Of a DNA stretch of 56,820 bases, positions 1 through 56,820 are shown piece after piece. The notes below the pieces were generated by a model. It worked only from the letters and a program-made list of their open reading frames with translations. It searched no databases and had not been told where the DNA came from. The DNA comes from Stylophora pistillata. Its lineage: Eukaryota. Position 1 is the first letter of the stretch, and every line of letters begins with the position of its first letter. The stretch spans positions 173,775 through 230,594 of the forward strand of contig NW_019217881.1 of NCBI RefSeq assembly GCF_002571385.2. The letters are read 5' to 3'. The position numbers and the translations under genes are program-made.

Positions 1-216
1 GTAAAAATGGGCAACTTCGAAGCGCTCTTGTCGCTAATACAAAGCAAACTAGAAAAAATGGCAGTTATTTTCGAACTGCTGAGAAAAAGTCTTCTAATTG
101 AGATAAACTTTTTCTAGACCGTACTTTCCCTTCAAGTAAGCCAGTTACCTCGAACTTACCAACTTATGAATCACATCAGAACTTTAAAATCAGTTTCTTA
201 GTTGGTCACTCATTCG

Positions 217-325
217 GTCAGCAGTCAGTCAGTCAGTCAGTCAGTCAGTCAGTCAGTCAGAGAATCAGTCAGTCAGTCAGTGGGGGGTCAGTCAGTCAAT
301 CAGGCAGACAGTCGGTGAGTCAGTG
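217..325. repeat. (CAGT)n microsatellite, degenerate
   Basis: Direct: run of cagtcagtcagt... with interruptions. Confidence 0.95.
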
Positions 326-605
326 TTAATGGATGTTTTTCTCCTTTGAATAGACAAGCAAATGCAGTTCAAAACTCATTAATAATGGGGTGGGGTTGAA
401 AGGGGATTTAGCTTACCTCCTCCAGTTCCAAAAGCACAATCCACAGGGATACCACCTTCGACTTCAATTTTGTTGTTCGGATTGCCATTTAATGATTTAG
501 TTATGATGACTACGTTTCCACCTGCACCACTGTCCCCGGGAGCAGATCTGTGTGCCTTCATGTTTAGGCATTCCCCTGATTGTCCTGGAGGATTAACATG
601 ATTAT

Positions 606-1169
606 TGTCACGTTTACGGATACGAACTCTAATCTTTTTTACTTATGTAACTCTTCCGATTTTAGCACAAAGACACTAAGAAACTTTCGATGACTTTCCA
701 TTAAATTTGTTAGCGCGCTTTGTTTGATTTCTATTCCGTGACTAGCGAATATCCGCTCGAAGCTAGCTACACAAAGCACCATTCATTTCTACTTCCCCTA
801 CGTCAAAGTGTTAGAACTAAATTCGCCTTCTATCAGGGAGTAGTTGAGTTGCGAGGAGTCATTGTAGCGAAACCATTTCGGAGCCGAACGGAGTTTAGGA
901 GTTCTCTACCCCAGAGTCAAGATCCGATGTAAATTACGCTTGTAATATTCCTCATTTTTATCATTTCTAGTTTCGTAGTCTTTCGGTTTTCCTTATATCG
1001 AACCTTTATGTATCCGTTCTATAGTTTTTACCGCCTGTGCTGTACAAAGACTGCCAGACTAAGTGAATAAAGAGTTTGATGCTGCTAGTTGTCTAAAGTT
1101 CAACACTGTGGTTATACTGGCGAACTCCGGTGCACAACACCACGTGTCTGCGGCATCGGGAACGCGACA
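606..1169 (+). mobile_element. Solo LTR of an LTR retrotransposon
   Basis: Starts TGTCACGTT, ends AACGCGACA (TG..CA, 8/9 terminal inverted repeat). 5-bp TSD ATTAT at 601-605 and 1170-1174. AATAAA at ~1066. Confidence 0.85.
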
Positions 1170-1277
1170 ATTATAAAAACCCGAAACAGCGAGAACATCG
1201 GAGAATGATTGAATAAACTGTCAGAGTGATATAAATTACTCTCATCTTTTGGAATGGCATTTTTTTTTTTGTATTAT

Positions 1278-2105
1278 CAGCCTTAAATTAAATAAAGAGA
1301 AAACTGAATTATTGGTGATCTCCGCTAAACATCTTCCAAGACCACTCCTTCACGAAATTTCAGTTGCTGGTGAGACTATTCATTCCGTGCAAAAGGCGAG
1401 GAATATCGGCACTATGTTTGATAGCCATTTTTGCTTTAATGATCATTTTACTGACATTTGCAAATTTTCATTTTATCATTTGCGAAATATTAGCTATATC
1501 AGGAAATATCTTTCAGCGACCACTACTGAATTGCTGGTTCATATGTTTGTATCTTCGAAGCTAGATTACTGTAATTCCCTTTTGTATGGCCTACCAGCCT
1601 ACACTATAAAAGCTACAACACGCCCAGAGTGCCGCGGCACGCCTCGTCACACTTACAAAAAAGGATGATCATATTACGCCAGTTCTTTTTAATCTTCATT
1701 GGCTTCCCGTTAATCAACGTATTATTTTTAAGATATTACTTATAACCTACAAGGCACTTAACAACTTGGCACCGTCGTACATTTGCGATTTGCTTACATC
1801 TTACAACCCATCGCGTCAACTACGCTCATCATCCAAGCACCTTCTGGTTTCTCCATCCTATAACTTAAAAACATATGGCACAAGATCCTTCTCTGTAGCA
1901 GCACCATCATTATGGAATGCTTTGCCATGTGAAATTAGAAATGCTCAGTCTGTGTCTGTTTTTAAAAGTAGATTAAAAACTTTTCTTTTTACAAAAGCCT
2001 TTTAGAATTAATATTAGCTGTCTTAAGTGTTAATGTGAAAGTTTTTGTAGGCGCCTTTGAACAGTAGGATACTAGCGCGGTGTAAATCTTTTATTATTAT
2101 TATTA
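1278..2105 (+). mobile_element. 3' fragment of an L2/CR1-group LINE (RT C-terminus and tail), frameshifted
   Basis: Translated LKLNKEKTELLVI...YHLRNISYIRKYL...SKLDYCNSLLYGLP...RSFSVAAPSLWNALP...FKSRLKTFLF, typical of the ORF2 C-terminus; ends in a (TTA)n tail. Confidence 0.9.
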
Positions 2106-4482
2106 CTGTCAATACTCCATAGGGTCAGCTACAAATTTGTCCATTTTCTGCTAAAATCGGTGTAAACGAGTCTAACTTTAGCAAAAAGCTTTTGTGACAG
2201 GCTGATAACTTAGTATAACTAAATAGCATTCGTAGCTGTTGCAAAAGGAGGAGATGAAGGGGAAGGGGTTGTACGACAGGAATGCCTCCCCTTTCTCCCG
2301 TTTTCCCTTTTACCCCACCTCCCAACCAAAGACGCTTACCATGATGTCTCCGCCTGTGACATGCGTTTTTGATGGTGTTACTCATTTGGTGACGTTGCCA
2401 GTTGTGGTATACCTTTAGTCCTACCTTTCGATTCAATTTTTCCATCAAGGGTCAGTTCTCCTACTAGGAGATACACCAGACCACCTCCATTTCCTCCCCT
2501 CCCCCCTGGGTTGTGATCATCGTTAATAGCAGAACCGCCTCTACCACCCCCTCCCCCACTGTAGCCCTGTCGCTTGGTGAAGTCTGTGCTGCCAAATTAC
2601 ATTCCACCTAGGACGTAATTGAACATAATCGCCAGTTAATATCATAGGAAAATTAGTTAGTTAAGCTTAGCATATCCTCGTTAACCAGTATGGTAAACCA
2701 AGAGCAGAGGTTTTGTACCTTGTTTCAAAACTGTATCGCATATTAAACCTCCTAAACAAAGTGATTGATCTGAGTGTTTCTATTAGTGCAATTGGCAGTG
2801 TAATTTTACTGTGGGCCTTTTAAAGTATTAAAAAGGGAATGGATGATTTATAAAGACGTCAAGTTCCAATGTCTGTGTGTATCACACAATCTTTTCTTTC
2901 AAGATTACTCCATTAAAGGACTATTTGCTATGGTCAATATCCCAGTGGATGTTACGTTGAATCTAACCTGAGACCTTGTGGAAATAAGAAATCTACTTTC
3001 ACCTCTTGCAGGATATCATTTTAGAAGCACCTACCTAGAGTTTATGATCACCGAGAGAAGGTACTATGAAGAAACTTAAAAACGGTCATTTATGGTTTTA
3101 CTTCCTCCTCTGCCACCACCATGATATGTGTTACGCGATAAATCCCCTGAAAAGAAAAAGGTCTTCACCATAACATCGAGCATGTGCGCACTGCTAGCCT
3201 ATCGATGGGGTAAAGCAGCTGGAGCCCTAAAATTTCAGCGAGAACTTGAAATGGCAAGACTAGGTCAGAAGTGATTCTTGCGGTTCAGTACGATTCCTTT
3301 AGGTTCGAAAGAAATTATTGACGTGGAAATGTTACAGGGGATCGGTTAAATGTTGACCTCCCTCTCCTCCTCTGCTCTCAGTCCCAGATGTTCCGCCATA
3401 AGCACTCACATATTTACCCTGAACAGGCTGGCCTTGCTGACCTCCGTCCCCACCATCACCCCCTGGGCATCTCGCCACTCCTCCACCCCCGGTGTAAGTG
3501 CCAATCTTCAAATGTAAGGTTTTAAAGAAATAATCAGGAGTCTTTTTGAATGTAAATTATTGATTTTGTTTCAACGCAATACCCAAGATTATAGCTTTGA
3601 CAGAAGCATCGCAAACAATAATGCTAGCTACTGTAAAAGCAAATTTGGCAGTATAGCAAAGAGACAAACGGAAAAGAAAAGCAATTGAAAAAGGAAAAAT
3701 TTACTTACAACAGTTGAAGCTGTTCCTTCTTTGTTGGTACAACCAGTTCCACCATCCCCTCCCCCATCACCAGAAAAGTGTCCACCTCCTCCCCCTCCAC
3801 CCGCACTGTCATTGTTATTGACTGCAGAATCCCTTCCTCCCCCTCCGGCGTTGTATCCTCCAGGACCCCATTGCAAGGCTAAATAACAACATCATTACAA
3901 TCATTAAGAGATACGATTATCGAACCACTATGTTTTATAATCCGTTTCTATCAAAGAAGTAAACGTAGTAGAATTGACTATCACTATCTCCTGCACCTCC
4001 TTCTCTGATCCCGTGTGTATTGATAGCCCATGACGCTCCATAAAGATCTCCTCCTTTCCCATTGGTTCCTGTTTGAAGGTATAAGAAAGACTCACCACCA
4101 TACCCCCCCCCCACCCCGAGAGTCACCGCCTTGTCTGCCTTGAAATCCTACGAAAGAAGATTAAAGATAAACGTTGTGTAGTTAAAACCATTCCCACCAA
4201 AATTCACTTGGTTTGACTATTACTAGCTGCAACACTTGAGCATCTTTCGAGCATTTGCCCCTTATATACCGATATAACTAAAAATATACTTATAAGGAGT
4301 TTTTTCGAAGCGACAGCATATATGCAGAGGACCTTTTCCAGTTTCCAGTTGTTGATATTATTGAAGTCCCATCGATGTTCGCTGATTTTGCTCTCAGAGC
4401 CAAAATTCCTCCGTAACCAATCTCTTGTTGTCGACATGTCAGACTGCAGTTGTTGCTCAGTGTTACAATTTGATAATTCGGA

Positions 4483-6017
4483 AATAGCTGGGTAATCATA
4501 TGACTATCATTGAATTTTACTGGCTGAGTAAAAATAGCTGGGTAATGATATGTGACTATCATTGAATTTTACTGGCTGAGTAAAAATAGCTGGGTAATGA
4601 TATGTGACTATCATTGAATTTTACTGGCTGAGTAAAAATAGCTGGGTAATGATCATGATATGTGACTATCATTGAATTTTACTGGCTGAGTAAAAATAGC
4701 TGGGTAATGATATGTGACTATCATTGAATTTTACTGGCTGAGTAAAAATAGCTGGGTAATGATATGTGACTATCATTGAATTTTACTGGCTGAGTAAAAA
4801 TAGCTGGGTAATGATATGTGACTATCATTGAATTTTACTGGCTGAGTAAAAATAGCTGGGTAATGATATGTGACTATCATTGAATTTTACTGGCTGAGTA
4901 AAAATAGCTGGGTAATGATATGTGACTATCATTGAATTTTACTGGCTGAGTAAAAATAGCTGGGTAATGATATGTGACTATCATTGAATTTTACTGGCTG
5001 AGTAAAAATAGCTGGGTAATGATATGTGACTATCATTGAATTTTACTGGCTGAGTAAAAATAGCTGGGTAATGATATGTGACTATCATTGAATTTTACTG
5101 GCTGAGTAAAAATAGCTGGGTAATGATATGTGACTATCATTGAATTTTACTGGCTGAGTAAAAATAGCTGGGTAATGATATGTGACTATCATTGAATTTT
5201 ACTGGCTGAGTAAAAATAGCTGGGTAATGATATGTGACTATCATTGAATTTTACTGGCTGAGTAAAAATAGCTGGGTAATGATATGTGACTATCATTGAA
5301 TTTTACTGGCTGAGTAAAAATAGCTGGGTAATGATATGTGACTATCATTGAATTTTACTGGCTGAGTAAAAATAGCTGGGTAATGATATGTGACTATCAT
5401 TGAATTTTACTGGCTGAGTAAAAATAGCTGGGTAATGATATGTGACTATCATTGAATTTTACTGGCTGAGTAAAAATAGCTGGGTAATGATATGTGACTA
5501 TCATTGAATTTTACTGGCTGAGTAAAAATAGCTGGGTAATGATATGTGACTATCATTGAATTTTACTGGCTGAGTAAAAATAGCTGGGTAATGATATGTG
5601 ACTATCATTGAATTTTACTGGCTGAGTAAAAATAGCTGGGTAATGATATGTGACTATCATTGAATTTTACTGGCTGAGTAAAAATAGCTGGGTAATGATA
5701 TGTGACTATCATTGAATTTTACTGGCTGAGTAAAAATAGCTGGGTAATGATATGTGACTATCATTGAATTTTACTGGCTGAGTAAAAATAGCTGGGTAAT
5801 GATATGTGACTATCATTGAATTTTACTGGCTGAGTAAAAATAGCTGGGTAATGATATGTGACTATCATTGAATTTTACTGGCTGAGTAAAAATAGCTGGG
5901 TAATGATATGTGACTATCATTGAATTTTACTGGCTGAGTAAAAATAGCTGGGTAATGATATGTGACTATCATTGAATTTTACTGGCTGAGTAAAAATAGC
6001 TGGGTAATGATATGTGA
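4483..6017. repeat. 52-bp minisatellite, about 29-30 near-identical copies, running into an N gap
   Basis: Unit actatcattgaattttactggctgagtaaaaatagctgggtaatgatatgtg; one copy near 4650 has a 6-bp insertion. Confidence 0.97.
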
Positions 6018-6894
6018 NNNNNNNNNNNNNNNNNNNNNNNNNNNNNNNNNNNNNNNNNNNNNNNNNNNNNNNNNNNNNNNNNNNNNNNNNNNNNNNNNNN
6101 NNNNNNNNNNNNNNNNNNNNNNNNNNNNNNNNNNNNNNNNNNNNNNNNNNNNNNNNNNNNNNNNNNNNNNNNNNNNNNNNNNNNNNNNNNNNNNNNNNNN
6201 NNNNNNNNNNNNNNNNNNNNNNNNNNNNNNNNNNNNNNNNNNNNNNNNNNNNNNNNNNNNNNNNNNNNNNNNNNNNNNNNNNNNNNNNNNNNNNNNNNNN
6301 NNNNNNNNNNNNNNNNNNNNNNNNNNNNNNNNNNNNNNNNNNNNNNNNNNNNNNNNNNNNNNNNNNNNNNNNNNNNNNNNNNNNNNNNNNNNNNNNNNNN
6401 NNNNNNNNNNNNNNNNNNNNNNNNNNNNNNNNNNNNNNNNNNNNNNNNNNNNNNNNNNNNNNNNNNNNNNNNNNNNNNNNNNNNNNNNNNNNNNNNNNNN
6501 NNNNNNNNNNNNNNNNNNNNNNNNNNNNNNNNNNNNNNNNNNNNNNNNNNNNNNNNNNNNNNNNNNNNNNNNNNNNNNNNNNNNNNNNNNNNNNNNNNNN
6601 NNNNNNNNNNNNNNNNNNNNNNNNNNNNNNNNNNNNNNNNNNNNNNNNNNNNNNNNNNNNNNNNNNNNNNNNNNNNNNNNNNNNNNNNNNNNNNNNNNNN
6701 NNNNNNNNNNNNNNNNNNNNNNNNNNNNNNNNNNNNNNNNNNNNNNNNNNNNNNNNNNNNNNNNNNNNNNNNNNNNNNNNNNNNNNNNNNNNNNNNNNNN
6801 NNNNNNNNNNNNNNNNNNNNNNNNNNNNNNNNNNNNNNNNNNNNNNNNNNNNNNNNNNNNNNNNNNNNNNNNNNNNNNNNNNNNNNNNNNNNNN
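6018..6894. other. Assembly gap (N run)
   Basis: Direct. Confidence 1.
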
Positions 6895-7554
6895 CTAAAA
6901 ATACTTGAAATATCGAGCCTTGAAAACGCTCTACAACACTTATGCTAGAAATTACACTTCTACGCAAACTCAAGCAGTTAACTCTTGCTAATTTAAATAA
7001 AAATGCTGTTAAACTGACCGTGAATATGCAGAATTTGTTAATCATTATACGGACCTGAAAGTGTTAAGATTGTTTTTTTTTTTTTAGATCAATCGGTAAA
7101 ACAAAGATGTTTGCTTCGGTTCTCAGAGGCCAACGGAAACAACATGCAACTACCATAAATTAGTAAAAAGGCGTCAAAGACATGTCAAATTTGCTAATTA
7201 TAGATCATTATTTTACTGAAAGGTATGGTATATATATACAAAGTTTAATTTTTTCTATTTTCTGATCTCACTGAATTACTACTGTACAGAGCATTGAGAA
7301 CTTGAATTTCGTATGAAAATCAATTTTAAATTAGGACATTATCCAAGAAGATCTTTTAAAGGAATGCTTTCTGTTAGTCTTTAAGTGAGACCAAACTTTG
7401 ACATCTGAAAAACTTTCTTTTGTATCTTGCACTAAGCTATCATAATGACTAAATTCAGTTGAAATTCAGTGCGATTCTTATCATTCGTCGGTCTCTTATA
7501 CCAAACGCTGGAAGGTGCTTACACCCACAGACTACTCGAAACACCTGATTCTTA

Positions 7555-7686
7555 GGGCCTGATTACATGAGCTGAGCTGGCCCGGTTAGCCGGGCTGATT
7601 TCTTTTGTTTTCACGCTTTGGTGAACACCAAAACAAAAGAAATCAGCCCGGCTAACAGGGCCAGCCCGCCTCATGTAATCAGGCCC
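7555..7686. mobile_element. Palindromic MITE, PIF/Harbinger-type
   Basis: GGGCCTGATTACATGAG...CTCATGTAATCAGGCCC with ~55-bp arms; TTA on both sides. Confidence 0.8.
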
Positions 7687-8021
7687 TTAAACAACATAAC
7701 AACTTGATTGCTTAGTCATGATCCTCTGAGAGTCGTTTAAGCCCTCTGACGTCCTTAGTATCTCTAGTCGTGTTTTTGTTTTGAAGTAAGTCGGGAGGGA
7801 AGGGTTTTATTTTTATTTATATTTTAGCAATTAAAAGCCTCTATCTAACAGCCCGAATTAAGTCTGAGATCAATATCACGCGACACTTCCAGAGCCAGAG
7901 TTATAGTAAAATACAAAAGGAGTCTTGAATTCCACAGAGATCTTTTAGGCCAGTGATTTTAGTTGATTTAGTCTGATATTCCTTAAGTCGTGTTATTTGA
8001 CGTAGTGCCTTCCATTGTACA

Positions 8022-11000
8022 TCATCCGGAGGTAAACAGCTCGTCATTTGTTTTCACCACCCAACGACCAATGCCTCCCCCGCCACCTTACAAAAAGAAC
8101 GATGTACAAGTATCAATTTTGAATGGGGACACTTTTCAATATTAAAATTGCGTAATTGGTGTTGGTAGGAGACAATATGTTCCTACTTAATAAATTAAAA
8201 ATGGTTCAATTTAGTAGCTTTTTTGACGAGTAGTCCGTTTTGAAGGTTCTCGTTTGCACTAGGTAGCATTACAATGCCTTACACTGTAACGTTTTTGGCG
8301 TTAGCTTAGAAAATGAATTTCTTCCTGTATTAGTACCTCCTCCAGCACCAAATGCACACTGTACAGGTCCAGCACCTTCAACAAGAATTTTACCATGAGG
8401 ACTTCCCTGTAATGTCTCGGTAATGATGACGACACTTCCACCCGCACCACTCCCCCCGGGGGCAGATCTGTGGGCCTTCCTGTTGAGGCATTCCCCTGGG
8501 TGTCCTTCATGAAAGAAATGAAATGATATCACATTCAGATGGAGTTTAAAGTATATACTAAATAATTAATTAACGATAATATGATTCAATATTTTCTTGC
8601 TCTTTAGCTTAACCATCAAGTCGTATTTCTAACTATAACACAAAAGACAAGGTAAAGTGCATGTTCTGAGAAGGATTTCCTTTAATCCAAAGTTATCTGG
8701 TTTTAAATGTTATGATAGAGAAAGTTTTTTTTAACTTATTACCTTTCGATTCAATTTTCCCATCCAAAGTCATCTTCTCAAGAAGAAGAAACACCAGGCC
8801 ACCACCATTTCCTCCCCTCCCCCCTGGGTTGGTATCATCTGTAAAAGCTGAGCCACCTCCACCACTCCCTCCCCCACCGTAGCTGAGTCGGTTTGTGAAG
8901 TCTGTGTTGCCAAATTGCATTCCACCTAAAGTAGAAATGCAAAAGTTGGTGAAGAGAAGTGACAGGTTTTCAAACCAAATTCATATAAATGAAAAGTTAT
9001 AGATGATATTGGCATTGCCTCACACCATAACGGCTGTTACTGGCCTTTACCATGGTAAGTGATAAATAATACTGTAGCATCGCTACTCTTAGAGAAGGTA
9101 TTACCTTCGTGAAAAGGTTATATGTGATGCTCCAAAGGGAAACGTTATTTTGATATAAGCGTTGAAGTTTTTCAGTTATTCGAGATTTGGCAATGACCAA
9201 CTTAACCAGCTCGACTTGGCCATCAACCTCCATCGTAGACACGAATACTTACTGTATCGCAGCTCCTCATTCAAAAATGGGAAACTTTGTTTCAACATCA
9301 TTTGTTCCCAGTTTACTTACCCCCTCCTCCTCCCCCACCATAAGCAGGATGACATGACGAGTCACCTAGGATTAGAAATTAAAGTTATAAACTGACTCTC
9401 CTATTCTCTTGTATAGCAGGAGCAATAAGTTTGTTCATTTATTCAACTACAGATTACTTCCTTATTATTTCGTTGTTGGAAAAGAATTACCCTTAAGACA
9501 AATACATTCGAGCAACATAGAAATACTAAATCACTGGATTAATGTCTCTCAATTTAATACGAATCCTGCACGAGTTTTTCTGGCTTGGGTGTAATTAGCT
9601 GTCCTATATCCATTGAGGTCAAATAGCTGTAGTTATTCATCACCTCCTCCGCCCCCTTTACTTCCATTCCCTGCTGTTCCTCTGCGAGCTGAAGAACAGT
9701 CCCCTTTGACAGGCTGACCCTGCTGGCTCCCATTTCCACCAGCGCCTGCTGTACAGGCTGCCACCCCTCCTCCGCCAGCCAACACATTGATCTGTGAGGA
9801 AAATACGGAAGCTACATCTAAATTTACATCACATATGACAAACACACAGACAAACAGCTAAAGAGAGTATTGACTTACAACAGATGAAGCTGTCCCTCCT
9901 GTACCTCCCCTGCCACCACAGCCAGTTCCAGCACCGCCACCCCCGCCACCAGAAAAATGTCCACCTCCTCCTCCTGCGCCCGCACCATCATCACTATTAA
10001 CCGTTGAGTCACCTCCTCCCCCTCCGGAGTTGTATCCTCCAGGTCCACCTCGTGACGCAAAATCTGAGAATATGTTATGGTCATCCCAATTATCATCAAC
10101 ATTTATCCAACCAATGTTAGTTGATACCTGTTATCAACAGTAAATGGTGTGAATGGTAAGGAAAGTGCAACACAACTTACCATCCCCTCCCCCTCCCCCT
10201 CCAAGTCCATTTGAGTTTATGGCCCACGAAGGTCCAACAATATCTCCTCCTTTCCCATTGGTTCCTGTCTGAATGTACATGAAGGACTCGCCACCATACC
10301 CACCCCCACCCCGTGAGTCACCACCTTGTCCACCACGAAATCCTACGAAGGAAATTAAATCAAGTAATTAATCTTAGAAACAACGTTCACTGATAATCTT
10401 TGCCTTTTTAGGAACCCTCAACCCTCGAAAACAAGCTTTAACTAAGTTAGCCTTGCAGCCCAAAATTTATCACGAGTTCTTGTCAGCTTGAACGAGGAAG
10501 GTTCTAATTCGCTGTGTTTCTTAAGGCTTTTAATGTCGAGATTGTGTTAGAACAATGTACGGATAATGTGAAAATTTTCATCGTTTCAATTTTTTTAAGC
10601 TTGTGTCGTGCAAGCAATCTTAGAGTGTACAGTAAAGTACAGTTCAAAATTATTTGCGGTCTACCTAAACCAGTGGTTGATATCACTGAGGTTCCATCGA
10701 TGTACAACATTTTAGCTCTCAGAGCCAGAATCCCTCCATGACCTCTGTCTTGCGTTCGACATGTCAGAACACATTTCTTCCTGAGGGTGACATTTTTGTA
10801 CTTTGGAAATAGTTGGGCGATGGTGTAACTGTCGCTGGACTTAACTGGCTGAGTAAAGGCTCCGGTCAATGTGAGATCACAGCTTGAAAAAATAATCATG
10901 ATTGTAAAAATATTGTTTATTTATAGTCTTTGAAAGTGTTTTATCAAGGGGATAAGGAGATATGGAGGAAAAGGGAAGGGAGAAAAGAAAGAAAAGAAAT

Positions 11001-14000
11001 GGGAGAAAGAGGAAGAGGTAAAGGATGAAGAATTGAAGGGGACTGAAAGAATGAGTAGAAGTATGAGGACGGAGGGGTGGAAGAAAATGAGGAGTATTGA
11101 GAAAAAAGATAACGAAGAAGAGGAGAAGGAGGAGGAAGAAAAGTGGGAAAAGAGTGAAGGAGGAGAAATAGAAAAGGGGAAGGAGAGAAAGGAGAATTGA
11201 CAGGGGGAACAGGTAGAAGTGGTGGAAGGAGAAAAAGGAAGGAGAAGAGTGGAGAGCTAAGAGTGGAGAGCTAAGAGTGGAGAACTAGGAGGGAGAGGTA
11301 GAGAAAGAAGGAGAGAAGGGAAGGAGAAAAGGGAATATTGGAGAATTAAGGGGGAGAGGTATATATAAAAGGGGAGAGAGGAAGAGGAATAGGATGAAGA
11401 AGAATGAAGAAGAAAAAGGATGGAGANNNNNNNNNNNNNNNNNNNNNNNNNNNNNNNNNNNNNNNNNNNNNNNNNNNNNNNNNNNNNNNNNNNNNNNNNN
11501 NNNNNNNNNNNNNNNNNNNNNNNNNNNNNNNNNNNNNNNNNNNNNNNNNNNNNNNNNNNNNNNNNNNNNNNNNNNNNNNNNNNNNNNNNNAAGAGGAGAA
11601 GAAGAGCAAGAGGGTGAGGATGAGGAAGGGGAAGGAGAAGTGAAAGAAGAAGAAGAAAAAGAAGAGGAAGAGGGAGAAGAAGAAGAAGAGGGGGTGAAAG
11701 AGGAAGATGAAGAGGAAGACAAAGAAGAGGAAAAGGACGTAGAAGAGAAAAGAGGAAGAGAAATAGGAAGAAGAAAAGGAAGAAGAAGAGGAGGAGGAAG
11801 AAGGGGAGGTTGAGGAAGAGGAAGAAGTGAGGCATAAAGGTAGGTACTTTATTCTTACTAACCCAGTTATGTTGTCCACCCTCATGATCTCGTATTTGCC
11901 ATGATTGATTAGGTTCCCTCTGGTTGCGATAAAAAGTATTTCATCTCCACGTTGGATTTTGGCAGCATCCTCACAGTTGTTTAACACGACGCTTTTTGAG
12001 TCAGTAGACTTCACCTCCCATGATATCATTACTTGCGTGCAGATGTCGAGGGTTTCATCGTTGCATAACACTAAAATCGACGGCGGAAGACAACAATGTT
12101 GGATCGGGTACCACTTATACTCAAGAACGGCTGACACTACAGACATTAATACTGAATAACGGTCAACATAAACTCACGCAACGACACAAACAAGTCATAT
12201 ATACTTGTCGTCCATAATGTAAGCAAACCAAGAGTTGTATAGAAAGTGAGGGTGAGAGGAAAAAGAGGAGGAAAGCTAACGACGATCTCTCATTCTTTTC
12301 CTACTTACAATCTTCACAGTTTTTTCCATGCAGGTTCTTAAATGGACAGTGACATTGGTAATCGTCTTTGTCGTAAATCGGCTGACAAGTGCCGCCATTT
12401 CTGCATGGATTTGACATACACGGCGTCTGAAAAGAAAGGAGCGGAAATAAGTGACAACTAAGTAACAACTGAAATTAAATTTCGATCAGATATACATCAA
12501 CTTATATTCCATATCGAAAAACATTATCTCCTTGGCAGCGTGATTTGAATTTTTGAACTTACACTTTCTAGTTACTTTGTGGTTTACTTTACGGAGATCT
12601 GTATCCTGTACTATTCGTTTACATACAAATTGAAAGGAACATTCATCCATAGTTAAGAAATCGATAACCATTAGAATCGCAGTGTCCTTGTGGGGAAGGA
12701 GCTTCCAAAGCTGAAATAGCTTATAGTGCAACTGTACCACCTTTCACTGAGAATTCTAAGTGCAGCAATTCTCAAATTGCTGCACTTAGTAGGTTGAAAA
12801 AACAACTCATTTCGCAGAGACCAATTTGAAAGCGCGTCTAAATCCTGCTGTAGATGCAAGTAATCAGAATGGTGTTTAGTAACCTTGTAACATTTAGAGT
12901 CATCCGCAAACATAGCCAGTGTTGCACTGAAAACAACGTTAGGCATGTCATTAACAAATAGTGCAGCAATTTGAGAATTTATAAGAAGCGCCTTAGTCCT
13001 CCCCGCAGCTATGTTTTAAATGGTATTAATAGGGGCCTGAAGAAACCCCGACGGCGACGGCAACGAGGACGTGGAAAAACAAGAGATCTAATTGGCAGAA
13101 CAATAGCTCAGCACGTGCGTTTTGAAACTTTGTACATTTCTTAGCCGTCCTATGCAAAATTTAGTCTCCCTCGCAGCCGTTTTTAGTCTCGTCACGCAAC
13201 GCTTCTCCCCACAAACGTTCTCCCCAGAAGCGTTGCGTGACGAGACTAAAAACGGCTGCGAGGGAGACTAATGCAAAACAATAACGTGAAATCGCCAAAA
13301 TTTGCGTCGTCTGTGAACCGAAACCGCGACGGCAAATTATTTTAACTTCCATTTGGAACTCAACGGCTACTTTATACGTCATGCTGAAGTTGAGCTGTGG
13401 CGCTGTATGAGACAGTAAGCTCCTGCAGCCATTTTTGAAATTCTAACTAAGAGTAGAAATTCATTTTTCAATCGAAGTCTTCCTTGGCGTCGCCGTCCTG
13501 GTTTCTCAAGGTCCCTAATGTGGAGGTTGTCACGGCCGAAAAAGATCTTGGTATTATGATTGCAAATGACACCTCTTGGAAAGATCACTTAGTCATGATT
13601 GTAGCTATAGCTAATAGGATGCTTGGATTTTTCAAAAGGAACTGCACTGGTATTGTTGGTAGTACGGCGCTTTTGCGTCTTTACTACTCTTTAGTGCGCT
13701 CTCATTTTTGTTTTTGCTCTCAGTTATGGGCCCCGAAGTCAAGTAGCAGCAATTTTATTCTTGTTGAAAACATGCAAAGGAGAGCCACTCGATTTATCTT
13801 AAGGAATAGTAACCTATGTTGAAAGGCTCGTTTAATCAAGCTTAAGTTATTACCTCTAAGTTATTGGTTAGAATATCTTGACTTAGTTTTCTTTTTCAAG
13901 TGCCGTCATGGGCTTATATATTTCACTCGTGAACTGATTTAGTTATTTTCTTTTCTAAAGGGCAACACGCGCCGGGCTTCATCAGGGCTGCATGCATTTA

Positions 14001-16803
14001 AAGTTAAATGCCTATCGTACGTCTTCCTTTCGAGACTTTTACTTCAACAGAATAACTTTGATGTGGAACAGTTTACCTAAAACTATCAAGGATTCAAAAA
14101 TTTTGAACTCTTTCAAAAGTAAACTCAAGTCGTTTTATTTTACTAGACTTTTGAATGCTTTTGATGGTGACAATTTTCGTTCGTTCAAATTAATTTGTCC
14201 TAAGTGTCGCCGTGTAAATGCTTCTTCTGTCTGTACTTGTTAAGTTAAATTAAGTCAAGTTGTAAATTTGTATACTTTAGAATATTTCTGTGCGATTTAA
14301 ATTATTGAATTGTAATAAGTCGGATCAGGGAAGTCTTTTTTTCGGGATATTTCTTTCTGGGATATATATATTTTTTTTTTGCGGGGCTGGGAGTGGGTGT
14401 ATTAACCAAGTAGGGGACTTATGTCCTATTGTTGTGCACCTGTACTTGTACTTGTACGAATCCATAAATAAATAAATAAATAAATAATCTTCCCTTCAAT
14501 TGTCAGTTAAAAAGAACAGACCTTGCTTAGCGATTTTTGTTTCACTTTGCCTTTCTCTTATATATATATATATATACTCTGGATATTTTTCGTTGAAAAA
14601 TATGTGCGCCAGAGACGACAACATGTATTAGTATAACAGAGCGTTTGATTAACGCAAAAATCAACATAATGTCATTTGGACCCCTTGTTTTTTCAAACCG
14701 TGATAACATAAATTAGTCTCTTACTAAGATGTGGATATATCAACAAAGTTGAAATGGTAAATTGGCCACCGTAACGATTACAAAAGCTGACGTTTCGAGC
14801 GTTAACGCTCGAAACGTCAGCTTTTGTAATCGTTACGGTGGCCAATTTACCATTTCAACTTTATTGATATATTCAAATTATTTCGTTACCCCCACCGACG
14901 CAGCCCCAAACAGTTTCTTTAGAAATTATCAGCCTCTTACTAAGATCGCCTGTTTCTTATATTCTAAATACTCACCAATTGAATCCACCACTGATGTAAG
15001 ACAATTCCTGATTGAAACAAGTTTTGGAGGCGAAAACAGCTTCAAATTCAGGGTTAGGGTTAAAAGTTTTAAGATTTTATCACTGTGGTAAAATAAACGA
15101 GTGATTTACTATGGTTTACTGAAAAGATAACAATTCACAGCGGGACTCGGTATCTTTCCCTCAGACTTAATCATCGAAGAAACATTTCTGATTGTTAACG
15201 CACTCAAAGGTGCATCTTCCAAGACTTGAAACAAAGTTGCCAGTAGTGAAGCTATGAAAAAACGTTAAATGATTTCCACAAATTGTATATAACCTATACG
15301 ATTAATTTATTTAGAGTTCTTTTAAAACTCTGGAAATCAAAAATGTTCTTGCACTGATTCACTACGTTAAACAAAACAAAAAATATTCCGATCATTGTAT
15401 TTGGTCCAAAATTGTTTTTATCATTATAGTTAAACAAATTAAACGAAGATGTCTTTTGTTGTTGGTGGTTTTGGTCAACGTTGTTCTACCAAAATAACTC
15501 ACCATTTTAACAACTTCCGAGAACTTTACATTACTGCAGAGGCGAATGATTACGGAAATAAAGATTGAACCAAAACAAAAGAGAAATACTACAGAGGCTA
15601 CAACAGTAAAAAAAATTGGTAGTGGAACTAGGTGAGATAGAAAAATAACAAACCTAAAATTTCAACGCTTTCAATCAGCTTATTAATGAGAATATTTCTG
15701 GTATCCCGTCATCTTCACTACACTGAATATCCTTTGAAAGTTTTCGCTTATCTTGAAAAGCAAGGGAACGATTCTCGGAAAAATTACTTTGTCCACAGTT
15801 CTATTTTCATGAAATCCCCCTATTATATAGGTATAATGTTTAAGTGTGATATATTTGATAGATTTGACATATGATATATACGCCTGTCAAGATGCTCTAT
15901 TTTCCAGTCCGTTATTTACTTTAAACTGTTTCTTGTACGGGTCCTAAATATATTTCACTCATCTCTCGTATAATTAAATAATTTATACCAAGACCGACAG
16001 ATAAATGATCGATCACCATTATGATTCCTTTTCTCTAAATTGAAAGTTACCAAGTAGATTTTGAAAAGAAATTATTGCTTAATTTTCCTTCTAGTACTAA
16101 TAAGGGCTAACATCAATACAGATTCATAAAAACGGTACAACTCGTGCGAACTGAAAGACGAATGATGTGTTCTTTTTTCTCATTATCTTTATGTTTCTGA
16201 AATTCTTTTCTTGCTCTTCTATCAATTGTCATAAGTTGATAAATTCAAAGTGAATAAAACGTGAACTAACAATATCAACGGTTGTATAATAATTTTTTTG
16301 TACCGATGTACTGCTGTGGAGTAGAATCAGTTACAAATTCATAGCCCTTGCAATTATCAAAATGTTCAACGTGTTCAATTAAGAGCTTAAGGCTTATTTC
16401 TCTTAGCTGGGAAAATGAAAGCAGCGACCAGTCCTACCTTTATGTGATAATGGTGAAAATCATCGTTGGAGACAACCTTGTCCGATCGACTGAACTTATC
16501 TTCGTTTAGCAGTTCACAAATGTGTTTTCCTTGGGTTTGATGACCGGCAAAGTTTACAGAAATACATTTCTGACTGTTGATGCATTGGAAGGTGCATTCA
16601 CCAAGACTTTCAACTTTCAGTGTTGCGAACGATGAATTTGTGAGCTCTGTGAATGAATTGCCCACAAACTGAGCATAACGTATGCCAGAATCTAAAGTCC
16701 TTTTCAAGCTCACAGGCTCACCGGCTACATTTTCCAAGTCATGAGAAGCTGTCATCAAAGTGACTAGAAATAAAAATTTGCTGATGCTAGATGGAAATTC
16801 CAT
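8022..16803 (-). CDS. Secreted PAN/Apple + EGF + Gly-rich domain protein, about 621 aa; exons 16438-16803, 12309-12426, 11863-12070, 10665-10882, 10181-10342, 9879-10063, 9644-9791, 9321-9365, 8743-8925, 8337-8504, 8022-8086
   Basis: All ten introns are GT-AG with consistent phases; total 1866 nt ending TGA. Hydrophobic N-terminus, PAN Cys pattern (ECTFQC...CISVNF...CELL), EGF ([14 protein letters not shown]...YQCHC...GKNCE), then a Gly-rich region ending [21 protein letters not shown]. No transmembrane segment. Confidence 0.88.
10945..11832. repeat. Long polypurine (GA-rich) low-complexity tract with an internal N gap (11427-11590)
   Basis: Direct: almost exclusively A/G on the + strand. 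Confidence 0.95.
13031..13516. mobile_element. AGGG-ended MITE with 3-bp TSD (Harbinger/ISL2EU-like), inserted in the LINE
   Basis: AGGGGCCTGAAGAAACC...GGTTTCTCAAGGTCCCT, AAT on both sides; homologous (inverted) to 33961-34328. Confidence 0.8.
13162..13270. mobile_element. TAG-ended palindromic MITE (possibly Academ-type) nested in the previous MITE
   Basis: Perfect ~45-bp arms TAGTCTCCCTCGCAGCCG...CGGCTGCGAGGGAGACTA; ATGCAAAA duplicated on both flanks. Confidence 0.75.
14731..14933. mobile_element. Penelope-like foldback insertion
   Basis: ~65-bp inverted arms centred on GAGCGTTAACGCTC, retaining GAAACGTCAG (3' half of a minimal hammerhead). 13-bp direct repeat CTCTTACTAAGAT at 14718-14730 and 14934-14946. 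Confidence 0.7.
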
Positions 16804-17481
16804 TTGAAAGCATCTCTTTTTTAACTGTTCCCTGCGTTTTCTAGTGTTTCCAGGCCATGTATATTAAAGTTTGTTTACGCCTAAAAATTGTTTGATCAAA
16901 AGAGACTTTGAAAAAGCATTCATTATTAATACTGACAATTTTCTTTATTTGGTCGAAAGACTGCAGGCCAAAATCGCACAGATGAAAATTGAAAAAAAAA
17001 TTGCCTGCAGAAATTTTGTTTAATGATATCCAACTGGCCTGGGAAAAAAAGGTTAAGGTTTTCAATATTAGAACTGTTGAATATCCAAAATTAGAAAAAA
17101 AAATTGCTTAACCGACGTTTGACTTCCTTAATTTAATTACTTATGCTAATAAGAGAATGGTCGAATCTAATGGGTATTTGTTTCAGGTCGATAAACCACC
17201 AGTTAACGTTTGTCAAGTTGCCCAGAAAGACAGAATCTCTTATGAAATAGGCTATTTATGAATCAAAATAATGGGCGGTTTCAAAGCCGGGGCAAAAGCG
17301 TTTGTGAGAAATCGAGCTCTGTTGAAATCAGAGTAAAAGTTGATGTCATATCGAAGGCGTGGCATCCATCAAACGGCCCATCTAAAATTAGAAATTTAAG
17401 GATGCAAAGACATGTACAGCTAATCCATAGCTGTTTTCAGAGTGGCAGCAGCCTGAATATTATAGGAATAACAAACCAATA

Positions 17482-17597
17482 ATACGTATGATGCCCGATC
17501 CTCGCAGTAGAGAGCGCTATTTATGCAATAGCGAAAATCATTTTCGCTATTACATAAATAGCGCTCTCTACTGCGAGGATCGGGAATCATACGTATC
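17482..17597. repeat. Foldback made of SINE 3'-end sequence
   Basis: ~56-bp inverted arms containing GATCCTCGCAGTA.AGAGC.CTATTT..GCAATAG, shared with 42570 and 52539. Confidence 0.7.
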
Positions 17598-17988
17598 TAA
17601 TACCGCAGTTCAAAATATATGAACTTCATATATACATTGTACCAAACCAATAATAGCCCATTAGCAACCGTGAATGTCTCAACAACAACCCAGTTTCGGT
17701 TGATTCGCCCTAATTGCCCGCCGGTCCTCGTTCTGTGCTTACAGTATTTGAGCAATCATGAGAGACAGTCATGCAATCAGAAAACGAAGCGCAGTATTAC
17801 GGTGATCTTCCTCCGTTGGTTTATTTCTGGACAGCAGCCTCCTTGAAAACATTTTTTCTTTGAGGAATAATTCAATCAACCGTTTTAAAACGCCAAGACG
17901 CTGAGGCAATTCAACGTGTATGATTTTATACGACCAAGAGAACATCAACTGATACGACATGAAATTCAACTAAAATCGGTTTTGTTAA

Positions 17989-18210
17989 CCCTTCACACAC
18001 TCTAACTTCATTATGGATATTCATATTCTCCATACTGTTCTCCATAAATTTCCGAAGGTGTATTATGGAACTGAACAAGGAGAATTTGTTTAACAATCAA
18101 GAGCTTTCTTTTGTTATTGATCATTTCCTTTATTTTCCTAACCTTAATGTTTGACTCAGGGTGGATAGTGTAAGGAGAAATTGCGCCAGGCACTATTACA
18201 GGTCAAAGGG
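17989..18210. mobile_element. piggyBac-type MITE
   Basis: TTAA-CCCTT...AAAGGG-TTAA termini and TSD. Confidence 0.75.
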
Positions 18211-19151
18211 TTAATTAAATGTGGGTGGTCTTCAAGAGCTGCAAATTTCGAATTGATATTGGGCTGGTTTCATACTTGTTCCAAAGAGTTCATTTCGGTG
18301 TTTTTTCTGTTGTTGATATCTTAACTTAATCGCCGGAACTTTGAGATCCAAACAAATTTCACTCTGCCATTTTTCTCGCCATGATTCACACACTAGTGAT
18401 GTGTCCTTACTTGGCAAACGCTTTGACCTGTATTAAGATACTTCCAAATTTTAAATAATATGTATGGATAATATTTTGTGCTTCCCATAACAAGCCACTG
18501 TTCTGTCTTTTGTCTAAATAATCCGAGGTGGCTCAGCAACTTCAGGTTTCTGCCTTTATTTGTAGTCAGTAGTACAAGGACGGTAAAAACGTGACCTTTG
18601 AGAGGCCATATCAAAGACGAATCGATTTTTGTTGTTGTTGTAGTTGTTTTTCCAGGGGTGACTGCGTATTAACTGGTACGTTCTCTTGCATTTCGTTTTG
18701 CGGAACTATCTTTGCTCCTAAAGGAAGCGTTGAACTGAGCGCAGGTCTACGTTACACAGCAGCCATATATTTTGCATAAGAAAGAATTTTTTTCCTCTGG
18801 GTAAAATAATCTATTGTTCCTGCAATCCAAAATGCCTGCCGTGCAAAACCTCTATTACTGTTTCACATTCAAGGAAAGAGTCACGAAATATAAAGAAAAC
18901 GTGACTCGGTTTATAGCTGAGTCACGTTTTCCGACAGGATTTATACTCAACAGTCACTTTAACACCTGTTTGATTGACATATCCTTTGTTCACGTCCCTG
19001 CAAGACAGAATGGTATCAATTATCATATAAAAAGAGAATTCATTCCGTAATTACCCTTTGTCGCTGTTACTCTAATGCGCTAAACACTGTAACCCGTTAG
19101 ACTGAGCTGAAGATAAGTTATCAAGGACAGATTCATTTTGAAGTCGACAAA

Positions 19152-21032
19152 ATGCACTGTGCAAAATCAGAGCTGACGGTTCTTCTTGGTGTCGGAATAT
19201 TTCTAGCTGGTTCCATTTCCCTAATAGCGATTACAATGCAAAGAATTTTCCCAGCTCGTGAGGAGCAAACTTTTAAAGAAATAAACTGTACGATTGTGTC
19301 TGGGGATATGAACACAAAAACAAAATGCTCCAATAAAAATCAAGACGCACGCTACCCGTGCCTCAGGATATATGTTCTGTGTGGCAAAGATGAGATTCAA
19401 GAGAACCCTTCTTTAGAGAGCGCACAGCCTCGTTTATTAAGAAAGGATTTCTACAGCTTACACCAACAGGTACGTACAGATCTCAGTCTGTTTATTCTCA
19501 TTGTTTTACAGATTGTGAGGTTTTTTTTTTTTTTGTCGCCTAAATAGTATTTATTAAGTTAAAACGAGCTGTTTCTGTGATTTGTAGAACGATCAGTAGC
19601 GATTTCATATTTTCGTGAAAAACGTATCATCAGTACATCAACGAATTGCAAAAGCACGTCCATATTTCATTACGCAATGAAAAGGCATTTGGCTTTTGAT
19701 CTCCATTGTTGAATTAGATTGTTATTAGTTATTTTTGCTTGTTATGTATTTGCTTCTGACCTGGGAAAACCAATCACAATCGTCTGGACAGAACCTAGGT
19801 CAAGTTGCCATCTGTCTGTCAACGCAGCGCCATCACTGGCACATGTCCACATGTCCCACTTAATCCCACACTTTTTGAGTGTAATAATCTGTCGGAGTAA
19901 AGGGCGATATTGAAGAAAACACACCCTTCTGCCTCCCCCATCCCTCCCAAAACTGTTTTCAGAGCGATAATTCTGATGAAAATCATATTGCCAGAGCCAA
20001 AGAAAGTATGTCCCACTTAATCCCACACTTTTTGAGTGTAATAATCTGTCGGAGTAAAGGGCGATATTGAAGAAAACACACCCTTCTGCCTCCCCCATCC
20101 CTCCCAAAACTGTTTTCAGAGCGATAATTCTGATGAAAATCATATTGCCAGAGCCAAAGAAAGTTCCGCTTGGAAAATGCGCAAAACCAATAGGCCTCGG
20201 GCTTGCTTCAAGGCTTGCACAAGATGTACCTCACAAGACCTGAAAATGTACATAGAAAGATTTCGCAACAAATGTTTAAGTTGTTAATAATGATTTCGAA
20301 ACAGCTGACATTAACGTAGTGCGGCAATACACCCAAATATGGCACCAGGTCGGAAAACATTCCCGAGGAGGAACTGAAAAAAGTTCAAGATGCAATTTTA
20401 AATGTTCACCTCTTACAACACGCGTGCTTATATTTTGCAATGTACAGCAGAGCTGGTAATGTGAAAGCCGTCTGAAACAGTTTTGTTCCGAGTTATTATT
20501 TAACGTAATTTTCAGATATTATTATCCAAAATTCGCTCTCCGTGTCGCCTGAGCGCATCATAATCTCTGCACGTACGATGCGCTATTTATAGAACGAATT
20601 ATTAGATGTTTTTCTTGTCACTCACATGCGTATTGAGTGACGTATTGAGGAACTAGTTAAAAAAAAGTGCATTGCTTGACTAACTATATTTTCTCCGCTT
20701 TTCTTTTTCTTTAGTGCACTTTACCACCAGAACAGTGTAGTGACAAGTCTAACAGGCATCCCTTGGAGAAATTATTTCACACTGGTAATCCTGTAGGATC
20801 AAAACTTCAGTGCTTCTACAACCCAAATGATCCGGAACAAATCGTCAGCCAGAAAGATTCTAAGAAAAGCTACAACAAAATGGTGCTTAATAATGTGGTT
20901 TGGCCGCTGGCCGTTATACTGCTAGCGGTGATTATTATTGCGGGGGCCGCTTGCTTCCTCGCTACACGGCCTCAAGCTGGTTATGAAAAGTTAGAAGGAA
21001 TGACCAGTACTTCGCTTCATCAAACACTCTGA
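19152..21032 (+). CDS. KCNMB-like: BK (Slo1) channel beta-subunit-like protein 1, 211 aa; exons 19152-19469 and 20715-21032
   Basis: Two TM helices around a Cys-rich loop with YPCLRIYV, QQ|CT, LQCFYNPNDPEQIV and NNVVWP, motifs of the CaKB/KCNMB family. Phase-0 GT-AG intron. Confidence 0.85.
19851..20164. repeat. Perfect 157-bp tandem duplication (intronic)
   Basis: atgtcccacttaatccc...ccaaagaaagt occurs at 19851 and 20008. Confidence 0.95.
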
Positions 21033-21678
21033 ACGATTGAGTGTAAGATATCACTCCACTGAACCACGATGGTGGCTTTCTTCTCCCCAATGCTAGCTCA
21101 TTTGGGGTCGAAGTGAAAACAGTGCTGAATCTTAGAATTATGACAGGTACGCACTGTATAAAGGAAATAGGTTGGGACAGGTCATGATCTGTATCTCTGA
21201 GCAAAAAAATTGATAAAGTGATTGTTGGCAGCCAGATGAAGAGAAGGTTAAAGCGAGAAACTGTATAAAGAAGTCGTTAGCTTCACAGATCGAGTTTTGA
21301 CTGCACCATTTACATTCAAGACTGTTGAATTCAGACAGACTTTGATGATTACAATCAATATGGCAACAGAGGAGCCAGTATTGCGAAAATTATGGAATTA
21401 TAAAATTGTAACAAATATAATCATTGTAAATTATTTTGTAAAAATATTGGATCATCCAATTTGATTGCGAGGTATTTAACTTAGTTTTATCTGAAAGAAG
21501 ATATTGCCAAATAAAATAAGGAATTGACCTCAGTAACTCTGCATTATCATTTTTGCTTGGGAACTCGAACTTCACCTACTTTCGCTTGGATTGACTTCGT
21601 GGAGAGAAATTCTATATAAGAAGCACCTTCAACTCTTAGGTTGTGCGAACCCTGTCGTCTGAGAGATAAAACTGTGGC

Positions 21679-21803
21679 AAGAGTACCATATAACCCCATA
21701 CATTAATTATGCATTCAGACTAGTAGACTTTGTTTTTAAAGTTTTGTCGTGAAAGACAAAGGAGTGGAATGCATAATTAATGATGGAGTTATATTGTACT
21801 CTT
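21679..21803. repeat. Small inverted-repeat element (MITE-like)
   Basis: aagagtaccatataaccccatacattaattatgcattc / gaatgcataattaatgatggagttatattgtactctt. Confidence 0.55.
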
Positions 21804-22312
21804 TCCTAAAAGAAAAATACCCCATCCTAAGAAAAGTACCCCCTCAGCCTGTATTATTGAATGAAATATGTGTCCGCAGAGAACAGAATATTTAATACAT
21901 TTAACCTCGGATGTTCCCAGCGGAATCACGCCTCTCGCAGCGTTTGTAACGTCGTCATGTTATCTACAAAAACTGACAATTGACATTTCCTTTTATGCTT
22001 AGTTTTCGTTTCAAATAACAACCTTGTGCACGCTTTTTAGACCTTCGAAAGAGAAAAGGATCGATAACAGGAATTGTTTGCAAGAAATGAAAAGAATTGT
22101 TTCAATTACGCTTCTTATATTTTAGTTTCAATGAATTTAAAATTCAAATTGACGCTATATAAAACTCCACAAGTCACCAACTGGTCTTCCGTGTGAGACA
22201 TATCAGACTATCTTTTTAATTTTGCCTCCTTCTCTTAGAGTTACCCTATTATTGTCTCAAAATAGTGTTGCTCATCGTTAAAGAAATTTCAGTCCTGAAC
22301 ACTTTTAGTTGC

Positions 22313-22890
22313 TAATTAACAATTGGTTCATGCTTTAGCGTGCACTATCGAGTTATGGAGCACGCGGGAAGTTTGGAGAGCACGAAAGAAGCTTAAGAGT
22401 TGCCCGAGGCGATAGCCGAGGGCAACTCTAGCTTCTTGAGTGCTCTCGAAACTTCCCACGTGCTCCATAACTCGATAGTGCACAGCTGAAAGCATGAACC
22501 AATTGTTTTAGAACATAGCCGGTGGAATTGTGCATCAAATGCGACGCGAAAAACGGACAACAATATCAGTTGAAGCGAATCGTGACGGCGCTGATGCCGA
22601 GTCTCCTTTTCCTTTGTTTTTCTCTTTTTCTGCCTCATTTAAGAACTCTAGCCCATGGGAAAAGGTCGAAACATTGTCTTCGTTTTCGGACTAGCAGGCC
22701 GAGTTTCTGTTTGTATCCATTATTGTCGCGAAATGTATTATTTTTCCCCGCACTAGCAATGGCCGCTCGCGCGAAAAAAAAATTTCTGGCGAAGTCGGAT
22801 TTGCTGACGCTATCAGCGTGCACTATCGGGATTTTGAGCACGCTTACGTATAATGAATTTGATTGCGCGACTCTGCTAGCTATGTTCTAA
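22313..22890. mobile_element. Non-autonomous hairpin-ended element, probably Crypton-derived
   Basis: ~195-bp palindrome TAATTAACAATT...AATTGTTTTA (22313-22510) followed by TAGAACATAGC, whose inverse GCTATGTTCTA closes the element at ~22889. Confidence 0.6.
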
Positions 22891-23148
22891 ATTAAAATAG
22901 GAGAAATAGAGGGCCGATTAAAGAGTTGATTGACCTTTGTTTCAGTTTCTGTAAATCATGCGAACGTGATAGGGTGGAGCGGAAATGCGTGCAATGACTC
23001 GCCAGGATATAATCATTTGTCACATGTAATACGGCTTTTTCTCTTCTTGAAGCTGACCGAAGAGGAGCTGTATAATAAAAACAGAACTAAATATCCAAAC
23101 TTCAAACAGTTTATTCAGGATCTCCTCGAAACGTGCTTCTGTTGCCTA

Positions 23149-25202
23149 ATGTACGCCAACTACTTTAAATTTTCGCTAATTCTGGCGAGCTTGTTGTTTC
23201 TCACGGGATTTATCTCCCTGGCGGTTTTGACTACAACTCAAGTGATGCCCGCTCGAAAAGGGCTGAGCTACGAACAAACAACTTGTCGAGTAACACGTAG
23301 GGAGATATTTTGTGAAACTAACAACTGTAGTGAATGTAGCCCTGGAAGAAACAGTGCAGGTTCCTTGTGTCTCAGAGTGTACGTGCTTTGTGGTGATCAT
23401 GACGAAACCGTAAACAAAAACCTTTCAAGCTACAGGGAAGGCGGATATCTGCTTCGTAAAGATGTGTACCACTTGAACGACAAGGTAACAAATTCAAGTA
23501 GTCTTATTCATTTTTTACATTTCATACAATTCCGCTCAAAGATGGATTATGACTCAGTTCTAGTTTCCAGATAGATAAGTATCTAATTTGTTATGCAACT
23601 GTTTTTTTATTTTGCATTTACATCAGCTTATCCCGAAAGTGAACCCCTCGAAACATCGAATAAAATTTCCATTTTTCCGATATATTATTTTCGCGAAAAA
23701 CAATCAGCTAGAAGGGTCATAAGTTCAAGTGAACTATTCCTGTTGCAGACATTTTATTTACTCTTTTAATCAAGCAGATAGGGTAATAAAAAATATCTCA
23801 ATGAAAGACTGAAAAGCAGAAACGGGCAGCTGTTTTGCTAATAAATCTCTTTATTATCCAACTACAGACCGTAGAGTACAAATAACGCCATAGACGAGTA
23901 TAAATATCACGCGGTATTTGTACTCCAGAGTACCGGTTAAACAGAAAAGTTAAAAAGAAAAAATGACGTTATCAATTTGAATCATTCTGACGACGAAGAG
24001 TCGGAATGGCTGGCAAATATAGATCCAAGTTTACTTGATGAATCGAGCGAAGAAAAACAGCTATACGACTAGGAAATTTCTTCACTTATTGAGGAAAATA
24101 GAAGCAGCAACACGACAATTCCGTTCCGGTCAGTGTGAAACGCAGACTGCGGAGTGCAGACCGGGGGTAAAATGTAGACTGAGGGTAAAATGCAGACTGC
24201 AGACTGCAGACCAGGAGTAAAATGCAGACTGAGGGTAAAATTCATTTACAAGTCATTGAATAAGAATAGCGTCTATTGTGTTATACCTCATTTTTCAAAG
24301 CCTCCCGACATATGTAAATGATGTGGACGGGTATTCTGAAGTTGCTCCAATATTAATAATAAAAAAAACGAGTCTTAAGGATGAAAAAGAGTGTTCGTAC
24401 CCGTAAAATAATGTCATGCCAGTATAAAAGTCACGTCGTCCCCAAGTCACATGGCATTATAAAATGTCGGAAAACGAGGAGGACGATCTCATGGTAATTT
24501 TCGATAATTTGCGTTAATGTCTTTCACAAACTATGCTCGATACCTACAAGTTTACCTTGCCTTGCTGTTGTGCTGTCGTGTTTTGCTTGCCTTGTCTTCC
24601 AAACAATTCCAAGGCCATATGAAGAATTTGGACGCTGAAAGAGTACTCGGTCCCAGACCTATTCGCGAAAGCACAATTCAAAATGGCCGACATGTAAACA
24701 AAGGTAAGATGCATAGCATTACGATCAGTTTGGGCGCTTTTGGGAAACTTGGTTCAACAAAATGGGGAGTTCAAGAACTCGAGGTTGATAGTATGTTTGA
24801 CTCAGGCGAATAAACGCCTTTTGGTTTTAATCTTCGGAATTTTGAAAAAAAAACTACGGGTACGGGTAGGAACGCTCCCAAGTCTTGTTTTTTATTATGA
24901 ATATTTTATTTTACCCTCAGTCTGCATTTTAACCCTGGTTTGCAGTCTGCAGTCTGCATTTTACCCCTGGTCAGCAGTCTGCAGTCTGCATTTTAACCCT
25001 GGTCTGCAGTCCGCAGTCTGCATGTTACCCTCAGTCTGCATTTTACCCCCGGACGGCAGTTCGCAAACTGCAGTCCGCAGTCTGCGTTTTACACTGACCG
25101 ATTCCGTTCCGCTTCGCATACTTCTGTCTCGCACTCCCCGTAAAAAAATATCTGCGAAATTCGCCCGCACTGAAATAACAATTTGGCGTGTTAGATAATA
25201 TA

Positions 25203-25247
<45 letters not shown>

Positions 25248-25282
25248 CAACAAAACGTCTAATTAACAATTATTCCACGAGT

Positions 25283-25338
<56 letters not shown>

Positions 25339-25341
25339 ATA

Positions 25342-25400
<59 letters not shown>

Positions 25401-25501
25401 GAATTATTATTTTGTAAGAAGAAACTGGATTTTTTAGCTCCCTTTTGATTTTAAGCTGACGCGTACGCTTATCATATTCGTAGATTATGGTATATTGGCT
25501 G

Positions 25502-25569
<68 letters not shown>

Positions 25570-26049
25570 TAAGATATATTTATTAGCAACGGGAAGAGTC
25601 GAGGGATTCGCACCACACGCTATCGGGAATCACTCGCATGTGAAATTACTAGCTAAAGAAAGAAAAGGAAACGCATGAAAATTATTTATCAAAATGAAGC
25701 AATTCCTATAATTCAGAAAGAGCATATCTTACATTTCTGTGTTCCGAAAATTCTTTCTTTTCAGTGCACTCGAAAGCTAAAACCAATCTGCTCGGACCCA
25801 GCCCCCACCCCAAATGGACTGGAAGACTTTCAAGTTGGAGAAGGGAGGACTGGGCCTACGTACCAGTGCTATCGCAACCCAAATGTCCCGAATGAGGTCG
25901 TGTATGAAAATCACAGCAAAGAACATTATAGAAAAGTCGTGCTACACAGCGTTTTGTGGCCGACTGCTTTAATAGGACTCTCCATAGTAATTCTCACTGC
26001 AGCCATGTGCTTTTGCCCGATGCGGAGAGACTATAGAAAAATACCATAA
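23149..26049 (+). CDS. KCNMB-like: BK channel beta-subunit-like protein 2, about 206 aa; exons 23149-23484 and 25765-26049
   Basis: Paralog of 19152-21032: CLRVYVLCG, LLRKD.Y.L, same phase-0 intron before CT, YQCYRNPNVPNEVV, HSVLWP, two TM helices. Start codon taken as the first ATG before TM1. Confidence 0.82.
23840..25259 (+). mobile_element. Degraded Crypton-like remnant hosting the MULE insertion
   Basis: 23962-24117 translates ...QLYD*EISSLIEENRSSNTT, resembling the recombinase N-terminus EDLKLWIEDKDSKNT at 32305; short hairpin at ~23878-23924. Boundaries approximate. Confidence 0.4.
24127..25100. mobile_element. Non-autonomous Mutator (MULE)-type element with GCAGACT subterminal repeats
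   Basis: TIR CGGTCAGTGTGAAACGCAGACTG / CAGTCTGCGTTTTACACTGACCG; perfect 9-bp TSD ATTCCGTTC. Confidence 0.85.
25260..25571. mobile_element. Non-autonomous hairpin-ended element, probably Crypton-derived
   Basis: Palindrome TAATTAACAATTATTCC...GGAATAATTGTTTTA (25260-25383) followed by TTATTAAAAAC, with its inverse GTTTTTAATAA at the far end. Confidence 0.6.
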
Positions 26050-26595
26050 ACTGTTAAATGTGCTAAAACTGATAACTGAAAGTTAAGTTGGGTCCTGCTC
26101 GGATTTGAATTCCTGGCAGGGTAAATGGATGACCGATCTGACATCGCGGAAAAATATCGCCGGCTCAAGTCACAAGATACAAAGTTCAGTGAGAATTAAA
26201 ACAAGTTGATATAATTGCTAACAATAAGGCTTCAGGTGTATCTGTACAGCGAGAGGGCAGCAAATACCTCTCAAAATAAGGTCATACACGATTCAGATCA
26301 ATAGTTTAACTATTGAAGCTCTGATCTTAGGTAAATAAGTACTATTAGGTATAAAAACAGGCGTACTATACAAAGAGTACAATTGTTAACCTTGTCAACC
26401 ATGTATAATGAAAACATGCCTGGAGAGTTCTTAAATTTGGAAAAAATTGGTAAGTAGAAGAGGAATGGAAATTTTCCAAATGAAATACTCTGTCAAGTAC
26501 AATAGGCTTCAAGGATTTATAATTTGTTGACCAAAATTTTGTTAAACACATCAACATTCTCATCTTCAAATGGCAGTTGAAAAACCGTAATTTTT

Positions 26596-27489
26596 CTAAA
26601 GGAAAGTTGACCGATGAATCTTGGCCTTTAAGACCATGTAGTTCATTCTCATTTCCTCTGTAGTGGGGTCATAGTTTCCATTAGTCCGAGAAGGAAGTAT
26701 TTTTGAAGTCACGTGGCGTTTTATGTTGTATTTCGCGCCATCCCTGGAGCAAGAAGCCTGGGTGATACCGTTATGCAAGCCACACAATGTCCTTCTATCG
26801 TCACACTCCGGAAAGCTTCTGTCCCTACGATTTCCTTCAACTGGGGGTATTTGGTTTCCGTTGTTTTCTCCTAGACGGTCTCTGGGATCACAACATGTAT
26901 TCCAGAGGGATTCGCCATTCTCAGTGAGCCTCGGACCCATTATATCTTTTGTGTCTCCACACCTCACTTTTCTCCAAGGCTTTCTGTCATTCCAACTTGT
27001 CGGGCAAATAAAACTCGGTACGACCTCGACTGGCGGAAAAAGTCCTTTACTATTTTCACCAAAAGGTTTTACCCTGGAGTTCCTTGGCATCGAACTTGTA
27101 TTGTCTCTTGTAGTGTACGGAGAGGCAAGCCAGGGTAAGACGAGATTTTCCCCTTCAAAACTTTTCCTCGATACAAACATATTTCTTCGGTTCAATTTCT
27201 CCTGTTCAATGTAATCATCCGAACAGGGCTTCCGTTCCGAATTTTCCTCTCTTCTAGATTTTCTCTCCCCTCTTTTTGGTGCATTCTGCTGGTCGATTAC
27301 TGCCTGGCTGTTTACCTTAACTAATGACGTTGAATTATTGTGTTTCGATGAACCCAAAGAGAGGCTCGCCTTGTATTCTCTTTCGTGTATTTTGTTCAGA
27401 TTGACATTTCCTCTTTTGAATGCTGCATTTTTCTGCCTGTGATAGATTTTCGGATGTAAATTTTTAAACGGATTTTCCATTCTCTCCAT
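26596..27489 (-). CDS. Orphan protein with a single coding exon, 297 aa, predicted disordered
   Basis: 894-nt ATG-initiated ORF in AT-rich surroundings; TATA-like TATATAAG on the minus strand at ~27785-27792; no recognisable domain. Confidence 0.7.
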   Translation of the reverse strand: MERMENPFKNLHPKIYHRQKNAAFKRGNVNLNKIHEREYKASLSLGSSKHNNSTSLVKVNSQAVIDQQNAPKRGERKSRREENSERKPCSDDYIEQEKLNRRNMFVSRKSFEGENLVLPWLASPYTTRDNTSSMPRNSRVKPFGENSKGLFPPVEVVPSFICPTSWNDRKPWRKVRCGDTKDIMGPRLTENGESLWNTCCDPRDRLGENNGNQIPPVEGNRRDRSFPECDDRRTLCGLHNGITQASCSRDGAKYNIKRHVTSKILPSRTNGNYDPTTEEMRMNYMVLKAKIHRSTFL

Positions 27490-30400
27490 TTTGGTCTGCT
27501 TACTGTCTCAAGACTAAACGATGCTGTTGGCTGCTGATAACACGTTCAACAATCAGGACCTCTGGGAAGTCACTTCGTTCTTCGCTATAAAAAACAGAGA
27601 AGTCATACAGATAACTGATCAACTAATTATAGTATACCTCTTAAACAGAAAAACACTCGTTCCATATCAAGGCAGCGTTAACGATCTAGTTGCTATTTCT
27701 GATCAACCATTGAACAGTACGGCCAAGTTAAAAAAAGCTTCACATAAACCCTTAAATCAACCAAAGCGACCAGAAGAATTTTCCCTTATATAGTCACACT
27801 GATGCAAATAACAAGGTAAAATAACTTATCTTAAATATACAGCAGCAGGAGTCAGCTTCTCAAAAGTAACATCAGTTTTGAATAAATAAAGTTCACCTTA
27901 TAATGACCTATTTATACGGCATTCTGATTCAAATTGACGAAGAAAAGCTAATCGCTGCTTTTTGACATCTTAGCATGACGAATGTCTCCCTGACTTTGGT
28001 ATTAGTAAACAAACTGCTTATGGATCCAAATGTGTCTTTTGAGGGTAAACGAATATCATGGGAAAAATGGCGCATATCTCATTGAGACACTTCCAACTCA
28101 AGACTTTAAGTTCTTAACTTCAATTTCTTTGTCCCTGACTGTTCGAAGGGAAATTCATTTTACCTACTTCGAAAAAGGGAAAATCTTCCACATACATGTC
28201 ATGTCCACATGAATTCAAAATTTCTCATTCTCATAGTTTAGGATTATTTTCAGCGGCGCATTTAAGTGACGCCGAAAATCTGCCGCTAACCACGAACATT
28301 TCTCCTCAGATTTATCTCTCTATAAGCCTCTATCACAGCCTAAATTTCACCACAACAGCTTAAGCTCCAAATTCTCTCTAACCAAAGGTTGCCACACTTA
28401 CCTTCTCTCATTTCTACACTTTCGTGTCTGATGCGTCGACGACAGTTTCGCCGAATATCAAACATATAGGTACTGCGCATAGCAAAATGCTTAGCTGATC
28501 AAACATTGTTACCAAGTTACGCCTCTTATTCACCAAGGTGAACAAATATACGCTGATAACATCAAATTTCCTTTCCATTAGAATTAATCTACGTCGGGTG
28601 AGAGATGTTAATCATAAGTAGGTTTAATTATTAAGAGTCCTGTTCACAAAGTGAGTTTATCAAAATTATGACCACATCGTAATCAGAAAACCAAAAAATT
28701 ACAAAGTCAATGGAAAGATTCATCATATTTTTGTAGATAAAACTGGCACGCAATACAATTCACATGCTTCGCTAATTTGTGCTAGGCCATGAGCACGAGA
28801 TATCTCATTAAAATTTCAAATCGCTTGTCTAAAACTAGACCGAAAATGGTCATATTGATTTTGTTTTGATTGTCTCACAGTAACGAATGCTAACCTTTCA
28901 GATCAAGTCAACTGGGCATGTTTTTGGTGCGGCGTTCGAGAGCTTTAGGTGCTTATATAATAATAATAATGATAATGAAATAGCTAGATATTTTTCCCAT
29001 CTTCAAAGGTCCTCTTACTCTATCTACTCCAAGTCTTTCAGAGAGGTAATACACACTCGGCGCAAAACAGCATTTAAACTGACAAAATTATCAATTGATT
29101 CATAAAAAATGAATTTTTCTTTGATGTGTTGGTTTCCTGGTTCCGACAAGATCAAGCTGCAGGCAAAATTTATGCTGCAATCATTTTTATTAGGGTATGG
29201 CAAAAAATCAAAAACACAAACAGCGAAGAATACCTCGAATATTGGATGCGTTTTATCAGCCCAACTTTTCAGACTAATCTTTTTTGTGGGCCGATCAATA
29301 ACTCTAAAAAAAGACCACTGGACCAAAACTAAAGATCGTAGTTTGGTTATGTTGGGAAGAGAAAACTTACTATCGATGTCGATTCGTATAAGTTCGAAAA
29401 GAGAGCTTGCAGACTTCTCAAACTTCCTAATCATCGTTGTCGTTGTTTTGATTGTCATCGTCATCGTCATCATCATCATCATTATTATTTCAGACACTCT
29501 AGACAGTTCTATATCTTTTCTCCACAGCTATAAAAGCAGTCCGCTGACCAATGAGCTTGAACCTCCTTAAGTGTCAATTCCAAAAAGTATTGCGCTTCTT
29601 ATTTGCATGTTCAGAATACAACACATACGTACTAAGTTCTCCAGAAATAACTCATCTGATAAAGAGTCGATCTGTTTACAAATATGCCAAATGTTCCACG
29701 TTTCAACACTCCACGCATTGACTAGAAACTTAAATCCCTGAGTGTTAGAGATATAATAATCATTATAGGATATATATTTGATTTAAAGGTTTTCGACAGT
29801 ATTAAAAACAATTTTTTTTATTAAACTAACAAAATAAATTGTGAACCAGTTAATCAGCTACAGTAAACAAGCAAAAGTGATATTGATGGACAAAAGCGGT
29901 AAGCAGATAACTAAGCGAAAACGAACAATACTCAAAATGTAAGAATCACTCTTATCATGAACCACAGAAAAGAAAGAAACGAATCGTTCGCCCACGTTTT
30001 AAAATCTTTAAACTGAAATTGATACCAGATATGTTTCTTAACAACTCGTTTTAGTTTTGAGCTCGAATCCTAACAACTCTTGCTGTAGCTAAGCAACCAC
30101 ACAAACAGGAACAAACACCCTTGACTTATGACGAATTGACTCGAAATAGGTGAACAATAGCTGTATGGTGACTTGGTGCTGCATTGCTGTTTAAAACTGA
30201 ATTTACTCCAGTAGAGTGTTTTTGAGGAGAAGTTTGCCTCTTCTTAGATCGGTAACTGAATCCTGTAGTTTCACAACGGTTATCCGGAGATTAAGCAGTC
30301 AAGAATATTGGTCATAAATGTTGTAAGCCAAGTTACATAATTTTATTTACCGTGATTGAGTTCAAGCCCGCGATAACTCTATAACGATACTTGATAACTA

Positions 30401-31609
30401 TTAATCCTTGGTATCGGAAGAGTGTTAATGTAATAATGATTCAACAGCCTTAGCTGATATTAGGTATAAGAGCAACATTTTCTTTCAACATAATCCTTCG
30501 CATGTATTTTCTCTCTTCATTCGTAAACTCAATTTCAAAAGTCGATTTTTATCACCGTTTACACTGATTTAACAAATATGATTAGCATTTTGTACTCTTA
30601 CTAAAGTAATATCATACAGTCAGTCGCCTCAAATTAACGATTTAGCCTTGTTTGAATATTGTTTTGTTTATTCATTGGGTACAATTTGTTTACGTTTTAT
30701 AAGTTAGCAGAGTCAACTGCATGGCCTAAGCGATCGCAAGACTATAATTCTGATTATTTAGCAATAAAAGGATGAATAAAATGATTACTAGGCCCTTCGA
30801 GGTAACAATTTAGCAACAAGGTTGGCTGCAATTTTTGGTGAAAAATAATTGTGTTAGCCAGCTGATTAATTAGTGGTTCACATCGAGGCACGTATTCTAA
30901 ACAGTTGGATTTCCCACTGTTATTAACTCTCTTCAGGTCAATATCTAAAATCTCTGAATCTCTGGAAGTGTTGTAGACGAGTTAAACGAGTAAATATATT
31001 ACGAATCAAACGTTATTGAATTTTCATGTTATAATTATTTTTTGGATTTTATTGTAACTCTATGAGCTTAATAAGAAATTATTGGACGAGGTTGAGCGTG
31101 ATATTATGAATCATCAAAACCGAGGTCTGAGTTGTCTGCCGGAGCCGATGGCTGAGGAACAAAACACAGACACGAAGTTTGATAATTCATGATATCATTC
31201 GAAAAACGAATTCAATAATAGTTTTATTATATATTTTAGACAATCTGCTTGCTTGCAAAAAAGGTACTTATCTGATGCAAAAATGGCTCTATTTCAAATG
31301 GTGCAGATAACACTGATAAGCCTCATCAAAAACTGCAAAAACCATCGGAAAACAAGGTACAATAATAAGATCTTTGCCTGTATAAAGTATATAGTAAAGT
31401 AGACCAAGCCTTCAGAGCATTCTACCAGTAATTCGAAGTCTTTTTAGTTGTTGAAAATAACGTTACATTTAGAAAAATTGTACGTTATAGAAACCTGGGC
31501 AGTAGAGGTACTCATACAAACTCTTTTTGTGACACAGAAAACATGTATAGGCGATGACGGCACGTTATTTTCTATAGCAGTCGACTTTTGTTTACCTTAT
31601 TATTGTTAA

Positions 31610-32203
31610 ATTGACTTATTATGAAAAATCTGACTAGTCGAGCGGAGCATTCAATCAATAATTGTTTAATAATACATTCTGGAAGCGTTCAACCATTTTT
31701 AGTGTCTGTATGAGTTTGCAAACGCTTGAAAATACTACACAGACTAGGGGCTTGGAAACTACGCAGACTTCGAACTAAACAGGATGAATGCAATATCCGC
31801 TGCAGATATTGGATTTAGCATGTTGACCTCACAGGCCATTGCAGTGGCGGATCCAGGGGGAAGGTCCGGGGAGTCCGGACTACCCCCCCCCCCGCTTATC
31901 AGACCTGACGTTTACAACTTTGACTGAAATTCTTACATTGACAGGATCGTATGTAACACTTTTTACTGGCTGATTTTTTTTAATGAATCCAAGTAAACGG
32001 TAAGTGGCCAAGTAATTATAAAGTGCAATCACTACTGGTGGGAGGGGGTGTGGGGGGTGTGAGAGACAAGTAATTTGCCCCGGTCCAACAGTCCTTTCTG
32101 AACCAAATTTTGGACCCCCCCAGTCAAAAATTGCTGGATCCGCCCTTGCATTGTATATCGATTGCATGCTCTTGACCAATCAGATTTTTCATAGTAAGTC
32201 TAA
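31610..32203. mobile_element. TIR element nested upstream of the recombinase ORF
   Basis: ttgacttattatgaaaaatctgactagtcgag..gagcattcaatc / gattgcatgctcttgaccaatcagatttttcatagtaagtcta inverted arms. Confidence 0.6.
31842..32148. mobile_element. hAT-like MITE with 5-bp TSD (hAT5-type)
   Basis: CAGTGGCGGATCCAG / CTGGATCCGCCCTTG termini; CATTG at 31837-31841 and 32149-32153. Confidence 0.75.
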
Positions 32204-32304
32204 TGTGTAATGATATACAATATCGCGTGAAGTTGACATGATAAATCCAGTATCTGACGCGGATATTGCATTTATCATGTTTCTCACTCAGAGAGAAACT
32301 CAAA

Positions 32305-33423
32305 ATGGCTGAACGCTTCGCCTCTGTTTCTGCGGAGGATTTAAAACTTTGGATTGAAGATAAAGATTCAAAAAACACTAAGAGAACAACAAAAACAAGT
32401 GTAAAGATTCTGAATGATTATTTGACGGAGAACAACTTGGTAGAACCACAAGATAAAACTGCTTTAGCCAATGTTCTGAAGAAATTATACGCCGAGGCTA
32501 GGAAAATTGACGGCAGCCCGTACTCAAAAAGTTCCATGAATTCTTTACGATTTGGACTCAACAGGCATTTCAAGGCAAAAGGAACAGACATTATCAAAGA
32601 CCCAGAATTCGTCGAGGCAAATAAAGTGTTTCTAGCGAGGTGTGTCGATTTAAAACGGCAGGGTTTGGCGAAGGTTGAACACAAACCCGCTATTTTAGCA
32701 AACGACCTTCGAAAACTGTACGAGTGTGGAGTTTTTAACTTAGATGATCCCAGAACACTTCAAAACAAAGTCTTTTTCGAGATGATAATGTACTTTTGCC
32801 ACCGCGGCCGGCAAAACCTCAGGGAACTGAAAATAAAAGACTTTTCATTCACAAGAGATGGCAAAGGCGCTCGATATGCGTGCAAAACCGGCGATGAGTT
32901 GACAAAGAACAACAGAGAGGACGAAGTAGTCTCTGAAGGTGAAATGATGTTCGAAAAAGCTGGACCTCACTGTCCCGTTGCTTCTTTGGAACTCTATATA
33001 AAACACCTCAATCCCAAGAATGATTTTTTGTTCCAAAGGCCAAAGAAAGGAAGTAAAATCGGAGTTGACGATGTGTGTTTTGATAATATGGCTGTTGGTG
33101 AGCGCACGCTCGCCGAGAAAATGAAATATATCTCTAAAGAAGCAGAATTGTCAAAGGTTTATACAAATCATTCAATAAGAGCCACTGCAGCTACAGCTTT
33201 GGATAAGTGTTGGCATGAAGCGGGCCACATCATGGCTGATAGTGGCCACCAAAGTGAGCGAAGTATACAGAGCTACTGCAAAACAGACACTGACACCAAA
33301 ATCATTCATATCGTGTTTGTAAATTTGCCCGAGTGTCGCCCTGCGGTTGAAGAAGATCAAGATTTCAGAAACAAACTTAGATGGCAAAAAGACTCTGGAA
33401 TAGCAAGGGGATTTACAGTGTAA
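32305..33423 (+). CDS. Crypton tyrosine recombinase (DUF3504, KCTD1/ZMYM/QRICH1-related), about 372 aa
   Basis: Intronless ORF with SKNTKRTT, YAEARK.DG.PYSKSS, HRGRQNLREL, ELTKN, CPVASLELY, YTNHSIRATA and SGHQSERSIQSY; catalytic R, K, HxxR, H, Y all present. Confidence 0.9.
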   Translation: MAERFASVSAEDLKLWIEDKDSKNTKRTTKTSVKILNDYLTENNLVEPQDKTALANVLKKLYAEARKIDGSPYSKSSMNSLRFGLNRHFKAKGTDIIKDPEFVEANKVFLARCVDLKRQGLAKVEHKPAILANDLRKLYECGVFNLDDPRTLQNKVFFEMIMYFCHRGRQNLRELKIKDFSFTRDGKGARYACKTGDELTKNNREDEVVSEGEMMFEKAGPHCPVASLELYIKHLNPKNDFLFQRPKKGSKIGVDDVCFDNMAVGERTLAEKMKYISKEAELSKVYTNHSIRATAATALDKCWHEAGHIMADSGHQSERSIQSYCKTDTDTKIIHIVFVNLPECRPAVEEDQDFRNKLRWQKDSGIARGFTV

Positions 33424-33960
33424 ACTGTGACTAGGGATCACACTTACAACATCTCGTATTATTATACATAGACTTACTAGTTCGAGAGTGTTTAATAAAT
33501 GTTTAATAGCATGTGGAGTTGAGATTATAATCCAATATCTGCAGTTAATATCGTACTTATATGTCGAGTTCAAAATCTAGCTGGTTTCCAAGCCGCTCGT
33601 CCATGTGTTGTTCTCAAAATTTTTCAAACTCAGAGAGAGAAGTGTCTTCCTTTGCAGAATGTTTGAAAATGTATAATAAAATTACCGGTTTTCCCATGAT
33701 ATCATGATTTATCAAAACTCGTGTCTATGTTGTCCACCTCAGCCTTTGGCTTCAGGCTTCGGTTTTCATAAATCATATCAAACCCAACCTCATCCAAAAA
33801 CTGTTTAATATCATGCTCAGCCTCATCTAATAACTGCTTATCGTTGATGAAGAGTTATGCTTGAAAAGCTTGAAATTACTAATAAAGCTTGAATTCATTA
33901 ACTAAAGTTGGATAATGTATTTTGGATTTTTAGCCATTTATAAGATGCGATTGTTTTATT

Positions 33961-34328
33961 AGGGACTTTAAGCAGTCAGTACGGCAACGCCACGGAAGAC
34001 CTCGGTTAAAAAATGAGTTTCTACTTTTAGTTAGAATTTCGAAAATGGCTGCATGTGTTTACCGTCTCATAGGGTGCCACACCTCAAACTCAACATAACG
34101 CATAAAAGTAGCGTTGAGATCCAAATGTAAATTAAAATAATTTGCCGCTGCGGTTTCGCTTCGCAGACGACGCAAATTTTGGTGATTTCACGTTGTTGTT
34201 TTGTAAAAGACGGCTAAGAAATGTACAAAGTTTTAAAACTCACGTGCTGGGCTATTGCTCTGCCAATTAAATCAATTGTTTTTCCACGTTCTCGTTGACG
34301 TAGCCGTCGTGGTTTGCTTAAAGTCCCT
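33961..34328. mobile_element. AGGG-ended MITE with 3-bp TSD (same family as 13031-13516)
   Basis: AGGGACTTTAAGCA / TGCTTAAAGTCCCT termini; ATT on both sides. Confidence 0.85.
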
Positions 34329-36289
34329 ATTGTCTCATCAACGGCAGTAAGTTATATTTGCAAAATGATTACATCTTTCACTCCACAAAACGGGAATAAA
34401 AAATTAAACAGACCATAAACAAAAGCATTATGCTTAATTGGCTTCAACGTTTACCCCACAGAGACATACGCAACTGTGTAACGGAAACCACCGTCACCTG
34501 TTACTGAGGTTACATTAAACGACACTTGTCCACGTCAGCGTTTTTTTGTTCCAAGATGTAATTTTCCTTAATTTTTTCCCGTTTCAATTTCATTCTGATC
34601 AAAGTCACAAATAAATTGTGCGTCCAAATGAATGAGAATGATCGTGAAGTAATACAATTCTGAGAACGTTAACGTTTTCGAATCGATCCGTTTTTGTCAT
34701 AAAACACAGTCGTTTTCAAGTGTTTTAGTGCGGACGGAAGGCCAAAACGCATCGAAAAGTATCCGTTTTTAAATGAAAACGCATTAGTGTGTGGACAGGG
34801 TCTGAGATATCTCTACAGTTGAGAAAGGAAGGGCACTTATAAGACGAGATAAACCCAGATTGTAAGAGCACAAACATTGATTAAATCCGGAATTGAGCAA
34901 GATGACGGCCATACCTTCCACATGACCTTCGGATTTGAAGAACGCCCGAATATGTAACAACTTTGGCGAAATTAAATTGACGCTTACCGATTAAATACTA
35001 ATTGTTAATATTTCATCGTACAATCTAATGGACCCGAGCATGAAAAGAAAATGTAAGTTAACAAACTGATACAATTGAACAAACCAGTATCAATCGTTAT
35101 GGTAAATATGTTGTGTTATGTAAATAACAACAAGTGATGACGTAGACGTTGAGCAAAGCACTTGAGAAGCACTTAAGGAAAAAATACAGCTGAACTCCTT
35201 TGTTTTTATATAAAGCATGACCGCCAAGAAATTATTTCAATGTCAAATGAGGTTTAATATCTAATTGAGAATTATTTTGGTATTTGTGAAGTTTCCTAAA
35301 TTTTAATCAGTATAAATGTTTTCTTGTTGATGTGTGGCCCTTCAAGAATTCACCTAAAATTGAAACTTTTCAAACATCCGTCGAACCCTTTTATCGCTAT
35401 CTGGGCAGTTGGAATTACGTCAAGAAAGAATGTTATCCAATCAAGATTGCGACAAAACAAAGGAGCATTTTGTTTCCTAATAAAAATAATAAAGCCTTCT
35501 CCGCCAAACTTGATTAATCTTCTTTGTTTGAAAGCGATCAATGAATCTCAACAACCAACAGAAATGTGGGTGAAAGATCGCTTCTAGTGAGTTCAGGGAA
35601 TTTCAAACATTTGTGTTGTATTTCAAATTACAGAATATACTTTTTCATCGAGGTTTGGTGAACTTTTGTCTGTTTTCCAGAAGTTGAAAAAATAATCAGT
35701 ACTTCCTTTGTACATATTTTTACACCTCCGCTAATGGCCACATTAAAACTTGCGAAGTCTAATACAGCCTTAAGTAGATATCTACCCCCACAGAGGTGAT
35801 TACAGCCACTGTTCGCATCATTTGGTTTACGGAAAATAACTAAATATTTGCCATTTAGTTATGTAAAATAAATTCTCGCAAACTCTGGTACCTTCGAGTT
35901 TTCAACTGTTCGGAAATGTCGTTCACTGACTACTTAAAATTATGGACAAATGCAGTCTTGCGCGAGAACAGTCGGTACACATTTTGACACCTTTTGAACA
36001 AAGTACAATGCGTTGTTTTGTCATTATTATACACGTGGTATTTAATACAGCTTTGAGTTACCTATCGTTGATGTCTACAAAGTCTCCTCGTCAGCATAAG
36101 TACCTCAAAACCGAGTTTTCTAAATGACTTTGGCATCCCTGATTAATACGTTGCTTAACAGTGTTGTTTGTTATTCACGATTTGGAGCCAAAATGTTGCG
36201 GTGAAAGCCGCAATCCACGGAGTGTGGGAGTACCTCTGAATGTCTCTCATATCGGTCTTATTCTACTGTCCTGTCACTTTAAAGTGGAA

Positions 36290-36871
36290 TCATCTACGTT
36301 CTTCGTCACGATGATAGACACCATTCACTGTGAACGGATCTTCGTTCTCGTAGTTTGATTTGACGTTCAAAGCATCCTTTGGCAGTATAACTACATCATT
36401 ACGGTGTAGCGATGGAACACAGCTGGGTCGTTCCAACTGATTATGCCTCAGCTCAGTTTCTAAAGGTGGAAGATTGGTTGAAAGGAGCGAAACTCGCCGC
36501 TCTTTCCTCGAAGTATCACCTCTAGCAGGTGAAACTACCAAGCGATCACAAGGTGAACGACTCCCGCGTTCAAGCAGAGGTGCATCGCTTAACGATCTCC
36601 ATCGAGATCTTGGGATTAATTCGGACTCTTCGTTGTTTAAATCAGCGGGACAACTTCGTCTCTTTGGAGTGCATGGATCGACTCGAATCGATGGCAACGG
36701 TTCGTTTGGTCGAGTCACCGAAGCTCTTCTCAGCAAAACTTCATCAAAGAGAACGTTTGACTCAACATCTTCTTCCGCTCGTTTTCGAATCATTTCGAGG
36801 ACTTCCTTTGTGTGTTCCTCAGTTGGACTGTTACGTAAAGCTCTGTTTCTTATCTCTTCCGTGTTCCTCAT
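36290..36871 (-). CDS. Orphan protein with a single coding exon, 193 aa, Ser/Arg/Pro-rich
   Basis: ATG-initiated ORF with raised GC; RRAS, RRSC, RRVS, LPSI and LPPL motifs; TATAAA on the minus strand at ~37092-37097. Confidence 0.72.
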   Translation of the reverse strand: MRNTEEIRNRALRNSPTEEHTKEVLEMIRKRAEEDVESNVLFDEVLLRRASVTRPNEPLPSIRVDPCTPKRRSCPADLNNEESELIPRSRWRSLSDAPLLERGSRSPCDRLVVSPARGDTSRKERRVSLLSTNLPPLETELRHNQLERPSCVPSLHRNDVVILPKDALNVKSNYENEDPFTVNGVYHRDEERR

Positions 36872-37529
36872 ACCGCTATAGTTGGAAAACTTTAATCGAA
36901 GATGTCTGTTTCTTTGACTAAACTACGTCTAAGATTTGTGAGTGAATGACTCATCGATCTTCTAAGTCCTTGTTATAACAGTTTGTATCCAAAACAATTA
37001 CAAACTTGCGTCAAATGAGCTATTTATGTTGTACTCCGCCGAGGATAATTGCGGCTAAATGCAACGTAATCAGCGCAACTGAATCGAACCGTTTATAAGG
37101 GAAATAATGACGCTACCACAGCGACAACACATCAGTAGTAAGACTAATATCACTTAACTATAGGTAAAGGGCAAAGCTAATTAAGACGGTCCAATAGCTA
37201 ATGTGCAAGTGCGACCTCTTAACCCATTGTTTCCTTGCCTGAGGGACTTTAGCTGACTTTAGGCTAATTAATCTTCATTTATGTATAGAATAAAGCTTTG
37301 TTAACAAACACAGAACAATCAGTAGATTTACTGGGGTTTGTCAAAGCTCCGCTCTCTGCAATTATGTCTCAGCTAAACGACGCCTTAATCTTTTGAACAA
37401 ATTGATCAAAGAAAGTAACATTGCTATTAGCTTTGCAGTAAATGGTTTGAGCCCTGGGGTAACATGTGAAGGTGTAGTCTGATCGTCCGGGTGAGTGTAG
37501 TCCTGAGAAGGACTGTTGTCGGTGGTAGT

Positions 37530-37572
37530 GACTGACGTTTCGACAACCTGTACGGAAGTCATCATCAGAGTC
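37530..37572 (-). ncRNA. Minimal type I hammerhead ribozyme (minus copy)
   Basis: Reverse complement of 37588-37630 with one loop substitution. Confidence 0.7.
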
Positions 37573-37587
37573 AAATGAGCTATTTAA

Positions 37588-37630
37588 GACTCTGATGATG
37601 ACTTCCGCACAGGTTGTCGAAACGTCAGTC
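37588..37630 (+). ncRNA. Minimal type I hammerhead ribozyme (plus copy)
   Basis: GACT-CTGATGA-TGAC-loop-GTC-GAAAC-GTC-AGTC: CUGAnGA and GAAA core, GUC cleavage triplet, palindromic ACGT stem III as in Penelope-associated hammerheads. Confidence 0.75.
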
Positions 37631-38555
37631 ACTACCACCGACAACAGTCCTTCTCAGGACTACACTCACCCGGACGATCAGACTACACCTTCACACGCTA
37701 TTAGCTTTGTCTATGAAAAGTCTGAAAAGCTTTGCAAATATCTTGTCGGGAATTGATTGAGAGCATTTTTCAATCGAAAAATTATGAGTGGGCCAAAATG
37801 TTACGACATAAATTTATGTCATTTTTGAGGCAACATTTATGATTCCAGAACTGCATATTGATTTTCCTCAGTCATTGCAGGGCACTTCAACCGTGGAGGT
37901 TTGAGGGAAGAGCCCTGTTGGGACAGATTCAGTTTTATGACCGTAAATGGTGGTTCGACCAGTCCGCCCAAGTCTGTGTCAATATCAAGAGTATAGTAAG
38001 ATCTTTAGAGCTCTTTACAAAAATTATATGTTCGATTCATATATGTCAACACCGGCACCCTTTTCGAGGGACAATTCGTTCTTCTTGAACTTTAAATTTC
38101 TATCACGGGAGCCTAAGCACCCTTTCATGCAAAATAATGAAATAAGCAGAATGAAGATGTTTGGATGCCGTATGATGAAAACAAGTTTGATTTTACTTCA
38201 TTAATGATGAAGTCACTTCCCTTTCTGATTGCTCCTTCTGTTCTATCCTTGAAACAATTTGGTACAAGAAATGTTTATTTTATAAAATCCATGTGATGAA
38301 ATAATGAATGACCATAATAATGGTTTCAAATGAAGAAGATTACAGTCTTTGTTTTGTTGAACCTTTCAATTTCTGTAAAGAGTACTTCTTGAGAATAAAA
38401 CTATGACTACGTGTTCAAAACAGAAAAAGTCAGTCTAGTTATAAGTGATTTAACTGCCATTCAGTGATACCACCCACTTGGGCAATAACAAGCTAACGGT
38501 TTCCGTTTGGGTAAGGGAGTAAAATTTCAATGGTTGTTTCATCCTTTCTCACAAG

Positions 38556-39954
38556 GGCCAGTTGGAAAAAATGGACTGGACTCTGGACTGGACTCTGGAC
38601 TGGACTGGACTGGACTGGACTGGGCTGGACTTTACTTTTTTGTTAAATTGTATTAATATTAAATGGAGTTAGTATTTTACTAATTATTTTTAGATTTAAA
38701 AAAAGATAAGAATTAATCTAAAAAATTACCCGAACGCTCCTCTGCGGTAGCGCGTGGCTCGCGAGATATAAATTTTGTTCTGCGTGCAGCCTGTCTGTGA
38801 GTGTAAAATGTACTACAGTCGGGCGTCTTCTCCAATTTATTTATTTATTTTTTTTGGCATACAAGGTACTGTAACTCGTTATTCCGTGTTTTGAATCTGT
38901 CAACACTTTTGAAGGTTGGAAACATATCTCACTCACCGGCAGGCTGCACGCAGAACAAAATTTAATCTGATGAGGCACGTAATCTCTCGAGTGCCGTTGC
39001 CACGTTATTTTCTTCCTGTCAACTCTGTGTTAAAAAATGAACTGTGGAAGAAGTGGTTTCTTTGACAATGGAGAAGAGGAGGCTAGATCCAAGCGTACAT
39101 ACGCTAGTGTTGTCAGTGGAGACGATCAGTCAACTCCGTTGACAAATTCCTGGTGGAAAAAACTCCAGGAAGAAAATGAAGAAGAAGCCATTGCCCTGGC
39201 CACCAAGAACTCGATCGAAGAGCTGGTAAAGGTAATTCATTTATTCATCTAGCTAATCTGACTAAACACAAATGTTTGGAATAAGGCAACTGTTTACTAC
39301 TCATTCTTCTGGAATTTGCAAAGTAAACCTAATGCATGAAACGTGGCAATCGCACTCGAGAGATTACGTGTCTCATCGGATTATTAATCTTAAACTTGCC
39401 AATACGGTTGTTAACACACCTATCAGTAACCTATATAATCCAGATATTCCCAGAACAGAACCTCTGAAAACAAAGCGTCTTTTTTTACTGAAAATCGCAC
39501 GCTAGATACCGGAAGTTTTCTCGCGCGGGCCTCGCGTGGACATGGCCAATCTATAGAAAAATTTGAAAGTAAAATGTTGACATCGAATTGTTCTGTAAAA
39601 TGTACTACAGTCGGTCGTTTTCTCCAATTTATTAATTTTGTTTTTCGCATACAAGGTACTGTAACTTGTTATTCCGTGTTTTGAGTCTGTCAACACTTTT
39701 CAAGCTTGGAAACAAAGTGCATTTTACACTCACCGGCAGGCTGAACGCAGAACAAAATTTATATCGCGCGAGCCACGCGCTATCGCATAGGAGCGTTCGG
39801 GTAATTTTTTTAGATTAATTTTTATTTTTTTAAAAATTTAAAAATAATTAGAAAAATATTAACTCCATTTAATATTAATACAATTTAACAAAAAAGTAAA
39901 GTTCAGTCCAGAGTCCAGTCCAGTCCAGAGTCCAGTCCATAATTCCAACTGGTC
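38556..39954. mobile_element. Non-autonomous MULE-type element with ~220-bp TIRs and (GGACT)n subterminal repeats
   Basis: GGCCAGTTGGAA / TTCCAACTGGTC termini; 9-bp flanks TCTCACAAG / TCCCATAAG (7/9); internal direct and inverted blocks. Confidence 0.8.
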
Positions 39955-42557
39955 TCCCATAAGACAATCATGCATTGATCAATGGCATGAGGGTTGGGAG
40001 CAATTAAAATGTTTTGAATATAATACCTTTGGGAACTCTAGAAACTTCATTCGATTTAATCAATTAGAAAAAAATGATTTACATAAAGACATCATTCCTT
40101 TTTGGTGGACAACAGGAGATTTAAGGTAAAACCGATGTTAAAGCTTAGAAGTACAATTAAGTGAAAGTTCTGTTTGTGCTCGTTTCTCGTATTTGCATTT
40201 TTGTTTTACACTGTATAACTCTGGCATTAGCCGATTCTAACTGTGCATTGGAACATTCTCCTAACCATCAATGAAAACGGTAGCATGCGTTGGACTTTAT
40301 CTTCATTATCTCAATTCAGAGCTATTTGGACCGCGATAGCGATGCAGCTATCAAGCTCAGTATATCTACTGCCTTAATTCATATGTTCTTGATGTAAAGA
40401 GTTTTGTATAAGGAAGAGTAACAAGATTACGCGTAGGTTGAAATTACAGAAAACTTTGATTTTGTTCAGTTATGCATCACAATTAAACAACTGCAGAATT
40501 TAATTAAAATATATGTATGCTTTTACGATCGTGACAACAACTCCCTGTCGTTAGGCACTGTTGGACCTCTTATGATTTGTATTCCGGTTACTCGTTCAAG
40601 ACGTGAAACCAGCTGAATAACGTCAGTGACTTTGACTTGCTTTTAGGGGAAATTGTCTTCAACAGCGAGCCAGTTTGGATTAAGGATGCTTTAAATTTGA
40701 GAAAGTTACTTGTAACGTTGCATGTTGGTACATGTTGGCAATAACGAGAATACAGATAATGTTAATAATGAAAGGTATGTGACTGTGGTTAGTTTAACTG
40801 TTACAGGTTGTTACACTCGCAAAACACTTGACCACAGAGAAAAAACGGCAGAATGTGAATGTTACAACATACACCTTAATTTAGTTGGTGTTGTAATGGG
40901 TCACGTTTGAAAAAGAGCGTTGACAAACTTGGAAGTGGCGCCATAGATATAGTTGCGGGTTTTTTATTTTTAATTGCACAACACTAAAGAGAGAGATATG
41001 TGCTCCGATGATCACGGAAAACAACTTTGCAGTCTCCATGACTTCCTGCGTCTCGTAACTGTGGTTACTGACCACAGGCGGAGCTTTGCCGTAGTATTTT
41101 TGTGATACGTATACATCACTGGCAACAAAAGAGATCATGCAAACACTGAGGAGACTTTTATTGCTTGATGAACAGGAATTTCAACTAATCTTCTGAAAAC
41201 ACATCAAGCCCAAGTTTGTCTTCTTTAGATGGCAGTAAACAACCGATATGGGCATTTTAAGCCGGAAAGAAAAGCAAAACAACAGGATACATTCACCGTC
41301 AGAGGTAAGGTACAGTCTTTCAAATTCGTTTCAAAATGATCACTTGCTTCAAAACTTAAACGTTTGATTAAATTGCAGGCCATTTAGGGTAAGTTTAGGG
41401 GTAACCATGCAGGCAGTTGGGCGGCTTTTTGAATCAAGCTCTACACTAAAGAAAACTAGAAAATGCATATACAATCGTGAATACCTCTAAAACCCACCTC
41501 TTCTGCTTTATCATTATGCCTTTATTTGATAAACCAAGAATGAAATGTTATATTAAAAATGTTATACACTACTCGCATTTTTCTTGTGCTTAAAGTGTTG
41601 ATTGATTATCCACGAAACGTATGCTAAAACTTAAAAGCCATGTATTCTTAGCCGTAAAATATCAGTAATAACAATCACAGGTAGAAGTCTTTACTCTTCC
41701 ACATAAAAGAACGGAATTATGCGGTGAAATATCATATTGCTCATGTCTGATAAGCCACAGAGTCTGTGCAAGTTTCAGTGAGTTAAAGGAATTTGAGCGA
41801 GAGAGAACATTTGCCAAGGACATAGCAACTAGCAAAGCATTGCGTCAGTTTGGTCCGTCATGGTCATAACTGTCAGGAAATCTTAATAGTTAACTCTAAA
41901 TGGTGTATGCGATGACGAAATATTTTAACCGCCTGAGTATGTAATTTGAAAATATAAATAGAAAAATTAATCATTTCCATCTCTTCGACTTGCAATAGAA
42001 GTTCAAATGAAATTTCATGTGATTAGTTACGATGGTTTTGAAACTTTGAGGCTTAAAAACAATATCTGAAACGTTTAGGATGTCTTGCTCTCTTTTAGGT
42101 AATCCTTGTGTATAATCCCCTTTCCTACCACTGCTCAAAATTATCACACAGACTAAATATTTTCGTAAGCAGGATGTAGCTGAGAAGAAGCTAACTAAAT
42201 GACAAAGCTAGCAACAGAAATCCTCCAACTGTTGACGGCAGGGAATCTGAAATGTCAAATACATTTTCTGCATAGAAGAAACCCGAAAAACATCCAAGAA
42301 TGCTTATTTCAGCAACGGGAAACTCAATCTTAGATTTAAAGAGGAGTGGGAAGTTTACATTACGGGCTCCACATAAACTTAGCCTACAGAACCTTGCCGG
42401 AAAAAAACTACGCAAACTAACGGTCTGCAGCTACGTAAGTAAATGTTTACCCACACATGGAAAATTTAGACAGATTTCTCAAAGGATTTTAGCGGCATTT
42501 CTGTTGGAACTTTACCGATTTTGTCACTTTTAACTGTTATGAGTTAAGAGTAAGTTT

Positions 42558-42622
42558 CGTATATGAGAACGATCCTTCGCAGTAAAGCACTATTTGAGCA
42601 ATAGTTTCATATGTTTGTTGTT
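42558..42622. mobile_element. Short SINE 3'-end insertion with 15-bp TSD
   Basis: gatccttcgcagtaaagcactatttgagcaatag flanked by GTTAAGAGTAAGTTT at 42543-42557 and 42623-42637. Confidence 0.6.
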
Positions 42623-44836
42623 GTTAAGAGTAAGTTTGTTTGCCATTCAATTCAGCGAAGAAACAACGAAAATATTTTTTTGCACATTAAGAGGGCTAAT
42701 GTTTCCTTCAGGCTGGCGGTGATGTTTAAAAGCATTATGACGTTGCTGATAAATTTGTGATTTGATTTTCTCGATAATTAGTTCAAGTTTTTCCACATGG
42801 AAAATAGACTTTCGGCACTGGTGGAAGCTACACACGCGTCCTTCATAAAACTTTTATGAAAATGCTTTTATTCTGGATTTAATGGAGAAAAAAGGAGAAA
42901 AAGGAGCGCGTAGGATTCGAGCAACCCTAAAAAATGCCGAGGTTCGTGTGGGAAAGTAGCATTAAGAGTAGACTGATATAGAGACCGCGGGCCGCGGGCT
43001 CAATATTAGGGGACATCCTTAGATACACGTAAACAGTGTGTGGCTAACCCACTAAAATATTAGATTGACTTTACTCATTGGTTCGAACATCAAAGATATT
43101 CACTTTTATCTGCAATGTGATAACAAATGTCATCTTTTAATCATAGAAATTCTCATAAAAAAAGTCATTACCACAATCTCTCGCTTTTATTCCTTTCATA
43201 AGCTGACGTTGTTCATTCGTGTAATTAAGTTCAAATTAAATTGGCCTTTTAATTAATGTATAATGGTTTTTATGTCTTTGAACTGATAAAAATTCTAAAC
43301 ATGCGCAAAAATATTGCATATTAATGCTTCGAAAACGTGGCATAGAAGGTATTTATCTGATTGCAGTGATGAAAAGTGTGACAAGAAAGTCGTCGAAGAA
43401 ATTGAGAAAATACAATATTAATATTGAAGTCAATTGATTATCAATATGATCCACTCTACTATTGGCTGTTTACTGATGATATTTTGTCTGCCTTACTCAC
43501 GCAGGGCAAATATAATTAACGCCAAAAATACGTAAAAAAAGTCCCTTCTCGAAATATCGTTGAACAGACGTAGGCATGTGTGTGACTTCAGTCTTCCAAT
43601 CAACTAGTTCACTGCCTGGGTGTCGCGTTTCTATATAAACTTTGGACCATAGAAGAAAAATACAGCATATTTCTTCGCTGCGTGTTAATAAATAATTCTT
43701 TACTGTTCCAGCAAAAAAACACAGCGTCAAAGAGGTAAGCAAATTACTTCGGGTATATTACCCTAGGGTTCACATTGCCAATGTTTTTCATGCCCCTTTG
43801 TAGCTGTCGGTAAAACTATGTTCTCACGAACGCGGCTACTGGGTAAATGGGAAAAATCTGTTAGTCTTCTGAGGTTATCTATTCTAGTAGTTGACAATAC
43901 AACTGAGATCTGATAAATAAACGGATCTTTGCCGAGTACATCTCAAAGATTTGCCAAAATGTGTGGTTAACATTTGATCAGGGAAATGTCTCTAGTTAAT
44001 ACTTGAGAAAAGAAAAGTGGATCTACAAATAAACTCTTGATTTTCCAACAACAGAAGGTAGAAAGTAGGTTTAAATCTATACTCGAAACTGCACATTGAC
44101 TTCAGATTATTATAATTTTCCTTTATGGACAGCCAACGAATTATCTTAGTAAAGCTGAAAGGCCACTAGAGTATGTAAATCACTAGGAAAAATACCTCTA
44201 CCAATCTTGCTTCAAAGACTCGCACAATGATGCAAACTAAACTGATTAAGGTTGGAAACTGTTAGTATTCTCGGCAGAAAGAAAACCGTTCATGCTAAGT
44301 TACATACAGCTCTTGCAATCAAGGCCGAACTATTTGAAATCATTCATTTGGCATAACAAAAGTTTAACATGGTGATATTTACTTTCATAAATGCCAATAT
44401 TTTAGTCCAATACCAATGTTGATATTGATTGAAAAGTTATCAGTGAGGTGTTATCTTCACCATGAAACCTTTTCTGAGGAAGATGTTTTGTTATTGACTT
44501 GAATACCATTCTGTTTTTAGAGTCGTTTTCTGAAGGAATAACAGCAAACGTGGAGATATAGGAGAGACTTGAACTGCATAAAAAATAAAATTCACTAACA
44601 GCCACTGAAGATTTTTCACTTTTTGATTTTGTGCACGCCTCAAGGTTCCATGAAAATGCTCAGTTTCTTTCAAACTTTTTTCTCCGTTTTTTAAACAAAT
44701 TAGCCGTGAAAGATCCTGAAATAAAAATCATTCCGGTTGACATCATTGGATTATTTTACGATTAGAAAACTAATGTGTGTTTTCGTCAACTATTCGTTGT
44801 TTTGTTGGTTCACCCTTAGAAGTGATCGAAATTTGC

Positions 44837-44837
<1 letters not shown>

Positions 44838-44869
<32 letters not shown>
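44838..44869. repeat. (AAT)n microsatellite
   Basis: Direct. Confidence 0.95.
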
Positions 44870-44871
<2 letters not shown>

Positions 44872-47362
44872 CCTTTATTTAAACAAGATAATGTTTCAAA
44901 GCTGACCAGCTTGTGGCGTCATGTGTAAATGAAATAAACTACTAAATGAAATAAAAATCATGCGCTTGGCCATGATGTAAAAAAATGAGCGTCTATTAAA
45001 GTATTAAGTAAAGAAAGTTCTCCCCAGGTGAGAGACTTCTCGGTATTTGATCTTAAAAAGTTCCAAGTTTATTTACAAAAAAATACTTGAAAATGCGTTT
45101 GGTTTTCTTTTTCATGACCTACCAGTAAAACTTGCGTGTTCTCTTTTTATTATTGATCAAACTAATTTACTCTTCAAACTGATATGACGAATTTGATTAC
45201 GGAACTTTTAATGATGATGAAGAAATACTTCCTTAGGATAACATCTTTTCCCAAGCCTTTTTTTCTATTTTCAATGAGACTGGACCTGACGCTTTTAACA
45301 GGATATTTGCAGTTTGACTAAAATGCATGACAAGTCTGTCAAAATTAGCGTTCTTTAGATGACATCTGTGGTATATTTTCATAGAATTATCCTCGCGTGA
45401 GTGTATGTGTCAAGCCCTTTTCTAAAAATATAAGCTTTGATATACAATGTAGAATGAAGTTATTGTTCATGTATTCGAGGGATCTTTGTTAGGAAAGGAC
45501 ACACTTGCCATAACACATAGTGAGGTGGTAGTTTGTAAGATCGAAGTTCGACCCAAATTAACTACGTCTTCAGTAAGGTTTCACGAAAATGTTACCTCGC
45601 ACAAATAGAGTATTAATAATGCATATTTAAAAACTCCTATTTAATAATTCATATTTTATATTTCGTGATAAGAGCGCTTAGTCATTCATCTGTTTTCAAA
45701 ATTGATAACTTCGATGAGAAAAAAATTCTTGAAGACATGGTTTTTCATGTGAAAAATTAATCACCACTTTTTTTCTTTTCATTGTGACAAACGTAGAGAT
45801 TGTGCAAAGTTTAAAAATCCCCAGGGAGTAGTTTTCCTTACGGTGATGGACGAAATATCATTATATGTGACTTATTCATTACATTGGTAGGGTTCCACCT
45901 CCACAGAGAGATTAACTCCTCAAAATACACCAGTAAACCATTAAAAGCCAAAACATTACTGTGCAAATATGCTTTGCCCTACACGAATATGGCCTCTGAC
46001 AACCCTCCAGTGGCTTCCAGTTTCGTATTTAAGCTTTCTTCGTTTTATTTTTAGTCTTGTCTAAACAATTGCCTCCAAGCTAAGAAACCATGTTACTACT
46101 GACAAAGCCGGCGCATTTTAAATTTTAATCATCACGATACAAAGTTATTTATTTGTACAAAATATTTGATCCGATATCTGGTAAGTTATCTTTCGAAATA
46201 TGCATGAATCGGATATTTTTCCTTGTGTTAGAGATTGCTAGATCCGGCGTTTTCTCTTTTTACCAAGAGGGAATAAGCAACATTACAAGGGAAATTGAAA
46301 CAAGAATTAGAAAACATGCCTTGGTACGTGATCTCGATAGTTCAGTTTTTACAATCCCAATAAAACCTAAGAACGCGTACAAACGCTGGTGCAGCTGAAA
46401 ACTTTGCTCATGTCTTGATTAGTCGATACCCCGAAGGGTGAAATAAATGCTGACTTACCTTGTGTTTTTCCTACTGTTTGTAAACAAAAAATACCGTTGC
46501 TAGCGAACAAAAGAAAAACTTTAAAATATTGGCACTGGAAGAACGAATGATGCCTTCTTTCCATGTTTGTAGCAGATTATCGGTCAAAAATAGCAGACAT
46601 TGTTTCATACAATATCAGGCACATGACCCAACCACGTGTTATTTTGTTTTGTAAAGTAGGACGAGTCACGATATAAATCTCGGATGAGAAAAAGACAGGA
46701 TAAAAGCGCAGCAGGGTACGAAAAAATTCTGACTTTTAATCACCTTTGTAACAAGACAATTCAACAAGAAAAATGACGTTTATACTTAGTTTATTTTGTT
46801 ACACGTGGTAAGGCATAATTCCGGCTGCGGACAGCGTGTCTGGGGAAGCGAAAGTTCTGGCGTTCAAGTATAACGGGCGTAAAGGTTTTCTTTTTTGCTG
46901 CACAGCTTAATAACGCGCATCGCTGCCGTCATTTCCGTGTTACACGCGTTTAAGACGTTGCTAGAAAGCAGGGGGGTCCGAAGAAATGTTAAATTCTCTC
47001 CGATAAGAGGAAAATCAAATCACACTCCATGGTAAATTGTATTCCTTTGAATTCGCTCATACATAATCACGGTTCCAAAAACGTGGTGCTTCGAAAGTAA
47101 AACCACGCGGTGACCCGGAATGATCCTATCTGAGCGGGAAAAAATAAAATTAAAATACGATTAACAGTCGCTATGTTCAGATTATTTGATTCATTTTCTG
47201 GTAATTTCTGTGCGTCAAGGTAGGGAGAGCGCATTGAATTGTTTTTACCTTAAAAGCGATGTTTATAATAATAACTGATGACCATGAAAGTAGGTTACTA
47301 TAACTACAAACGATTGTTTGTTGTGCTTGGCAGGTGAGGCAGAAAGACTGCAGGTTTTCCCG

Positions 47363-47902
47363 ATGAAGCAAATCGATAACGAACACTGTGATGCTGACAG
47401 TGGAATGGCGCCAACAGCCCCATGTTATCCAAGAGTCCCGAGGAAAAAAACTCAGGAGCAACAAGCTGTAGTAGACGAGATACTTCAAGTGGTTGCTGAT
47501 CAAGGAAGGCGTTTTTCGCTTTCGCGAACGGACTATAGCGTTCAAAAGAGAATTGAATGTGGCTTACGGAGGCAAAAAAGACTGACAAGCGACGCGTCTA
47601 GGTTTGATGATTCCAGTTCATGTGCAAGCGGCTCCGACCTTTCTACATCACCTCCGCCGACACGACATAGCAGTATAAGTATCAATTCAAGCTTTTCAGA
47701 TGATGGCAAGATGTTCGAATATAGCAGCCGACCACGAACTCTCCCACCGCTCAACCGAAATAGAAGCCACCGGCCGGCTCGGCCGACGCCTCCTAAACAG
47801 GACTTTGACGAGGAGCGTGAGATTAGCTGCTCTGGCACTTTGTCGAGACCATTGTCCGCGCGAGGACAACGATCACGCCCACAGAGAGGGTTCACGTTAT
47901 AG
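47363..47902 (+). CDS. Orphan protein with a single coding exon, about 179 aa, Ser/Arg/Pro-rich
   Basis: GC-richer ORF; acceptor-like ttgtgcttggcag just upstream (5'-UTR intron likely); VVDEILQVV helix, RRFS, LPPL, RPLSAR. Confidence 0.75.
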   Translation: MKQIDNEHCDADSGMAPTAPCYPRVPRKKTQEQQAVVDEILQVVADQGRRFSLSRTDYSVQKRIECGLRRQKRLTSDASRFDDSSSCASGSDLSTSPPPTRHSSISINSSFSDDGKMFEYSSRPRTLPPLNRNRSHRPARPTPPKQDFDEEREISCSGTLSRPLSARGQRSRPQRGFTL

Positions 47903-50900
47903 TTCACTCCAGAGAACGGAAAACATTGAGTGAGATCGTCATATTGCTTCAAAGAGAACGTGAAATCCTATTTATAGAGGGAGCGTTTTGGCTTGAAGTT
48001 TTTGTAGCGTAGAGCTCTAAATAAGGAAACAATGCATGCGCACAGTGCGCAAAGAAGGCCACCATTTGGATCGGAACATATATATATATAAACACTGATT
48101 TCAACTGCTAGAGTTGAGAGCAGATGGAAGGCATATGACAAGTGCCGGAGGCCAGGCGAAAAGAAATTAACGAAGCTGTTGCTCGTTTAAGGTAAAAAGG
48201 GCTCTAAAGACAAAGATCAAACATACTTGAAGTCTGATTCGGTAGCAATATAGCTGGAGGTAACTTCAATGATTCCATACTCTATGTGCAGCACTTTCTT
48301 TTCAGAAATCGATGCAAACTTTTCCCGAATACAGGAAGGATGATTAGCCACAACAAAACATTTTCAAGTGATATCAGCCACAGATAAACAATTCCATTTT
48401 TCCAGAACTACCCATGATAAAGCAAGTGGGTTGTCTCTTTGCAAAATTCATCAAGAAAACTGTCAGAAAAGGAAAAGAGTAAGATGAGAACTGGACATTT
48501 TTGGTCGACAAAAATGTCACTAAGCAGTGGTAGCTTACTTAAAGCACGGCGTGTAGCAGCTTTATTTAAAGTCAAAACAAAGGATGGCCTGTAATGAATC
48601 GTATCGTAGAATATTCACTTGTTTTACTCTTTGAAACCTAGAAATCCAAATCAGTTGTTAAAAGCAGCACGTAGCGACTCATTCCTTTTTTCTTAGTTTT
48701 TGAAAAGCGATATTTGTTCAATAAAAATAAAAATATAAAATGCTAATTTACTCGAAAATTTGATCGATAATTCTACAATGTAAATAGGTAATCGTCTTTC
48801 AGGTGAAGATCAACCGGAAAGGAAGATTCAGAAACAGATTTGTAAAAAGGCAAAATATAGGGTCTGGTGAGAGTAAATACAACGTAATAATAAAAGATGC
48901 AGTTCAGAATTACACTGGCGGTGTTGGCTGAATTACAAACTGATGCGATTTGAATATGCTAAATATTTGTCTAGCGAATTGTGTTTACTTACTCTTGTGA
49001 ACTGTGACGGTAATGCACAAAAGAAAAAAAAAAGGAATACAAAAACGAGTGATAAAAGTTATTTTCACATTTTAAAGGTTTGGAACAAAAACATCGATGT
49101 TCGAGAATAATTAACACACATAAATCAAAAATCATAAATAAGTGACAAAAGTCGCAACGGGGCGAACAAAAAAATTATCTCACATCCTGCAGACAGGTTT
49201 TCGATTGAAAAATGTATTACATCAGGCGTAAGAATTTCGAGCGTCAACCGAGTAAGAGGGCTTCTTGCGAGGCATGATGTTGTTTTGGGAATAAAATTTA
49301 AAAAAAAAAGTTAAGATTAAAGCGAGCATGTTCTTCTAAGCGCTTGGTCAAAAGTATTGGCTCTCGGTGTAAAAATAACATATGCCTTCCTTTGCCGACG
49401 TTAATATTATCTGTTCTCAAAATTTACAGAAAGGACACTATTTAAAGTAACTAATTTGAATTAAATTCTTGCTAAATCCCATCAAATATTACTGCAAATT
49501 TTACGAGGATTTTCTTTCATTATCCTTCATGTCCGAAAAAAGTATCAAGGTAACAATATGTGTTAAGCTAAAAAGATTGTTGCCGTCGATTAACATGCAA
49601 ATAAATTCACGCATGTAATTTAGCTTCCAAAGCCAAATTCAACGCAACAAAATTGGACGAAATTATTATCAACCGGACAAAAACTGTATTTTCGTATGGC
49701 AGAGGAACCACAGCAATATTTGAGGGATTCATTGTCCTTTTTTCATCTTTCTCAAGAGATTCATGTACAAATATTCTTATCACGCTGACTTATACGTCGC
49801 AGGGCATAGGTTTCCAGAAAAGAGATGCACTGATATCTAGAGGTTGGCAGTATTTCAAAATGCCAGTCATTTAGCTTCCACTAGAATTTGCTTGAAACTC
49901 GTCAGTGTTGGATATCCAGGGACAACTGCTTCAAAATTGTGTCGAAACTATGGCGTCAAATGTGAACAGTAACACGTAAACAATATAAGGAAAGATTCAA
50001 TATCGTGATTAGCTAACAATATGAACAACTTCTTTCCTTGTTGTGTAATAGCTGTTGGCGAAAAAGGTAAGAAAAGATTGTTAACAAATACAAAAGTACA
50101 TTTCAATTCGAGGAGACAATGGAAAGTTTCACTGACAGGAAAATTAATTGATAACCGGTGCCGGACAGGCATTACTTAAATTATGCAAGATGTCCTAATA
50201 TAACTGGAAGAAAAAGACTGAAAGAACCAGTAAGCGGAATCCTGGTTTTGATCAAGAAAATAGAGTGTTATTGTCCTATTCACTTTCAATTCAGCAAGTT
50301 GTGGCAAAATTATAAGACGCTTACGTGCGATCAATTCGCGTGATGTACAACAAAAGCATCGAATAAATAGTCTCTATTAGTTTGCAATATTCAAGAACAT
50401 GACGCACATATGCACTTCAAAATGACACAATGACCTGTGTTTCTATTTTTATCGAGATAAAGCCGCCAGAAATTTCTGGGTGAGGCATCTAAGAGTCACT
50501 AAATTGAGTGAAAACAACATTGGCACGAATCTCTCATAGCGTTTCTCAAATGCACCTTGGATGTCCTCTATACATATCACAGCATCGCTTTTACAATTCG
50601 ATCATTCATATTACCGGACTGTCGACAGTCTTAGCTCATTGCAAGAGCAGCCAAACAAAAAAGATAGAAACTCATGTCAATGTGTATCAATCTTCTCCTC
50701 ATTCCCCAGATTAAATAAATTCAAAGAGTTTGTGGCAGCACAGTTTATAGCAATCGCGTTTCTTTGACCTAGACTTAAACACACTCCTGGGTTTGATTAG
50801 TCTTACTTTCAGTCCAAAATTTTCATAATAAAAACTGACATTAGCGGCTTTGGAAGTCAAAAAGCGGCACATTTCATACGAACTAGTTTGGCGCTAGCAG

Positions 50901-52132
50901 CGACGTTGTCTCCTTTCTGAGCCAAAGAGTAAGTAATTATACAGTGATGTAATTAAAGTTAGCGCAGAAATTTTCGGTGTCGGGGAAGTATCAGTTTAAC
51001 CGCATGACTAATAGGATTGATAAATGCTTTCGAATTTTTTTTGTTTTTTTTTTTCTTCTTTTCTGATAATCTACTCGGCCGTTTTAGTAATGTACCAGTG
51101 ATGAAACAAGTTCTGCTCATGCCTTTATAATTGGTCAAATCAACAACTTACCAGTTCTTTCAATGGCGCAATCTACTGAATATATTAATTTGCTAAATGA
51201 GTAAAATTAGCAGAGTAAATAATTCTTAGGATTGCCGATGTTACTGTCAAACGATATAACAGCAGAGCGAGAATGAAAATTACACAGGAAAGGATGACAA
51301 ACAAACTTTGTAATACAAAGAACTCGATAAGTTTAATAATCTTATCTTAATCTCTTTGTGGTTTTCTAGAAAATGCGGGACTGTAAGCTACAAACACGCG
51401 CTCCGCAGGGCTGTTTCTTTCATATTCTGTGACCCGTTCTAACCTCACGGGTTCCACTAATGTGAGCATTGACTTATACTGATGTAAACATCAACTGTTA
51501 CGTACTGTAACGTCATAGGGTGGGTTTTTTTCCCTACGAGTGTCTGTGGTTATGCGTGTCAGGTTTGACTAATTCGATGCTTATATGGAATCTAGGATGT
51601 GTTTCACGGAACTCCTTCCTTGCATGCAACTGGTCTTGCCTGCTCACAAGCAGCCATCTTTGCTGAAGAACATAACATTTCAGATATCTCATCCCGATTA
51701 GACAAACATAAATTTAAATTCCGTGAGTAAACGATAGTTGAAGTTCAAAAAGGCTTTCATCGAGATCGTACAGGGTAGTCTGGGTTAGACGTAATGTACT
51801 TCGTTAAAATGACAGTGAGCATGGCGGCTTTGAGATAAAAACACCCGAAAACACGAGGAGCTAATTGTGTCCTTGGCTACTTTGATGACAAATAGGGTAG
51901 AGTGTTTTTTTTTTCTCTTACAGATGTGTAAGTTATAAGTATTAATATCAACTCTTACAAATATCGTCCACTTACACGCTGGTTATCAGTATAAAAATCC
52001 AAATACCTGTCGAAATATCCTCGGGATTGCATTTCTGTAAAAAAAAAAAAAAAAAAAAAAAATCAGCTTTAAAAAAGTTCTGATAGATCTTGAATAATTG
52101 AAAAAAAACTCAATGTTGTTTTGCAAAGTTAC

Positions 52133-52466
52133 CTCAAAACACCATCTTCCTAACAGATGATAATTAGCAGGATCATTCCTGTTGAGTCTAATAGCTTCTT
52201 GAATATGTTCCTTAAAAAATAATACAGTACCACTGATGTAAATTTCATTCAAAACTTGCCATATGAGACAAGAAGAAAAGTTTTTGCAAACCATTTAACC
52301 ATTAATTAGAGGTTACATAGTGTGAGTAAATTCAGAACTGTGCAAAATTCAACTTCTTTATTAAACTAATTTAATTTTTTTTTTCTCTACCTTGTATTTG
52401 AACCCCAGCAAAATCTGATTTTGTAAAGTTTCATATTCTGTTGTGCTTCCAAGAATTATTGCATAC
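52133..52466 (-). pseudogene. RMDN: Two-exon fragment of a regulator of microtubule dynamics (RMDN/FAM82, TPR-like) gene; exons 52391-52466 and 52133-52210
   Basis: YAIILGSTTEYETLQNQILLGFKYK|[26 protein letters not shown] matches the RMD1-family core (WYAI...KEH..KAI.LNP.D....HL.G.WC). Intact AG/GT sites; flanking exons not found intact. Confidence 0.75.
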
Positions 52467-52538
52467 CTACATAAAAAAAAAAAATATGGTACTGGGTTTG
52501 GTAAATATGTGCAACTCATGAGATGTTTATTTGTGCAC

Positions 52539-52672
52539 GATCCTCGCAGTAAAGAGCACTGTTTAAGCAATAGTAAAAATCAGAGCTGAAAAAATTCAGC
52601 CCTGTACGGGATTCGAACCACTGACCTCTGCGATACTAGTGCAGCACTCTACCAATTGAGCTAACAAGCCAA
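52539..52672 (-). mobile_element. tRNA-derived SINE
   Basis: Minus strand GGCTTGTTAGCTCAATTGGTAGAG (A box)...GGTTCGAATCCC (B box), imperfect acceptor stem, then the tail shared with 17482 and 42558. Confidence 0.75.
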
Positions 52673-53470
52673 CTTAGGGCTGCAAATAACGGCNGGACGA
52701 GTTGTACAAATTTGTTCAGGTGGTTTAGATGAAGCCAGCCACTCCTTTGTAATTGGCCCGCATTGTGACCTTAAACTATTTAATCTACTAAACACAAGAT
52801 TAAGACGGTAAAACAATATATCAGATTTAAACAAAAAAATATATATATGTATAGGAAAGAAAAATGATGTGTGGTGAATTCGCTTTCCTGAAAGTTTATA
52901 ACTTCTTTTAGAAATCATAACCGACATTTTACGGGATTGAAAATAAATACGCATTTTACAAATTATGTACAAAGATCATACTGTTCCTTTATAAGTTAAA
53001 ACAGTCTAAGTTAAAACAGTCTAAGCCAAGGTGTTATTCAAGTAAGCCTTGTCACTGGAGAAGACTAGTGTCATTTAATGCCAAGCACCATGAATTATCT
53101 CATAGTATCTGTGTTACAATACTGCTAAGTAGAGTTTTTCATGGAGGAAAAGGTGTCCACACGTTAGAATTTCCTAGGGAAAAAAAATGAGAGATAACAT
53201 TAATACAAATATTTTACACAGAACTACTGGGTATCATTCCGTTGAACCCAAAGAAACAAACAACAACAAAAATAGCTCAGAAGCTCAGGTGGGTATTGAA
53301 ATACTTTTTAAAAAATCGTGAAACTTCGCAGACCTTATTTATAGGTGGTGAAAATGATGTTACGATCAGTTTAAATCGACAGGGAGATATTGTTAAAACT
53401 GGGAATAGAGGCGTTCGATTTTTTTTTCTGGCGTCACCTGCTTTACGGCTTGTGTTTTACTTAATCCGTT

Positions 53471-54517
53471 TTAACTGCTGGAAGGAGCCGGTCCCTCGCG
53501 TCCAATGGGAGGAACATGTACCATGGTGTAGGGCGCTGTGGAGGACGCCGCCGAGCTACTTCTGTAAAGCGGTAACTCAGATGGGTGCACTTGTTCCAGC
53601 TCTAATGGCCCCTCAAACGCTAACTGAGCGTCCAGTCTGTTAAAATTGATATAAGTCCTTCGTCTTGAACCTTTACGAACATTTTTAGCGTAAGACAGAG
53701 GGTTTGCAAGCGAGGACGGGTCACAACTGATCCGTTCACATTCACCGGCCGATGATATTCTGGCGGAAATGACCTCTGCTGGCCGCACACGTTGAAAAGT
53801 TTGGCTCGATCGAGGTCGGAAAGCTTGAGGGTGATTATCGATTCCGGAAAAGTTCTCCAAAGGACTGTTGTAGTGATACTGAGTCTCTTTGGTGGCGAAA
53901 ACCGAATGATCTCGAAACGGGAGGAACAGTTTTCTGGGGGGGCACTGCTGGGGCCAAGAAGCGTTCACGTTACCTCCAAAACTAGCTCCCTCTTCACTGA
54001 TAGGAGGGGAATTTAAATCTGTCCTTTCCCTGGAGCTGCAAGGCTCTTTTATATCATCTTTTGATGAAACGTCCTTACCCGAATACATAGAATCTACAGA
54101 ATATTGTCGTCGTAAGCTCGACACCGATCTTCTCCGAACACTTGTACTTCGTGAGCGAGGGCGACCCGACGGTGGCCGGGGCACAATGACGGCCTCTGGA
54201 AGATTACTCGCGTTATCAACGTCCGAGTCTAGTGAGGATAGTTCTCTAGACATGGGTCGATAGCTGGCTCTTTCAAGCTTTGGATTTTCGTCTGAAACTG
54301 TTAGTTTGCTTTCCTCCCCTGATCCCTTGACAACAAGCGCTGAATCTATTAAGTCTAAGATTTCATCGTCTACGATTTTCAAATCCACTTGCGAAGTTTG
54401 AAGAACCTCTTGATCTTTAACAAAACGCAAAACCATTTCTTGCTTTGCTTGAGTAATGTTTTCTGAGAAGTCATCAAGCCTTGGACTCACCGGTCTGCTC
54501 TCCTCCAGTGTAGTCAT
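53471..54517 (-). CDS. Orphan protein with a single coding exon, about 348 aa, Ser/Arg/Pro-rich
   Basis: >1-kb ORF with ACCATGA start context; IVDDEILDLI helix, PRPPSGRPRSRS, RRRS, RRQYS, VPPI; no recognisable domain. Confidence 0.8.
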   Translation of the reverse strand: MTTLEESRPVSPRLDDFSENITQAKQEMVLRFVKDQEVLQTSQVDLKIVDDEILDLIDSALVVKGSGEESKLTVSDENPKLERASYRPMSRELSSLDSDVDNASNLPEAVIVPRPPSGRPRSRSTSVRRRSVSSLRRQYSVDSMYSGKDVSSKDDIKEPCSSRERTDLNSPPISEEGASFGGNVNASWPQQCPPRKLFLPFRDHSVFATKETQYHYNSPLENFSGIDNHPQAFRPRSSQTFQRVRPAEVISARISSAGECERISCDPSSLANPLSYAKNVRKGSRRRTYINFNRLDAQLAFEGPLELEQVHPSELPLYRSSSAASSTAPYTMVHVPPIGREGPAPSSS

Positions 54518-56487
54518 GGTGAAATCTATTATGCTCAAAATTTCAAAAGAAATCCGTGATTTCGTCAATTCACGAAGACAAACAACTTTGGTTGGATATT
54601 TAGAGATCGATGAGCGCCCTTGCTAAGGAATTCAGATGTAATCATGAACTTGCATCAGAACTCGAAGTTGTCGTTAAATGTTGTTTAATCGTTCAGTTAA
54701 CTCGACGAAGTTTCGCATCGCTTCCCGGCTTCGTGTTTTGTTGTCTAGTGCATGCAAGGATCCTTTTAATTCTTCGAACCGTTAATTACCAAACCAAACC
54801 ACAGTGACAGGATCACAAACACAACAGCTCCACGAGCGGAACACCCTTTTTGGTAACCTTAACAAGAATCTACTCCACCAAATTTGCTAAAAGGTTAGCG
54901 CCATCATTTAGTAATTTTCCATGTCTTTGAATGTTATCTGCCTTTGTGTCCGTAGCTAACAAATACGGCTCTTAGAAAAGCTACGATTGGTCAGAAACAA
55001 TAAACAAATGAATCATAAATATTCATTTCTACTTTGGATAAGATCAATTCTGAATGCAAACTAATTAACTACTGTGTGTTTACTTTGACGAAAAGAAAAC
55101 TTCGTACAAATTTTTCTTTGTTTTGTAGAAACTGATAAAGCAACTAAGACGCAAGGTTTTCAAACTTTTCCACAGATCTATTTTCAGCTGGAATTAACCT
55201 GTTTATGAGTTTCCAAGCGGGGAGGGAAGAAAGCAAGTAATTAAATATTTTAATTCAACCTAAAGCAATGTATACATTTTAAGAACAGTCTTTGTTTCGC
55301 TGTTTACACATAAAAATAGTTCAATAATGGCTGAAAGGCGAGTTCGCACATTAGTCGTCTTTTAACAAACCGCAAATTGCTTCAATCGCACACAATGTTT
55401 TCTTCGCGTGGTCGTTCACATGAAGATCTATAAGTATAGTTTGAAAGTTGGGAATCAATTTACGCTCTGTACTTTAAGTCTGTGTTAAGTGAATCTAAAT
55501 TAGCTTTGCAGATCCCTAGCGGATTTTCAAACGCTCAATTATGCATTTTGGCACCCCCTGTAAGGGAGGCTATCGCTTTGCGTCAGAGCACATTGTTCGC
55601 TTAATCCCGTTGTATGGAAGTAGACAACAGTAATCAATCCTTAAGACTCGACGTCCAAAACCACGTAATTTCTCTCATAATTCGCTGCGGAAGCGAGAGA
55701 GCAATTATTAAAGAGGCACTTCGAAAATGGGCCGAGAAACATCTTCCGCAATTATGTAAGAGGAACTTTCAGTTCCTGTAGATTCCTTTTAACCATTAAA
55801 GAGAAACTACCAGAGAGTCTGAAAGGAAAAACCTTTGGATAATTGAGGTCCTTCAAGAGATTAACGATTGAGAGCTTTTAAGAGTTATTAATTGAAAAGC
55901 ACCTGACAACACGGAATAGAAGCACTATGTATGTCCACAGCATCCGATCGTTTCCCAAAACGAAATTTCACGGCGGTATCAAAAGATGTGTAACATACAA
56001 ACGAACTTGAACTCGACAGGATACCAAATAAGACCAAATGTATTTCACTAATCGTTTCTAATCGAGCCACCCAGTTCAAAATTTAATGATATTATAATGC
56101 AACGTAACACATCAATGCATTATCTTTTAAAAATTTCTCCAACGAAGTGGATTCGTTTTCTCGGATGGTCACAGTTGTAAGTCCACCCTGTTTCACTTTT
56201 AAACATTCACAACTTATCCTATCAATCACGAAGCTCATTCTTTTCAGTGATTAGTGCTGAGTAGAGAAAATATAACAGAAAAAAGAAGAATATGCTGATA
56301 CAAGTTATGTAATCTAGAGTAGGAGCGTTGAGGTTATTTTGACCTTTCCACCACAACGAGGTATGAAGTAATGACAAATAAATAGTCTAAACACTGGCTT
56401 CAAACAGCTTTGAGGAGAGCTGCTGGATTACGAGAAAGCTCTCTTGTTACACTACCTGAAGATGGCAAAGAAAAAAGAAAGAAAACT

Positions 56488-56517
56488 ACAACAACAACAA
56501 CAACAACAACCAACAAA
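56488..56517. repeat. (CAA)n microsatellite
   Basis: Direct. Confidence 0.9.
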
Positions 56518-56820
56518 ATACCAAAAAGCAGTATAACAAACCCACAACAAGAAAAAGGAAGCTACAAGAGACGATGTCATTGAAAACTGGATGTTGATTC
56601 TTGCACTTTCTTTCTGCTGTCATGTTTCATCTTCAGTTCCCTATTAGAGGAGTCAGGAAATAGAAACATCCGTTTTGCCTTTGGGAAGAAGCGACAAAAC
56701 TTTTTACTTAAGCGCATGCCGTCCTAATTTAGACGAGGGAGAGAAGTTCTCAATTGTATTTCTGTCTACAAATTGGTAAATCTCCGTTGATTTTTAGCTG
56801 CTGGTCGTCTCAGCCTGCTA

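Follow-up and report, generated by a model that had tools for sequence, protein, structure and literature searches.

A coral Crypton locus rearranged by an inversion, and a family layout that points to probable movement as a folded DNA strand

Transposition of Cryptons has never been shown experimentally, according to a 2026 review (PMC13565253). For animal Cryptons, Kojima and Jurka (2011; PMC3212892) report that no terminal repeats, either direct or inverted, were found. The standing proposal, put forward in the review and in the 2011 paper, is excision of the element in the form of a double-stranded circle, the junction of which recombines as a duplex.

We analyzed a 56,820-nucleotide stretch of the Stylophora pistillata genome (contig NW_019217881.1; hereafter the window), in which an earlier note, made from the sequence alone, had described a single Crypton at 31071..33841. 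The two limits lie within 1 nt of two 3' termini (31072 and 33840), but these termini do not belong to one element. Comparison with related copies identifies the locus as an old Crypton copy that an inversion has disrupted. Two further copies of the family lie nested in or beside this ORF-bearing copy, which has probably lost its mobility. The features are as follows.

31072..31250, minus strand: 3' terminal hairpin of the ORF-bearing copy, displaced by the inversion (terminus at 31072, internal junction copy at about 31218-31240)
31251..31524, minus strand: 3' coding end and 3' UTR of the ORF-bearing copy, stranded on this strand; collinear with locus L061 directly past 33301
31525..31599, no strand: former 5' flank (host DNA) within the inversion, matching none of the fetched loci; left breakpoint at about 31525
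31600..31660, plus strand: 5' terminus of the ORF-bearing copy, region of a CCAAT-type box, broken at about 31657
31657..32213, minus strand: non-autonomous member of the family nested here, collinear with locus L048; its 5' terminus lies at 32213
31842..32148, no strand: MITE inside the nested copy, high in copy number by contig depth, with 15-bp TIRs and a 5-bp target duplication
32214..32304, plus strand: continuation of the ORF-bearing copy's 5' leader; a short palindrome lies at 32236-32280
32305..33301, plus strand: Crypton tyrosine recombinase (YR), residues 1-332, with R167, K201, H289, R292, H315 and Y324
33302..33458, plus strand: host DNA past the right inversion breakpoint, source of a foreign 40-residue tail and of the stop at 33421-33423
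33459..33840, plus strand: separate full-length non-autonomous copy of 382 bp, with its 5' terminus at 33459, a degraded 3' hairpin at about 33665-33840 and a 30-nt duplication at about 33776-33805

The inversion is delineated by the family homology, which ends at 33301 and resumes on the opposite strand from about 31525. Locus L061 matches the window over 33215-33301 and then runs unbroken into the reverse of 31531-31380. The two breakpoints (about 31525 and 33301) share a microhomology of 8-9 nt. The inverted form is present in all six further sequencing runs and in the ORF's 28-member protein cluster; neither a joint restoring the un-inverted form nor a junction of a circle was found in the contigs of eight runs, bearing in mind that contigs drop rare forms. 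When the 3' UTR was used as a query in a DNA search of the coral's own genome, the window was the sole match. Such searches undercount, since L061 carries this 3' UTR at 73% identity and yet went unmatched.

The ORF runs without internal stops from the ATG at 32305 to the stop at 33423 (372 aa), as the earlier note had seen. Its product matches Pfam DUF3504 with 32.7 bits (cut-off 29.7) and Phage_integrase weakly. All six catalytic-type residues listed above are present, and each is the most common residue at its position, shared by 76-85 of 90 relatives. However, the inversion replaced the last ~66 residues of the protein with 40 unrelated ones, to which no relative matches outside the alleles of the window's own locus. 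That 32305-33423 represents a whole Crypton gene is therefore not confirmed, as its C-terminal end appears foreign. The best structural matches of the predicted fold are Cre and Xer. Cre is closer (Z 19.0, rmsd 10.0, 288 residues aligned) than integron integrase (Z 13.2, rmsd 8.9, 258 aligned), and QRICH1 is also among the matches (Z 14.6). No protelomerase occurs among the 50 structural entries listed or the rows of a companion comparison, although families outside these listings may still match. A profile search of PDB sequences gave nothing under E 0.04, the top rows being at chance level. A public S. pistillata protein identical to the ORF carries the name 'KIAA1958-like'. The family has the features of CryptonA elements: a DUF3504-type tyrosine recombinase with R-H-R-Y; dispersed, multiple copies with sharp ends, non-autonomous derivatives and no RT; and neither TIRs nor a target site duplication (TSD), the latter judged from empty sites of three sister families. 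The CryptonA subgroup label itself rests on DUF3504 and the host.

The two hairpins that the earlier note had taken for palindromic inverted repeats of ~160 bp bounding the ORF are real and inverted relative to each other (the segments 31063-31248 and 33654-33819 align over 190 columns and are 69% alike, E 6e-15). The left one folds with a z-score of -3.85 (none of 200 shuffles as good) and the right one with -2.34 (6 of 200). The right one is degraded and partly duplicated, just as had been remarked: 12 nt of one arm are lost, and its terminus is repeated in a degraded form of 30 nt. Nevertheless, the two belong to different copies. The left hairpin, 11% different from the family majority, is identified by its alignment as the ORF copy's own 3' end, moved upstream by the inversion. 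The right hairpin can be assigned to the separate 382-bp copy as its terminus, not to the ORF-bearing copy; this short copy is 16% diverged and aligns over its full length with the majority sequence of 13 short copies. In the nested copy (31657..32213) the hairpin is deleted immediately past the internal junction copy.

Copies elsewhere in the genome carry a single hairpin, located 3'. A hairpin near the 5' end was seen in none of the 16 copies having both ends, and upstream of the 5' terminus at one of 24 such termini (L061). The 3' flank of L061 continues the interrupted hairpin of a sibling, and we read L061 as an insertion into that hairpin. A minor two-hairpin subfamily consisting of L061 and L067, which share the left joint, was considered and rejected; L061 is explained by this insertion, and the 3' side of L067 does not confirm such an event there. 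A single fold-back copy (L180) was found among 30 loci of its family, and none in two other families, for which 33 and 25 hairpins were compared. Hairpins do accompany other copies of the ORF, as the earlier note needed: one lies downstream at 8 of 10 ORF-fragment loci found by protein search.

Empty paralogous sites indicate how the elements insert. In seven of the nine filled copies having such a site (five different targets, three families) the offset is -2, which implies that there is no TSD and that the 2 nt are the element's own. The remaining two rows, both from the rearranged tandem L138, give other offsets. The window's own family yielded no clean empty site. The three sister families share the lack of a TSD noticed at the locus. 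Together with clean insertion, the empty sites suggest a cut at the hairpin base and not at the palindrome axis. Insertion favours targets whose likeness to the element is confined to its first 3-4 bases, on the 3' side of the cut. The start of another such element directly follows six distinct loci (7 of 101 rows).

These observations bear on the model of the earlier note, namely one element with palindromic TIRs, the ends of which are resolved by a protelomerase-like reaction to covalently closed hairpins. Such a model accounts for two inverted hairpins flanking the ORF and could draw on the inverted hairpin at the 5' end of L061 and L067 and on the fold-back L180. However, the flanking hairpins come from two copies, the 5' hairpin is all but missing from the counts above, and the 3' flank of L061 carries on the interrupted hairpin of a sibling. 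Moreover, the boundary lies at the hairpin base, whereas the axis is a mismatched, unpaired loop. Since the cut appears to be at the base instead of the axis, the resolution would not be protelomerase-like, and we regard the whole model as very improbable.

The family layout is 5' end, leader, YR gene, internal site, long hairpin and 3' end; the hairpins of these families span 115-190 nt and extend to the terminus. Joining the 3' end to the 5' end, leaving out the element's last 2 nt and taking the reverse complement yields the internal site. In four Crypton families of this genome that are unrelated in sequence, the hairpin base repeats the end-to-start junction in inverted form and lacks exactly 2 nt of it. 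Interior matches to the junction of the own family have medians of 20, 25, 23 and 24 of 26 in the four families, as against 13-18 across families, and removal of exactly 2 nt gives the best match in all four. In the window's family, 7 of 13 copies exceed the maximum of 650 shuffles and 6 do not. The 5' end and the internal site covary in ORF-bearing loci of differing sequence (L006, L018, L069, L070, L074, L081, L090, L072 and L079); L012, L020, L017 and L019 have no 5' match within 900 nt upstream. Pairing of the internal site with the 5' end spans just 12-24 nt. In computed folds the junction becomes a duplex site in which bases close to the cut stay unpaired, as in integron sites (2-nt offset, four of four families). 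A hairpin with an internal junction copy was not found for Cryptons in the published literature searched, which did not extend to Repbase texts.

The hairpin tip is strand-asymmetric. The top strand has a TC/TC loop with a TNC-type tip, and the bottom strand GA/GA with a GNA-type tip. This asymmetry is seen in 11 of 17, 21 of 33 and 5 of 15 copies (reverse orientation in 1, 1 and 0) and in 8 of 11 other ORF-linked hairpins (reverse in none). The strict motif is absent from all 17 old copies of the window's family and present in their majority sequence. GA/GA pairs and GNA loops stabilize DNA hairpins. Computed folding prefers the bottom strand in three families (10/11, 22/22 and 33/37) but not in the fourth (4/19).

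A tail hairpin holding the mirror of the joined ends suggests that the family likely jumps as a folded DNA strand. We lean towards this reading, in which the YR would cut at the base of the single 3' hairpin, a site resembling integron attC. Whether the DNA is single-stranded (the bottom strand being the most likely) or extruded as a cruciform, pairing of the internal site with the two termini would join them for excision as a circle. Within the circle, the internal site and the junction would make up a duplex site for the recombinase, with 2 nt bulging out unpaired at the cut. A single strand exchange with a genomic target, completed by replication, would then insert the element, compare integron attC x attI. 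The earlier intuition that a hairpin or cruciform may be the substrate agrees with this model. In the literature searched, no eukaryotic YR DNA transposon is described as taking a folded-single-strand route.

In the standing circle proposal, the internal site would instead be an accessory or second binding site, or serve inversion or resolution, and the hairpin would act in transcription or replication. The Cre-like predicted fold speaks for it, the fold-back L180 could be a product of a reaction at the internal site, and there is a slight hint in RNA contigs ending in or near the right hairpin while DNA contigs continue. Against this, an internal site 2 nt shorter than the junction in all four families is ill-suited to duplex-duplex exchange, the likeness to the target covers just 3-4 nt on one side, and the strand-asymmetric tip is left unexplained. 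We consider this proposal unlikely, roughly a one-in-several prospect. Inversion by recombination between the junction and the internal site was also considered and rejected: its direct product was not found, the one fold-back among 30 loci aside.

Two further routes would make use of similar ends. In a DIRS-like route, a transcript would be reverse-transcribed in trans, the internal complementary region would splint the cDNA ends to a circle, and the YR would integrate it. The topology equals that of the DIRS internal complementary region, which is complementary to both ends (PMC6681497), and poly(A) RNA contigs cover the ORF region. Yet the element has no RT, the family being ~2 kb with one ORF (L072), and the tip motif is of DNA type and on the non-coding strand. 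The CCAAT-type box lies inside the 5' end, so that a transcript would likely lack the terminus. We find this route improbable. Marginally less probable still are Helitron2-like ends on which an HUH transposase would act in trans, with the YR as a passenger or resolvase. A 5' terminal repeat with an inverted 3' subterminal copy just upstream of a hairpin is indeed described for Helitron2 (PMC3627910), and the lack of a TSD fits as well. However, the YR is the only ORF between the ends in several unrelated families, the end sequence tracks the YR family, and the hairpins here are long and reach the terminus. The folded-strand model remains our preferred reading.

Whether the ORF has been retained by host selection since immobilization, that is, early domestication, is a separate question. 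The 332 codons are free of stops and frameshifts; dN/dS against the family majority is 0.21-0.22, compared to 0.51-1.27 for 12 sibling copies, and divergence is 0.03-0.04 at 0-fold sites vs 0.07-0.16 at 4-fold sites. The inverted form recurs in the six runs and the protein cluster mentioned above, and RNA contigs of three studies recorded as RNA cover the ORF. Contigs of run X8 extend over upstream DNA too. On the other hand, non-coding sites on the ORF's branch are likewise low (0.05-0.08 vs 0.06-0.13), so the ORF copy may simply be younger, and 0-fold vs non-coding sites differ at p<0.05 in only 1 of 12 (non-independent) trios. Contig variants comprise 13 non-synonymous and 6 synonymous changes (pN/pS 0.56, p 0.25 against neutrality), the former including a stop at codon 332 and R169Q, and allele P0123 shifts the frame ahead of H315 and Y324. 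There are also radical substitutions near the active site; non-conservative changes at conserved positions are R166H (R in 84/90), G303W (G in 78/90), R307G and V312D. Among the 120 proteins listed, none from another species is an orthologue that shares the foreign tail. We consider domestication doubtful, at perhaps a quarter of the weight.

The family layout names a substrate, a strand and a cut point, so that oligonucleotides and an undamaged recombinase of the family would suffice for a simple assay. The naturally open relatives P0144 and P0005 are examples of such a recombinase. The layout also offers an annotation rule for many unclassified coral hairpin repeats, and the locus cautions that nested and inverted copies imitate TIRs. 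Insertion without a duplication, at a target of 3-4 nt, could make such a recombinase useful as a tool.

Like CryptonA elements of animals, the coral family has a single YR/DUF3504 ORF with no C-terminal extra domain and no RT, abundant non-autonomous derivatives, a cnidarian host and no TSD; unlike those described (PMC3212892), it has the 3' hairpin and the internal inverted junction copy. DIRS-1 is a YR element with an internal segment complementary to both termini, but the coral element lacks RT/RNase H and long ITRs, and its 5' pairing is short, at 12-24 nt (PMC6681497, PMC13465315). In Helitron2, too, a 5' terminal repeat recurs inverted in a subterminal position beside a 3' hairpin, whereas the coral element has a YR and no RepHel between its ends, and a far longer hairpin that includes the terminus (PMC3627910). 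Vibrio SE elements are YR elements that make a one-strand circle, as the coral family may do, but they are bacterial, with four genes and two YRs (PMC9345347). Domesticated DUF3504 genes (ZMYM, QRICH1, KIAA1958) share the domain family; the coral ORF differs in sitting within element ends, in its single exon and kept catalytic set, and in that no orthologue was found. Integron cassettes (attC x attI) share a YR, one imperfect palindrome per unit at the 3' end, a folded strand (predicted in the coral) in which bases close to the cut are unpaired, sites poorly conserved among themselves, one-sided target likeness and head-to-tail arrays (PMC2727003). The coral element differs from them in being eukaryotic, in having its own YR, many insertion sites and a predicted 2-nt bulge at the cut. 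It is not a member of that system: its protein is DUF3504, no closer to IntI than to Cre, and its targets are dispersed, with no attI platform. We hold it an even call that animal Cryptons are the eukaryotic counterparts of integron cassettes, in which the element's own YR would move a folded single strand, with the junction mirror as splint and the 2-nt bulge as cut mark, and from which the internal complementary region of DIRS elements may possibly have originated.

The window contains an uninterrupted ORF (ATG at 32305, stop at 33423) in which DUF3504 is detected with a score above the Pfam cut-off. At six positions it has the residue that prevails among 90 relatives: R167 (83/90), K201 (78/90), H289 (82/90), R292 (85/90), H315 (80/90) and Y324 (76/90). 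The AlphaFold model of the ORF (pLDDT 86.8) has Cre as its best structural match (Foldseek E 2e-10), with 288 aligned residues, Z 19.0 and rmsd 10.0. Judged from pattern and fold rather than from a residue-level superposition, these residues probably represent the catalytic set, and the open Crypton-type YR ORF with a full residue set described in the earlier note is retained. The 40 residues past K332 derive from flanking DNA and stand in place of the ~66-residue tail of P0144, the closest whole relative. A public Stylophora pistillata protein of identical sequence is named KIAA1958-like. The sequencing runs in which this DNA occurs stem from one organism and from coral metagenomes. Ahead of the start codon lies a short second palindrome (32236-32280); at locus L072 (2832-2892) it is 98% perfect over 61 nt, and it is also present in L079, L082 and L087.

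Copies of the window family were taken from the S. pistillata genome (G000) by protein search and by hairpin search. In the fetched copies the order is 5' terminus, leader, ORF or its fragment and a single hairpin, and both termini are sharp in copy alignments. The hairpin lies downstream in 8 of the 10 ORF-fragment loci from the protein search, which links it to other ORF copies, and in 12 of 14 such loci overall, four of the 14 having been found via the hairpin itself. No hairpin occurs near the 5' end in any of the 16 copies with both ends, and only one of 24 5' termini (L061) has a hairpin upstream. L061 is inserted within the hairpin of an opposite-strand sibling, the remainder of which continues past its 3' end. 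L067, missed by the 5'-end motif, shares this left joint. Both loci (on contigs C4 and C52, respectively) are ORF-bearing and start at the identical position within an inverted sibling hairpin, likely an insertion hot spot that mimics TIRs.

Folding of the two opposed hairpin segments of the window (31063-31248 and 33654-33819) is better than that of shuffled sequences, but weakly so for the right segment. L061 aligns to window 33215-33301 and then directly to the reverse of 31531-31380. This collinearity indicates that an inversion of ~31525-33301, whose breakpoints share 8-9 nt of microhomology, split the window copy, and that the left hairpin is therefore the ORF copy's own tail. Two further copies belong to the locus:

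33459-33840: separate short copy, ended by the right hairpin
Leader of the ORF copy, minus strand: third family copy, with a MITE inside

The window pair thus represents two different copies, and the proposal that the hairpins are TIRs of one element fails. What survives of the earlier finding is a real, testable end structure of animal Cryptons.

Several other insertions and rearrangements were observed. The MITE inside the third copy (31842-32148; high-copy, 15-bp TIRs, 5-bp target duplication) was confirmed against uninterrupted family sequence. Another, very high-copy MITE with perfect 15-bp TIRs (33960-34329) adjoins the right side of the Crypton locus and has an interrupted second copy at ~13028-13519. 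Two younger hairpin families of the same design are also present in the window as 305-nt and 573-nt copies (5' ends at 25569 and 22890, respectively, both minus strand). Many ORF-fragment copies in G000 (L009, L030, L032, L044, L046 and L050) depart from the ORF at a shared point, window 32886, and resume at the 3' end; they are a once-mobile internal-deletion subfamily. Short same-family copies are paired 5' to 5' in opposite orientation at L128, L134 and L151. L180 (1442-1840, contig C235) is a fold-back copy, running from hairpin through ~115 nt of inverted interior to a hairpin restart; it may be a template switch, a recombination product or an assembly artefact.

An empty paralogous site was present in the fetched loci for nine of the 101 rows that have both ends (the rows include some duplicates); none of the nine belongs to the window family. 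Seven of the nine, covering five different targets and three families, show an offset of -2; the two with other offsets are both in the rearranged tandem L138. The -2 offset means that there is no target duplication and that the 2 nt are part of the element, so the absence of a TSD noted earlier holds for these three families. Just past the 3' end, the flanking bases are similar to the initial 3-4 bases of the element, the 5' flank has an A/T bias at most, and at six loci the start of another such element directly follows the 3' end. The insertion in L170 has its empty paralogue in the window, at 13378.

At its base, the hairpin carries a reverse-complement copy of the junction that would form if the 3' end were linked to the 5' end. 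This junction copy was tested in the window family and in three families adjoining more distant G000 YR genes, using 13, 22, 37 and 19 copies shorter than 700 nt, respectively. The own-family motif matches the interior at a median of 20, 25, 23 and 24 of 26 positions, versus 13-18 across families, and in all four families the match peaks once the element's final 2 nt, no more and no fewer, are omitted. Seven of the 13 copies of the old window family score above the best of 650 shuffles; the other six fail to do so. The internal site covaries with the 5' end in nine ORF-bearing loci from G000 and metagenome contigs (L006, L018, L069, L070, L072, L074, L079, L081 and L090); for L012, L017, L019 and L020 no matching 5' end was found within 900 nt. 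The top strand of the hairpin tip reads TC-stem-TNC-type loop-stem-TC in 11/17, 21/33 and 5/15 copies of three families (1, 1 and 0 on the other strand), in 8 of 11 other ORF-linked hairpins and, in its strict form, in 0/17 copies of the decayed window family. Read on the bottom strand, it is GA/GA with a GNA-type loop, a DNA-stabilising motif. In three of the four families, but not the remaining one, the bottom strand has the more favourable computed folding energy.

The early domestication suggested previously receives mixed evidence. The ORF is free of stops, and its dN/dS relative to the family majority is 0.21-0.22, versus 0.51-1.27 for 12 siblings. In three-way comparisons, however, the non-coding parts of the ORF copy are also less diverged than those of siblings, and the ORF versus non-coding contrast reaches p<0.05 in just one of 12 non-independent trios; part of the signal may therefore date from the lineage's mobile phase. 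Contigs from other colonies carry, among the variants listed, at least 13 non-synonymous and at least six synonymous changes (pN/pS 0.56, p 0.25), and allele P0123 has a frame change ahead of H315. RNA contigs from runs X8, X13, X17 and X18 (three studies), and from X15 (presumed RNA), cover ~32175-33820, a weak hint of transcription. On balance, retention of the ORF by host selection is possible but less likely than not.

This end layout for Cryptons was not found in the accessible portions of the literature searched, including PMC3212892, PMC13465315, PMC8869645, PMC5753468, PMC2727003, PMC6681497, PMC3627910, PMC13565253 and PMC9345347, although Repbase Reports, Repbase/Dfam entries and subscription papers may describe the hairpin. 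Supplement 1 of PMC3212892, as far as available, gives CryptonA termini as 'n.d.'.

We consider it somewhat probable that these Cryptons move through a folded strand or cruciform, with the internal site as pairing partner. Folding of an exposed strand or cruciform would pair the internal site with the two termini. Cleavage by the recombinase beside the 2-nt bulge would then release a circle with a duplex site at its junction, and this circle would be inserted by a single strand exchange with a target that is short and one-sided, completed by replication. Movement as a classical duplex circle seems less probable. The protelomerase-like processing proposed earlier, in which the palindromes would be resolved into hairpin ends, is unlikely, because the element boundary sits at the hairpin base and a mismatched loop occupies the axis. 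The proposed Crypton fold matches the geometry of integron attC as described in the available part of PMC2727003, and the internal site matches the topology of the DIRS ICR in that of PMC6681497, whereas the ORF fold itself is farther from integron IntI (Z 13.2) than from Cre (Z 19.0).
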